Assembly (NCBI GenBank): GCA_963727505.1
Contig: CAVSGP010000004.1
Span: forward strand, 768,001-832,000
Reading direction: 5' to 3'
Source: an uncultured Trueperaceae bacterium
GTDB taxonomy: Bacteria > Deinococcota > Deinococci > Deinococcales > Trueperaceae
DNA length: 64,000 nucleotides
The translations under genes were made by a program, and so were the position numbers. The notes below the pieces were generated by a model that worked only from the letters and a program-made list of their open reading frames with translations, was not told where the DNA came from and did no database searches. This document shows, in pieces, positions 1 through 64,000 of the stretch; positions within the stretch are counted from its first letter, which is position 1, and the number at the start of each line of letters is the position of its first letter.

Positions 1-47
1 GCCACCAGGGCGGGCAGCGTGAGGCGCGTCCTCCACGAGCCGGACAT
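1..47 (-). CDS. mrpG: probable Mrp antiporter subunit G, 5' end only (runs off window)
   Basis: ATG at 47-45 overlaps the mrpF stop (TGATG coupling). Position after mrpF matches the canonical mrpABCDEFG order. Only about 15 codons are visible. Confidence 0.5.
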   Translation of the reverse strand, partial: MSGSWRTRLTLPALV

Positions 48-316
48 CAGCGCATCACCCGTCCACGGAGCAGGTAGCGCGCCAGCGCGACGGTGCTCAG
101 GAAGCCCAGGATCGAGATGATCAGCGCGGCGTCGAGCAGCGACGTGAAGCCGGTGCGCAGCGCCGCTACCACCACCATCACGGCGAGGTTGACGGTGAGG
201 TAGTCGAAGGCGGTCACGCGGTCGCCCCAGGTAGGCCCGCGCACCACGCGGTAGGTGGCCAGCACACCGGAGATGGCGAGGCTGAAGATGGCGACGTCGA
301 TCACCACGGCAAGCAT
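47..316 (-). CDS. mrpF: Na+/H+ antiporter subunit F
   Basis: 89 aa hydrophobic ORF with YRVVRGPTWGDRVTAFD and GFLSTVALARYL motifs. Confidence 0.9.
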   Translation of the reverse strand: MLAVVIDVAIFSLAISGVLATYRVVRGPTWGDRVTAFDYLTVNLAVMVVVAALRTGFTSLLDAALIISILGFLSTVALARYLLRGRVMR

Positions 317-356
317 CCTCCCAAGCGGGTTCGGCGCTCGAGCGCGCGGGCGGCGC

Positions 357-824
357 TCACGCCATGAACCCCAGGATCAGGCCTTCGATGCGCTCCACGC
401 TGGCGCGCGAGCGTTCCGGGTCGGCCTGCAAGATGGCGTGGGCGTAGAGCAGCCCGCGGTCGTCGGACACCCCCATGGCGACGGTGCCCGGCAGCAGCGT
501 GATGGCGGCGGACAGGAGTGAGATCGCGGCGTCGCTCCGCAGACGCAGCGGCACCGCGATGACATGCGGGTAGTAGCGCGGGCGCGGCCGGAACGCCAGC
601 AGCGCGACCATCACGTTGGCGGTGACCAGCTCGAGGCTGAAGCGCACGGCGAAGCGCACGAACGCCGCCAGGCGCCGCGGGAACGAGCGCTCGCGTTCGC
701 GCTCGACCACCGAGAGCAGCAAGATCCCCAGCAGCGCGCCGACAACCAGGTTCAACGCGCTGAGCTGCCCCATCAGGAAGCTCCACATCAGGGCCATTCC
801 CAGCACCGCCAGCAGCGATCCCAT
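357..824 (-). CDS. mrpE: Na+/H+ antiporter subunit E
   Basis: ELVTANVMVA...AITLLPGT motif typical of MrpE; operon context. Confidence 0.9.
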   Translation of the reverse strand: MGSLLAVLGMALMWSFLMGQLSALNLVVGALLGILLLSVVERERERSFPRRLAAFVRFAVRFSLELVTANVMVALLAFRPRPRYYPHVIAVPLRLRSDAAISLLSAAITLLPGTVAMGVSDDRGLLYAHAILQADPERSRASVERIEGLILGFMA

Positions 825-827
825 GGG

Positions 828-2363
828 TTAGTGTGCCCCCTCTCGCGGCGGCGCTCCCGGGACCAGCACGGCGGCGCGGTAGGCGGCGTTGCCGTCGAGC
901 TGGGCGGCCGCCCTCCCGCACAGGCCGTACAGCGGCCCCGCGAAGGCCGCCAGCGACAGCAGCAGCGCGACCGCCACCACCGTCACGCCGCTCATCGCCC
1001 GCGGGATGGCGACCCGGTGGACGGCGTCGGACTCGCCCCAGAAGAACTCACGCCAGATGCGCGTGGCGGCGTAGAGCAGCAACAGGCCGGTCAGCACGGC
1101 AGCCGTCGCCACCGCCACGTGCAGCAAGCCGCCCGCCGCCAGCATCGAGCGCACCAGCGCGAACTTGCCGATGAAGCCGCTGGTGGGCGGCAACCCGATC
1201 AGGGCCAGCACTCCCGTGAAGTAGCCCGCGCCGAGCCAGGGGTAGTGCCCCAGGTGACCGTGCCTGCGGTAGTTCGGCCCGGCCACGCGCTCGGCCAGCG
1301 CCGCCACCAGGAACAACACGAACATGACCGCGATGGAGTTCATCAGGTAGTACAGCGCCGCGGTCATGCCGGCACGCGAGCCGATGAACGCCCCCGCCAC
1401 CAGGTAGCCCACGCTGGCGACGTTGGCGAAGGCCATGGCATGACGCCAGCGCCGCCGCGCCACCATCCCCAGCGCACCCACCAGCATGGTCAGTCCTGCC
1501 AGGGTCAACAGCGTCCCCTCGATGGCATGCTGTCCCGGGAGCATCAGTGTGAAGGTGCGCACCAATGCGTACACCCCCACCTTGGTGAGCACCGCCGCGA
1601 AGAAGGCGCTGACGGCGGCGGGCGGGACCGGGTAGCTGTTGGGCAACCAGAAACCTAGCGGGAAAACGGCGGCCTTGGTGGCGAACACCAGCGCCAGCAG
1701 CGCCGCCAGCAGGGTGATGCGCACGTCGCCGGCGCCGTGCGCACCGATGCGCTGGGCGATGTCGGCCATGTTGAGGCTGCCCACCAGCCCGTAGACCATG
1801 CCGGCGGTGATGACGAACACCGAGGAGGCGATCAGGTTGATCACGACGTACTTGAAGCCCTCGCGCAGCTGCGGCAGCTCGCCACCGAGCAACAGCAGGC
1901 CGTAGGAGGCCAGCAGCATCACCTCGAAGGCCACGAACAGGTTGAAGAGGTCGCCGGTCAGGAAGCTCATGTTCACGCCCATGAACAGGAACTGCAGCAG
2001 CGCCTGCGCGCCGAAGGCCTCGCGGGCCCGGTTGAGCAGGGCGCTGGCACCCCGCACCGGAGCGTGCTGCAGGCTCGAGCCGGCGAACACCACCGTCAAC
2101 AGCGCCAGCACGTTACTGGCCAGCAGCAGCAGCCCCGCCAGAGCGTCGGCCACCAGCGCGATGCCGAAGGGCGCCGCCCACGACGCCATCTGCACCACCA
2201 GGATCTCGCCGTGGAAGGTGCGCACGGCGACGATGACCGACACCGCCAGGGTCGCGGCCGAGACGGCGGTCGCCAGCCAGCGGCGCAGCACGCTGCGACG
2301 CACCAGCAGCAGCACCGAGCCCCCGAACAGCGGGAGCAGCACCGGCAACGCCAGCACGTTCAC
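828..2363 (-). CDS. mrpD: Na+/H+ antiporter subunit D
   Basis: TGDLFNLFVAFEVMLLASYGLL and FWLPNSYP...LTKVGVYA motifs. GTG start at 2363 overlaps the mrpC stop (GTGA). Confidence 0.92.
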   Translation of the reverse strand: MNVLALPVLLPLFGGSVLLLVRRSVLRRWLATAVSAATLAVSVIVAVRTFHGEILVVQMASWAAPFGIALVADALAGLLLLASNVLALLTVVFAGSSLQHAPVRGASALLNRAREAFGAQALLQFLFMGVNMSFLTGDLFNLFVAFEVMLLASYGLLLLGGELPQLREGFKYVVINLIASSVFVITAGMVYGLVGSLNMADIAQRIGAHGAGDVRITLLAALLALVFATKAAVFPLGFWLPNSYPVPPAAVSAFFAAVLTKVGVYALVRTFTLMLPGQHAIEGTLLTLAGLTMLVGALGMVARRRWRHAMAFANVASVGYLVAGAFIGSRAGMTAALYYLMNSIAVMFVLFLVAALAERVAGPNYRRHGHLGHYPWLGAGYFTGVLALIGLPPTSGFIGKFALVRSMLAAGGLLHVAVATAAVLTGLLLLYAATRIWREFFWGESDAVHRVAIPRAMSGVTVVAVALLLSLAAFAGPLYGLCGRAAAQLDGNAAYRAAVLVPGAPPREGAH

Positions 2364-2791
2364 GGGTGGCCGTCCTCGTCGACGTCGGCGGCGGTGCCGA
2401 TCTCCGGCGACACCGAGGGGTACTCGGGGTCCGCGTAGACGACCGGGCTGCGCACCGGGTCGGGCCGGTCGGCCAGGTCCTGCACGTGATCGGTGCCGGT
2501 AACCTGGTAGGCGCGCAGTGCCAGCACCAGCAGCAGCGCGGTGGTCGCGAAACTGATGACGATGGCGGTGAGGATCAACGCCTGCGGCAGCGGGTCGTTG
2601 TAGGGCCCTGCGAGCTGCAGCAGCGGCGGCGCGTCGCGCCGCTCGCCCTCGCCCGCCAGCAGGATCGCGATGTTCACGCCGTAAGAGATGAACGACACAC
2701 CCAGGATCAGCCGGATCAGCGCCCGCGACAGCACCAGGAACACCCCGGCACCGATCAGGAGCGCGGCCAGCAGCGGCAGCAACAGCTCCAT
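2360..2791 (-). CDS. mrpC: Na+/H+ antiporter subunit C
   Basis: DPLPQALILTAIVISFATTA motif. ATG at 2791 is coupled to the mrpB stop. Confidence 0.92.
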   Translation of the reverse strand: MELLLPLLAALLIGAGVFLVLSRALIRLILGVSFISYGVNIAILLAGEGERRDAPPLLQLAGPYNDPLPQALILTAIVISFATTALLLVLALRAYQVTGTDHVQDLADRPDPVRSPVVYADPEYPSVSPEIGTAADVDEDGHP

Positions 2792-3291
2792 CAGCCCTCG
2801 CCCCCGTCCGGGCGGTCGCCGGCCTCGGCCTCGCCCGGCGGGCCCGATCGCCCACCGCGCTCCAGCAGCTCCGCAAGGCCCCCCTCCTCGGCCAACAGGT
2901 CGATGATGGTGACGGTGGCGCCGACCACGACCAGGAACACACCCAGATCGAACAGCGTCGCGCTGGTCCAATCGAACGTTCCGATGCCCGGCAGCCGCAG
3001 GGTCCCGTGGTCGCTCGTCAGGAAGGCGCGGCCGGCCAGCATGGGGGCGACACCGGTGCCCAGTGCCACCAGCAGGCCCACCGGCATGAGCACGTCGCTG
3101 CGTATCCGCAGCAGCCCGCGCCGGCGCGCCATGCGCGCCAGCAGGCCGGCGGCCGCCACGATCAGCCCCGCGATGAAACCGCCCCCTGGGGCGTTGTGGC
3201 CGCGCAGGAAGAAGTGGAAGCCGAGCGCCAGCAACGCGAACACGATCGGCGTCACCAGCGTACGGAAGAAGACGTCGGGGCCCTTGCTCAC
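2791..3291 (-). CDS. mrpB: Na+/H+ antiporter subunit B
   Basis: RGHNAPGGGFIAGL and FDLGVFLVVVG motifs. GTG at 3291 overlaps the mrpA stop. Confidence 0.9.
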   Translation of the reverse strand: MSKGPDVFFRTLVTPIVFALLALGFHFFLRGHNAPGGGFIAGLIVAAAGLLARMARRRGLLRIRSDVLMPVGLLVALGTGVAPMLAGRAFLTSDHGTLRLPGIGTFDWTSATLFDLGVFLVVVGATVTIIDLLAEEGGLAELLERGGRSGPPGEAEAGDRPDGGEG

Positions 3292-5633
3292 GGCTGCGCC
3301 TCCCCCGGGCCGTCGGCGCCGGACGCGTCCGCAGGCTCGGACGTCGCCTCGGGGTCGACCGGCTGCTGCGACTGCAACCGGAGCAGGGCCAGCACGCTCA
3401 GTGCCGCGATCGCCAGCACCGTGATCTCGCCCAGGGTGTCGTAGCCGCGGAAATCGACCAGGATGGTGTTGACGACGTTGGCGCCGCCGGCCAGGGTCTT
3501 GCTGAAGCGCAGGAAGAACTCCGTGATTCGCGGCGCGATGGGTTGCTGGACCGACAGCAGCAGCGTGAACACGGTCGCCGCCACACCGGTGGCGATGACG
3601 CCGTCGAGCATGCCCAGCGACGGCGGGCGGGTGTAACGCCGCATCGCCGGCAGGAAGCGGAACACGGACAGGAACAAGATGACCGTGACGGTGTCGATCA
3701 GCAGTTGCGTGAGCGCCAGGTCGGGCGCGTGCAGCAGCACGAAGATGAGGGTCGATGCCACCCCCGCGAGGCCCAGGTAGATGAGCGCGGAGAGCCGCGA
3801 GCGGGTCAGCAGCGTGCCGCCGATGCCGGCGATCACCAGGCCGGTGGCCAGCGCCATGTCGATGGGCACGGGCGACAGCGTCGGGAAGACCAGCCGGTAG
3901 CCCCGCAGCGCGCCGACCGCGGCCACCCCCACGAACAGCACGCGTAGGTGGGTGGCGAAGGAGGCACCCTGGGTGGCGCGCGTGAAGGCGCCCGCGAAGC
4001 GCTCCAGCCCGGCGAGCACAGCGTAGTAGACGGTGTTGGCGTTCCACCTGGGGGTGATCGCCTCCTGCAGGCGCGCGAAGCGGTCGCGCAACAGGTGCAG
4101 CGCCACCCCCAGGAACCAGGTCAGCACCGACAGCGCCAGCGTCACCGAGAGCCCGTGCCACAGCGCCAGCGGCTCGGCGTGGAAGCCGAGGCCGGGCGCC
4201 GCCAGGTCGGTGAGCGCGCTCGCCAGCGTGCCTTGCGGCGGCACCAGCCCGAACGCCACCACCGCGGCCGTGAGCGGCAGCACCGGCAGCCAGAAGGCGG
4301 CGTGGGGCCGGTGCACGTGCGGCGCTTCCGCCCGGTAGGGGCCGAAGAACACCGACAGGAAGCGCAGGCTGTAGGCGAACGTCATGACGCTCCCCGTCAC
4401 CGCGAGAGTTGCGGGGATCCAGCCCTCGTGCTGCATCGCTTCGTAGAACAACTCCTTGGACAGGAAGCCACCGAACGGGGGCACTCCGGCCATCGACAGC
4501 GCGGCCGGCACCGCCAGCAGCGCCGTGACCGGCAACCGCCGTCCCAGGCCGGACAGCGAGCGGATGTCGCGGCTGCCGGTGACGTGGTCGATGATGCCCA
4601 CCACCAGGAACAACGCCGCCTTGAACGCGGCATGGTTGACCAGGTGTGCGGTGGCGCCGAAGGGATGGTGCGAGGCGTACATGGCCGTGAGGATGCCGAG
4701 CTGCGACACCGTGGAATAGGCCAGCAACGCCTTGAGGTCGTTCTGCCGCAGCGCCAGGTAGGAGCCCCAGAACATGGTCAGGAGCCCGGCGAACATCGCC
4801 ACCTGCGCGAAGGTAGTGCCGTCGAGCAGGAACCCGAACTTCGCCAGCAGGAACACGCCCGCCTTGACCATGGTGGCGGAGTGGAGGAACGCCGACACCG
4901 GCGTCGGCGCCTCCATCGCGGTGGGCAACCACAGGTGGAACGGGAGCTGCGCGGACTTCGTGAAGGCGGCCACCAGGACGAGCGCCAGCGCCGGCGGGAA
5001 CAGTGGGCTGGCCTTCAGGGCCGCGACATCGAGCCCCGAGAGCGTGGCGCTGTGACCGGCGATGCCGAGCAGAGCTACGGCCACCAGCAGCGCCAGTCCG
5101 CCGATGGCGGTGACGAGCAGCGCCTTCACCGCCCCGTCGCGGGCGGCCGCCCGGCTGTCCCAGAAGCCGACGAGCAGGAACGAGGCGATCGAGGTCAGCT
5201 CCCAGAAGGCGAAGAGCGCGATCAGGTTGTCCGACAGCACCAGGCCGAGCATGGCGCCACCGAACGCCAGCAGGTACCCGTAGAAGCGCCCGTGGCGCTC
5301 GCCGGGGGCCAGGTAGGAGGCGGCGTAGAGGGTGACCAGCACCCCGATGACCGCCACCATCAGTGCGAAGAGCAGCGAGAACCCGTCGGCGCGCAGGGTG
5401 AAGCCGAGCCCCAGGTCCGGGACCCACGCCAGGTCCGAGGTGGCCGGCCGGCCGTGCAGCGCGGGCCGCACGAAGGCGAGCAGGGCCAACGCAGGCGCGA
5501 ACGCCAGCCACAGCACGTAGCCGCTGCGCGCCCGCAAGCGCGGGCCGAGCAGCGGCGCGAGGCCGGCGCCCAGGAACGGCGCGAACACCGCCAGGGGGAG
5601 CAGGAGCGCCGCGCTCACGGGGCCGCCGACCAT
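3288..5633 (-). CDS. mrpA: Na+/H+ antiporter subunit A
   Basis: FTKSAQLPFHLWLPTAMEAPTPVSAFLHSATMVKAG and VDFRGYDTLGE motifs. Start uncertain (ATG 5633 or GTG 5618). Confidence 0.93.
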   Translation of the reverse strand: MVGGPVSAALLLPLAVFAPFLGAGLAPLLGPRLRARSGYVLWLAFAPALALLAFVRPALHGRPATSDLAWVPDLGLGFTLRADGFSLLFALMVAVIGVLVTLYAASYLAPGERHGRFYGYLLAFGGAMLGLVLSDNLIALFAFWELTSIASFLLVGFWDSRAAARDGAVKALLVTAIGGLALLVAVALLGIAGHSATLSGLDVAALKASPLFPPALALVLVAAFTKSAQLPFHLWLPTAMEAPTPVSAFLHSATMVKAGVFLLAKFGFLLDGTTFAQVAMFAGLLTMFWGSYLALRQNDLKALLAYSTVSQLGILTAMYASHHPFGATAHLVNHAAFKAALFLVVGIIDHVTGSRDIRSLSGLGRRLPVTALLAVPAALSMAGVPPFGGFLSKELFYEAMQHEGWIPATLAVTGSVMTFAYSLRFLSVFFGPYRAEAPHVHRPHAAFWLPVLPLTAAVVAFGLVPPQGTLASALTDLAAPGLGFHAEPLALWHGLSVTLALSVLTWFLGVALHLLRDRFARLQEAITPRWNANTVYYAVLAGLERFAGAFTRATQGASFATHLRVLFVGVAAVGALRGYRLVFPTLSPVPIDMALATGLVIAGIGGTLLTRSRLSALIYLGLAGVASTLIFVLLHAPDLALTQLLIDTVTVILFLSVFRFLPAMRRYTRPPSLGMLDGVIATGVAATVFTLLLSVQQPIAPRITEFFLRFSKTLAGGANVVNTILVDFRGYDTLGEITVLAIAALSVLALLRLQSQQPVDPEATSEPADASGADGPGEAQP

Positions 5634-5734
5634 CGCCCGAGGCGCCCCCACCGCTCACGGCCTACGCCGCGGGCCGCTCCGGGGACCGGGTCACGGGAGG
5701 CGCGCCCCCGGCGCGCGTCTCTCGTCATGGTCCA

Positions 5735-6820
5735 CTACTGTCCCGTGCCGCCGCCCGAAGGCGCCGCGGTCGCCGGAGCGTCGCTCGCCTTGGAAGCGCC
5801 GGCCGCGCTGGCGCGCATCGCGTCCGACAGGGTGATGAGCCGCTGGTAGCTCGAGAGCTTGGTGTAGTCGCCGACCTTGAGACCGTCCACGAAGAGGGTG
5901 GGCGTGCCGGTGAGATGGAGCTGCCCTCCCGCCTCCTGGTAGGCCTTATCGATCTCGGCTTTGTAGGTGCCGTCCTTGACGCACTTCTGGACGCCATCCG
6001 TCTTCAGCCCGGCGTCCGCCGCGATCGTCACCAACGCCGACAACGGGTCGGACAGGCCGCTCCACTGCTTCTGGCTGGCGAAGAGGGCGTCATGGTAGGT
6101 CCAGAACGACGCCGGATCGTTCGCGGCGGTCACACACTCGGCGGTCTCCGCCGCGATCATGGCGTTGGGATGGATGGACTTGAGCGGGAAGTAGTGGAAC
6201 TCGAAGCGCACGTTGCCGCCGGCCAGCAGCGCGGCCTTGAGCTGCGGGAACTCGTCGTTGGCGAAGCGCGCGCAGAACGGGCACTGGAAGTCGGAGAACT
6301 CCCGGATCACGTGCTTGGCGTCCGCCGGCCCGATGCTGTGCGCTGCGGGCGGGAACGTAGAGGGATCCACCGTCTGTGGCTTGAGGGTGAAGTCGAGGTG
6401 GTAGGGAGCGTCGCCGGTGACCGTCAGGTGGAGCTCGTACTCCTCCACCCCGATGGCGGTCGGGCCCTTGCCCGCGAGGTCACCGAGGCGGGTCTGGAAG
6501 AACTGCGCGACGGGCCCAGCGATGCCCTGGCCGTAGCCGGTCGCGGCGCCGATCAGGTCCGAGGCAAAGCGCACGTTGGCGTCGTTCATGCTGCCGCTTC
6601 CACTGACGGCCAGCGCGGTGTTCGAGGCGCTGTCGATCTGGAAGGTGAAGTCCGACGCAACCGTGAAGCCGCCGTTCGAGGCGGCAGGCTGGTAGCTCTT
6701 GAGGGCGTCGACGATGCTGGAGGGCGCCTCGCCGATGGACGCCGCAGCGGTGGGCAGCAGCGCCACGAGCGCAACGAGGATCAGGGGCAGCAGGCGAGAA
6801 CGGCGGAGTCGAGCGGTCAT
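5735..6820 (-). CDS. exported DsbA/thioredoxin-fold protein with N-terminal extension
   Basis: Signal-peptide-like N-terminus; EFSDFQCPFC active site; FPLKSIHPNA; cis-Pro loop GTPT. Confidence 0.85.
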   Translation of the reverse strand: MTARLRRSRLLPLILVALVALLPTAAASIGEAPSSIVDALKSYQPAASNGGFTVASDFTFQIDSASNTALAVSGSGSMNDANVRFASDLIGAATGYGQGIAGPVAQFFQTRLGDLAGKGPTAIGVEEYELHLTVTGDAPYHLDFTLKPQTVDPSTFPPAAHSIGPADAKHVIREFSDFQCPFCARFANDEFPQLKAALLAGGNVRFEFHYFPLKSIHPNAMIAAETAECVTAANDPASFWTYHDALFASQKQWSGLSDPLSALVTIAADAGLKTDGVQKCVKDGTYKAEIDKAYQEAGGQLHLTGTPTLFVDGLKVGDYTKLSSYQRLITLSDAMRASAAGASKASDAPATAAPSGGGTGQ

Positions 6821-7365
6821 GGGGTCATCTCCTTCATGCCCTCGCCCCGGCCAGGTAGAGGGTCGTCGGTGAGGGGTAAGCGGCGGGCCAGGGTCACGCT
6901 CAACAGCGCGTCCACCGGCACCCGGAGCAGCACATCGTGCCCGCCTCCGCCGCCGTAGACCACGCCGTCCTCGGGCACGCTGACGCTGTCCACGAGGGTG
7001 GGCAGCGACGTGCGGTGCCCGAACGGCGGCATCGAGCCGACGGCGAAACCAGTCAGGGACAGCGTCTGCTCCGGTGAGGCGAGCCGCACCTTGCGGCGGT
7101 CGACGCCGAGGGCGCGCGCCAGCGCACGCATGCGCACGCGCGCCTCACCGGCGGCGATGACGAGCACGGGCTGCATGCCGGCGGGGGGCAGGTCGGCCTC
7201 GAACACCAGGCTCTTGACGATCGCCTCCGGCGCCACCCCCAGCGCGCGGGCCGCAGCGGGCACGGTCGGGGTCGGCGCGCCGGGACGCACCAGCTCGGCA
7301 GCCACGTGGTGCTCGCGCAGGTAGTCCGCCAGGTCGCGTTCGCTCATGGGCGTCGCCGTGGGCAT
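6817..7365 (-). CDS. YbaK/EbsC family aminoacyl-tRNA deacylase
   Basis: AIVKSLVF and TGFAVGSMPPFGH motifs. TACACT -10 lies 7 nt upstream of ATG 7365. Confidence 0.88.
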   Translation of the reverse strand: MPTATPMSERDLADYLREHHVAAELVRPGAPTPTVPAAARALGVAPEAIVKSLVFEADLPPAGMQPVLVIAAGEARVRMRALARALGVDRRKVRLASPEQTLSLTGFAVGSMPPFGHRTSLPTLVDSVSVPEDGVVYGGGGGHDVLLRVPVDALLSVTLARRLPLTDDPLPGRGEGMKEMTP

Positions 7366-7530
7366 GACGCCCAGTGTAGCCCCCCGCCGTGGGGCGCTCA
7401 AGGAAGGGCGTCCCGCCCGGACGGCACCCGCAGGGGGGGCCGCGGCACGCCCGCCGAGGCCCGAGGCGGTCGGGCGGCTGCACCGTACGCCGCGGGCCCG
7501 TGCGCCGCGGGCCCGCGGCGGAGGCGGCGG

Positions 7531-9042
7531 CTAACCCAGGCCGTAGAGGGCGCCGTACTTGCGCCGCAGGTAGCCGAGGTAGGGCGCGGCGTCGAGCTCG
7601 GAGCCCGTGGCGCGCTTCAGGAGCTCGTCGGGCAGATAGCGCGATCCGTGCCGGTGCACGTTCTCGCGCAGCCAGCCCAGGAGGGTCGCGAAGCGACCGG
7701 CGCGGACCTCGCGCGGCAGCTCCGGGTGGGCGGCGGTGGCGGCCTCGAAGAGCTGCACGCTCATCAGGTTGCCGAGCGCGTAGGTCGGGAAATAGCCGAA
7801 CAGACCGATCGACCAGTGGACGTCCTGCAACACACCGAGCGCGTCGTTGGGAGGCGTGAGGCCCAGCATGTCGTTCATGGCGTCGTTCCAGGCCGCCGGT
7901 AGGTCGCGCACGGCCAGGTCGCCACCGATGAGGCCGAGCTCCAGCTCGAAGCGCAGCATCACATGGAGGTTGTAGGTGACCTCGTCGGCCTCGACCCGGA
8001 TGAAGCTGGGCTCCACCCGGTTGATGGCAGCGTAGAAGTCGTCCAGAGACACGCTCCGGAGCTGCCCGGGGAAGGTGCGCTGCAAGCGGGGGAAGGCGCC
8101 CTCCCAGAAGGGGTGGCTGCGTCCCACCAGGTTCTCCCACATGCGCGACTGCGACTCGTGCACGCCGAGGCTGACGGTGCCCTCCAGCGGCGTGCGGTAG
8201 TACTCGCCGGCGATCCCCTGCTCGTAGAGGGCGTGGCCGGCCTCATGCATGGTGCCGAACAGGGCGGCGTTCAGGAAGTGCCCCTGGTAGCGAGTGGTGA
8301 TCCGGACGTCGTGCATGCCGAGCGCCGTGGCGAAGGGGTGCACGGTGCGGTCGAGCCGGCCGTGCTCCAGGTCGTAGCCGAAGGCGGTGACAATGTCGAG
8401 CGCGAAGCGCTCCTGGTCGGCCTCGTCGTAGGCCTGTCGGAGCACGGCGTCGTCGATCTCACGGCCGGCGTCACGGATGGCGCGCACCAGCTCGACCGTC
8501 TCCCGGCGGAGCGGCTCGAACACGGCGCGCAGACGCGCAGCCGTGGATCCCGGCTCATACAGGTCGTGCAGCGCGTCGTAGGGGTGCTCGTCGTAACCCA
8601 GGGCCTCGGCTTCCTGACGCTTGAGCTCGACCATGCGTTCGAGCTCCGGCGCGAAAGTGGTGAAATCCTGCTCCTGACGGGCGCGCGCCCACACGGCGCG
8701 GGAGCGCGAAACGTGCTTGCCGAGCGCCTCGACCAGCTCGACCGGCAGCTTGGTGGCGCGGTCGACGTCGCGGCGGGCCTGCCGAACCATGGCGGCCTCC
8801 ACCGAGCCCTCGGGCAGCTCCGCGGCCTCCAGCGCCTCGACCAGCTCTCCCAGCGCGGGGTCGGTGAGGCGCTCGTGGATGACGGTCTCGAGCGTGGCCA
8901 TCTGCTGCCCGCGCGCCTCGGCGGCGCCCGGCGGCATGTAGGTGTTCTCGTCCCAGGAGAGTACGGCGTGGGCCTGGGACAGGTCGCTGATGACGGCCGC
9001 TCTCCCGAGGAGGTCCTGGAGCAGCGTGTCGGTGTCGGTCAT
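7531..9042 (-). CDS. M32 family carboxypeptidase (carboxypeptidase Taq)
   Basis: HPF, HEAGHALYEQG, HESQSR, IRVEADEVTY and QDVHW motifs. Confidence 0.95.
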   Translation of the reverse strand: MTDTDTLLQDLLGRAAVISDLSQAHAVLSWDENTYMPPGAAEARGQQMATLETVIHERLTDPALGELVEALEAAELPEGSVEAAMVRQARRDVDRATKLPVELVEALGKHVSRSRAVWARARQEQDFTTFAPELERMVELKRQEAEALGYDEHPYDALHDLYEPGSTAARLRAVFEPLRRETVELVRAIRDAGREIDDAVLRQAYDEADQERFALDIVTAFGYDLEHGRLDRTVHPFATALGMHDVRITTRYQGHFLNAALFGTMHEAGHALYEQGIAGEYYRTPLEGTVSLGVHESQSRMWENLVGRSHPFWEGAFPRLQRTFPGQLRSVSLDDFYAAINRVEPSFIRVEADEVTYNLHVMLRFELELGLIGGDLAVRDLPAAWNDAMNDMLGLTPPNDALGVLQDVHWSIGLFGYFPTYALGNLMSVQLFEAATAAHPELPREVRAGRFATLLGWLRENVHRHGSRYLPDELLKRATGSELDAAPYLGYLRRKYGALYGLG

Positions 9043-9171
9043 GCCTTCTCCCTTCGCCGCGCCAGTCTACCCTCAGGCGAAGGTCGCGCTCGCGTCGGGC
9101 GCGCGCGCCAGCGGGCCATGGCGGTGGCGACCGGCCCCGGCCGAACGCAGGGCCCGTGCTATCGTGAAGGC

Positions 9172-10902
9172 ATGGATATCGCCGTCTCCGACGCCGCTCG
9201 TGACATCGTAGGGCGCGAGCGGACGCTGCTCGCCGACCTCCAGGCGTTGCTGGCCAGGCTGGAGGCCAAGGACGAGCATCTCGACGACCTGCGCAACGCC
9301 ATGCGCGACCTCGACGGCATCTTCATGCTGGTGGTGTGCGGCGAGTTCAACGCCGGCAAGTCGTCGCTCCTGAACGCGCTCGTGGGCGAGCGCGTCATGC
9401 CGGAGGGCGTCACCCCCACCACCGACCGCATCACCGTGGTGACCTACGCGGACAGCCCGAGCGAGAGCGAGGAGGCGCCGGCGCTGGTGCGCCGCAGCTA
9501 CCCGGCTCCGCTGCTGCGCGACCTGGCGCTCGTCGATACGCCCGGCACCAACGCCATCATCCAGCGCCACCAGGAACTCACCGAGCGCTTCGTGCCGCGC
9601 GCCGACCTGGTGCTGTTCGTCACCAGCGCCGACCGGCCCTTCACCGAGAGCGAGCGCACCTTCCTCGAGCTGATCGCCTCCTGGGGCAAGAAGGTGCTGA
9701 TGGTGGTGAACAAGCTCGACATCCTGGAGGGCGACGCGGAGCGCGAGAAGGTGATCGCCTACGTGCGCGATCACGCCAGCGAGACGCTGGGCACGACGCC
9801 GGAGGTCTTCGGGGTGTCGGCCAAGGCTGCCTTCAAGGCGCGCAAGGCCGACGATCTGGCAGGGGTGCAGGCGAGCGGGCTGGGCGCGCTCGAGCGCGCC
9901 ATCGCCTCACGGCTGGGCGAAGATCGGCTCAAGCTCAAGCTGTTGTCGCCGCTGGGGGTGGCGCGGCGCACCGCCGAGCACTACCGCTCGGTGCTGGACA
10001 ACCGCCTCGAGTTGCTCTCGACCGACCGCCGCACGCTGGAGGAGATCGAGCGCCAGCGCGAGCAGTTCGAGAAGGACATGCGGCGCGAGTACGAGGGCTA
10101 CCTGTCGCGCATCGAGAACGTGCTGCTGGAGGTCGAGAAGCGCGGCAACGAGTTCTTCGACGACACCGTGCAGCTGCGCAAGGTCTTCATGCTCATGAAC
10201 ACCGAGCGGGTGCGGGAGGCCTTCCAGAACCGGGTGCTCAAGAACGTCGACAGCGATATCGACCGGGCCGTCAGCGACATGGTCGACTGGTTCATCCAGC
10301 GCAACCTGCAGCTCTGGGAGGACGTCATGACCTTCGTCAACGAGCGCCGCGCCGCCGAGCGCGAGCGCGTCATCGGCGAGGTGGGCGGTCGCTTCCAGTA
10401 CGACCGGCAGGTGCTGGTGCGCTCCCTGCACGAGCGCTCCGAGACGGTGCTGGAGGGCTACGACCAGAAGGCCGAGTCGGCCCGGCTGGCGGACTCGCTG
10501 CAGAGCTCGGTGGTGCAGTCGGGCCTGCTCGAGGTCGGCGGCCTGGGGCTGGGCGCAGCCGTGCTGGCCATCCTGACGACGACGGCGGTCGACGTCACCG
10601 GTATCGCGCTGGGGTTGGCGCTGATGGGCGTGGGCCTGCTGGTGATGCCGCGGCAGCGCCGCAAGGCCAAGCGCGAGCTGGCGCGCAAGATGGAGGAGCT
10701 GCGCGCCGGCCTGAGCGAGAGCCTGGCGTCGCAGGTCGACACCGAGCTGGCGCGCTCGCAGGAGAAGCTGTCGGGCGCCATCAACCCCTACACCCGCTTC
10801 GTGCGCGCCGAGCTGGACCGGCTGGGCGAGCTGCACGGGGAACTCGACGGCTTCGACGAGCGCATGTCGGCGGTCAAGCGCGAGGTCGAGGCGCTGGGGT
10901 AG
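9172..10902 (+). CDS. bacterial dynamin-like GTPase
   Basis: G1 GEFNAGKS, G2 TPTT, G3 DTPG, G4 NKLD; coiled coil; C-terminal hydrophobic hairpin. Confidence 0.88.
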   Translation: MDIAVSDAARDIVGRERTLLADLQALLARLEAKDEHLDDLRNAMRDLDGIFMLVVCGEFNAGKSSLLNALVGERVMPEGVTPTTDRITVVTYADSPSESEEAPALVRRSYPAPLLRDLALVDTPGTNAIIQRHQELTERFVPRADLVLFVTSADRPFTESERTFLELIASWGKKVLMVVNKLDILEGDAEREKVIAYVRDHASETLGTTPEVFGVSAKAAFKARKADDLAGVQASGLGALERAIASRLGEDRLKLKLLSPLGVARRTAEHYRSVLDNRLELLSTDRRTLEEIERQREQFEKDMRREYEGYLSRIENVLLEVEKRGNEFFDDTVQLRKVFMLMNTERVREAFQNRVLKNVDSDIDRAVSDMVDWFIQRNLQLWEDVMTFVNERRAAERERVIGEVGGRFQYDRQVLVRSLHERSETVLEGYDQKAESARLADSLQSSVVQSGLLEVGGLGLGAAVLAILTTTAVDVTGIALGLALMGVGLLVMPRQRRKAKRELARKMEELRAGLSESLASQVDTELARSQEKLSGAINPYTRFVRAELDRLGELHGELDGFDERMSAVKREVEALG

Positions 10903-10950
10903 GGAAACGGGCTCGCCCAGGGCGAGGCGCGGGGTGCTAGACTCTCCGCC

Positions 10951-11799
10951 ATGGCTCGAACCGACCGTCCACGCATCGCCTACCAGGGCGTGGCCGGGGC
11001 GTTCAGCGAGGAGGCGGCGCTCAAGTTCGCACCCGATGCCGAGGCCGTGGGCTTCACCAACTTCGGGGACGCGTTCGCCGCCGCGGTCAGCGGCGACTGC
11101 CAGTTCGCCTGCCTGCCGGTCGAGAACAGCCTGGCCGGCTCCATCAACCAGACCTACGACCTGCTCACGGACTCCGTGCTGCACGTGGTCGGCGAACAGA
11201 TCGTGCGCGTGCACCACAACCTCATGGTGAAACCCGGCGTGAAGCTCGAGGACGTGAAGCGCGTCTACAGCCACACCCAGGCCCTGCAGCAGTGCCAGAG
11301 CTACATCCGCAAGCACGGCTTCGAGGCGGTCACCGACTTCGACACCGCCGGCGCCGCCAAGCTGCTGGCGGAGAACGGCGGCCAGGGCAAGGCGGCCATC
11401 GCCAGCAAGCGCGCGGCCGAGGCCTACGGGCTCGAGGTGCTCGCCGAGGACATCGAGGACCTGGACTTCAACTTCACGCGCTTCTTCGTGCTCGGCACCG
11501 ACGAGCGCCAGAAGGAGAGCGACGCGAGCAAGACCAGCCTGGTGCTCGCCACCCGCCACAAGCCGGGCTCGCTGGTCGACTGCCTGCAGGAGTTCCCTCG
11601 CAACGGCATCAACATGACCAAGCTCGAGTCGCGCCCGCGCCGCGACAAGCCCTGGAGCTACCTCTTCTACGTCGACATCGAGGGCCACATCGAGGACGAG
11701 AACGTGGCCACGGCCATCACCGCGCTGATGCGCAAGGCGGCGTTCGTGAAGTTCCTGGGGAGCTATCCGGCGGCGCCGAGCGTGGTGGAGATCGAGTAG
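10951..11799 (+). CDS. pheA: prephenate dehydratase
   Basis: YQGVAGAFSEEAA, PVENSLAG, NFTRF and TKLESRP (ACT domain) motifs. Confidence 0.95.
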   Translation: MARTDRPRIAYQGVAGAFSEEAALKFAPDAEAVGFTNFGDAFAAAVSGDCQFACLPVENSLAGSINQTYDLLTDSVLHVVGEQIVRVHHNLMVKPGVKLEDVKRVYSHTQALQQCQSYIRKHGFEAVTDFDTAGAAKLLAENGGQGKAAIASKRAAEAYGLEVLAEDIEDLDFNFTRFFVLGTDERQKESDASKTSLVLATRHKPGSLVDCLQEFPRNGINMTKLESRPRRDKPWSYLFYVDIEGHIEDENVATAITALMRKAAFVKFLGSYPAAPSVVEIE

Positions 11800-11902
11800 G
11801 GCTCGCAACGTCTGGGGGCCGCGCAGAGCGGCGGAACACGCTCACCGACACCCGTTCCGCTGGGTACGATAGCGACAGTCTCGTCCCGGAGCCACTTTGC
11901 CG

Positions 11903-14866
11903 ATGAAGTTCGTCGCGACCCTCGCCTGCCTGCTCGCCGCGCTCCTCAGCGCGACCGCCTTCGCTCAGACCGCGACGATCGACGTCAACGCACCGCCGGA
12001 CCGGCTGGCGCTGCCGGGGGCGTTCGTGACGCTGGTCTACGTGGTGAAGAGTCCCGTCAGCGGCCAGGCGCAGGTCGAGGTCGCGTCGCAGCACGGGTAC
12101 ACCCTCCTGGCGCCACCGCCCACGGCGAACCTCATGGCCGGCGTCGCGACGCCCTTCGCGGTCACCGTGGAGATCCCGAACGACGCGCCGGCACTGTCGG
12201 TGGACGCCGTGACCCTGACCGTGACGCTAGGCAGGCGTCCAAGCGCAGGGGACGGTGCACGTCACCATCGGGGAGAAGCGCGGCCTGACGATCCAGGCGC
12301 CAGCGGAGGTAGCGGTGTCGGCCGGAACGATCACCTTCACGGTGGTCAACCAGGGGAACGTCGAGGAGAAGGGATCGTTCCTGGTCACGCAGAACGGGAC
12401 GACAGTCCTCGAGCGTGCGCTCGCGCTAGCCGGGGGTGACCGCCAGGCCGTGACGGTCCCTGCAACCAAGCCCGGGTCGGTCCAGGCGACCTTCTCGGTC
12501 GGTGGCAAGGAGCTGGCGCGCGGCTTCACCCGGGTGGTCCAGCAGGGCGTCCCGTCACCGCCGCCGATCCGGCTCCATGCGGACGTAACGGGCTCGATCG
12601 ACACGACCGCGGCGTGGGGCTTCTCCGTGAAGGTGCAGGGGTCGCTCTCGGACTACCTGACGACCTCCGGGGCGCTCTACGTCGATCGACCGCCGCTCGA
12701 GCTCGCTGTCGCTCGATGCGCCCGGTTGGCAGGCGTCGATCGGCGCACTCGGCGGAGCCCCGCTCGGACTGTCGCTGCCGTCCGAGCTGGGGATCCGTGG
12801 GGCCTACAAGGACGGACCCTGGACCGCCGGGGGCGGCGCCACCTGGATCGGCGCCGACCGCTTCGCCGGGTACGCCTTCGGCGGCCGCAAGGACGAGCAC
12901 ACGGTGTACGCCGGCGCCGTCGGCATGCACGCCGGAACGCCCATGGCCGTGCTCTCGGCCGGACAGACCCACAAGGCGAGCACCTGGACGATCGCCGCAA
13001 CGTTGCTCGACGGCTCGCTCTCGGGTTCGGCGGCCGCCAGACAGCGGGACCCCGAGACGAAGGGAACGGCCAACGTCTCGGTCGGCGTCTCTCGGGCTGC
13101 TCACGGACAGCGGGACGCTCCAGGTCAGCGCGGGATACAGCGACGGCCTCGCCAGCCTCTACGGCAGCGCGACCGCGCCGATCGGCTCGCAGGCGGTCGG
13201 GGAGCGCCAGGGGCGGGGCGGTCCTACGGCTCCCGGTGCCGATCGCCGGCAGCCTCTACCTCCATCTGCAGGGGGCACCGACGAGAGCTTCGCCTCCCTC
13301 GGCTACGCTGCGGCCTTGGGCAGCGGGATCCAGACGAGCGACAGCCTCGGGATCACCAACGCCGGCGGGTCACCGGGCGTGCACGCGTCGACGTCGTGGG
13401 CCTACGTCGCTGGCCCCGGGAACACGTTGGGGGCCGATGCCGACCTCATCTACACGACCGGCCGACGGCAGCGTGACGGGGCGCGTCGCGGCGCGCTACG
13501 CCGCGGGCTTCGGCCCTGCCGCCTTCAGCGTCAGCGGGGGCTGGGACCTGGGCCAGGGGACGGTCGGGATGGGCAGCGCCTTCTCATGGGACGGAGGGCC
13601 CTGGAGCCTGCAGGTCAACGGCGACGCCGGGCTGGACACCGTCACGGACGCTTTCAACTTCGGCCTGGGCCTGACCGGGCACGTGGCCGTCGACTTCGAC
13701 GTTCCGGAGTCGGTCGTGCGCGCCACCGGCGGCCGCCGGCTCGGGCACCCTCGAGGGGCTCGTCCACGCCGGGTCGGCAGGGCGTCCCGGGCGTGACCGT
13801 CAGGGTCGGGCCCGTACCGGGTCGCACCGGCAAGGACGGTCGCTTCGACGTCCAGCTTCCGCCCGGCGAAGTCCGGCTGGCCCTCGACCTCATGACCCTG
13901 CCCATCCAGTACCAGGTCGAGGGCCCGCTTGAGCGCACGGTCACCCTCGCCGCCCGGCATACCGCGCACGCCGACTTCCCGGTCGTCGCTTCGGCGGCCT
14001 CACGGGCAGCGTGCTCCTGGACAGCGATGGCAACGGCACGCCGGACACGCCGCCCAAGTCCGGCGGAGGCACCGTCCTCCTCACGACGGGGGCCGAGCAG
14101 CCCGCGCGCCCTCCAGGTCGACGCGAACGGGAACTTCTCGGCTCGCGGGCTGCTTCCCGGCACGGCAACGCTGAAGCTGTCGAATCTCCCGCTGGGCTCG
14201 CAGGTCGAAGGCGCGGACACGCAGACGGTCGACGCTGCGGGCCGGGAGCGTCAGCCACGCCACCTTCCTCGTCGAGCCCGCCGTCGTGAGCGCGCCGGTA
14301 TTCGGCGCCAGCAGCTTCCGGATCCGGTCGGTCGCGACGGAGGTCGCCAAGGTGCCCCCCGGCGCCGCGCCGCTCGTCACCGTGAAGGTGCAGGGGCATG
14401 CCGACGCGCGTGGACGTCGTCGTGAACGGCGCCGAGCCACGCCCTGAAGGGCAAAGCGGCGACACCTGGACGGGCCGCGTGCCGGTGCCACCGGACGCCA
14501 AGAACGGGGTGTTGAGTACCAGGTCGTGGCGACGAGCGGGGCGGCCACTGTCGAAGCGCGACGGTCAGCTCCTGGTCGACCCGTCGGCCGCGGCCGTAAC
14601 TCGGCGAAGGCGAACGGTGCCGGCCAAGGCTGGGCGGCGTCCAGAAGGTGAACGTGACGGTCTACCTGCAGGCGACGAGCGTGAGCTGACATCGCCGTTC
14701 GGTGGTCGGGTGAAGGCTCGGAGAGCGCAACCCGGCCGCTGGACGGCCGACCTCCCGGTCCCCGACGGCACGAAACCGGACATCTACAGCGCGAGCTACA
14801 CCGTCACGACCGAAGACGGTCGCACGCTGACCGGGGACGTGCGGTTCCGGGTCGTCGCCCCCTTGA
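11903..14866 (+). pseudogene. large exported usher-like protein (Ig-like N-domains, beta-rich central region, carboxypeptidase-regulatory/SdrD-B-like C-domains), broken by multiple frameshifts
   Basis: Signal peptide MKFVATLACLLAALLSATAFA. Coherent protein segments continue across different frames: ...VHVTIGEKRG..., ...AFSVSGGWDLGQG...FNFGLGLTGHVAVDFDVP..., ...VLLDSDGNGTPD..., ...DVRFRVVAP. May be sequencing indels rather than true decay. Confidence 0.6.
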
Positions 14867-14890
14867 GTGCTTGGTCGGCTTCGGCTTGCC

Positions 14891-15852
14891 TCAGGGGTTG
14901 GGTTGCGCCGCGTAGGTCGCGGTGAAGCTGTAGGCTCCCGCCGCTTCGCCGCCGTCCACATGCAGCCCGAAGTCGGACGGCGTCAGGAAGGTCACGTAGC
15001 CGCGGTGGCCCGACGTGCTGCTGAAGACGTAGCCATCGGCCTGCGGTCCGCCGAAGATCCGGATGTCGGGCACGCCCAGAGACGAGTTCGGTCGGCCCCG
15101 AGTTCTCCACCACCGTCACGTCGACGCGGTAGCCGGTGGGGTTGTTCGTGGCGACTGCCAGATCGACTGAAGTCGCCGACGTCATCGGCAGAAGATGCAC
15201 CGGTTCGCACGGCCTGGAGGTAGGTGACGAAGTTCGAGAGGGTGTAGTCGAAGTCAACGCTCGCCGTCTGCCCCGCCGGCACAGCCGTCGAGGAGGAGGG
15301 ACACGTACGATGGGATCGTCACCGTGATGGTCGTCGTGACGGAGTCTCGCACCTTGTTCCCGTGGCTCGGTGGGCCGTTCGCATCCCACGCGTGGAAGGT
15401 CACGGTCGTGGTGTAGGTACCTGGCGGCTCGCTGCCGTCGATGCGCAGCCGGTACTCGACCGAGACGTCGGTCTTGTTGACGTCGTGCGTGAAGAGCGTG
15501 ACCGGGATCGTCGAGATGGGCGCCCAGTCCAGTACGATCGGCTCGATGTGCGGCCCCGACAGGGTGATCCGCGCCTCCAACGTCATCGGTGTCGGCGGGG
15601 ACCAAGGGGACCGCGAGACCTCGAGGCTGTAGGCGTTCTTCTTGTCCTGCAGTACCTGGAAGGCGATCGGCGACGTCGGGCTGGTCGGGCTCAGCGCGCC
15701 ACCGACCGCGGCCGCGTACTCGGCCTGGGTGGGCAGGAACTGCACGCCGTTGCTGCAGTCCTTCGGGGGGACGCAGTGGATGGTCTGGGAACCGCAGCTC
15801 CCCCGCCAGGCCGATCGCCACAGCGAGACAATGGGCGCAGAGAGCCAACGCA
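14891..15852 (-). pseudogene. two-domain minor pilin/adhesin-like exported protein, frameshifted
   Basis: Stitched frames give two pilin-like domains ending in EYRLRIDGSEPPGTYTTTVTF and FGLHVDGGEAAGAYSFTATYAAQPNP*. N-terminal Cys pair HCVPPKDC. Confidence 0.55.
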
Positions 15853-16622
15853 CTACTGCACCTCGTACGGTAGTTGTCCCGGTCAGAAGGCCCCCGCGGG
15901 AGTCTTTGAGGAGAAGCAGAAGGACATAGTAGCCCTTCGGTAGGTCCGGCATCTTGACCGAGATGTCCCGTTCGCTCTCCCTGAGGATGGCGCTACTACC
16001 GACCGAAAGGCTCTGGACAGTATTTCCGGTGGTGTCCCGCACCTCGATCGAGCCCGAATACCGCATCACCGTGTTGCCCTCGTTGGCGACGATGGCGTGG
16101 ACGCTAGAAGCCATCGCGGTACATGTCGGTGAGCTTCGATCCGTTCTTCTCGGTGCCGGCGACGGTGACATAAACGACCACACCGACCCGCTGCCGCATC
16201 GAGACCTGCGTACCCGAAGCCGTTCCCGGCGCCGCGGGCGTCTCTACGAACATCACGGCGTTGTAGGTCCCGGCCAGCATCGGGTCGTTGGGCACCTGGA
16301 TGTTGAGCCGGACTGACTGCTGCCCCGCCCCCGTCATTTCCACCGAATCGCTCGGGAGCTGGATCCAGGACGCGGCGCTTAGGCGACCTCTCCCGGCGCC
16401 AGGTACGTGAGCTGACCGTCTTGCGCCATCGCCCAATCATTCGTCGCCAGGCCGAGCCGTACAGCGTCGGTGCCCGTCCAGATCGCATCGAACGTCGTGG
16501 TAACCGACCCCCCCACGGGGACTGTTGACATCGATTCGCGGTGGCGAGACGCCGATGTCCGCCGCATGCGCGGCGGACATCCAGGGAAACAAGAGTATGA
16601 GGAGTGAGGGGGATCGGCGCAT
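15853..16622 (-). pseudogene. PapD/DUF916-like pilus-assembly chaperone, frameshifted
   Basis: Stitched frames: signal peptide, IGVSPPRIDV, SAASWIQL, LAGTYNAVMFVE, RQRVGVVVYVTV, VANEGNTVMR, LPKGYYVLL...LPYEVQ*. Confidence 0.65.
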
Positions 16623-16633
16623 TGCTCATCACA

Positions 16634-17190
16634 TCATGGCACGGAGGCCGAGTAGGTTACCGTGTAGGTGTAATCGCCGGGGGTCTCGGTGCCGGTCAGG
16701 CCGAAGCTGAAGTCGGAGCTGTCCGTGATGAGTGTCTGCCAGCTCGGAGCCGTAGTGTTGTTCGTGCCGTTGATCGTCATGGTCGGATTGGTCGTGAGCG
16801 CTGATGTTGAGCATGATCTCGCCCATCACCGTCCCGTCCATGCCCGTACCACTGCCCGCGGAGGTGATAGGCCGTCACTGTGACGTTGCCGGAGGCGTTC
16901 GTGAACCCCTCGAGCGAACCGAAGGCCGTGCTGCTATCCGGCGCCAGCGACACGGTGCCGCTCGTGGCCGCATTGCGGATCTCGGCAACGGTGGGCGTGA
17001 AGCTGACGTCGTAGGTGCGGTACCGTTCAGACGAAGCATGACGACGTACGGGATGTGGACGAGGACGTGTGCTGGACCGGCCATCGATTCGCGCCATTCG
17101 TGGTCGCGATGAAGTCGTCGACTGCGCAAACGACGCGCCGACCGTTCCCAGGAGGAGTGCAGCTGCTGCGATGAGGATGGTCTTCTTCAT
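16634..17190 (-). pseudogene. major pilin-like exported protein, frameshifted
   Basis: GGAGG SD and Sec-type signal MKKTILIAAAALLLGTVGASFA. Thr/Ser/Gly-rich, about 185 codons. C-terminal FSFGLTGTETPGDYTYTVTYSASVP* resembles the terminal strand of CS1/Csu-type pilins. Confidence 0.6.
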
Positions 17191-17213
17191 AACGTTCCCT
17201 CCGGATCAAACAG

Positions 17214-17291
17214 AATCGGCCGGTCGCGCTACTAGCTCCACCTGTCCCAAGCGCCCGAATACAGGATCAGGTTTCATCGCTTCCGAAGGGA
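17214..17291 (-). ncRNA. c-di-GMP-II riboswitch
   Basis: Minus strand reads UCGG-AAGCGAUGAA-ACCUGAUCC-UGUAUUCGGGCGCUU-GGGACAGGU-GGAGCUAGUAGCGCGACCGG-CCGA. This shows P1 (UCGG/CCGA), kink-turn GAUGAA/GGAG, a stem ACCUG-UCC/GGA-CAGGU and pseudoknot CGG-GCGCU/AGCGC-GA-CCG, matching the class-II consensus. Confidence 0.85.
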
Positions 17292-17560
17292 TCCCCGCCA
17301 GCTCGATTTGGTGGGGAGTTCGTAAGACTGACCGGAGCCTAGCCAGGGCAGACTTACAGAACTCTTAATCGGCGTGCTGTTTGTGGAGTCCTTTACGCGT
17401 CCTGGACGGGTTTGTTGGAAATCCCACAGAATGCGGCTCGCCGCGGCCTCTTCCGATGCGCTGCAGAGATGCCGTCCTGGACGAAGGTTCGGCGTGCGGG
17501 TGCTCCAGCGACGAGAGCAGGCCGTCCGACGGGCACGTGGGTCCCCGAGGACACGGCGCC

Positions 17561-17600
17561 GCACAGCCAGAGCACAGCCAGAGCACAGCCCGAATACAGC
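17561..17600. repeat. 11-bp-period direct repeats (GCACAGCCAGA x2, GCACAGCCCGA, ATACAGC)
   Basis: Units start at 17561, 17572, 17583 and 17594, in the divergent intergenic region between the pilin operon and the S4 gene. Confidence 0.8.
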
Positions 17601-17684
17601 GCCGTCGATCCCGCACCCGCCGTGCGCCCGCCCCCTAGCCACACGTTGGCCACCCCGCGCCCACCCCGCGCCTACACTGGAGGC

Positions 17685-18065
17685 ATGAACGACGGGCCCG
17701 AAGCCACACCCCGCGGCGACCGCCCCGGCGACCGCCCTTCCATCCGCCTGGACAACGTCCTCAAGCTCGCCGGCATCGCCGAGACCGGCGGTCAGGCGAA
17801 GCGCATGATCCAGGGCGGGGAGGTGCGGGTGAACGGCACGGTCGAGACGCGCCGCAAGCACATGCTCCACGACGGGGACGAGGTCGAGGTGCAGGGCGAG
17901 ACCTTCGTCGTCGAGTTGACGAGCGAGGACGAGCTCGAGGACGACATGGACGATGTCCTGGACGACGGCCCGCACCCTGCAACGGACACCCCACCCAGTG
18001 GCGCAGCGGAGGAGAACGGGCCCGACGGCGCGCCGGACCCCGACGCTCGCCCACCCCGCACCTGA
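17685..18065 (+). CDS. RNA-binding S4 domain protein (YaaA/YbcJ-like) with acidic tail
   Basis: IRLDNVLKLAGIAETGGQAKRMIQGGEVRVNGTVETRR motif. TACACT lies 6 nt before the ATG. Confidence 0.88.
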   Translation: MNDGPEATPRGDRPGDRPSIRLDNVLKLAGIAETGGQAKRMIQGGEVRVNGTVETRRKHMLHDGDEVEVQGETFVVELTSEDELEDDMDDVLDDGPHPATDTPPSGAAEENGPDGAPDPDARPPRT

Positions 18066-18098
18066 CCCAGCCGAGCCCCCGAAACCCGCCAGGCTCCG

Positions 18099-18854
18099 TC
18101 ACACCGAAGCCAGCGCCTCCACGGTCACGCCCTCCAGCGCCACCGGGCCCACCTTCTCGCCCGGGTACCAGAGCGTGCGCGACCGGAACCTACCCGCCGC
18201 CGGCGCGCGAAACACCTCGACCCAGCCGTTCTCCAGGTCGAGGAGCCAGACCTCCCCCACCTGTCCACGGGCGTACAGCGGAAGGCGCACGTCCTTGGAG
18301 GCCGGCGCGCGCACCACGTCGACCGCCAGGAGGGCTTCGCCCCCCGGGCGTGAAGCTGCACGGCCGAAGCGTGCCGACACGTCGAGCAACGCCAGGTCAG
18401 GGCGCAGCAGGTCCTGACGCGAGAGCCGCAGGGCGGGCAGGAACTCCAGCACCGCCCGCCCCAGCAGCAGCGGCTCGAGCCGCGAAGCCAGCCCCACCAC
18501 CGCCGCCACCTCGACCGCGCGCGGCAGCGGCGGCACCGCTACCCTCCCGTCGATCAGCTCGGCGCGCGGCCCCGCCGGCAACGACCCGGCCCTTTGCCGG
18601 GCCAGGAACTCCGCCACGCTGGTGCTCCCGCGCGTCGGAGGAGCCGAATCGGGATCCCCCGTGCCGACCGAACCCTGGGCCCCACCGGACCCAGGCACCT
18701 TGCCCGAGCGCCGCGCCGCACCGTCACCGGAAGCCTGTTCCGACCCGCCGCGCGGGTCGCCTCCCGCTTCGGTCCCCGCGCCCTCGCCCACACCCTGCCC
18801 TGCACCCTCCCCCGCGCCCCGTCCCTCGTGCTCTCCCGACCGCCTGGTTGCCAT
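18099..18854 (-). CDS. Uma2 (DUF820) family endonuclease-like protein with low-complexity N-terminus
   Basis: RAELIDGRV, PDLALL, LPLYARGQVGEVWLLDL and WVEVFRAP motifs. Start uncertain. Confidence 0.75.
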   Translation of the reverse strand: MATRRSGEHEGRGAGEGAGQGVGEGAGTEAGGDPRGGSEQASGDGAARRSGKVPGSGGAQGSVGTGDPDSAPPTRGSTSVAEFLARQRAGSLPAGPRAELIDGRVAVPPLPRAVEVAAVVGLASRLEPLLLGRAVLEFLPALRLSRQDLLRPDLALLDVSARFGRAASRPGGEALLAVDVVRAPASKDVRLPLYARGQVGEVWLLDLENGWVEVFRAPAAGRFRSRTLWYPGEKVGPVALEGVTVEALASV

Positions 18855-19001
18855 GCCCCGAGCATGCGCACCCCCGGAAGTTCTTGCACGCGCCGCCGGG
18901 AGCCGCGCCGACCGCTCCTGGGCCCGCGTCGCGCCCGAGCCGGGCGCTCCCAGCACCCGTGATACACTCCCGAGCGGGCGTCCGGAGGCCCTTCATTACC
19001 T

Positions 19002-22082
<3,081 letters not shown>

Positions 22083-22118
22083 CCGTCGGCCGGAGCCATC
22101 GCCTCGGAGGTTGGTGGT

Positions 22119-23951
22119 CTAGGGTTCCCGCTCGTCGACGCCGCCGTCGGCCGGAGCCTCGTCGACCGGCGCCTCGTCGGCGTCCCCTTCGGACGCGTCG
22201 GCACTGTCCGGTGCGGCCTGCAGCCATTCGGGTTCCCCCAGGCCGGTGAGGCGCTCCCGGCTACGGTTCGGGAACCGCCCACGCAGCGACGAGGCGTAAT
22301 CGGCCAGGTTGGCCAGGCCGTCGCCGACCGGCAGACGCAGGCAGAACTCGCCCTGCCCGACGCGAGCCACCAGGTGGAAGGGGGCCTCCGTGAGGCGCTC
22401 CAGCACCTTCAGCACCACGTCGCGGCTGAGCGTGCCCCCGCCCGCCAGGTCCTCCAGCAGGAACACCGTGGGAGCGCGCAGGCCCGCCAGGTGCGTGAGC
22501 ACTTCGGAGAAGGCGCCACGCTCCGCCACGAGCGTCGCCACGTTCTTCTCGAAGCGTTCCAGGCCGTGTCCGAAGAGCCCCTCGCGCTCGAAGTGCAGCT
22601 CCAGATCGAAGGGGCTGACGGGCACGCTCTGGCTCAGGGTGCGCGCCCGGTGGAGCCCTTCCCACGACCACAGCGTGGCGCGGGCGAGCTCGGCCGGCGC
22701 CTGCAGGCGCTGCAGGTCTCGGCGGTCGCCGAACACCGACAGGTAACGCGCGCCGGCCTCGCGCCGCCGCGCCAGCAGCGCGGCCCAGTCGAGGCGCTGC
22801 CCGTAGCCAAGTGCGAACACCAGCGCGGTGTAGCCGCGCCTGCCGAGCTCGGCGTGCACCATGAGCTGGCCCTGGCCGAGCGCCTCCACCCGGAACCCGA
22901 ACGCCTGGAGCAGCTCGCGCGCGCGGCCGACGTGCTGCAGGTCGATCTCGTCGTCGTCGTCTGCGTCGTGGGTCAGGGCGGCATCACCCGGGAACACCGT
23001 CGCCGCGCGCGGCGGCGCGCGCCGCTCCCGGACGGACGGCGAAGCGGCGTGCGACGCCACGTTCTCCTCCGCTTCGGTCGCCGGCGGAGGCGTCGGCGGC
23101 GGTGGAGTCCGCCCGAGCTCCGGAACGTCGCCTACAGGCAACGCGCCGGCTCCCTGGCTACCTTCCTCCACGGCATCGGGCGCACCTCCCCCGGAGTCAC
23201 GCCACGGCGTCGGCTCCCCGGTCTGCCAGGGATCCTGCCACGTCGACTGCCAGAGCGCCTCCTGGCGGGCCTCGCCGGGGCCCTCCGGCGCCGCTCGGGC
23301 AGCCGTTTCGGCGCCGCCGTCGTCCGCGACCGGGCGCTCATGCGCCTCCCGGGCGGGCGGTTGCGGCGCCGTGACCGGCACGCCGACCGGCGCGGCGGCG
23401 ACGTGCCCTTGCGCCTTGCTGCCAGCTCTCTGCCGCGAGGCGCGACGCTGCGCCTCCTCCTCGTCGATCCTTCGCTCCAGCGCTGCGCGGGCATGCCAAC
23501 GCCCCTCGAAGAAGACGAAACGATCGTCGACCTCCAAGAGGCCGCGCAGGTCGAAGTCCTCCGGGAGGTCGGGGTACAGCGCCCGCACCTCGGTCTCGTT
23601 GGCCGCCAGCTCCGCCTCCGCCAATTCGTCGAGTAGCGCAGCCACGGCGCCGGGGCGCGCGTAGTCGGGCTTGCGGGCGCGCGGAAGCGGCGTGAACGCG
23701 AAGCGCCCGTCCTCCAGGGGACGGATCAAGAGCTCGTCATTGACGTCGAGGTCGTGAACGGCGAAGAACTCGTCGAGACCGGTAACGGTGCGGGGCCCGG
23801 TGGCCAGCAGCTCCAGTGCGACGTCCCGTCGCGTGTCGACGGCGGCGATGGCTCCGTCCTCGGGGAACAGACCGAGCATCGTTCGCGGCAGCGTGAGCGC
23901 TCCGTTGCGCAGGCAATGGCGCGTCAACGGATAGCGATACTCCTGGTCCAT
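22119..23951 (-). CDS. hypothetical protein (two folded regions joined by a Pro/Ala-rich linker)
   Basis: Long ORF with GAGGGG SD before MDQEYRYPLTRHC; globular-looking N- and C-terminal regions. Confidence 0.7.
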   Translation of the reverse strand: MDQEYRYPLTRHCLRNGALTLPRTMLGLFPEDGAIAAVDTRRDVALELLATGPRTVTGLDEFFAVHDLDVNDELLIRPLEDGRFAFTPLPRARKPDYARPGAVAALLDELAEAELAANETEVRALYPDLPEDFDLRGLLEVDDRFVFFEGRWHARAALERRIDEEEAQRRASRQRAGSKAQGHVAAAPVGVPVTAPQPPAREAHERPVADDGGAETAARAAPEGPGEARQEALWQSTWQDPWQTGEPTPWRDSGGGAPDAVEEGSQGAGALPVGDVPELGRTPPPPTPPPATEAEENVASHAASPSVRERRAPPRAATVFPGDAALTHDADDDDEIDLQHVGRARELLQAFGFRVEALGQGQLMVHAELGRRGYTALVFALGYGQRLDWAALLARRREAGARYLSVFGDRRDLQRLQAPAELARATLWSWEGLHRARTLSQSVPVSPFDLELHFEREGLFGHGLERFEKNVATLVAERGAFSEVLTHLAGLRAPTVFLLEDLAGGGTLSRDVVLKVLERLTEAPFHLVARVGQGEFCLRLPVGDGLANLADYASSLRGRFPNRSRERLTGLGEPEWLQAAPDSADASEGDADEAPVDEAPADGGVDEREP

Positions 23952-24080
23952 GCGTCCCCTCACACGTTCGGTCATGCAACCGGCAGAGGCTGGCCTGCCC
24001 CGCGAGCGTTTCGCGCTCGCCCGTGGGACCATGTCCGGGCAGGCATTGTCATCATTTCGGCAAGTGTAACAGAAGGTCCG

Positions 24081-24281
24081 TCAGTCGTCGTGACGCTCGC
24101 CCCGCAGCTTCTCGACGTTGCGTCGGAACACTTCCAGGCTCGGGAAGCCCGTGGGGCGCATCACGCCGCCTGGTACTCCGCGATGCCCGCAAGCGGGGCA
24201 GGTGACGTCGTCGTCCATGGTGGCATCGGACGGGAACACCTGCCCGCACTCGGCGCACCGCACGTGAGGCGTCATGGCCAT
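24081..24281 (-). CDS. small zinc-ribbon protein (66 aa)
   Basis: AAGGAGG SD; CAEC...CPAC motif; directly downstream of rnr. Confidence 0.75.
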   Translation of the reverse strand: MAMTPHVRCAECGQVFPSDATMDDDVTCPACGHRGVPGGVMRPTGFPSLEVFRRNVEKLRGERHDD

Positions 24282-24367
24282 GGGGGTCCTCCTTGCAGTA
24301 ACAGCGCGTGCGCGCCCGGAGGCCGAGCCGCCTTGCGGCGTCTCCGGGCGCGCACGCGACACGCGCG

Positions 24368-27244
24368 TCAGTCCTTGCCGCTGCCGCCGAACACCAGGCG
24401 GCGGCGCTTCCGGCGCGGCTGCTCGCCCTGGGCCGGCGTGCCGGGTTGCGCAGCCGGCGCCTTGGGGGCGGACTTGTCAGCGCCCGCGTCGCCCCGGGCC
24501 GAGCCGCGACGTCCGCTCTTGCCCGAGCCGCCCGCTGCAGCACCGCTCTCCGCTTCGCCGGAGGCCGGGGTGCCGGCCGCACCGGCGCCCTTTCCCGAGC
24601 GCCGACGCCGGCTGCGCCTGGCCGCGGACTTGGTCGCGGGCTTGGCGTCCCCGTCGTCGGACGGAGCCGGCGCCGCGGGCGTTTCGGCCTTCGCAGCCGC
24701 CGCCTTGGCGCCCGACTTGGCACCGCCGCGTCGGGAGCGCCGCGAAGACGTCGTCTTCTCGCCGGCGTCCTTCGCCTCCGCACTCTTCGTACCAGCGCCC
24801 TTCGTACCAGCACCCTTCGTACCAGCACCCTTGGCTTCGCCGGCCTGTTCGACGGGGCCCTTCGCGTCAGCGCCCTTCGTACCAGCGCCCTTCGTACCAG
24901 CGCCCTTGGCGCCGCTCTTCGAGCGGCCGCGCGAGCTCGACGCCGCAGCCTTCGCCTTCGTCGTCGTCTTCGACCCGGACGCGGTCGCCGCCTTGCCGCC
25001 ACGCTTGGCACGGCCGTTGCCGCTCGCCTGCGCGCCCTCTTCGGCCGTGAACGCCGAAGGCGCCTTGAGCGTCTTGGGTGGCTTCTGCCGGACGGGCTTG
25101 TCTTCGACCTCCACCTCCGGCATCTCCATGCTGGCCGGGATGAGGTCGATCTGCCGCTGCGTGGGGTTCGCCTGGAACACCTTCACTTCGACCCGGTCGC
25201 CCATGCGGTAGCGCTTGCGGGTGTGCTTGCCCATCAGCATGAGGGCGTCCTCGAGGTAGATGTAGTAGTCGTCGTCCAGGTGGGAGACGTGCATCAACCC
25301 CTCGACGCCGTTGGGGAGGCTGACGAAGACGCCGAAGTTGGTCACGCCGCTCACCACGCCGTGGAAGGCTTCGCCGATGTGGTCCTTCGCCCAGCGCGCG
25401 TGGTAGTACCGACTCAGATCGCGCTCGGCGCTCTCGGCGCGGCGTTCCCGGTCACTCGACTGCTCCGCCAGCTTGGGGAAGTCGGTCTTGAGCCGCTCCT
25501 TGAGCGTCGGCGACAGGCGGTGCTGCAGAAGCGCGCGCATCACGCGGTGCACCACCAGGTCGGGGTAGCGCCGGATCGGGCTGGTGAAATGCAGGTAGTT
25601 GTCGAACGCCAGTCCGAAGTGGCCCAGATTCTCCGAGCTGTAGCGCGCCTGCTTGAGGCTGCGCAGCAGCAGGGTGTTGACGATCTGCGCCTCGGGCTTG
25701 CCGGCCGCCTCCCGCAGGATGCGCTGCAGGTCCTGCGGACGGGCCTTCTCGAGGTCGAGCGTGTAGCCGAGGCGCGCCAGCGCCTTCTGCAGGGCCTGCA
25801 CCTTCTCCACGCTGGGGTCCTCGTGCACCCGGAACAGCGCCGGTACGTCTCGCTTGTCGAGCTCCTCGGCCACCAGCCGGTTCGCCAGCAGCATCATCTC
25901 CTCGATGAGCTGGCGCGCGGTGTTGCTGCGCACGGGGGTGAGGTGCAACGCGCCCTGCTCGTCGACATCCACCTTGGCCTCGGTGAAGTCGAAGTCGAGC
26001 GCGCCCGCCCCGATGCGCTGCTTGCGGAGCTCCTGGCTCAGGTTGATGAGCACCTTGATGTCGCGCTCCAGCTTGCGCTTGCCGTGGGGCAGGCGCCCGC
26101 CGTCGCTGTAGTCCTGCACCTGTTCGTAGGTGAGGCGCGCATCGGATTCGATGACGGTCTCGCGGAAGCGCACGCCCTTGACCTCACCCGCCCGGGTGAT
26201 GTCGACGAACACCGACAGGGCCAGCCGCGGCTCTCCCTCCACCAGCGAGCAGATGCCGTTGGAGAGCGTCTCGGGCAGCATGGGCAGGGTGCGGCCGGGC
26301 AGGTAGACGCTGGTGGCACGCTCCTGCGCCTCGTCGTCGAGGCTGGTGCCCTCCGCCACGTAGTACGAGACGTCGGCGATGTGCACGCCGACGCGCAGCA
26401 TGCCGTCCTTGCCGCTGCCCTTGAGCCGTTCCAGCGAGAGGGCGTCGTCGAAGTCCTTGGCGTCCTCGCCGTCGATGGTGAAGGTGGGGTTGTGGCGGTA
26501 GTCGGTGCGGCCCGCCATCATCTCACCGTCCACCGTGGGAGGCACCGCCTTCGACTCGGCTTCGGTGTCCGCGTCGAACTCCGCCTTGAGGCCGTACTTC
26601 ACGATCACGGCCTTGGTCTCCACCTCGGGATCGTCGCCGGCGCCGAGGAACTCCTCGACCTCGCCGAAGGGTTCCTTCTCCCCCGAAGTCTCGGGCCACG
26701 CCATGCGGGCCACGATCCTCGAGCCGCCCTCGAGCTTGCCCACCGACTCGGGCGTCAGCAGGATGCGCTCGCGCAGGCGCGGCGAGTCGGGCCGCAGGAT
26801 GGCGTAGCCACGCGCGTACTCCAGCGTCCCTACCACCTGAGCGTAGCCGCGCTCCAGGATGCGCACGATCTCGCCGCTCTGACGGTCGTCCTCGCTAGAC
26901 GTGGTGTTGGGGCGGGCAACCACGCGGTCGCCGTCCCAGGCGCCGGCCAGCTTGTTCGCCGGGATGAAGAGGTCCTTGCCCTCACCGCTGTCGGAGATGA
27001 CGAAACCGTAACCGCCCGAGGCGACCTGTAGCTTGCCGATGAAGAGGTTCATCTCCTGCGGCAAGCCGAAGCTGCGCCTGCGGGTACGGATCAATCGGCC
27101 CTCGTCGGCGAGCTCTCCCAGAAGCTTCCTCAGGGCGTTGCGGTCGTCGATATTCAGGTGCTTCTGCACGTCCTGGACATGCCAAGGGTGCTCCGGATTG
27201 CTCCGGAAGAAGGTGAACACCTGTTCCTTGTCGAGTTCTGCCAT
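24368..27244 (-). CDS. rnr: ribonuclease R
   Basis: TIDGEDAKDFDDA and HFTSPIRRYPDL motifs; cold-shock and S1 domains; long basic tail. Confidence 0.96.
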   Translation of the reverse strand: MAELDKEQVFTFFRSNPEHPWHVQDVQKHLNIDDRNALRKLLGELADEGRLIRTRRRSFGLPQEMNLFIGKLQVASGGYGFVISDSGEGKDLFIPANKLAGAWDGDRVVARPNTTSSEDDRQSGEIVRILERGYAQVVGTLEYARGYAILRPDSPRLRERILLTPESVGKLEGGSRIVARMAWPETSGEKEPFGEVEEFLGAGDDPEVETKAVIVKYGLKAEFDADTEAESKAVPPTVDGEMMAGRTDYRHNPTFTIDGEDAKDFDDALSLERLKGSGKDGMLRVGVHIADVSYYVAEGTSLDDEAQERATSVYLPGRTLPMLPETLSNGICSLVEGEPRLALSVFVDITRAGEVKGVRFRETVIESDARLTYEQVQDYSDGGRLPHGKRKLERDIKVLINLSQELRKQRIGAGALDFDFTEAKVDVDEQGALHLTPVRSNTARQLIEEMMLLANRLVAEELDKRDVPALFRVHEDPSVEKVQALQKALARLGYTLDLEKARPQDLQRILREAAGKPEAQIVNTLLLRSLKQARYSSENLGHFGLAFDNYLHFTSPIRRYPDLVVHRVMRALLQHRLSPTLKERLKTDFPKLAEQSSDRERRAESAERDLSRYYHARWAKDHIGEAFHGVVSGVTNFGVFVSLPNGVEGLMHVSHLDDDYYIYLEDALMLMGKHTRKRYRMGDRVEVKVFQANPTQRQIDLIPASMEMPEVEVEDKPVRQKPPKTLKAPSAFTAEEGAQASGNGRAKRGGKAATASGSKTTTKAKAAASSSRGRSKSGAKGAGTKGAGTKGADAKGPVEQAGEAKGAGTKGAGTKGAGTKSAEAKDAGEKTTSSRRSRRGGAKSGAKAAAAKAETPAAPAPSDDGDAKPATKSAARRSRRRRSGKGAGAAGTPASGEAESGAAAGGSGKSGRRGSARGDAGADKSAPKAPAAQPGTPAQGEQPRRKRRRLVFGGSGKD
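24785..24908 (-). repeat. 15-bp coding tandem repeats (KGAGT units) in the RNase R tail
   Basis: CCCTTCGTACCAGCR units on the + strand in two blocks. Confidence 0.85.
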
Positions 27245-27333
27245 TGCTGCAAGTGTAGCCCGTGAGCGACCAACACCCCGTCGGCAACGCCGCCCCGGTG
27301 TCGGCTACCTGGGCCGCGGGCCGATTCGGGACG

Positions 27334-27349
27334 TTCAGCTCTGACTGAA
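27334..27349. promoter_or_regulatory. palindromic operator TTCAG-N6-CTGAA, probable autoregulatory site of the GbsR/MarR regulator
   Basis: TTCAGCTCTGACTGAA just upstream of the TAGGCT -10 (27366-27371). Confidence 0.6.
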
Positions 27350-27390
27350 ACCTGCAAAATGGGCATAGGCTGGACCGCCAGGGAGGGGTC

Positions 27391-27909
27391 ATCATCGAAC
27401 GACGTGCCCCCGACGAACGCCGGGGCCTGCTCACCCTCATCGAGGAGCTCGGGCTCACCTTCGAAGCACAAGGCATGCCGCGCATGGCCGGACGCATCGT
27501 CGGCGCGCTGCTGGTGGCCGACCCCCCCGAGCAATCCGCCGACAAGCTCGCCGATACCCTGCATGCCAGCCGCAGCTCGATCAGCACGATGACCCGGCTG
27601 CTGGAGCGCACCGGCCTGATCGATCGGGTCAGCATGCCCGGGGACCGCAGGCTCTACTACCGCAACCGCCCGGACGCCTGGCACCAGCGCACGCTCGACG
27701 GCATGGACCCTATCCGCCACATGCGCTCGCTTGCCGAGAAGGGCCTGCACCTCATGGACGGCGCCTCCGCGGAGGTCCTGCAGGGGCTGGTGGACATGTA
27801 CCAGTTCTACGCCTACTGGGAGCGCGAGATGCCTCGCATGATCGATGCCTGGAGGGAGGCGAAGGACCGCGGGGAGCTGCCCGAGCCGCCCACGGATCGC
27901 GCGCCATGA
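27391..27909 (+). CDS. GbsR/MarR family transcriptional regulator
   Basis: IEELGLTFEAQGMPRMAGRIVGALLV...ASRSSISTMTRLL...PGDRRLYY. The first ATG is 27475, but the conserved helix begins upstream (probable ATC start at 27391 or 27394). Confidence 0.85.
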   Translation: MIERRAPDERRGLLTLIEELGLTFEAQGMPRMAGRIVGALLVADPPEQSADKLADTLHASRSSISTMTRLLERTGLIDRVSMPGDRRLYYRNRPDAWHQRTLDGMDPIRHMRSLAEKGLHLMDGASAEVLQGLVDMYQFYAYWEREMPRMIDAWREAKDRGELPEPPTDRAP

Positions 27910-29156
27910 CTCCGACCTCACGGCGAGCCCACGGCCTCGCCAGCCTGGCGCGCCTAGCCTGGCGCAACCTCTTTCGCCATCGACGTCGCACGTTGCTGCT
28001 GGTCGTGGTGGTGGCCTACGCCACCCTCGCCATCATCTTCTTCTGGGGCTTCACCGACGGTTTCCTCGACTCGATCATGAACGCCCAGGGTCGCCTCGTG
28101 GCGGCGCCCGTGCTCGTCACGACCGAGGCCTATCACGGCGACCCGGATCCCTCCAACGCGCTCGCCGACCCCGCCTCGCTGGAGACCCTCGCCCTGCAGG
28201 ACCCGCGCGTGCACGCCGCCGCCCCGCGCATCGACTTCGGCGCGCTGCTGCGCTCGCCCTACACCATGGAGGGGGTCATGGCCCGGGGCGTCGACCCCAC
28301 GCGTGAAGGACGGGTCTCCGACCTGCCGCGCAGCGTCGCCGCGGGCCGCATGCTTCAGGGACCCGGCGAGATCGTGTTGGGGCAGGGCCTGGCAGAGCGC
28401 CTCGACGTGCGCCTGGGGGAGCGCGTCGCCGTCGACGCCTCCGCACTGGCCGGGCCTCAGGCGCTGGGGCTGCGCCTGGTGGGGCTCATCGACGCGGGCA
28501 CTGCGGCCGTCGATGACCACGTTGCGCTGGTGGACCTTGCCGACGCCCGCATGCTGACCGGCGTGAGCGGCGCTACCGGCGTCGCCCTCGACGTGCCACT
28601 AGGGCAGGAGACCGCGGCCGCGGCCGCCGTCAACGAACGTCTGAGCGGCAGCGCGCACGCCTTCGCGGTAGGCGAGCTGCTCGGCGCGCTTCAGCGGGGG
28701 CTCGCCGCCGAGCGCATCCAGATGATCCCCATGGGTCTGCTGTTCTCGCTCTTCGCCGCCGTCGCCGTCACCACCACCGTTGTCGTGAGCGTGCTCGAGC
28801 GCATCCGCGAGTTCGGCGTCATCGTGGCGCTGGGCCTCGATCAGGCCAGCCTCGCCTGGCTGGTCACCTTCGAGTCGGTCTTCTCCACCGCACTGGGCTG
28901 GCTGGCGGGACTGGTGCTCGGCTACGGCCTGCTCTGGGTCATGAGCGTGACCAACGCTCTGGGCAGCTTCATCAACAGCTTCTACGGCGACCTGCTGCAG
29001 GGGCTTGCCCTCACCGACCAGGTACGCGCCGGCATCCGGCCCGAATACGCCCTCTTCGCCTCCATCACCATCGCGCTGGCAGCGCTGTTCTCCGCGCTGG
29101 CGCCGGCACGGCGGGTGCGCCGGCTCAACCCCGCCGACGCCATGCGCACGGAGTGA
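27906..29156 (+). CDS. FtsX/LolC-type ABC transporter permease
   Basis: LAWRNLFRHRRRT, SVLERIREFG and PARRVRRLNPADAMR motifs. Confidence 0.9.
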   Translation: MTPTSRRAHGLASLARLAWRNLFRHRRRTLLLVVVVAYATLAIIFFWGFTDGFLDSIMNAQGRLVAAPVLVTTEAYHGDPDPSNALADPASLETLALQDPRVHAAAPRIDFGALLRSPYTMEGVMARGVDPTREGRVSDLPRSVAAGRMLQGPGEIVLGQGLAERLDVRLGERVAVDASALAGPQALGLRLVGLIDAGTAAVDDHVALVDLADARMLTGVSGATGVALDVPLGQETAAAAAVNERLSGSAHAFAVGELLGALQRGLAAERIQMIPMGLLFSLFAAVAVTTTVVVSVLERIREFGVIVALGLDQASLAWLVTFESVFSTALGWLAGLVLGYGLLWVMSVTNALGSFINSFYGDLLQGLALTDQVRAGIRPEYALFASITIALAALFSALAPARRVRRLNPADAMRTE

Positions 29157-29169
29157 AAGGACGGCCACC

Positions 29170-29943
29170 ATGGCCCGCTCGATGATCAGGACGCTCCTGT
29201 TTGCCGCTCTGCTCGCCGTCGCCAGCTTCGGCCTGACCCAGGGCGAGGGCACGACAACCACCGACGCCCTCACCGCCCAGGGCGTCCTGGACGGCGTGGT
29301 CGAGAACCTGCGCGGCGTCAGCCAGTGGGCGACGCTGCAGCTCACGGTCGAGCGCCCTCAGCGCACCACCGATTACGTCATGGAGATCGTCACCGACGGC
29401 GACAAGCGCTCGCTGGCGCGGGTCACCGCGCCGCCACGGGAGGCCGGCCAGGCCTTCCTCTCGATCGACACCAACCTCCTGATCTACAACCCGCGTCTCG
29501 GGCGCAGCCTGCGCCTGCCGCCGTCGGGCCGCAGCAACGCCTTCCTCGGCTCCGACCTCTCCTACGATGACCTCGCCGGCGAGGAGTACCGCGACCAGTA
29601 CGACGCCACCATCGCAGGACGCGACGCCGACGCCATCACCCTCGACCTGACGCCCCACCCCGAAGCGCCCACCCCCTACGGCAAGTTGGAGTTCCGGGTG
29701 CAACCCGCCACCTACGCCCCGCTCACCCTTACCTACTTCGACCAGCGCGGCAACGCCGTGAAGCGCATGAGCTTCTCGGACTTCAAGGCGGTCGACGGCA
29801 GGACGGTGCCCGAGCGCTTCGAGGTCGTCGACCTGCTCAAGGACGGCTACCGCACCATCGCCGCCTGGACCCGGGTCGATTATTCAACGCCGGTACCGGA
29901 CGCCTGCTTCACCGAGGCCGCGCTGGAACGGGGCTGCCGCTAG
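29170..29943 (+). CDS. LolA-like outer-membrane lipoprotein-sorting protein
   Basis: Signal peptide; APPREAGQAFL, FLGSDLSYDDL and YFDQRG motifs. Confidence 0.82.
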   Translation: MARSMIRTLLFAALLAVASFGLTQGEGTTTTDALTAQGVLDGVVENLRGVSQWATLQLTVERPQRTTDYVMEIVTDGDKRSLARVTAPPREAGQAFLSIDTNLLIYNPRLGRSLRLPPSGRSNAFLGSDLSYDDLAGEEYRDQYDATIAGRDADAITLDLTPHPEAPTPYGKLEFRVQPATYAPLTLTYFDQRGNAVKRMSFSDFKAVDGRTVPERFEVVDLLKDGYRTIAAWTRVDYSTPVPDACFTEAALERGCR

Positions 29944-29945
29944 CC

Positions 29946-31169
29946 ATGCTGGCGCTCGCCTGGCGCAACCTGTGGCGCCAACGCCGCCGCAGCCTCACCA
30001 GCGTCGGCGCGGTGGCGCTGGTGGTGTGCCTCTCGCTGCTGTACTACGGCATCGGCGGCGCCGCGGTGAACAGCATGTACCGCAACCTCACCCAGGCGGC
30101 GGGCCAGGTACAGGTCCACGTCGAGGGCTACCGCAACCTCCGTGACTTCTCGGCCGGGCTCGTCACCGGCGCCTCCCAGGTCGAAGCCGCGGCCCGTTCT
30201 GCGGCGGGCTCCGGCGTGGTCATCGGCGTGCTCGACGTCCCCGGACTCCTCATCCACGGTGACCGCTCGCGCGCCGTTGCCCTGTCGGGTCGACAGTGGC
30301 CCGCGGCCCTGCAGGCCTCCTACTTGCGTCAGAACCCGCTGCAGGGCAGTTTCGTGCGCGCCGGCGACGAGACCGGCATCGTGCTCGGCCGCAGCCTCGC
30401 CACCGCCCTGGCCGTCGGGATCGGCGACGAGGTCGTCATGTACGCGCCCGGCACCGAAGGCTATGGCGCCGCCTCCTACACCGTCACCGGCCTTGTAGAC
30501 GTGCTCGACCCCAACACCGCCGCGCGCACGGCGCTGGTGTCGCTGACGGCGGCACAGGCCCTGGCGGCACCCGACGCGCTGTCGCGGCTCGAGGTCCACT
30601 TCCCCGAGGTCCGGCGCGTGCAGGAGGACGCCATCAGCGCCGAAACGGCTCGTCAGGTCCGCCAGGCGCTGCCCGACCTGACGGTCGAGACGTGGCGGCA
30701 GCTCTCCCCCGCGCTCGGCCGCATCCTCGACTCCATCCGGCCCTTGATGGCGATAACGACGATCATCTTCTACATCCTGGCTGGGCTGCTGGTGGTCAAC
30801 AGCGTCTACCTGGGCATGATCGAGCGCATCCGCGAGTTCGGCGTGCTGATGTCGCTGGGGGCGAGCGGCCGGCGCGTCATGGGGCTGATCACGCTGGAGA
30901 GCGTGGTGTTGTGCTCCGCCGGCGCCGTCCTCGGTTCTGCCGTCGGGCTACCGCTGGTGGGCCTGATGGCGCGCGGCTTCACCGTCCCCGGGCTCGAGCA
31001 GTACTACGCCAGCTTCGGCCTCGACCCGGTCTTCTACGCCAGCATCCACCCCAGCGAGGTGGTGTTCGCCATCCTCTTCGCGCTAGGCACCGGCGTCCTG
31101 GCGGCGCTGTGGCCCGCCTCGCTGGCTTCGCGCCTCGAGCCCGTCGAGGCATTGCGCTTCACGGCGTGA
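29946..31169 (+). CDS. FtsX/LolC-type ABC transporter permease
   Basis: LAWRNLWRQRRRS, IERIREFG and ASRLEPVEALR motifs. Confidence 0.9.
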   Translation: MLALAWRNLWRQRRRSLTSVGAVALVVCLSLLYYGIGGAAVNSMYRNLTQAAGQVQVHVEGYRNLRDFSAGLVTGASQVEAAARSAAGSGVVIGVLDVPGLLIHGDRSRAVALSGRQWPAALQASYLRQNPLQGSFVRAGDETGIVLGRSLATALAVGIGDEVVMYAPGTEGYGAASYTVTGLVDVLDPNTAARTALVSLTAAQALAAPDALSRLEVHFPEVRRVQEDAISAETARQVRQALPDLTVETWRQLSPALGRILDSIRPLMAITTIIFYILAGLLVVNSVYLGMIERIREFGVLMSLGASGRRVMGLITLESVVLCSAGAVLGSAVGLPLVGLMARGFTVPGLEQYYASFGLDPVFYASIHPSEVVFAILFALGTGVLAALWPASLASRLEPVEALRFTA

Positions 31170-31194
31170 GCGCACCGCAACCCGGAGGGACGGA

Positions 31195-31902
31195 ATGAGC
31201 CTGTACCGCATCGAGAACCTGCAGAAGCGTTACCGGACCGGCGAGGTGGAGACGCTGGCGCTGCGCGGCGTCGACCTCACCATCGACGAGGGCGAGTTCA
31301 CAGCCGTGGCCGGGCCGTCCGGCAGCGGCAAGAGCACGCTTCTCCACCTCATGGGGGCGCTCGACACCCCCTCGGCCGGCGAGGTCTACCTGGCCGGCAC
31401 CCGCATCGACCGGCTCGGCAAGCGCGACGCCGCCCGCATGCGGCTGGCGAACCTCGGCTTCGTGTTCCAGGCGTACAACCTCATCCCCGTGCTGACCGCC
31501 CTCGAGAACGCGGCCTTCGTGCTGGAGCTGCAAGGCGTCGGCCGGCGCGAGCGAGAGAAGCGGGCCCACCAGGCCCTCGACGACCTCGGCATGGCGGAGT
31601 TCGCCAGCCGTCGCCCCAACCAGCTCTCCGGCGGGCAGCAGCAGCGCGTGGCCGTCGCCCGCGCGCTGGCAGCCGAGCCGAAGATCATCCTGGCCGACGA
31701 GCCTACCGCCAACCTGGACAGCGAGACCGGGCACGCCCTCATCGAGCTGATGCGTCACCTCAACCGAGAGCACGGCGTGACCTTCGTGTTCAGCACGCAC
31801 GATCCGAGGCTGCTCGACAGTGTGGACCGCATCGTCCGGCTCGAGGACGGACGCGTCGCCGGCGAGGAGAAGCGGGGCGGGAACACGCGCGTCGAGGCAT
31901 GA
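31195..31902 (+). CDS. ABC transporter ATP-binding protein (LolD-like)
   Basis: [26 protein letters not shown] and STHD motifs. Confidence 0.95.
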
Positions 31903-32984
31903 GCATGCCGCTGCGCCCCATGCGGGGGGGCCGTCGGCATCCTCCGCCAGCGCGCCGCCACCTGGTCCTGGCGCGTGCGCTGCGGTGGTCCACGGCGCTG
32001 GCGCTGGCGGCGGCCGGAACGGCCCTGGCACAGGTCCGCGTACGCGTCGAGATCCCCTACGGCGCCAGCGTGGGGCTGGCCTCCTCCGGCGGTGCCACCG
32101 CCGGCCAGGCTTCCCTGGTGACCGGGCTGCACGTCGACGCCGAGGCGGCGCTCGAACCCTTCCACCTGACGGTCCGGTTGGATCCCTCGATGACCGTCCT
32201 GGACGCGGCGACCATGACGCCGGCAGTGCCGCCCACCGCCCCATGGCCGAGCTGGGAACCGGGCCTCACGGAGGCCTACGCACTGTTGCGCGAGGGCCGG
32301 CTCGACGTCAGTGCCGGCATCGAGCGGCTCCCGCTCGAGACCGCCCGCCTCACCGTTCCCTTCCAGCTCGACCGCAACGCCGCCGATGGACAGCGCCGCG
32401 GCCTGCTGGGTGCGCGCGCCAGCCTCTACCTCGACCCGATGCGCCTGCGGGGTGCGCTCTTCGAACGCGGCGGCTCGCTCGGCGGCGCGTTGAGCGTGCG
32501 GGCGGACCTTACCAGCGCCCAGCTCGAAGCCCACGCCGTGATCCTCGACGGGTTGGCGTTCGGCGCCTCGGCGAGCGGCACGCTGGCCGACACGGTGCTC
32601 TACGGCGAAGCCTGGCTGCTCACCGAGCCGTGGCGTGCGCGGGCCGCGCTGGGCGCCAACGGCTACCTCGGCGACGCGCTGTGGACGGCCGAGGTCGCCT
32701 TCGCGCCGCCGACGGGCCTTCCAGACGCCGCCGCGGTGCCGCAGCTGGCCGCCCAGGTGACCGTTCCCTGGCCCGCCGAAGGCAGCCTTGACGTCTACGC
32801 CGGTGCCGCGCTGATGGACAGCGTCCTCGCGCCGGGCGAGCGCCGCGTCGCCGGGCAGGCGTCGCTCACCTGGGTGACCGGCAACCCCGACGTGCAGCTC
32901 GAGCTCGGCCCCGCGGTACGGTTCGGCGAGCTCGGCGCCCACTACGTGCTGACGCTCCGCCTCACCACCTACACCGCCTTCTGA
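31899..32984 (+). CDS. hypothetical exported beta-rich (probable outer-membrane) protein
   Basis: Signal-like segment, LTEAYA motif, amphipathic beta strands, C-terminal Phe. Start overlaps the ATPase stop. Confidence 0.65.
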   Translation: MSMPLRPMRGGRRHPPPARRHLVLARALRWSTALALAAAGTALAQVRVRVEIPYGASVGLASSGGATAGQASLVTGLHVDAEAALEPFHLTVRLDPSMTVLDAATMTPAVPPTAPWPSWEPGLTEAYALLREGRLDVSAGIERLPLETARLTVPFQLDRNAADGQRRGLLGARASLYLDPMRLRGALFERGGSLGGALSVRADLTSAQLEAHAVILDGLAFGASASGTLADTVLYGEAWLLTEPWRARAALGANGYLGDALWTAEVAFAPPTGLPDAAAVPQLAAQVTVPWPAEGSLDVYAGAALMDSVLAPGERRVAGQASLTWVTGNPDVQLELGPAVRFGELGAHYVLTLRLTTYTAF

Positions 32985-33033
32985 ACGCCATCGTCCGGCC
33001 CACACCACCCGCTGCCCCGCGCCGCGCAACGCC

Positions 33034-33696
33034 TCACAGGAAGGTCGCGATCTCCTCCAGCGGTTTCCTGTCGATCCTCGGAACGCGCGCGCCATCGGCC
33101 GGGTGCCCGACCACCAGCAGCAGGAAGGGGCGCTCGTGCGGCGGTCTCCCCAGTAGCTCGTTCAAGAACCCCATCGGGCTGGGCGTATGCGTAAGGCTCA
33201 CCAACCCTGCCTCGTGCAGGGCGGCCACCAGCAGGCCGGTGGCGATCCCCACCGATTCGCCGGCGTAGTAGTGCATGCGCTTCTCGCCATCCGGCATGAT
33301 GCGGTAGGGCTGCGCGAAGATGCCGATGAGCACGGGCGCGACCTCCAGGAAGGGCTTGGAGGCGTCGGTGCCCAGCGGCGCCAGGGACTCGAGCCACGCC
33401 TCGGGAGCGCGCCGCTGGTAGAACGCCCGCTCCTCCCGCTCGGCCTCCACCCGGATGCGCCCCTTGACGCCGGCATCGGTCACGACCACGAAGTGCCAGG
33501 GTTGCAGGTTGGCGCCGTTGGGCGCGGTGCCAGCCGCGCGTAGGCAGGTCTCGATCACGTCGCGGGGCACCGGCCGGTCGCTGAAGGCGCGTACGCTGCG
33601 CCGCGTGCGCATGCGCTCGTAGAAGACTCGAGCACGGGCCAGGATGTCGTCGTCGGTGCGGGGCACGTACCCCGTCAGGGGCTCGGTGGCGGGCAT
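33034..33696 (-). CDS. nitroreductase-family flavoprotein, iodotyrosine deiodinase-like
   Basis: [30 protein letters not shown]-type lid helix ([10 protein letters not shown]), [12 protein letters not shown] and LTHTPSPM motifs. Confidence 0.85.
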
Positions 33697-33788
33697 GGGA
33701 CCCATTGTGCCCCAGCCGCTGGCCTATTCGCGCCCTCTTGTGGCGACCTCAAGCTCGGCGGGGCGGTGTCTCCCTCGGCGGGCGGGCC

Positions 33789-34739
33789 CTATCGGGCGCG
33801 CGCGATCTCCCGCTCGGCCAGCGCAGTCAGCGCCTCGCGCGCCGGCGAGGGCTCGAAGATCTCCAGCGCGCTCACCGCATGCCCCGCCTCCCGGCGGATG
33901 CGCTCGCGGGTGCGCACGTCGGCGCCGTGCTCGCGCACCAGTGCGACCATGCGCGCCACGTCGTCGCTGCGCGCGGCATGGCGCCGCACGATCTCGCCGG
34001 CCTCGCGCACCTGATGCTCGAGCACGAGCAGCAACACCGGGTAGGTGGCCTTGCCTTCGCGCAGGTCGCCGCCCACCGGCTTTCCGAGCTGCTCGGCGTC
34101 GCCGAGCAGGTCGAGGTAATCGTCCTGCATCTGGAACGCCCGGCCGTAATGCATGCCGTAGCGCACCAGCGCATCGCGTTGCGCCTGCTCCACCTCGCTC
34201 AGGATGGCGACGCCCTCCAGCGCCGAGGCCAATAGGATGGCCGTCTTCCCTTCGATGACGGCGTCGTAGTTGTCGAAGCTGTAGTCCTCCAGGGTCGCGG
34301 TCTGGAACTGCAAGACCTCGCCCTCGCAGATGGCGGCAGCGGTGCGCGACATCAGCCGGGTGAATTCCGCACTGCCGGTCTCAGCCAGCAACCCCAGCAC
34401 GCGGGCGAGCATGAAGTCGCCCGACATCACGCTCACCACATTTCCATAGCGTCGGAAGGCGGCCTGCGCGCCGCGCCGGGTCTGCGCGTCGTCGATGAGG
34501 TCGTCATGCAGCAGCGACGCGGAGTGGAGCAGCTCCACCGCAAGCGCCACCTGGAGGGTGCTCTCGCGGTCGGCGCCCAGCAGCTTGCCGGCCAGGAAGC
34601 TGAGGCTGGGACGCAGCCGCTTGCCGCCCGCCCCGACGAGGTCATCGCCGATCGCTTCGATGAAGGCGACCGAGGAGTGCAGCTGTCCCTGCATGCGCTC
34701 CTCGAACGTCGCGAGATCGTTCCGGATCAGATCGAACAC
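33789..34739 (-). CDS. polyprenyl diphosphate synthase
   Basis: GGKRLRP, LLHDDLID...RRG, KTA and FQMQDDYLD motifs. TATACT lies upstream of GTG 34739. Confidence 0.93.
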   Translation of the reverse strand: MFDLIRNDLATFEERMQGQLHSSVAFIEAIGDDLVGAGGKRLRPSLSFLAGKLLGADRESTLQVALAVELLHSASLLHDDLIDDAQTRRGAQAAFRRYGNVVSVMSGDFMLARVLGLLAETGSAEFTRLMSRTAAAICEGEVLQFQTATLEDYSFDNYDAVIEGKTAILLASALEGVAILSEVEQAQRDALVRYGMHYGRAFQMQDDYLDLLGDAEQLGKPVGGDLREGKATYPVLLLVLEHQVREAGEIVRRHAARSDDVARMVALVREHGADVRTRERIRREAGHAVSALEIFEPSPAREALTALAEREIARAR

Positions 34740-34818
34740 AACGTCGGCCAGTATACGGGCGCGGAGGCTGCAGCCGCAGCGCGTTCCGAGCGAGGGCCTG
34801 GTCGCCCGGCCGGCACGG

Positions 34819-35463
34819 TCAGGAGCTGACACTCTCCTTGGCTGGCGTGCCCTGAAGGTAGTACGCTAAGCGCTTCAGCCCGGCCACGAAATCGACGGGT
34901 TCCACGAACACGCCACTGGGAACGTTGATGACGGTAGGCGCGAAGTTCAGGATGCCGCGGATGCCGGCAGCCACCAACCTCGCGGCCGCCTCCTGGGCGG
35001 CCTGGGCCGGCACGGTCAGGAAGGCGATGTCGATGGCCGACGCGGCCACCCGCTCGTCGATCTCGTCGACCGCATAGACGTCGACGCCGCCGATGTGGCG
35101 CCCCACCTTGGCCGGGTCGCTGTCGAAGGAGGCCTTGAGCAGGAAGTCGTACTGGTCGAAGTTCGGGTAATCCGCCAGGGCCTGACCCAGGCGCCCCATC
35201 CCCATGATGGCGACGTTCCACGGGCGGGTCAGACCCAGGATGCGGCGCAGCTCCCGCCGCAGCGTAGGCACGCTGTAGCCCGCACCCCGCGTACCGAAGC
35301 GGCCGAAGTAGGCCAGGTCCTTGCGCACCTGGAACGCGGACACCTGGGCCTCTTCGGCCAGAGCATCCGACGAGGTGCGCTTGATCTCGGCCTCTTCGAG
35401 GTCGGTGAGGATCCGGAGGTAGGTGACGAGACGGCTGACCGTAGCCGTCGGGATGTTCCGCAT
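34819..35463 (-). CDS. rex: redox-sensing transcriptional repressor Rex
   Basis: IPTATVSRL, QVRKDLAYFGRFGTRGAGY, GMGRLG and ILNFAP motifs. Confidence 0.96.
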   Translation of the reverse strand: MRNIPTATVSRLVTYLRILTDLEEAEIKRTSSDALAEEAQVSAFQVRKDLAYFGRFGTRGAGYSVPTLRRELRRILGLTRPWNVAIMGMGRLGQALADYPNFDQYDFLLKASFDSDPAKVGRHIGGVDVYAVDEIDERVAASAIDIAFLTVPAQAAQEAAARLVAAGIRGILNFAPTVINVPSGVFVEPVDFVAGLKRLAYYLQGTPAKESVSS

Positions 35464-36590
35464 CAGCGCGGGAAGCTGTCGATCCCTGCAGCCTTCAGAT
35501 CGGACTGGACCTGTGGCAACCGGTCCGAGCTGAACGGCCCGATGAGCAGCTTGACGAGCCCGCTCTCGGTCCTCTCGGTGACCTGGTAGCCCATGGAAGC
35601 GAGCTTGTCGCGCTGCGGCTTGGCGCTCTCGGCATTGCCGTAGGCGCCCACCTGCAGGTAGCGCTGGCCGCCGGCCGTGGCGCTCGACGAGGCGGTCGTC
35701 GTGGACGACGCGCTCGACGTGGACGGAGACGAAGACGCGGAGGGCGTGGCGCTGCCTCCCGCCGAGGGGCTGGCGGGTTGCGGCGCGCTGTCCTGGGTGC
35801 CCTTGAACTGGTACACGACCGGATCGACACCGAAGCCACCGCCCTTGATCTTTGCGGCCACCCCGTCGGCTTCCGACTGGGTGCGGTAGGGCCCGACCAG
35901 CACGATCGTCAGGTCACCCTGATCGGCCAGGAACACCGGATAGCCGGCCTTCTTGAAGGCCTGCTCCTGGCGCTGCGCGTAGTCGGCGTGCGAGAACGCG
36001 CCCACGGAGATGCGGTACGGGGCCGCCGCGCCGGGACCGTTGTCGGCCGCCGTCGACGGGCTGGCCGAGGTCGCAGCCGACGAGCTCGCGGGCGGGGCCG
36101 CGCTCGCCGTGGTCGAGGCGCTCGGGGCCGTGCCGGTCGCTGCGCTACTCGACGCGCCGCCGGACGAGGCCGAGCTGCCGTTGTCGCTGGGGGGGAGGAC
36201 GGCCACGCCACCACTGCTGCTGCCCGAGGGAGCCGCAGCCGTGGAACCGGTGGTCGCCGCCGAGCCACTGGCCGGGGTGGTGCCGCTACCGGCCGTGCCG
36301 TTCGTCGAGCCGCCGCTGGTGGCCTGCGTCGACGAACCGGCGGCGCTGGATGAGCCGTTGGTCGAGGACGGAGAGGACGACGTAGAGGGCGACGTCGTGG
36401 AGGGCGAAGCCGCGGGCGGCGCCGAGCTCTGCGTGGTCGCGCTCTGCGCCGGTGGGGCGCTGGTCCGGGTGCTCTGCCCCACGGGGAAGAACGATCCCCC
36501 CGTGATGAGCGTCGCGATGATCCCGGCGATCACCGCGACCAGGGCGATGCCGATCAGCAGGTCGGGCCAGTTACGTCGAAGCCAATCCAT
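35463..36590 (-). CDS. membrane-anchored SPOR-domain protein (two SPOR domains, Ser/Thr-rich linkers)
   Basis: N-terminal TM segment; YRISVGAFS...VLVGPY and YLQVGAY...LLIGPF motifs. Confidence 0.85.
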   Translation of the reverse strand: MDWLRRNWPDLLIGIALVAVIAGIIATLITGGSFFPVGQSTRTSAPPAQSATTQSSAPPAASPSTTSPSTSSSPSSTNGSSSAAGSSTQATSGGSTNGTAGSGTTPASGSAATTGSTAAAPSGSSSGGVAVLPPSDNGSSASSGGASSSAATGTAPSASTTASAAPPASSSAATSASPSTAADNGPGAAAPYRISVGAFSHADYAQRQEQAFKKAGYPVFLADQGDLTIVLVGPYRTQSEADGVAAKIKGGGFGVDPVVYQFKGTQDSAPQPASPSAGGSATPSASSSPSTSSASSTTTASSSATAGGQRYLQVGAYGNAESAKPQRDKLASMGYQVTERTESGLVKLLIGPFSSDRLPQVQSDLKAAGIDSFPR

Positions 36591-36615
36591 GGTTCCATTC
36601 TAGTGCAGCGGTGCA

Positions 36616-38151
36616 TTAGAGGTACTTGGTAATCGCGTCGCAGGCCTGCTGGTAGCCCTGCTGGCACGAACTCTTCCAGGCATCCCGCGCCGCACTCTGG
36701 CGGTCCTGGGAGTACAGTGCCCAACCGAGGTTGTAGTAGCTCTCGCTGTCGTTGGGGTTCTGTTGGACCAACAGCTTGTAGACGGTTTCCGCGTCCTGGA
36801 AGCGCTTCGCCGCCAGGTAGGCGGCGCCCAGGTCGACGCGGGCTTCGACGCTGTTGGGTGCGAGCTGGGTGGCCCGTTCGAAGTACCGGATGGCGCTGTC
36901 GTAGCTCTTCTGCTGGTAATCGGCCAGGCCGGCCCAGAGCTGCGCCTGCGAATCGTCCGCCTTGGCCTGCACCACCTGATCGAGCTGCTTGGCGGCCGCG
37001 GCGTACTGCCCCTTGCGGTACAGGGAGCGCCCTGCGATGAAGCGTGCCTGGATGATCTGATTGGCGTCGCTGAGTTGAGCCAGCGCGGCCTGCGCGTTGG
37101 AGAGCGCCTTGTCCGTCTGCGCGAGCTGGTCGTAGGCCGAGGCGAGTGCAAGGTGGACGTCACCGTTGTCGGTGGCCAGACTGCTGGCCTGTTCGAGCGG
37201 GTCGAGCGCCTTCTGGGTCTGCCCGCCCTCGAGGTAGCTCACGCCCAGGTTGTAGAGCGCCTGCCAGGAGTTCGGGTCGGCTTGTGCGGCCTGCTGGAAC
37301 GACTGAGCGGCGTCGGCATCGCGGCCGAGGCTCTTCTGGAGGGTGCCCAGCTTGACCAGGATGTTCGCCTTCGCGCTGTTGTTGCCCGCCGCGTCGGCCT
37401 TCTTCAGGGCGCGGTTGAGAGCGAACATGGCGTAGTCGACCTGGCCCTGCTTGACGTAGATGTCGGCGATGAGGGCGCTGACGCGGTAGTCGCTGCTACT
37501 CGACTCGAGCTTCGTCAGCTCGGGCAGGGCGTCGAGACCCTTGCCCGCCTGTTCGAGCGCCCGGCCGCGCCTAAGGATCATGTCGGCGTTGCCGGGGTCG
37601 AGCTGCAGCGCCGAGGCGTAGGCGTCGGCGGCACTGGAGTAATCGTTGGTGAGCTCGAGCTGGCCCGCCAATCCCAGGTACGCGTCGATCTTGTCCTTGT
37701 TGGTGGCGACGTTGTCGGCCACCTTGATCGCGGCCTGGAACGCGGCCGCAGCGTCCTTGGGGCGACGCAGCTTGGCCAGCGTCACCGCCCGGTTGAAGTG
37801 CCCGTCGAAGCGCTGCGGGTAGAGGCGGGTCACCTCGCTGAACTCGAACAGCGCGGCCTGGTAGTTGCCGGCCGCGTACTCGGACAGGCCGAGCCCGTAG
37901 TGGGCGTCGCCGTTGCCGTAGTCGATCGAGATGGCCTCGAGGAAGCTGTCCTTGGCGTCGACGTACTGCGACGCCTGATACTGCGCGTTCCCGAGATCGA
38001 CCCATACCGTCGCGTCGTTCGGATTGGCCTGGGCCTTGGCGCGCATTTCGGAGATCGACGGTTGGGCCCACGCCGACGAAAGCACAAGCAACAGGGCGAG
38101 GGACGCCACGACGGCCTTGCCCAAGCCCCGATTGCACGTCATGCTCTTCAT
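36616..38151 (-). CDS. exported tetratricopeptide-repeat protein
   Basis: GGAGG SD, signal peptide, many TPR units (YNLG...Y...A...P). Confidence 0.88.
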   Translation of the reverse strand: MKSMTCNRGLGKAVVASLALLLVLSSAWAQPSISEMRAKAQANPNDATVWVDLGNAQYQASQYVDAKDSFLEAISIDYGNGDAHYGLGLSEYAAGNYQAALFEFSEVTRLYPQRFDGHFNRAVTLAKLRRPKDAAAAFQAAIKVADNVATNKDKIDAYLGLAGQLELTNDYSSAADAYASALQLDPGNADMILRRGRALEQAGKGLDALPELTKLESSSSDYRVSALIADIYVKQGQVDYAMFALNRALKKADAAGNNSAKANILVKLGTLQKSLGRDADAAQSFQQAAQADPNSWQALYNLGVSYLEGGQTQKALDPLEQASSLATDNGDVHLALASAYDQLAQTDKALSNAQAALAQLSDANQIIQARFIAGRSLYRKGQYAAAAKQLDQVVQAKADDSQAQLWAGLADYQQKSYDSAIRYFERATQLAPNSVEARVDLGAAYLAAKRFQDAETVYKLLVQQNPNDSESYYNLGWALYSQDRQSAARDAWKSSCQQGYQQACDAITKYL

Positions 38152-38295
38152 GCCAGCCTCCAGATCGCTGCGCCTACGTATCCCCATAGACTGCGTGCGA
38201 AACGATAATTCCGGTGTCCACTGTAGTATGGTGCGCCGTTCGGGACGTGTGAAATCCCCCACGAGATATGCCCTTCACGGCGGCAAAAACCGCCC

Positions 38296-39387
38296 TCAGG
38301 GACGGGACTCGCGTAGCCGCAACGACACCTGCGAGGGGTCCGCCGCATTCGCGGCAGCGCCCTCGGTGAGGGCAAGTTGCCCGCACGCTCCCCCCGCGTC
38401 GCGTCCACGGCTGAAGCGCACGGACACCGGGATGCGGGAGCGCTCGAGCTCCCCCCGGAAGCGCTCCGTCGCCGCTGCCGTGCTGGCCTTGAAGCCCGAC
38501 CCCGACCAGGGATTGAACGGGATCAGGTTGACGTGCACCTTCAGACCCCGGAGCAGACCAGCGAGCGCACGCGCCCGGCCGACGTCGTCGTTGACGCCGC
38601 TGAGCATGGTGTACTCCACGGTGACCCGCCGCCCGGTAGCCTCCTGGTACGTGCCCACCGCGTCCATGATGTCGGCGATCGGATGCGCATGCGCCGTGGG
38701 GATGATCGTGCGCCGCGTCTCGTCGTCCGGCGCATGCAGGCTCAGGGCCAGCACCAGCGGCAACGCTTCCCCCGCGAGCCGGCGGATGCGGCTCGGCAGC
38801 CCTACGGTCGAGAGCGTGATGCGACGCGGCGAGAGGTCGAGGCCCTCCGGCGCCACCAGCGTGCGCAGGGCGCGCACGGCGTTGTCGTAGTTGAGCAGCG
38901 CTTCCCCCATCCCCATGAGGACCACGTTGCGGATCTCGCGCGGCGCCACCCCTTCGGCTGCCGCGACCACCAGGACCTGCCCGACGAGCTCACCCGCCGT
39001 CAGGTTGCGGCCGAAGCCGAGCGAGCCGGTGGCGCAGAAGGCGCATCCGGCGGGGCACCCCACCATCGAGGAGACACAGACCGTCTTGCGGTCGGCGTAA
39101 GGCATGTACACCGCCTCGGTGCGTTGCCCGTCCGGCAAGCCGAAGAGGTAGCGCACCGAGCCGTCCTTCGAGGGGAAGCGCTTCACCGTGTCGAAAGGCG
39201 AGATGCGGTAGCGCTCCGCCATCGCCGAGCGCAGCCCGGCCGGCAGGTTGGTCATCGCCTCGAACGCCTGCGCACCGTGCCGGTAGAGCCACTCCGCTAG
39301 CTGCTCGGAGCGGTAGGCGGGCTCGCCCTCGGGCAGCGGCAGGTCGGCGGGCGGGGCTTCGTAGAGACTGGGCAGGAGGGCGGACAT
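38296..39387 (-). CDS. rlmN: dual-specificity RNA methyltransferase RlmN
   Basis: CVSSMVGCPAGCAFCATG, MGMGE, SLHAP, VNLIPFNP and ACGQL motifs. Confidence 0.95.
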   Translation of the reverse strand: MSALLPSLYEAPPADLPLPEGEPAYRSEQLAEWLYRHGAQAFEAMTNLPAGLRSAMAERYRISPFDTVKRFPSKDGSVRYLFGLPDGQRTEAVYMPYADRKTVCVSSMVGCPAGCAFCATGSLGFGRNLTAGELVGQVLVVAAAEGVAPREIRNVVLMGMGEALLNYDNAVRALRTLVAPEGLDLSPRRITLSTVGLPSRIRRLAGEALPLVLALSLHAPDDETRRTIIPTAHAHPIADIMDAVGTYQEATGRRVTVEYTMLSGVNDDVGRARALAGLLRGLKVHVNLIPFNPWSGSGFKASTAAATERFRGELERSRIPVSVRFSRGRDAGGACGQLALTEGAAANAADPSQVSLRLRESRP

Positions 39388-39540
39388 CGGCCAACAGGGT
39401 ACCGCGTAGGGGCCGGCCGGGCCCGCGTCGCCGCAACGCTCGCGGCGCGTCCGACGCTCCTGAGAATGCCTTCGGGCTATCATCACCGGAACGACACCCG
39501 ATTCTGACGCCCTCTCGCGCGCATCACGGGGAGACGACGT

Positions 39541-40794
39541 ATGGCTGCACGCAAGCTGAAGACGATCGGCATGGTGCTGGCAGGCGGCAAGGGTACCCGG
39601 CTGCATCCCCTCACGTGGAAACGCACCAAGCCGGCCGTCCCCTTCGGTAGCAAGTACCGTATCATCGACTTCGCGCTGAACAACATGATCAACTCCGGGA
39701 TCTTCGGGATGTACATCCTGACCCAGTTCAAGGCGCAGTCGCTCACCGAGCACATCCAGCGAAACTGGCGCTTCGGCAGTTTCATATCGGACTACTTCAT
39801 CACCCTGGCGCCGGCGCAGATGTACCTCTACGAGGAGCTCGGCGCCGAGTGGTACCGCGGCACGGCCGACGCCATCTACCAGAACCTGCACCTGATCGAC
39901 AACAACGACGCCGATCTGGTGGCGATCTTCAGCGGCGACCACATCTACAAGATGGACATCAGCCACATGATCGAGTACCACCTCGAGCACGAGGCCGACG
40001 TCACCATCGCCGCCTACCCGACCCCGGTCGCCGACGGCCAGCGCTTCGGCGTGCTGCAGATCGACGAGCACTGGCGCATCCAGGAGTTCCAGGAGAAGCC
40101 CAAGAACCCCAACCCCATCCCCGGCCGCCGGACGCACTGCCTGGCCAGCATGGGCAATTACATCTTCTCGGTCGAGAAGCTGGTCGAGTTGCTCAACCGC
40201 GATGCCGCCGACCCCGGCAGCGAGCACGACTTCGGCAAGAACGTGCTGCCCATGGCGCTCGAGGAGGACTACCGGCTGTTCGCCTACGACTTCGCGCGCA
40301 ACCCCATCCCGGGCCAGGATGGGCCCAACACCTACTGGCGCGACGTGGGCACGCTCGACAGCTACTGGGAAGCCAGCATGGACCTGGTCGACATCGAACC
40401 CGAGTTCGACCTCTTCAACGACGAATGGCCGCTCCGGACTTCGGCCGAATTCTCGCCCCCCGCCAAGTTCGTCCACGAGGAGGAGGGACGGACCGGCCGC
40501 GCATTGAATGCTCTCGTCGCCGGCGGCGTCATCCTGTCGGGTTGCACCGTGCGCCACTCGCTGCTCGCGCGCCGCGTACGCGTGCACTCGTACTCCACCG
40601 TCGAGAACTCGGTGCTGTTCGACGACGTCGAGATCGGCGGGGGCTGCGTCATCCGTAACGCCATCATCGACAAGAACGTCACCGTGCCCCCCGCCACGAA
40701 GATCGGGGTCGACATCGAGGAGGATCGCGCGCGCGGGTTCACCGTGACGGACAACGGCATCGTGGCGGTGCCGAAGGGCTACAGCTTCCGGTGA
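39541..40794 (+). CDS. glgC: glucose-1-phosphate adenylyltransferase
   Basis: [37 protein letters not shown] and ASMGNY motifs. Confidence 0.96.
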
Positions 40795-40988
40795 GCGACG
40801 GTTCGCCGACCGTTTTCCGATCACCGCGTGCGCACCCACCCGGAAGCGGTGGGAGAGGGGCCTGGGACATGGTCCCTTGGCTTACAGCCGGGCTTCGCGC
40901 CGGGGTGCTACCCTTGTTTGACTAGCGCCGCGCACGCCGAGCGTGGCCCTGACCCGTGCGGCGCCGGGGGCGCCCGCTGGAGGACCTG

Positions 40989-42989
40989 TTGAAACGATCG
41001 TTCAATCCCTGGCTGCTCGTGATGCTCATCATCCTGGGCATCTTTGTGTTCAACCAGTTCAACTCGGGCGGCTCGAGCCGCGAGATCAACTACTCGACCT
41101 TCACCAACCTCGTCGATCAGGGCAAGGTGGCTTCGGTGACGGTCGACCGCACCAACGGCAACATCGACGGGGACCTCAAGAGCGCCTCGCAGGTGACCAT
41201 CAAGGGCCAGCCGGAAACGATCCAGTCGTTCCACACCACGGCCATCATCACCGACTCGTTGCTGGGCACGTTGCAGAAGAACGTCTCCAGCGTGACCATC
41301 CGCAACCCGCCGCAATGGATCGGCTTCGTCGTCGGCTCCATCCTACCCATCGCCCTGCTACTCGGCTTCTTCTGGTTCGTGTTCATGCGTGCCCAGGGCG
41401 GGCCGAACCAGGTGATGCAGTTCGGGCAGTCGAAGGCCAAGCTCTACGGTCGCGAGAACAAGGTGCAGACCACCTTCACCGACGTCGCCGGCCACAAGGA
41501 GGCGAAGCAGGAGCTGATGGAGGTGGTGGACTTCCTGAAGAGTCCGCAGAAGTACCTCCGCATCGGCGCCGAGATCCCCAAGGGGGTCCTGCTGGTCGGT
41601 CCTCCCGGCACCGGCAAGACGTTGCTGGCGCGCGCGGTGGCTGGTGAGGCGGGCGTGCCGTTCCTCACGGTCAGCGCTTCGGAGTTCATGGAGATGTTCG
41701 TGGGCGTCGGCGCCAGCCGCGTGCGCAACCTCTTCGAGGAGGCCCGCAAGGCCGCGCCCGCCATCATCTTCATCGACGAGCTCGACTCCATCGGTCGACG
41801 TCGCGGCGCCGGCATCGGCGGCGGGCACGACGAGCGCGAGCAGACCCTGAACCAGATCCTGTCGGAGATGGACGGCTTCGAGAAGGACACGTCGGTCATC
41901 GTGGTGGCGGCCACCAACCGCCCCGACATCCTCGACCCGGCGCTCTTGCGCCCGGGCCGCTTCGACCGCCAGGTCACCATCGGGCTGCCCACGCAGAGCG
42001 AGCGCGAGGAGATCCTCAAGGTCCACATCCGCAACAAACCGGTAGCGGAGGACGTCAACTTGAAGCGCCTGTCGGAGGCCACCCCGATGTTCTCGGGCGC
42101 CGATCTGGAGAACCTCACCAACGAGGCCGCCCTCATCGCGGCGCGTACCAGCAAGCAGATCATCAGCTGGTCGGACTTCAACGAGGCGCTCGACCGCATC
42201 ACGCTCGGGCTCCGGCGCGGGAGTCTCGTACCTACCGAGGAGGAGCGGCGCATCCTGGCCTTCCACGAGGCGGGCCACGCCGTGGCCTACGCGGCGGAGC
42301 CCGACCTGGGCAACATCCGCAAGGTCACGATCATGCCGCGCGGCGGCGCCGGCGGCTTCATGGCGCCCCTGTCCAAGGAAGAGATGTTCTACAACGTCGA
42401 CCGCTTCCGCAGCCAGTTGGTGGTGGCGTTCGGCGGGCGCGTCTCCGAGAAGCGCGTGACAGGGACCATCTCCTCGGGGGCGAGCAACGACCTGAAGCAG
42501 GCCACCGAACTCGCCAAGCAGATGGTGCTCGACATGGGCATGGGCAAGGAGGAGTACGTGGCGTGGGGCTCCGACCAGGGTCCCGTGTTCCTGGGCGGCG
42601 AGATCTCCCGCCGCAAGGACTTCTCCGAGGAGACCGCGCGTGAGCTCGAGGAGGAGGTCACCAGCATCCTCGAGTCGACGTACCGCGCCTGCGAGAAGGT
42701 GATCGACGACAACTGGGCCGCCGTCCAGGCCGTCGCGAACGCCCTGCTCAAGCGCGAGACGATCGACGGCAAGCTGATCCACGGCGCCTACGAGAAGGCC
42801 CGGGCTGGCGTGCCGCACGAGGAGATCACCGACTGGATCGTCGGCGAGGCAGACGAGGTCGAGCGCCGCTTGCAGGAGCAGGAGGAGCGGCAGCGCCGGG
42901 CCGACGAGGAGCGGCGGCACAGCGCCAGCGACCACGGCCGCACGCCTCCCCCGATCGAGCCGCGGCCTGCCTCCGAGACCGGGAGCTGA
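40989..42989 (+). CDS. ftsH: ATP-dependent zinc metalloprotease FtsH
   Basis: Two TM segments, GPPGTGKT, second region of homology, HEAGH. TTG start after GGAGG. Confidence 0.96.
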
Positions 42990-43020
42990 CGGCCGCCGCC
43001 AAGCCCGACAACGTCCGCCC

Positions 43021-43056
43021 GGCGGGCGCCTCCACCAGAAGGCGCCCGCCTTCCTC
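43021..43056 (+). terminator. hairpin after ftsH
   Basis: Perfect 10-bp inverted repeat GGCGGGCGCC/GGCGCCCGCC with a weak U tract. Confidence 0.55.
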
Positions 43057-43109
43057 ATGCAACGCGGGGTATCATTGCCCGCGGGCCGAGCCCGGGGAGC
43101 GCTGAAGTC

Positions 43110-44762
43110 GTGTCGTTGCTGGACGGGAAATACGAGATCATCAGCCAGACCATGGTGGGTCGGGGCCGGACGCTCATCGAGGCCACGGCACCCGATGGAA
43201 CCCTGGTCCGGATCGAGTGGTTCGAGCTCGAGCCCGTCAAGGAACATGCCTTCGAGCGCTACCGCCGCCTGCTGAAGCGCCTCAAGCGCGAAGGCAAGGC
43301 CGCTGTGTACGACGTGATCTCTCGCCCGGGCGCGCACTACGTGGCCTGGGAGAGCGCCGGCGACGGCCTGCCGCAGGCCCATGACGCCGCCATCGACGCC
43401 GCCCTTCAGGAGGACGGTTTCGACACCGGCTCCGCCGACGTCCGACGCAACGGCCGCACCACCCGGCTCTACGGTCTCACCTGGGACGGCGGCACCCCGG
43501 TGCAGCAGCACCACGTGGAGCCCGAGCCCACCCCGCGGCGGGGTGCTTGGCGCCCGGCCCTTCCCGAGCGGTTCGCGCCCTGGGCTGTCGCGCTCTTGCT
43601 CATGGTCGCGTCGGTCGCGCTGCTGGCGGGGGGCTTCCTGCGACGTACCAACAACCGCACGGTGCAGGTCCCCGACGTGGTCGGGCAGAACATCAACGAC
43701 GCTCAGCGTGCACTGGCGCGGCTCGACCTCAAACCCGACCCCACCCCGCTTGAGTCGTCGAGTGCGGCGGGGACGGTGCTCTCGGTGCAACCCGCAGCGG
43801 GCACCGCGTTGCGCCCCGGGCGCACGGTGCAACTGAGCTACGCCCTGCCGCAAGGGCAGCTCGCCAGCACGCAGGTCCCGCAACTGGTCGGGCAGAGCTA
43901 CCCGGACCAGGTGACGGCCGCCCTGCAGAAGGCGGGGCTCGAACTGGGGACGATCGCCCGCATCCACGCCTCGACCCCGGCCGGCGTGGTGCTGGCCCAG
44001 TCCGCTCCGAGCGCCTCGAAGCTGGCACACGGCCAGCCCGTGGATGTGCTGGTCAGCCTCGGCCCCTTGCCGCAGCAGACCTTCCTGCCGAACCTGGTCG
44101 GATTATCCGTCGACGACGCGCGCTACCTGGCGGGCGTCGCCGGCCTCACCCCGGACCAGATCCTGGAGGACAAGGTGAATGCCCCGGACGGCTACCCCGG
44201 CGAGGTCTTGAGCCAGTCGCTGGCGCCCCACCTGTCCGAACCCGTGGACGAGTCGATCCTGCGGCTGGTGGTGCAGCAGGGCATCCCGACCTCCGGCCAA
44301 CAGGCGGCGAGCGTGCCCTCGGTGGTCGGAATGCCCCTCGACCAGGCCGAGGCGGCGGCGGCGGGCTACACCGTCACGACGACCACCGTCGAGTCGCCGC
44401 TGCTCCCCGAAGGCGTCGTGCTGCAGACGCCGGCACCGGGCGCCGATCCAGGCGACCGTACGCTGGCGCTCACCGTCAACGTGCACCCCGTCCCGCTCGG
44501 GGACCCCGGCGCCTTCGCCACGGTGAAACAACCGTCGTTGCGGCACGTCCCGTACGCCTGGAACATCCAACCCGGCATCTCCCAGCAGGTGGCGATGGTC
44601 TACGCCCGTCCCCTGAACGGCCAGCGCACCCTCGTCAACCGCACCACGGTGCAGGGCGGCGAGCAGTTGCAGGGCACCTGGCTCACCACCTACCCCGGCC
44701 CGGTCACCTTCACGCTCGAGCTCAACGGCCAACCCTACGGCTCCCCCCTGTTCGTTCCCTGA
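43110..44762 (+). CDS. PASTA-domain membrane protein
   Basis: One TM segment followed by about four PASTA repeats (VPDVVG, VPQLVG, LPNLVG, VPSVVG). Confidence 0.85.
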   Translation: MSLLDGKYEIISQTMVGRGRTLIEATAPDGTLVRIEWFELEPVKEHAFERYRRLLKRLKREGKAAVYDVISRPGAHYVAWESAGDGLPQAHDAAIDAALQEDGFDTGSADVRRNGRTTRLYGLTWDGGTPVQQHHVEPEPTPRRGAWRPALPERFAPWAVALLLMVASVALLAGGFLRRTNNRTVQVPDVVGQNINDAQRALARLDLKPDPTPLESSSAAGTVLSVQPAAGTALRPGRTVQLSYALPQGQLASTQVPQLVGQSYPDQVTAALQKAGLELGTIARIHASTPAGVVLAQSAPSASKLAHGQPVDVLVSLGPLPQQTFLPNLVGLSVDDARYLAGVAGLTPDQILEDKVNAPDGYPGEVLSQSLAPHLSEPVDESILRLVVQQGIPTSGQQAASVPSVVGMPLDQAEAAAAGYTVTTTTVESPLLPEGVVLQTPAPGADPGDRTLALTVNVHPVPLGDPGAFATVKQPSLRHVPYAWNIQPGISQQVAMVYARPLNGQRTLVNRTTVQGGEQLQGTWLTTYPGPVTFTLELNGQPYGSPLFVP

Positions 44763-44875
44763 AGCCGGCGGCGGAGGGCGATTGTTGCCCGGAGCGGCCT
44801 TCGGCAGGGCAAGGACGCGGTAGAGTATCGGCCGGCCCGCGGACCCGCGCCCGCTCAACGTCTCCGGAGGGGAAC

Positions 44876-46639
44876 GTGCTGCAGACGATTCGCGACCTCT
44901 CGCGCCACGTGCGCAATCACGCCCGGGCCTATCTCCTGGGCGTAGCCATGATGATCGTCAACGCGTTCTTCACGACGCTGACGCCGATCATCCCGGGCAT
45001 GGCCATCGACGCCCTGAAGCAGGGGTCCATGACCATGGAGCGGATGTGGCTCTTCGTCGCGGCCCTGCTCGGCACCGCCCTGGCCGGCGGCCTCTCCATG
45101 ATCATCGTGCGACGCTCCCTGCTGGCTTCCAGCTGGGAGATCCAGTTCGACGTGCGCCGCGATCTCTTCCGGCACTTCGCCAGACTCGACAGCGCCTACT
45201 ACGACAACCACCGCGTCGGGGACCTGATGGCGCGCCTGACAGCCGACCTCAACGCGGTGCGCATGTTCGTCGGGGTGGGCGCCTTCCAGGCCATCAACAC
45301 GACGCTGCTGCTGGCGTTCACGGTGACGCGGATGTTCCGCTTGAGCCCCAGTCTCACGCTCATGATGCTGGGGATCATGCCCGTCATCTCGCTGACCTTC
45401 TTCGTGTTCATGCGCATCATCCACCGGCGCTACCAGAAGGTGCAGGAGCAGTTCAGCGAGGTCTCCGCGATGGCGCAGGAGAACTTCGACGGCATGCGCG
45501 TGGTGAAGGGCTTCGGCATCGAGAGCCGGCACCTCGGCACCTTCCGCCGCCTCAACGACGAGTACATCCGCCGCTATCTCTCCCTGAGCCGCGTCGACGG
45601 CCCCCTCGACCCCATGATGGAGACGCTGTTCGGGATCGCCGTGACGCTGCTGCTGCTGGTCGGCGGACGCTACGTGCTAGGCGTAGGCGGCAACCTGACC
45701 ATCGGCCAGTTCTCGAGCTTCGTGTTCCTTTTCAACGGCATCCAGTGGCCGCTCATCGCACTGGGCTGGATCGCCAACCTGGCACAGCGCGGGTCCACCT
45801 CCTGGCACCGGCTGCGCGAGATCCTCGACAGCGAACCCGCCATCCAGGACGGTCCCGAGACCGACTACGGCCTGCGCCGGATCCGCGGTGAGATCGAGTT
45901 CCGCGACGTCAGCGTGGCTTTCGACGGACTTCCGGCACTGGAGAGCGTCAGCTTCCACATCCGTCCCGGCGAGAGCATCGGCATCACCGGCCGGACGGGT
46001 GCCGGCAAGACCTTGATCGCCAGCCTCGTGGGGCGCGTGCTCGACCCCGACTCCGGCCAGATCCTGCTCGACGGCATCGACGTCAAGCGCTACCCGGTGG
46101 CGGTGGTGCGGCGCTTCATCGGCCTGGTACCGCAGGAGCCCTTCCTGTTCAGCGACACCATCGCCGAGAACATCGCCTACGGCGTGCCGGAGACCGACGT
46201 CGAGCGCATGATGCCGGAAGTGGAGCGCGCGGCCGCCCTGGCGCAGCTCGCCGAGGACGTGGAAGGCTTCCCGCTGGGCTACGAGACGCCGCTGGGCGAG
46301 CGGGGCGTCACGCTGTCCGGCGGTCAGCGCCAGCGCACCGCCATCGCCCGCGCCATCGTGCGCGACCCCCCGGTCCTGATCTTCGACGACGCCCTGTCGG
46401 CGGTCGACACGCAGACCGAAGCGCGCATCCTGGAGGGGCTCGAGCAGGTCCAGCGCGGCCGCACCACGCTCATCGTGGCGCACCGCATCAGCGCCTTCCA
46501 GCACTGCGACCGCGTACTCGTGCTCGATCGCGGCCGCATCACCGAGGAGGGCACCCATGAGGACCTCCTCGCCGAGGACGGCTGGTACGCCGACATGCAC
46601 CGCCGCCAGCAGCTCGAAGCCGATCTGGAGGCCGCATGA
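44876..46639 (+). CDS. heterodimeric ABC exporter subunit (TMD-NBD, degenerate Walker B)
   Basis: GRTGAGKT, LSGGQ, IFDDALS (Asp replaces the catalytic Glu). Confidence 0.93.
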   Translation: MLQTIRDLSRHVRNHARAYLLGVAMMIVNAFFTTLTPIIPGMAIDALKQGSMTMERMWLFVAALLGTALAGGLSMIIVRRSLLASSWEIQFDVRRDLFRHFARLDSAYYDNHRVGDLMARLTADLNAVRMFVGVGAFQAINTTLLLAFTVTRMFRLSPSLTLMMLGIMPVISLTFFVFMRIIHRRYQKVQEQFSEVSAMAQENFDGMRVVKGFGIESRHLGTFRRLNDEYIRRYLSLSRVDGPLDPMMETLFGIAVTLLLLVGGRYVLGVGGNLTIGQFSSFVFLFNGIQWPLIALGWIANLAQRGSTSWHRLREILDSEPAIQDGPETDYGLRRIRGEIEFRDVSVAFDGLPALESVSFHIRPGESIGITGRTGAGKTLIASLVGRVLDPDSGQILLDGIDVKRYPVAVVRRFIGLVPQEPFLFSDTIAENIAYGVPETDVERMMPEVERAAALAQLAEDVEGFPLGYETPLGERGVTLSGGQRQRTAIARAIVRDPPVLIFDDALSAVDTQTEARILEGLEQVQRGRTTLIVAHRISAFQHCDRVLVLDRGRITEEGTHEDLLAEDGWYADMHRRQQLEADLEAA

Positions 46640-48603
46640 TGGATGCCGCCGAACGTCTCGGCGCGCCCCGCGCCGTGACGGACATGGACCTGCCTGACTA
46701 CTCGGTCGAGGAGGCGAAGGCGGAGTTCCGGCGGCTGCGTCGCAGCCGCCGCGGCCGCATGCGCGAGGAGAGCAGGCTCGACGAGGACGGCGAGGCCTTC
46801 GAGAAGTCCTTCGACTGGCAGATCATGGGCCGGCTCATGGCCTACCTGAAGCCCTACCGGCTGCAGCTCGGCGTGGCCATCGGCCTGCTGCTGGCCTACA
46901 GCGCCGTGACGCCCGCCTTCCCGACGTTGCTGGCCATGGCCGTCGACCGTTACATCATCGCCGACAAGGCGCCCTTCAGCGGCCTCAGCATGGACCAGCG
47001 GCTGCACGGGCTCACCGTCATCGTGCTGATCTACCTGGGGCTGCGCCTGGTCAACTTCGGCTTGCGCTACGGCTACACCTACCTGGTGGACTGGCTCGGC
47101 CAACACATCATCTACGACATCCGCGGCGAGATCTTCGCCAAGATCCAGCGGCTGCACATGGGCTTCTTCGATCGCACCCCCGTCGGCCGCCTCATCACGC
47201 GCATCACCAGCGACGTCGACGCGGTGCAGACCATGATGACCGACGGCGTGGTGGGCCTGATCGCCGACATCGGCATGGTGACGGGGCTGCTGGTGTACAT
47301 GTTCAGCATCAACTGGCGCCTGGCGCTCATCACGCTGACCGTCATGCCGGTGTTGTTCCTGGTGCTCAACCTGCTCAGGCGCCGCATCCGCGACGCCTAC
47401 CGGGCGGTACGGCTGCGCACCTCGCGCTCCAACGCCTACCTGGCGGAGAACCTGGGGGGCATGCGCACGGTGCAGCTGTTCAACCGCGAGGCCCGCAACG
47501 AACGCAGCTTCGACCGCATCAACCTGGGCCTGCTCGACGCCTACTCCGAGCAGATCCGCTGGTTCAGCCTGTTCTGGCCCACCGTCAGCATCCTGTCGGC
47601 GGTATCGATGGCGATGATCCTGTACTACGGCGCCCTCGAGATCGTCGGGCCGGGTCTCTCCAACACCGTCACCATCGGGGTGCTGGTCGCCTACATCCAG
47701 TTCTCCAACATGTTCTTCCGCCCGCTCCAGGACCTGTCGGACAAGTTCAACATCATGCAGGCGGCGATGGCCTCCTCGGAACGCATCTTCGGGCTGCTCG
47801 ACACCCCCGAGCAGATCGGTGACCGGGCGGACGCCGCCCCCTTCGAGACCGCCTTCCGCGGCGAGGTCGCCTTCGATCACGTCCACTTCGCCTACAACGC
47901 CGAGGATTGGGTGCTGCGCGACGTCAACTTCACCATCAGGCCGGGGGAGTCCGTCGCGTTCGTGGGCCATACCGGCGCCGGCAAGACCACCATCATCAGC
48001 CTCATCAGTCGCTTCTACGACGTCCAGCGGGGAGCGGTCCGCATCGACGGTCGCGACGTGCGCGACTACGACCAGATCGAGCTGCGGCGCCACGTGGGCA
48101 TCGTGCTGCAGGACCCGTTCCTGTTCAGCGGCACGGTGCGCAGCAACATCACGCTGGGCGACGACAGCATCCCGCAAGAGCAGGTCGAGCAGGCCGCCCG
48201 CTTCGTCAACGCCCACGACTTCATCGCGCGGCTCCCCGGCGGCTACGACACCGCGGTGCGCGAGCGGGGCGCCGGCTTCTCGACCGGCCAGAAGCAGCTC
48301 ATCGCCTTCGCGCGGGCGCTGGTGCAGAACCCCGACATCCTGCTGGTGCTCGACGAGGCCACCGCCAATGTCGACACCGAGACCGAGGAGCTCATCCAGG
48401 ACGCACTCCAGAAGCTCATGCAGGGGCGCACCAGCATCATCATCGCGCACCGGCTCTCCACCATCCAGAACGTGGACCGCATCCTGGTGATGCGCAAGGG
48501 CAAGCTCATCGAGGAAGGCAGCCACGCCGAGCTGCTCCAGGAGGACGGCTACTACCGCAAGCTCTACGAGCTGCAGTTCCAGGAGCGCCCGGACCCGAGC
48601 TGA
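46636..48603 (+). CDS. heterodimeric ABC exporter subunit (TMD-NBD, degenerate signature)
   Basis: GHTGAGKT, FSTGQKQ, LDEATAN. The complementary degeneracy matches TmrAB-type pairs. Confidence 0.93.
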   Translation: MMDAAERLGAPRAVTDMDLPDYSVEEAKAEFRRLRRSRRGRMREESRLDEDGEAFEKSFDWQIMGRLMAYLKPYRLQLGVAIGLLLAYSAVTPAFPTLLAMAVDRYIIADKAPFSGLSMDQRLHGLTVIVLIYLGLRLVNFGLRYGYTYLVDWLGQHIIYDIRGEIFAKIQRLHMGFFDRTPVGRLITRITSDVDAVQTMMTDGVVGLIADIGMVTGLLVYMFSINWRLALITLTVMPVLFLVLNLLRRRIRDAYRAVRLRTSRSNAYLAENLGGMRTVQLFNREARNERSFDRINLGLLDAYSEQIRWFSLFWPTVSILSAVSMAMILYYGALEIVGPGLSNTVTIGVLVAYIQFSNMFFRPLQDLSDKFNIMQAAMASSERIFGLLDTPEQIGDRADAAPFETAFRGEVAFDHVHFAYNAEDWVLRDVNFTIRPGESVAFVGHTGAGKTTIISLISRFYDVQRGAVRIDGRDVRDYDQIELRRHVGIVLQDPFLFSGTVRSNITLGDDSIPQEQVEQAARFVNAHDFIARLPGGYDTAVRERGAGFSTGQKQLIAFARALVQNPDILLVLDEATANVDTETEELIQDALQKLMQGRTSIIIAHRLSTIQNVDRILVMRKGKLIEEGSHAELLQEDGYYRKLYELQFQERPDPS

Positions 48604-48757
48604 CGGACGGCGCCCCTGGGACGGCCGTCCCTTGTCGCGGCCCGGAATCCGGCGCCATGCTGCCCCCGGCCGCCGGGCCCGCCACGCAGAGGGTGCGCGG
48701 CGTCGGCGCCCGCGGCGGCTTCGACGTCAGCTACCGCTCCGAACCCGCCGCGGGCGG

Positions 48758-49561
48758 TTAGAGCCCGGCGAAGAGGTCGTCGACGGGAGGCTCCGGGAAG
48801 GCGCCGCGAGCGCCGCCCAGCGTGAACGTCTCGTGGCCCATGAAGGCGCGCCAGCCCTCCTCGTCGCCCGAGGCGCCCGCGAAGCTGGAGCGCGGCCCCA
48901 CCTGGCTGCGGTGCGCGCGGATGGCGCGCTCCTTGGCCTCCACCCACACCGACACGTCGAGCACGGCCGCGAACGAGTCCTCGCTGACGCCGTAGAGGCC
49001 GGGGTCGAGCCGGGCCATGGGGCCCTCGTTGCGGCTCTCCTGCATCCGGCGCATCCGATCGACCGAGATGGCGTTGTAGAACAGACGCCGCGGAGGGGCC
49101 TTCGTGACGCCACCGGCCGACCAGAAGGCGGCGGTGGCAGCACGCTGGATGCGGATGTGGTCGATGTGGCCGTAGGCCCCGTGCGGATCGAAGGTGAGCA
49201 TCACCTGGGGCTCGAGCTCGGCGATGAGCGGCCGCAGCACCGCCTCGAGGTCGAACTCGTCGACGTTCATGAGCGCCCTGGGATCGTCGTAGCGGGTGCG
49301 TTCCTGACGCCCGGAGTCGTGATAGTCGAGGAAGATGGGCTCCTCGATCCCGAGGGCGCGGCAGGCTTCACGCAACTCGGCCTCCCGCAGTACTCCCACG
49401 TCGACGTCGGGATCGATGTCGGGATCGGTGATCTTGCCCGATTCCCCGCGCGTGGCGCAGATGAGGCGGACGTCGAGCCCCGCCGCGGCGTAGCGGGCGA
49501 GCGTGCCGCCGGTGCCGAACGCTTCGTCGTCGGGGTGGGCGTAGACAGCGAGCAGCGTCAT
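48758..49561 (-). CDS. PIG-L/LmbE family deacetylase
   Basis: AHPDDE, TRGE, REAEL, YGHIDH and AHRSQ motifs. Confidence 0.92.
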   Translation of the reverse strand: MTLLAVYAHPDDEAFGTGGTLARYAAAGLDVRLICATRGESGKITDPDIDPDVDVGVLREAELREACRALGIEEPIFLDYHDSGRQERTRYDDPRALMNVDEFDLEAVLRPLIAELEPQVMLTFDPHGAYGHIDHIRIQRAATAAFWSAGGVTKAPPRRLFYNAISVDRMRRMQESRNEGPMARLDPGLYGVSEDSFAAVLDVSVWVEAKERAIRAHRSQVGPRSSFAGASGDEEGWRAFMGHETFTLGGARGAFPEPPVDDLFAGL

Positions 49562-49691
49562 GTCATCATCCTACGTCGCTGACGCGCGGCGGCCGGTCGC
49601 GCATGGATCGGCGTCGCGACCGCTCGCCGACCCCCTCACAATCCTCACGCCACCCTCAAGTCCACCTCAGGGGTCGGCGCTACGGTTGGAG

Positions 49692-49777
49692 GTGCAGGGC
49701 GACGTCGTAACACCTCCTAGACACACGTGACCCCTCCACGAAAGGCCGGACCGCCCTCTCCGGCCTTTCATTTTTTT
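49692..49777 (+). ncRNA. candidate small RNA (or leaderless 12-codon ORF)
   Basis: TACGGT -10 at 49681; C-rich motifs; strong + strand terminator with no + strand CDS upstream. Confidence 0.5.
49740..49777 (+). terminator. intrinsic terminator
   Basis: GAAAGGCCGGA-loop-TCCGGCCTTTC followed by ATTTTTTT. Confidence 0.85.
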
Positions 49778-49782
49778 GGTCC

Positions 49783-50331
49783 CTACTGCTTCAGGACCTT
49801 GACACGGTAGAAGAACGGCAGCTCCTGGCCGGGCTCCATGGGAGCGAGCACGGTCCAGCGCACCGTGGTGTAGCTCGTCGGCTCGGCCACCTTGCGCGCA
49901 CCACCGCTTCCCACCAGCACCGGCGGCTTGGAGAAGGCCTTGCCGCCGTCGGCGGAGAACTCCGTCAACAGGCTGTCGGACGATGGGGTCGCGGAGTTGG
50001 GGACGTACTCCATGCCGTCGGGAACGGGGCTGGTGATCTGCACCACGCCAGCGGGGAGGGTCGTGTCGGACGCGTTCTTGGCGAAGAGCCGGTACTCCAC
50101 GATCTGGCCGGGGCGAGCCGTGTCCGCCTTGCTCAGCTTCTCGCCCTTCGAGCCGTCACTCTTGGTGACCTCGCTGACGACGTAGATCTCGGTACGGATC
50201 TGGACCGGGTTGCTGGTCGCCGACGTGCTGCCGCCGGACTGCGGGCCGGAGTCCTGCGCCAACGCCAGCCCCAGCGGCAGGAGGGCGAAGAGCGCGGCTC
50301 CGAGGAGGAGAGCTTTCCGTCGTGATCTCAT
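49783..50331 (-). CDS. exported DUF11/conserved-repeat-domain-like protein
   Basis: Signal peptide; ARPGQIVEYRL, PVPDGMEYVPNSA, FSADGG and YTTVRW motifs. Confidence 0.75.
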   Translation of the reverse strand: MRSRRKALLLGAALFALLPLGLALAQDSGPQSGGSTSATSNPVQIRTEIYVVSEVTKSDGSKGEKLSKADTARPGQIVEYRLFAKNASDTTLPAGVVQITSPVPDGMEYVPNSATPSSDSLLTEFSADGGKAFSKPPVLVGSGGARKVAEPTSYTTVRWTVLAPMEPGQELPFFYRVKVLKQ

Positions 50332-50405
50332 CGGCTCACACTACCAGGACAGCATGACGGGCTCTTGAAAGCTCGCTGAAGGTTCGACCAAGGCCGCGCG
50401 CGTCG

Positions 50406-51566
50406 TCAGCGACTCTGCTGGGCCGGTCCGGCCTGGCTGCTCCCGGGCGCGGCGGCGCCGCTTCCGCCCGGGGACGAGCCTGCGAACGTGACGTAGGGCT
50501 CCGCTTCGGCAACGCCGTTCCGGGCGGCCGCCCGGAACCACCGCAGCGCCTGCGGGAAGTCCTGGGACACGCCGGTGCCGTGGAACAGCGCCAGGGCGTA
50601 CTGGAACTGCGCTGGACCGTACCCTTCCTCGGCCGCCTGCTGAAACTGCGCCGCCGCCTGGCCCGGATCACGCGGCACGCCCATCCCCCGCAAGTAGAGC
50701 TTGCCGAGCGCCACCTGCGCCTGGGGATAGCTCTGGTTCGCGGCCAGGCGGTACCAGGCGGCCGCATCGTGGTTGCTCCAGGCGCGTCCCTGACCGTTCT
50801 CGGCCATGTAGCCCAGCATGTACTGGGCACGCGGGTCGCCCGCCTGCGCCAACGGCGTCCACAGGCGCCGCGCATCGACGAAGTCGCCGTCGTTGTACGC
50901 ACGCATGCCGGCCGCCACGCTGCCGGAGGCACGCGCGCGGCCGCTCTCCATCCCGTTGATCGCCTGCAATGCCAGCAACAACACGAGCGAGGCCGCGAAG
51001 CCGATGAGCAGGTAGCCCCGCAGACCCAGCGTGCGGGACGGCGGACGCCTGTTCGCAGGAGGCGTCGCCGGTGGCGGGCCGGACCCCTTCGGGCGGCCAG
51101 GCTCGCGATCGTCGGGGTCGAGCGCGCTCCCTTCCCCTCGGGCCAGCGCAGCGATGTCGGGCTCCTCGTGGGGCGAGGGTACCCAGCGCGTGGACGACAG
51201 GAACAGGGTCGAGGGGGTCGCCTGCTCGGCACGCTCCCGACCCGGAAGCACGCTCCCTTCGGCGACGTCGGTCGAGGGGTTCGACGACGAGGGGCTCGAC
51301 GGCACCCGGCCCGCTGCGTCGGCGCCACGGACCGACACGGCCACCCCCGCCTCGGCGAAGGCCCTCGCGATCAGATCGGCCTTCTCCTGCAGGACAGGCT
51401 TGGTCACGGGCCCGGTGCGACCGTCGAGAAGCTTGCGCAGGCGGGCCGGATCCATGCCGAAGCGTGCGGCGATCGTGGCAGCGACATCCCCCACCACATC
51501 GCCGGGCACCGGCTCCCTGACCTCGACAACGAACCGATTCTCCGGCACGGCTCCCTCCCGCGACAT
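50406..51566 (-). CDS. membrane-anchored Sel1-repeat protein
   Basis: AQYMLGYM, AQVALGKLYLRGMGV and AQFQYALALFHGTGV repeats after a TM segment. TACAAT lies 6 nt before the ATG. Confidence 0.85.
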   Translation of the reverse strand: MSREGAVPENRFVVEVREPVPGDVVGDVAATIAARFGMDPARLRKLLDGRTGPVTKPVLQEKADLIARAFAEAGVAVSVRGADAAGRVPSSPSSSNPSTDVAEGSVLPGRERAEQATPSTLFLSSTRWVPSPHEEPDIAALARGEGSALDPDDREPGRPKGSGPPPATPPANRRPPSRTLGLRGYLLIGFAASLVLLLALQAINGMESGRARASGSVAAGMRAYNDGDFVDARRLWTPLAQAGDPRAQYMLGYMAENGQGRAWSNHDAAAWYRLAANQSYPQAQVALGKLYLRGMGVPRDPGQAAAQFQQAAEEGYGPAQFQYALALFHGTGVSQDFPQALRWFRAAARNGVAEAEPYVTFAGSSPGGSGAAAPGSSQAGPAQQSR

Positions 51567-51683
51567 CCTCTCATTGTACGCTCGTGCCGTGCCCGCCGCC
51601 GTTCGGAATTCCGCGTCGGGTGGTGCCCCTGCCGCGCACGATGCCGCTGCCCGGCACGACGGCGGTGCTATCGTGGGGCACTC

Positions 51684-52013
51684 ATGAAGCTGCTCCTGAC
51701 GATCGTTCAGGACGCCGACGCCCCGCGTCTGCAAGAGGCCCTCATCAGCGAGGGTCTTCAGTCGACCAAGCTGGCGTCCACCGGCGGGTTCCTCCACGAG
51801 GGCAACACCACGCTGATCATCGGGGTCGACGACGACGCCGTGGACAGCGTGAAGGCGATCATCGCCGCCACCTGCCGGGAGCGCACCAAGATCACCAGCG
51901 CGGCCTCCCCCATCCACGCCCTCGAGGGTGTCTTCGCGAGCCAGCCGATGGAGGTGCCCGTGGGCGGCGCCATCGTCTTCGTCCTGAACGTCGATGCGTT
52001 CGAACGCTTGTGA
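51684..52013 (+). CDS. darA: PII-like cyclic-di-AMP receptor (DarA/PstA family)
   Basis: MKLLLTIVQDAD, TKLASTGGFLHEGNTTLIIG and VGGAIVFV motifs. Confidence 0.9.
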   Translation: MKLLLTIVQDADAPRLQEALISEGLQSTKLASTGGFLHEGNTTLIIGVDDDAVDSVKAIIAATCRERTKITSAASPIHALEGVFASQPMEVPVGGAIVFVLNVDAFERL

Positions 52014-52017
52014 CCGG

Positions 52018-53268
52018 TCACAGCCGCGCGCTCAACGCACGCAGGTCGAGCGCGCGCAACTCCTTGAAGCGGAACGCCAACGCGAGCGCGACGAGGCCGC
52101 TGACAGCCGCCGCCGCGAACAGCGACGGGTACCCGAGGAGCGGCGCGAGCGCGCCGCCGAGCACAGGGGCGAGGCTCGGCAGCGACAGGAAGGTATTCGA
52201 CAGGCCCACGTAGAGCAGCCGCTCCTCTTCGGGCGCCAGCGCGTAGAGCAGGTTCCAGGACGCGATGCCGACGCTGGAGTTGCCGGCAGCCGAGAACACG
52301 AACACGAGAATGAACGCCTTCCAACCGGGCATGAGCAGCGCCGCGACCGGTGCCAGCAGCAGCATCACGACCCCCGCTTGCAGGATGGTCACGTTCCGGG
52401 CGCGGTTGGCAAGTCCCCGGAACAGGAAGTTGGCGCCGATGGACGCGAAGGTCGCGACGATGACGTAGGTCCCGAGTACGCTGGGCGGCGCTCCTAGCAC
52501 CCGGATGGCGTAGACCGCGTAGAAGGGATCGGCCAGCAGGGCCAGCAACCCGAGGACGCGCACCCTCAGGAAGCGACGCAGACTGGGGTCACGCCGCAGC
52601 ACCGCCGGGATGTCCCCCACCATCGATAGGAACGGACGCCGCATGGCCGGCTTGCCAGCCGGCTCGCGTACCAGGCTGAACGACAGGTAGGACACGCCGG
52701 CGAGCACGGTGCCCAACAGGAACACCGTTCCGAAGTCCTCCGGGAAGGGAACGCCGCTGGCCAGGATGTACCGCAGCAGCAAGCCGGCGACCAATGCCAG
52801 GGCGCCTCCGACGGCGTTGCGGAGCGCCCAGAAGGTGCCGAGCCGGTAGTGCGGAACCACCTTCGCCGTGACGTCGGCGAAGGGTACGCCGGTCACCCCG
52901 CCGGCCACTGCGTTGATGGCGATCATCGCCAGCACCACCAGGACGACCAGGCCCGGACGGTGCCCGAGAACGAAGACGGCCGTCGTCATGAGCGCCCAGG
53001 CCGTCAGCCGCACCAGCGACATGCGACGGTACCAGGGCAGCTTGAACGGCTCGTGCGCCAGCCGGTGGGCCACGAAGAGCTGGGGCAGGAACCAGCCGCC
53101 GATGCGCAGCGCCGGTACCAACCCCACCACGGCTGCGGGCGCCCCCAGCGCGGCCAGGAACGGTGCCAGGACCAGCGTGCTGTGGAAGAAGGCCTCGGAG
53201 CCGTTGACGAAGATGCCGTTGTAGACACCCAGCCAGAAATTCCGGTCCGGCGGAGGGGCCTCACGCAT
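52018..53268 (-). CDS. MFS transporter
   Basis: About 12 hydrophobic segments; GWFLPQL motif. TACGAT lies 7 nt before the ATG. Confidence 0.85.
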   Translation of the reverse strand: MREAPPPDRNFWLGVYNGIFVNGSEAFFHSTLVLAPFLAALGAPAAVVGLVPALRIGGWFLPQLFVAHRLAHEPFKLPWYRRMSLVRLTAWALMTTAVFVLGHRPGLVVLVVLAMIAINAVAGGVTGVPFADVTAKVVPHYRLGTFWALRNAVGGALALVAGLLLRYILASGVPFPEDFGTVFLLGTVLAGVSYLSFSLVREPAGKPAMRRPFLSMVGDIPAVLRRDPSLRRFLRVRVLGLLALLADPFYAVYAIRVLGAPPSVLGTYVIVATFASIGANFLFRGLANRARNVTILQAGVVMLLLAPVAALLMPGWKAFILVFVFSAAGNSSVGIASWNLLYALAPEEERLLYVGLSNTFLSLPSLAPVLGGALAPLLGYPSLFAAAAVSGLVALALAFRFKELRALDLRALSARL

Positions 53269-53410
53269 GAGCGCCATCGTACTCCGCAACGCGCCGCGCG
53301 GCAGCGCCCGACGGTCGTCAGGACGGTTGACCCTTGCGGGCGCGCCCTCCCCTGCCGATACTCGTGCCAAAGGGAAAGTCGGCACTGTCCGGATCGACCG
53401 AGGAGGAATG

Positions 53411-53833
53411 ATGCCCGTCTCCGTTCACCGCGTCCGCTACTACTACGCGACCGTCGAGGAGATCCCCGGCCAGACCTACGCCATCCTCTCCCAGCTGGCA
53501 GCTTGCGGTATCGACCTGCTGGCTTTCACGGCGGCGCCCGTCGGGCCCAAGCACGTGCAGTGGTCGCTCTTCCCCTCGGACATCAAGGAGTTCGAGGACG
53601 TCACGCACGACATCGGCCTGCCCGTCTCCGTGGTCCAGGACGCTCTCCTGGTGCAGGGCGACGACCGTCTGGGTGCGCTCGCCGACCTGCACGAGCGTCT
53701 CAGCCGGGCAAACGTCGAGGTCTACGCCACCAGCGGCGTGACCACCGGCAACGAGCGCTTCGGCTACGTTATCTACGTCAAGCCCGACGAGATCGACCGG
53801 GCCGCGGAGGCTCTCGGGGCGCAGGCGACCTGA
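53411..53833 (+). CDS. tandem ACT-domain-like protein
   Basis: AGGAGG SD; EEIPGQTYAILSQLA and DDRLGALADLHERLSRANVEV motifs. Confidence 0.72.
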   Translation: MPVSVHRVRYYYATVEEIPGQTYAILSQLAACGIDLLAFTAAPVGPKHVQWSLFPSDIKEFEDVTHDIGLPVSVVQDALLVQGDDRLGALADLHERLSRANVEVYATSGVTTGNERFGYVIYVKPDEIDRAAEALGAQAT

Positions 53834-53957
53834 CGCGCCATGCCTTCTACTTCTCCGGCTACTTCGGGGGCGTCGAGGTCCGTCCGGACGCCGCCAGACT
53901 CCTGCGCCCAGCGCGGCGGATTGCGCCGCAGACGCGACCTTTGGCGGGTCGGCTTCG

Positions 53958-53987
53958 TTGACAAGGCGCGCGACCAACCCGTAAACT
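53958..53987 (+). promoter_or_regulatory. sigma70-type promoter of tRNA-Ala
   Basis: TTGACA-N18-TAAACT. Confidence 0.75.
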
Positions 53988-53998
53988 ACAGGTCGCTT

Positions 53999-54075
<77 letters not shown>

Positions 54076-54089
54076 GCAACCTCGGGACA

Positions 54090-54122
54090 GGGGCGCGACC
54101 GGCATGGGTCGCGCCCCGCTCT
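54090..54122 (+). terminator. hairpin after tRNA-Ala
   Basis: GGGGCGCGACC/GGTCGCGCCCC perfect 11-bp stem. Confidence 0.6.
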
Positions 54123-54152
54123 CGTGCTGCCGGCGCGAGGAGGGGTGAGACC

Positions 54153-54566
54153 ATGAACTTCGAAGCTCGCTACGACGGGGAGGCGTGGGCGCTCGTGTTC
54201 GGACCGATCGGCTCCGAGCCCTTCGCGGCCTGGCAGCAACCGCATCACGTGTTCGTCATCGCCGCCCTGCAGGACCCCGACCGCTGGACCGAGCTGATCG
54301 GGCGGCATCCGCCGTTCGCCCCCGCCCTGGCCTACGGCTTCCGGCGCGCCCTGCTGGAGGTCTCGGGTACACGCCTGCCCTTCATGCTGGAAGCGGACGA
54401 TCCGCAACGCGCGCTCGCCGGCACGGTGTTCCTGGGCCTCGACGACGACGAGCTGGCGCGCGTGGACGCCTTCGAGCTGGCGGGCGATCACCGTCGCCGC
54501 ATCGAGCTGGAGGTAGCGGTCGGGAAACGCCGCGTCGACGCCGTCAGCTACGTCAGGCGCGGTTGA
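54153..54566 (+). CDS. gamma-glutamylcyclotransferase/AIG2-like protein
   Basis: GAGGAGG SD; GTVFLGLDDDELARVDAFE...RRIELEV motif. Confidence 0.6.
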   Translation: MNFEARYDGEAWALVFGPIGSEPFAAWQQPHHVFVIAALQDPDRWTELIGRHPPFAPALAYGFRRALLEVSGTRLPFMLEADDPQRALAGTVFLGLDDDELARVDAFELAGDHRRRIELEVAVGKRRVDAVSYVRRG

Positions 54567-54581
54567 CGACCCGCAGCCGGC

Positions 54582-55403
54582 TCAGCCGAGCGCCACGTCG
54601 AGTGCGAGCATCACCAGCACCCCCGCCATGGTGCCCAACGTCGCCGACCGCTCGCTTCCGCGGGTGTGGGTCTCCGGGATGATCTCGTCGCTGATGACAT
54701 AGAGCATCCCGCCCGCCGCGAAACCCATGGCGTAGGGCAACAGCGGCCCGATCCAGGACACCGCCCAGGCGCCGGCAACGGCGAGCGGCACCTCCACCAG
54801 CCCCGCCCGGATGCCGGTGAAGGCGGCGTACCAGAGGCTCCCCATGCCGGCGTTGCGCGCCGCCACCGACACCGCAAGTCCCTCCGGGATGTTCTGGATG
54901 CCGATGGCGAGCATCAGCGCCACCGCCTCGCTGATCGCGCCACTACCGAAGCCCACGCCCACCGCCAACCCCTCGGGCATGTTGTGCAGAGTGATGGCGA
55001 CGATGAACAGGATCACGCCGGCCGCGCTCCGGGAGCCGCCGGCGGCGGCGTCCGGGCGCACCCGGCCGGTGACCAGCACGTGAACGTGCGGGACCCAGGC
55101 GTCGGCCCGGTCGAGCATGACCACGCCCAGCACGATGCCGATGAGCACAGGCAGCAAGCCGCCCCGCTCGATGCCCGGAAGGATGAGGCTGGTGAAGCTG
55201 GCGGCGAGCATCACGCCGGCCGCGAAACCCAGCGCCGTGTCGAGCGCGCGACGAGTGGGACGGCGCCACACCAGGATCGCGAGCGCGCCCAGCAGGTTCA
55301 GGAAGGTAATCACCAGGCCGCCGGCCAATCCCTGCCAGACGGGGTTGGGCCCGGTGATGCGCACGAAGAGGTCGACCAGTTGCGACACGGCACACCCCGC
55401 CAT
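54582..55403 (-). CDS. ZIP family (GufA/ZupT-like) metal transporter
   Basis: GFAAGVML, ITLHNMPEGLAVG, QNIPEG, FAAGGMLYV and EIIPE motifs. Start is ATG 55403 or GTG 55388. Confidence 0.92.
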   Translation of the reverse strand: MAGCAVSQLVDLFVRITGPNPVWQGLAGGLVITFLNLLGALAILVWRRPTRRALDTALGFAAGVMLAASFTSLILPGIERGGLLPVLIGIVLGVVMLDRADAWVPHVHVLVTGRVRPDAAAGGSRSAAGVILFIVAITLHNMPEGLAVGVGFGSGAISEAVALMLAIGIQNIPEGLAVSVAARNAGMGSLWYAAFTGIRAGLVEVPLAVAGAWAVSWIGPLLPYAMGFAAGGMLYVISDEIIPETHTRGSERSATLGTMAGVLVMLALDVALG

Positions 55404-55466
55404 CAGGATAGACAGTTCCCGAAAGGATGGTCCGCCTTCCCACACAGACGGTAGGATTGCTCCGCT

Positions 55467-56231
55467 GTGACGATGCTCCTGGGACTCTTCCTGGCAGGAA
55501 CCACGGCCGGCGCCCTAGGCGCGCTACTGGGGCTGGGTGGCGGCATCTTCCTGGTGCCCGTGCTGACCCTGTTGTTCCACCTGCCGGTACGGGTGGCGGT
55601 CGGGACCAGCCTCGTAAGCGTCATCGCCACCTCGGCCGGGGTGGCCGCCTTCGCCTCGAAGGAGGGTGGTGCCGACGTGCCCCTGGCCCTGCGGTTGGAG
55701 GTCGCCACCGCCGCCGGCGCGGTCCTGGGTGGGGTGGTCGGCGCGTTCGTGCCGGCGCGCATCCTGAGCTTCGTCTTCGCGGCCGTGGTGTTCGGGACGG
55801 CCGGCTACACCCTCACCAAGGCTGCGAACCACGGCGAGGACGAGGCGATGTACCGGCGCGACTACCGACCGCGTCGATGGACGCTCGGCTACGCCGTCGC
55901 CAGCCTCGCCGGCATGGTGTCGGGCCTACTGGGCGTCGGCGGGGGCTTCATCAAGGTGCCCACCATGTACGCCATCATGGGCGTGCCACTGGGCGTGGCC
56001 ACCGCCACCAGCAACTTCATGGTCGGGATCACGGCAGCGGCGAGCGTCTTCGTCTACCTGGGGAGGGGCGACGTTAGGCCGCTGCTGACGGCGGCGACCG
56101 CCGGTGGAGTGTTCCTGGGCGCGGCTGTGGGCACGCTTCTGCAGGGCCGGCTGAGCGTCGCCTGGCTGCGATGGGGGCTGGTGCTGCTGATGGTGGCCAT
56201 CGGGGTGCAGATGCTGTGGAAGGGCTTCTGA
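55467..56231 (+). CDS. TauE/SafE family exporter
   Basis: GALLGLGGGIFLVP, SGLLGVGGGFIKVP and ATATSNFM motifs. Confidence 0.9.
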   Translation: MTMLLGLFLAGTTAGALGALLGLGGGIFLVPVLTLLFHLPVRVAVGTSLVSVIATSAGVAAFASKEGGADVPLALRLEVATAAGAVLGGVVGAFVPARILSFVFAAVVFGTAGYTLTKAANHGEDEAMYRRDYRPRRWTLGYAVASLAGMVSGLLGVGGGFIKVPTMYAIMGVPLGVATATSNFMVGITAAASVFVYLGRGDVRPLLTAATAGGVFLGAAVGTLLQGRLSVAWLRWGLVLLMVAIGVQMLWKGF

Positions 56232-56238
56232 GCCCGCC

Positions 56239-56571
56239 GTGGCAGCCGTGCCGAAGCGCGACCCGGCCGGTATGGACCGTGCCATGCTACGCGTCTCCCG
56301 CGCACTGTCGGCCTTCGCGCTGGCGCTGATGGCGCTCGGCGTGGTGCTGGCGCTGGTGCAAGGTGGCATCGCCGCGGACCCGTTGCGGCTCGACCTGGGG
56401 TCGCGCTCGCACCGGCTCATGCTCTTCGGGATCGGCGCACTGGCGGTGCTCCCCGGCATACGGGTGCTGGTTGCGCTGTCGTACTACACCGCCGCCCGGC
56501 GCCTGGCCGAAGCGCTGATCGCGCTGGTGGTCGTGCTGGAGTTGCTGGCGTCCATGATCACGGGCGGGTGA
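56239..56571 (+). CDS. DUF1634-like membrane protein
   Basis: Three hydrophobic segments with LPGIRV; usual partner of this TauE subfamily. Confidence 0.65.
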   Translation: MAAVPKRDPAGMDRAMLRVSRALSAFALALMALGVVLALVQGGIAADPLRLDLGSRSHRLMLFGIGALAVLPGIRVLVALSYYTAARRLAEALIALVVVLELLASMITGG

Positions 56572-56755
56572 CCGCGTCGGGGCTCCCCTCCCGGGCCGTC
56601 GTGCATACCTCCCACAGGGCTGTCGGACTTTCTCCGATGCCCTGCTCGTGAAATCCTTCCTAAGCTGAGTCAACCCCGGTAGGAGGATCACCGGGCGCGC
56701 CCAAGCCCGTCTCGGACGCGCCCAGCGGACCCATGGTCCGCGGGAGGTGGCGCTG

Positions 56756-58539
<1,784 letters not shown>

Positions 58540-58543
<4 letters not shown>

Positions 58544-59541
58544 ACGGCACCGCGAACCCCACCCGCGAGCACGGTCACGAGCTGCTGCGCGACATGTTGC
58601 GCATCCGGCGCATGGAGGAGAAGTGCGCCGAGCTCTACCAGGCCACCAAGATCCGCGGCTTCCTCCACCTCTACATCGGTGAGGAGGCCGTGGCGACGGG
58701 CGCCATGCGCGCGCTTCGACCCGAGGACGCGGTGGTGGCCACCTACCGCGAGCACGGCCATGCCCTGATCCGCGGCGTGCCTGCCGAGAAGATCCTGGCC
58801 GAGATGTACGGCAAGCAGGAGGGCTGCAGCCGCGGACGCGGCGGCTCCATGCACCTCTACGACGCAGACACCCACTTCTACGGCGGCAACGCCATCGTCG
58901 GTGGTGGCATCCCGCTGGCCGTCGGCATGGCGCTGGCGGACAAGATGCAGGGGCGTGCGCGCGTCAGCGCCTGCTTCTTCGGCGACGGCGCGGTGGCCGA
59001 GGGCGAGTTCCACGAATCGATGAACCTCGCCGCCCTGTGGCACCTGCCGGTGCTGTTCTGTTGCGAGAACAACCTCTACGGCATGGGCACCGGGATCGAA
59101 CGGGCGCAGTCCGAGACCCGCCTGGCGTTGAAGGCGGCGAGCTACCGCGTGCCGGCCTGGGACGTCGACGGCATGGACGTCCTGGCCGTCGAGGAGGCGA
59201 CCCAGCGGGCGGTCGACGCGGTGCGCGCCGGCGGCGGCCCGCACTTCCTGGAGTACCGCACCTACCGCTTCCGGGCGCACAGCATGTTCGACCCCGAGCT
59301 CTACCGCGACAAGGACGAGGTCGCCGCCTGGAAGGAGCGCGACCCCATCGCTCTGTTCCGCGAGCGCCTGCGGGCCGCCGAGCTGCTGACCGACGAGGAG
59401 GACGCCCAGCTCGAGGCCGTGGCGGCCGACGAGGTGGAGCGCGCCGTGGCGTTCGCCGAGGCGGGGACCTGGGAGCCGGTGGAGGAGCTGGAGCGCTTCG
59501 TCTACAGCGACCCCGCTCCCATGAAGGAGGTGGCATCGTGA
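58540..59541 (+). CDS. pdhA: pyruvate dehydrogenase E1 alpha
   Basis: [25 protein letters not shown]...NN and [11 protein letters not shown] motifs. Confidence 0.93.
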
Positions 59542-60569
59542 CGGTCGCAACGCCCAGCCGGCCCCCGGCCGCTCCGGAGGCCGAGCCCCGGACGACCACC
59601 TACCGCGAGGCCGTGCGGGAGGCCATCCGCGCCGCCATGCACGACGACGAGCGCGTGTTCCTGATGGGCGAGGACGTGGGCCGCTACGGCGGCTGCTACG
59701 CCGTCAGCATGGGGCTCCTGGAGGAGTTCGGCGAGGAGCGCATCCGCGACACCCCGCTCTCCGAATCGGGCTTCGTGGGCGCCGGCATCGGCGCCGCCAT
59801 GGCCGGCATGCGCCCCATCGTCGAGATCATGACGGTGAACTTCAGCCTGCTGGCGCTCGACCAGATCATGAACACTGCAGCGACCGTGCTGCACATGTCG
59901 GGCGGGCTGTTCAACGTGCCGCTGGTCATCCGCATGGCCACGGGCGGCGGGCGGCAACTCGCCGCCCAGCACTCCCACAGCCTGGAAGGGTGGTACGCCC
60001 ACATCCCCGGCATCCGGGTGCTCGCCCCCGGCACCGTGGAGGACGCCGGCGGCATGCTGGCGCCGGCGCTGGCCGACCCCGACCCCGTGCTCCTGTTCGA
60101 GAACGCCCTGCTCTACAACGACCAGGGCCCCGCACCCGACCCGGCGCGGCCGGTCGACATCGCGCACGCGCTGGTGCGCCGGCCCGGCACCGACATCAGC
60201 CTGCTCACCTACGGCGGTTCGCTCCACAAGACGCTGGAGGCCGCCGACACGCTCGAGCAGGAGGGCATCTCCGCCGAGGTCGTGGACCTGCGGGTGCTGA
60301 GGCCGCTCGATACCGACACCTTGCTCGCCTCCGTGGCGCGCACGCACCGCGTGGTCGTGGTGGACGAGGGCTGGCGCAGCGGCGGCATCGGCGCCGAGGT
60401 GCTCGCCCGCATCGCCGAACAGGGCCTCTACGACCTCGACGCGCCGCCCGAGCGGGTGTGCAGCGCCGAGGTGCCCCTCCCGTACGCCAAGCACATGGAG
60501 GAGGCCGCTCTGCCGAACGCCGCGAAGATCGTCGACGCGGCCCGGAAGGTGGTGGGCGTGCGTGGCTGA
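59538..60569 (+). CDS. pdhB: pyruvate dehydrogenase E1 beta
   Basis: MGEDVG, DTPLSE, QHSHSLE and [11 protein letters not shown] motifs. GTG follows AAGGAGGT. Confidence 0.93.
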
Positions 60570-62157
60570 GTTCACGATGCCCTCGCTCGGCGCCGATATG
60601 GACGCCGGGCGCTTGCTCGAGTGGTACGTCAAGCCCGGCGACGCCGTGAAGCGCGGCGACATCGTGGCGCTGGTCGACACCGACAAGGCCGCCATCGAGG
60701 TGGAGATCTTCGAGGACGGTGTGGTGGGCGAGCTGCTGGTGCCCCCCGGGGAGAAGGTGCCGGTAGGGACGGCGTTGGCGACCATCGTGGCGGAAGGCGA
60801 GGCTGCGGCGGGCACTTCGGCTGACATCTCGGCCGTACCCGAGGCGCCGATCGAGGCCCGGATCGCGGCCCCGACCGAGCCGCCGGTCGCTCCGGCGGCG
60901 GAGCGCACGGCGACGCCACCCGCTCCAGCACGGGCCCCAACACAGGCCCCAGCACAGGCGCCCTCGATGGCCGCCGCCGGTACCGCACCGCCTCCCGAGG
61001 GAGCGGCGACGGCGGTGGCCGAACGGCCGCCCGCGGCCGCGTCCCGCCCCCACGCCACCCCGGCGGCCCGCACCCACGCGCGCGCGCAGGGCGTGGACCT
61101 GACGGCCGTGACGGGAAGCGGCCGCCACGGCGTCATCACCTGCCAGGACGTCGAGGCCGCGGCGGCGGCACGGGAGGCACCTGCAACGTCGACCGAGGCA
61201 GCCACACCATCGCACGAGGGTCCCGAAGCGACGGGACGCGTGCGGGCCTCGCCACTCGCCCGGAAAGTGGCGCAGCGCCTGGGCGTCGACCTGGCGAGCG
61301 TCCCCGGCACCGGCCCGGGCGGCGCGATCACCTGGCAAGACGTCGAGGCGATCGGCGGTCCCCTGCCTTCCGCACCCGAACCGCGCGCCGCGAGCCGGGA
61401 AGCTCCGGTCCGCGACGTGCCAGGCGAGGGTGCCCGGCCGATCGCCCCCAGCCCGACGCCTGCACGGAAAGCCACCCCTGCGGGCGACGAGCGCTACGCG
61501 GCCATGCGGCGCGCCATCGCCGCCGCCATGTCGAAGTCGAAGCGCGAGATCCCGCACTACTACCTCGACCTCCGCATCGACATGAGCGCCGCGCTGGCCT
61601 GGCTCGAGGAAACCAACCTGGCCCGCAGCGTCACCGAACGCCTCCTTCCCGCCGCCCTGCTGCTCAAGGCCGCCGCCCTCGCCACCCGCGACGTGCCTGA
61701 GGTCAACGGCTTCTACCGCGATGACGGCTTCGAGCCGAGCGAGTCGGTCCACCTCGGCGTGGGCATCTCCCTGCGGCAGGGAGGCCTGATCGCGCCGGCC
61801 ATCCACGACGCCGACCGAAAGGACCTCGACACCCTGATGGCCGACCTGCGCGACCTCGTGAAGCGGGCACGCAGCCTGCAGCTGCGCAGCTCGGAGATGA
61901 CGGACGGCACCCTCACCGCCACCATGCTGGGGGACCAGGGGGTGGAGAGCGTCTACGGCATCATCTACCCACCCCAGGTAGCACTGGTCGGCTTCGGGCG
62001 CGTGGTCGAGCGGCCCTGGGCCGAGAACGGCATGCTCGCCGTGCGCCCCACGCTCGCGGTCACGCTGGCAGCCGACCACCGCGCCAGCGACGGCCACCGC
62101 GGCGGCCTCTACCTGAGCGCCATCGAACGCCGCCTGCTGCACCCGGAGGAGCTATGA
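60562..62157 (+). CDS. pdhC: dihydrolipoamide acyltransferase E2
   Basis: Lipoyl motif DTDKA; two peripheral-subunit-binding domains; catalytic ADHRASDG. Confidence 0.9.
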
Positions 62158-62420
62158 CCATGAACGCCCCCATCGCCAGCGAGAGCGAGATTCGCACCAT
62201 CGTCCTCGAGCTGCTTTCACAGGTCGCACCCGAGAGCGACCCGAGCGCGATCGATCCGGACGCCAGCATCCAGGAGCAGCTCGACATCGACTCCATCGAC
62301 TTCCTCAACCTCATCATGAGCGTGCACGAGAGGACCGGCATCGACATCCCCGAGCGCGACTACACCAAGGTCGGGACCCTGAACGACTGCGTGCGTTACC
62401 TGACCGCCAAGGCAAGCTGA
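62154..62420 (+). CDS. acyl carrier protein
   Basis: Acidic 88 aa; LDIDSIDF phosphopantetheine motif; GIDIPERDY. Start overlaps the E2 stop. Confidence 0.88.
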   Translation: MTMNAPIASESEIRTIVLELLSQVAPESDPSAIDPDASIQEQLDIDSIDFLNLIMSVHERTGIDIPERDYTKVGTLNDCVRYLTAKAS

Positions 62421-62584
62421 GCGGCAGGTCGACGCGCCCAGGTCGGCGCCCGACCCCGGAGCGTCGAAGCGGGGCGTGGCGGAGCATCCGGTGCCCTGCC
62501 ACGCCCCGCCGTGAAGACCCGCATCGCGCACGCCCAGGTCCGGACCTCTTATGCGTGCGGGGGCAACGGAGAACGTCCCCGCGG

Positions 62585-62614
62585 TTGACGGTCACCGGTG
62601 CCAGGCATTAAACT
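62585..62614 (+). promoter_or_regulatory. sigma70-type promoter of tRNA-Lys
   Basis: TTGACG-N18-TAAACT. Confidence 0.72.
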
Positions 62615-62630
62615 ACCCGACGCTGACGCT

Positions 62631-62707
<77 letters not shown>

Positions 62708-62713
62708 CCAGAA

Positions 62714-62770
62714 GAGCCGTGAGGGACAGGCGACCGAAGGTCGCCGCCCTCGCGGCTCGCTCTTTCGTTG
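62714..62770 (+). terminator. extended hairpin after tRNA-Lys
   Basis: GAGCCGTGAGGG...GGCGACC-GAA-GGTCGCC...CCCTCGCGGCTC followed by GCTCTTTCGTT. Confidence 0.6.
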
Positions 62771-63017
62771 TGCGCTCGACACCTTGGCTGACACCTCATG
62801 GTCGCCCCACAGAGGCGAACGATGAGAGCGGCGGCGTCCACAAGACGGAAACAAGGCCACCCGACGGGCCGGCTCTCGCCGCGCAGAGCCACCTGCGGAA
62901 GGCGCACCTTCCATCGAACCCCGTGCGGTTCAGTATGCTGACGGCGTCCGACCGAGTCCCACCGACGCCACCGGACCCGGTGGACCGCGCGCCCGAGTGC
63001 GCCGGAGAGGGGACCGC

Positions 63018-63821
63018 ATGGACGCATCCCGGGCCTACGCCAACATCGACCTGGCCGCCGCCAACGAGGCCAACTTCGGCACCTTCCTGGCGCTGCAGGA
63101 GGGCATGGCCGGCGCCGAGGTGCGGCGCGACGACGGCGCCACCTGGGTGGCCAACGCCTCTCCCATGTTCTGGTTCAACATCGTCACCGGACTCCGCCGT
63201 TCGGGCGCGGCGTTGGACGCATTCATCGCCGAGGTCAAGGCCACCCACATGCGGCTCGGCACCCCCGTGATGGCCTGGCTCTCCCCCACCGCCGGGCACG
63301 CTGCGGAGGCCCTGACCGCGGCGGGCATCGGGCCGGCCGGCGAGACGCCGGCGATGGCCGCTCGCCTCGACCGGCTCGTCGCACCGGAGCCGGGCGCCGG
63401 CGTCACCGTCGAACGCGTGGCCGACGAACGCGTCCTGCGGGAGTTCGCGCGGACGATCGTGCACGGCACCGGCATGCCGGAGTACGAGGACGCCTGGTTC
63501 GCGTTCTTCCAGCGCCTCGGGCTGGCACCGGACGCGCCGGTCCAGAACGTGCTCGCGCGCGTCGACGGCGCGCCCGCCGCTGGGGCGACGGTGTCCATGT
63601 CCGACGACGTGGCCGGACTCTACGGCGTCGCCACGCTGGCGGCGTACCGGCGGCGCGGGCTCGGCGCCCTGGTGAGCAAGGCCGCCCTCGACCTTGCGCG
63701 CGACCGCGACTACACCGTGGGCATCCTGCAATCCTCGAACCTCGGTCTCGGGGTGTACCGGAAGATGGGCTTCGAGGAGACCTTTCGCTACCAGATCCAT
63801 CACTGGTCGCCTGCCGACTGA
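63018..63821 (+). CDS. GNAT family N-acetyltransferase
   Basis: AGLYGVATLAAYRRRGLG (motif A) and LQSSNLGLGVYRKMGF. Confidence 0.88.
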   Translation: MDASRAYANIDLAAANEANFGTFLALQEGMAGAEVRRDDGATWVANASPMFWFNIVTGLRRSGAALDAFIAEVKATHMRLGTPVMAWLSPTAGHAAEALTAAGIGPAGETPAMAARLDRLVAPEPGAGVTVERVADERVLREFARTIVHGTGMPEYEDAWFAFFQRLGLAPDAPVQNVLARVDGAPAAGATVSMSDDVAGLYGVATLAAYRRRGLGALVSKAALDLARDRDYTVGILQSSNLGLGVYRKMGFEETFRYQIHHWSPAD

Positions 63822-63894
63822 GCCGCGCGACTGCAGCGCAGGGCCACCTACGACAGGCGTACCCTCCATCAAGCCCAGGATGCTTCTATATCTG

Positions 63895-64000
63895 TCAACC
63901 ACCCAACACCGACTGCTGCCACGCGATCGGCACATCAGCCGGCAGCAAGTCGTACGACAACACCTCATCCAACGCGGGCCACGCCACCGCATCATGCACG
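63895..64000 (-). CDS. 3' end of an unidentified ORF (possibly a transposase), truncated by the window
   Basis: Open frame ...VHDAVAWPALDEVLSYDLLPADVPIAWQQSVLGG* with T-rich codons (GAT, TTG, GGT) unlike host genes. Confidence 0.4.
   Translation of the reverse strand, partial: VHDAVAWPALDEVLSYDLLPADVPIAWQQSVLGG

Follow-up and report, generated by a model that had tools for sequence, protein, structure and literature searches.

A c-di-GMP aptamer in front of a gene for a secreted protein raises the questions of whether it controls that gene, in which direction it would do so, and what the gene makes. We addressed these questions for a locus on the minus strand of a 64,000-nt stretch of DNA from an uncultured Trueperaceae bacterium; the whole stretch is called the window here. 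Translational activation by high c-di-GMP is the best reading of the locus and a reasonably probable one, ligand binding and the sign of the switch being the parts of it that we infer.

A class-II aptamer in front of the subunit gene

The aptamer in front of the gene starting at 17190 is a genuine class-II c-di-GMP aptamer. The first-pass annotation had recognized it from the letters, and a check with the Rfam covariance model (Infernal type) agrees: RF01786 (c-di-GMP-II) matches the minus strand at 17209..17293 over model positions 1-84 of 84 with 62.1 bits (E 2e-11), compared to a gathering score of 53.5 bits. Between the end of this match and the ATG of the subunit gene at 17190 lie 18 nt. 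The last canonical P1 pair, A17216, is 25 nt upstream of the ATG, which is the distance of about 25 nt that had been given for the aptamer end. On the minus strand the leader reads ...GAUCCCUUCGGAAGC...ACCGGCCGAUUCUGUU UGAUCCGGAGGGAACGUU AUG, with the following elements:

17209..17293, minus strand: full-length c-di-GMP-II aptamer (Rfam RF01786)
17282..17291, minus strand: 5' strand of P1 with its 5' flank, UCCCUUCGGA, the anti-SD (pairing, folding)
17225, minus strand: G in place of A69 (Rfam alignment; numbering and role of A69 from PMC13715770)
17216..17219, minus strand: proximal 3' strand of P1 (CCGA), partner of UCGG 17286-17283 (Rfam alignment, folding)
17206..17215, minus strand: linker from the proximal P1 strand to the SD box, varying in sequence and length among orthologs
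17196..17205, minus strand: SD box UCCGGAGGGA (SD GGAGG 17201-17197), distal partner of the 5' P1 strand (duplex of -16.9 kcal/mol)

P1 is short in this leader. Of its 11 pairs in the Rfam model, only four make up a canonical inner helix, UCGG 17286-17283 with CCGA 17219-17216 (-3.5 kcal/mol), and four others are non-canonical. The helix follows directly after ACCGG and has a non-canonical top, where A17282 stands opposite G17220. All seven pairs of the pseudoknot between the P3 loop and the 3' junction are possible in the window.

To follow these elements in related genomes, 17 leaders (16 distinct) upstream of the orthologous subunit gene were collected. The riboswitch is present upstream in 17 of 30 loci around the chaperone-like gene that follows the subunit gene; L030, whose 5' end is cut, was left out, L032 is the window, and L015 was added. 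Pairs were counted on a MAFFT alignment of the leaders. In the 17-row alignment P2 and P3 are paired in 94.1% and 91.9% of cells, with changes on both sides in 5 of the 8 P3 pairs, and the pseudoknot is paired in 99.2% of 119 cells. Since the pseudoknot pairs are invariant, they show no covariation. For the aptamer with proximal P1 (plus P2 and P3), 82.4% of cells are paired and covariation is 0.312, compared to 0.131 in shuffled alignments, a level reached by none of 500 shuffles. The four proximal P1 pairs form in 13-15 of the 17 rows, with one compensatory change (C-G to U-A). Across the orthologs P1 comprises 3-7 pairs, and none in two rows (G093 and G094).

Matches to RF01786 occur in 115 of 128 genomes of the same taxonomic family, and among 14 control genomes that of D. 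radiodurans alone has one. The genome of the window itself (G000; 15 contigs, 97.4% complete) has ten matches, eight of them above the cut-off. Three tandem class-II aptamer pairs are found in it, at C4:708550-708821, C9:145230-145503 and C2:272031-272277, and most ORFs downstream of its ten aptamers have an N-terminus resembling a signal peptide or that of a lipoprotein. A second copy of TCCGGAGGGA, located beside ACCGGCC at G000:C2:261758, is not an aptamer. A literature search, with most subscription journals outside its coverage, returned no study of class-II riboswitches in Deinococcus and no study of translational class-II switches.

The 5' strand of P1 can pair with the SD box

The 5' strand of P1 and its flank, UCCCUUCGGA (17291-17282), can pair with the SD region UCCGGAGGGA (17205-17196) over ten contiguous positions, one of them a G-U pair, giving a duplex of -16.9 kcal/mol. 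Because the same UCGG is used by both helices, the anti-SD helix and the 4-bp proximal P1 (UCGG/CCGA) exclude each other. The first-pass annotation had proposed both the 10-nt pairing and its exclusivity with P1, and both withstood calculation. It had also called for folding of the two conformers. The minimum free energy of the leader is -36.0 and includes the anti-SD helix, whereas the aptamer-constrained fold reaches -21.9; the nearest-neighbour energy gap in favour of the OFF fold is thus about 14 kcal/mol. In the ligand-free ensemble the SD is already paired to about 100% (pairing probability about 1.0 for 17204-17197), so that a ligand can only open it. When proximal P1 was forced, the unpaired fraction of the SD was 0.45-0.76 in five of six window-like leaders and 0.19 in G007.

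The UCCCUUCGGA strand is identical across six related genomes. Directly 5' of the anti-SD (window 17292-17298) there is a conserved G-run, which reads GGGG, or GGAGGG in G057 and G056.

The arrangement recurs among the orthologs. In all 17 leaders a spacing of 11-25 nt separates the aptamer from the ATG at the start of an MKK... signal peptide, and this leaves no room for another expression platform. In 12 of them (window, G004, G007, G003, G006, G019, G088, G057, G056, G054, G093 and G094) the SD box is the partner with which the P1 5' strand makes its longest helix, 8-12 bp that include the GG of P1. The strand forms 7 bp with each of two partners in G070 and 6-7 bp in G126 and G047, and G137 and G071 have other arrangements. 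Across the orthologs the 3' arm of the SD helix begins 5-16 nt after ACCG, and the linker differs in sequence and length.

Direction of the switch

In the class-II structure the ligand bases are located between P1 and the pseudoknot stem, and a non-canonical A.G pair atop P1 forms the floor of the pocket (PMC13715770). The corresponding pair in the window would be A17282.G17220, on top of proximal P1. In the distal helix A17282 is the partner of U17205, and 15 nt separate G17220 from this helix. As the distal helix thereby removes the pocket-floor pair, it and ligand binding should exclude each other.

These relations suggest the following mechanism. In the absence of ligand, a 10-bp helix of UCCCUUCGGA with UCCGGAGGGA would mask the ribosome-binding site. 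Once c-di-GMP is bound, the aptamer would be folded, with its short P1 (UCGG/CCGA) stabilized by the ligand stacked on it. This would leave the SD box without a partner and open to ribosomes, and high c-di-GMP would turn on synthesis of the subunit, the product of the first gene of a putative surface-fibre operon. The large energy gap in favour of the OFF fold means that ligand and tertiary energy, or kinetics, must compensate for it. Control would probably be kinetic, as the aptamer is transcribed before the SD box; only about 11 nt lie between the two, which leaves a short time for ligand binding. The genome has 21 GGDEF matches, indicating that the c-di-GMP signal is made. No terminator-like site is present in 16500-17800, and a promoter scan upstream of the leader gave no sigma-70-like site.

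The proposal that high c-di-GMP turns the gene on at the level of translation, which goes back to the first-pass annotation, is thus upheld in part. The SD is paired in the ligand-free state and the P1 strand is conserved; on the other side, covariation of the distal helix is weak and the SD falls inside P1 in L043 and L024.

The last point belongs to the main alternative, that the element is OFF or does not switch. The long SD helix would then be P1 in the bound state as well, with the linker looped out, and the ligand would strengthen sequestration or leave it as it is. The distal helix is indeed far more stable than proximal P1. Moreover, the covariance model sets the SD within P1 in 2-3 orthologs (L043 from G047 and L024 from G093), where the element would be expected to act as an OFF switch. 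For G137 and G054, folding predicts a stem coaxial with P1 in which the SD is bound by the flank upstream of P1. Such orthologs suggest that the sign of the switch may differ within the group. For the window we nevertheless consider this alternative improbable on three grounds. The proximal CCGA(A/G) is conserved and includes a compensatory change. The pocket floor is a non-canonical pair atop P1 directly after G73 (PMC13715770), and the distal helix would insert 15 nt at this place and engage A17282 with U17205. Finally, a helix of -17 to -22 kcal/mol would keep the first gene of a conserved operon permanently untranslated.

If the translational ON reading is correct, the leader is a compact, purely translational class-II example in a high-GC diderm. 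Its rival helices of 10 and 4 bp would provide a clean system for studying how ligand energy and folding order can beat a far more stable OFF helix.

The genes behind the riboswitch

The controlled gene is followed by two further genes on the same strand and a convergent neighbour:

16634..17190, minus strand: gene for a secreted Ig-like fibre subunit with Sec signal peptide MKKTILIAAAALLLGTVGASFAQ, at least 3 frame changes (ORFs, G004 ortholog)
15856..16622, minus strand: gene for a two-Ig-domain protein resembling WxLIP and chaperone-usher chaperones (gene 2), at least 4 frame changes (model of the G004 ortholog)
14891..15855, minus strand: third gene, secreted product that repeats the subunit C-terminal motif twice, at least 3 frame changes (comparison)
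11897..14925, plus strand: convergent gene for a large secreted protein, a conserved neighbour, at least 10 frame changes (comparison)

An intact operon is found in the related genome G004 (gene products of 201, 255 and 318 aa), and the G004 proteins were used for modeling. Fold and complex models make the product of the first gene a Sec-secreted Ig-like subunit that is probably assisted by the protein encoded next to it, as in donor-strand complementation. A type IV pilin was considered and rejected, because type IV pilins have a class III signal peptide and a hydrophobic N-terminal helix, whereas this protein starts with a Sec-type signal peptide (final residues SFAQ) and continues as a beta-rich chain.

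The subunit model is an Ig-like sandwich with a pLDDT of 74.2. A Foldseek search of the PDB with it left nothing at or below E 0.001. In VIA the top-scoring structures are chaperone-usher pilins, with Z 6.4 (rmsd 3.0 over 106 residues), 6.1 and 5.8, values in a range that is common for unrelated folds and below the level separating true relatives. The gene 2 model is better defined (pLDDT 89.6). Its best Foldseek match is 9i1y, WxLIP of E. faecium, at E 1.1e-11, followed by the chaperone-usher chaperones CsuC, CfaA, Caf1M, FimC and PapD at E 2e-9 to 1e-7.

The complex model of the subunit with the gene 2 protein scored 0.76 against 0.14 for the best control, where the mark applied to such models is reached by 116 of 157 solved complexes and by 2 of 215 mismatched pairs. 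Contact agreement among the runs was at least 92%, and the pLDDT of the partner was at least 75. In the predicted interface the first and last strands of the subunit pack against residues 20-29 and 135-147 of the other chain. The model supports binding of the subunit to the gene 2 protein; as solved chaperone-subunit complexes exist, the pass may reflect likeness to these.

Sequence families are silent on both proteins. With the ORF pieces of the window and the intact G004 proteins, Pfam and NCBIfam gave no family above cut-off for the subunit or gene 2, and a profile search of the sequences of solved structures returned nothing below E 0.098 for either protein. A word-based homolog search found only four proteins, and leads in a protein atlas were PapD-named clusters for gene 2 and weak SCPU and WxL hits for gene 1. 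The earlier suggestion of a pilin of a different class stands as far as a Sec-secreted Ig-like subunit is predicted by fold and complex modeling; sequence families give it no backing.

The chaperone-like gene is present in 50 of 128 genomes of the family. Of the 30 related loci, 26 include the third gene and 21 the C-terminal part of the convergent large gene. The riboswitch would tie c-di-GMP to an unnamed fibre-assembly operon in these 50 of 128 genomes, providing a handle on the role of the operon.

Some further features of these genes were observed. The third gene (window 14891-15855; L012:1684-2640) carries the subunit motif …DG.E.PGTY..TVT… twice and has a weak, sub-threshold match to NF058581, the C-terminal domain of CPR Pam pilins (E 1.7e-5; 25 bits, cut-off 55). 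The large convergent gene is split into two ORFs in G004 (L051:7594-10728), where its ortholog contains a CarboxypepD_reg domain. A paralogous subunit-like gene (…VTVHIPTVLRLSID…) follows the tandem aptamer pair on contig C9 (G000:C9:145230-145315 and downstream); beside it no close chaperone-like homolog was found with the G004 query.

State of the locus in this assembly

All operon genes are frameshifted in this assembly, with at least 20 frame changes across 11897-17190 and almost none in the flanks. Identity to G004 is 73-88% over 12.0-17.12 kb, where 1-nt indels are numerous. In the flanks (4.2-11.9 kb and 17.12-21.9 kb) it is 92-99%, and indels within genes are all but absent. The locus thus forms a hyper-divergent island at 12000-17120 with sharp edges, the right one directly behind the part of the riboswitch-controlled gene that encodes the signal peptide, and the mature part of the subunit has no nucleotide similarity between close relatives. 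Such a pattern would be expected of a variable surface structure. Elsewhere genes are intact, including carB, the M32 carboxypeptidase and all 21 GGDEF matches, which contain no stops. Two tRNA genes are found on the plus strand of the window, at 53999-54071 and 62632-62704.

The frame changes could mean that the operon is dead and the riboswitch a leftover. Their concentration, with at least 20 across 11.9-17.2 kb and almost none in the flanks, is in line with this, and the orthologous operon of G003 (L046 / L014) also contains stops and frame changes. Metagenome data argue otherwise. Contigs assembled from short reads in two studies do not have the 1-nt insertions at the seven sites that they cover (15008, 15086, 15161, 15196, 15284, 12225 and 13198), so that the frameshifts are likely consensus errors. 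In some metagenome records the difference from the window amounts to 1-2 substitutions with 2-4 gaps over 208-297 nt, which is the signature of such errors. The sequencing runs listed for the stretch are metagenomes, with no RNA run among them; they contain at most 0.27 of its sampled words, and contigs cannot show expression. Furthermore, the leader is identical to that of G004, where the genes are intact. We therefore regard decay of the operon as unlikely; the frameshifts are probably consensus errors at a hypervariable locus.

Chance and covariation tests of the SD helix

The complementarity between the leader strands might also be a by-product of a pyrimidine-rich P1 strand facing a purine-rich SD, in which case the riboswitch would act by some other route, such as Rho or mRNA decay, or not at all. 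By energy alone the pairing is ordinary: 265 of 1320 SD-like sites of the genome pair equally well with the 23-nt 5' region, and a duplex at least as stable as the observed one arises in 80 of 5000 mononucleotide shuffles of the 5' strand. The leader as a whole is not unusually stable either (z 0.78; 156 of 200 shuffles are as stable). The contiguity of the helix tells against a by-product, as a full 10-bp partner within 25 nt of the ATG occurs at only 6 of 1320 SD-like sites, the window site included. So does its recurrence: although the linker drifts, 12 of the 17 leaders, which span several genera, retain a helix of 8-12 bp, always within the narrow spacing of aptamer and ATG described above.

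On the alignment the distal helix is conserved and its covariation weak. It is paired in 86.7% of 143 cells compared to 84.0% in shuffled alignments (10 of 500 shuffles reach this), four of its pairs changed on both sides (e.g., C-G to U-A in G057 and G056; 34 of 500), and covariation is 0.220 compared to 0.181 (12 of 500). Some rows are out of register at the distal helix, which counts against it in these numbers. When slid by one column the helix is still paired in 66-70%, both strands being of low complexity, and pairing in slid registers is what a by-product would give. A comparison of matched and permuted duplexes across orthologs (410 of 20000 for the SD helix, 63 of 20000 for P1) was set aside as evidence because it is confounded by relatedness. 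Taking both sides together, we give a fortuitous origin of the helix little credit compared with the translational ON switch.

A substitution in the ligand pocket

Ligand contacts in the class-II structure are made by A69, A70 and G73 (3Q3Z numbering), with three hydrogen bonds joining A69 to one of the ligand's guanines (PMC13715770). In the window the Rfam alignment places a G at 17225 (minus strand), where the ligand-contacting A69 normally stands; A70, G73 and the first A-U pair of P2, which also belongs to the contacts of the solved pocket, are present. Among 32 distinct aptamers, seven have G at this position, six of them in subunit-gene leaders and one in a sub-threshold match. It is common to the subunit-gene leaders of G004, G007, G003, G006, G019 and G137, and absent from 22 other aptamers. 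That the substitution makes the aptamer a poor sensor of c-di-GMP, or shifts its preference to another cyclic dinucleotide, is a slim chance: the loss of an A that normally makes three hydrogen bonds, the clustering of six of the seven GA cases in subunit-gene leaders and the retention of G69 in genomes with intact operons would fit, but all remaining pocket positions and the pseudoknot are kept and the Rfam score exceeds the cut-off. As a natural A69-to-G variant, the aptamer is directly testable for ligand choice.

Comparison with known systems

The predicted chaperone invites comparison with two kinds of fibres. Archaic chaperone-usher pili of the Csu type have been reported for Deinococcus-Thermus (PMC4654587), and the modeled gene 2 protein shares the two-Ig-domain fold of their periplasmic chaperones. 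For the subunit, in contrast, VIA scores are too low to separate relatives from common folds, and there is no SCPU match. Assignment to the chaperone-usher pili by family was rejected, as the genome (97.4% complete) has no match to PapD_N (PF00345) or Usher (PF00577) and gene 2 has no Pfam match.

The WxL (Elr) pili of Bacillota are described in a preprint as built from a WxL pilin and a DUF916/DUF3324 chaperone by donor-strand exchange; the preprint reports them as confined to Bacillota and their chaperones as membrane-tethered (bioRxiv 10.64898/2026.10.17.759780). Resemblance to this system is seen in the best structural match of gene 2, which is WxLIP, in the gene order (subunit, then chaperone) and in the end of the subunit, a W..L ... 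TVTYT..P motif. The differences are that the host of the window is a diderm outside Bacillota and that the gene 2 protein (255 aa) ends in a beta strand, its model having no C-terminal membrane helix, unlike WxL chaperones. Pfam WxL (PF13731) matched 0 of 20 subunits. PF06030 gave weak matches in 3 of 21 chaperone-like sequences, and PF11797 was not among the listed families.

A joint reading of switch and cargo is tentative and, we think, rather less likely to be right than wrong. In it, the G69 pocket variant would be a purely translational ON switch, and its cargo would belong to fibres that are chaperone-guided and donor-strand-assembled but form a third lineage by sequence. They would depend on a soluble periplasmic chaperone outside PapD_N and DUF916/DUF3324, have no recognisable usher and a hypervariable major subunit, and be spread through the Deinococcus family and, judging by look-alike clusters, other phyla.

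The add adenine riboswitch is of the translational ON type, and a strand of its P1 doubles as anti-SD. The window leader resembles add-type switches in that P1 formation competes with a helix hiding the SD. It differs from them in ligand class, in the use of the 5' and not the 3' strand of P1 as anti-SD, and in its SD box, which repeats the proximal P1 3' strand.

The closest counterpart by aptamer family is Cdi-2-4 of C. difficile. The four class-II switches of that organism are ON switches acting by anti-termination, and Cdi-2-4 stands before pilA1 (PMC6366702). This substantiates the precedent cited in the first-pass annotation, in which a c-di-GMP-II switch turns on a type IV pilin. Both leaders have an aptamer of the same family before the gene of a major surface-fibre subunit; Cdi-2-4 is ON, as the window leader would be. 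Whereas Cdi-2-4 acts on transcription, the window leader has no terminator-like site and its SD comes 8 nt after the Rfam match; the cargo is a type IV pilin in C. difficile and a predicted Sec-secreted Ig-like subunit in the window. If the riboswitch reading holds, the locus represents a known kind of switch and a new example of it.
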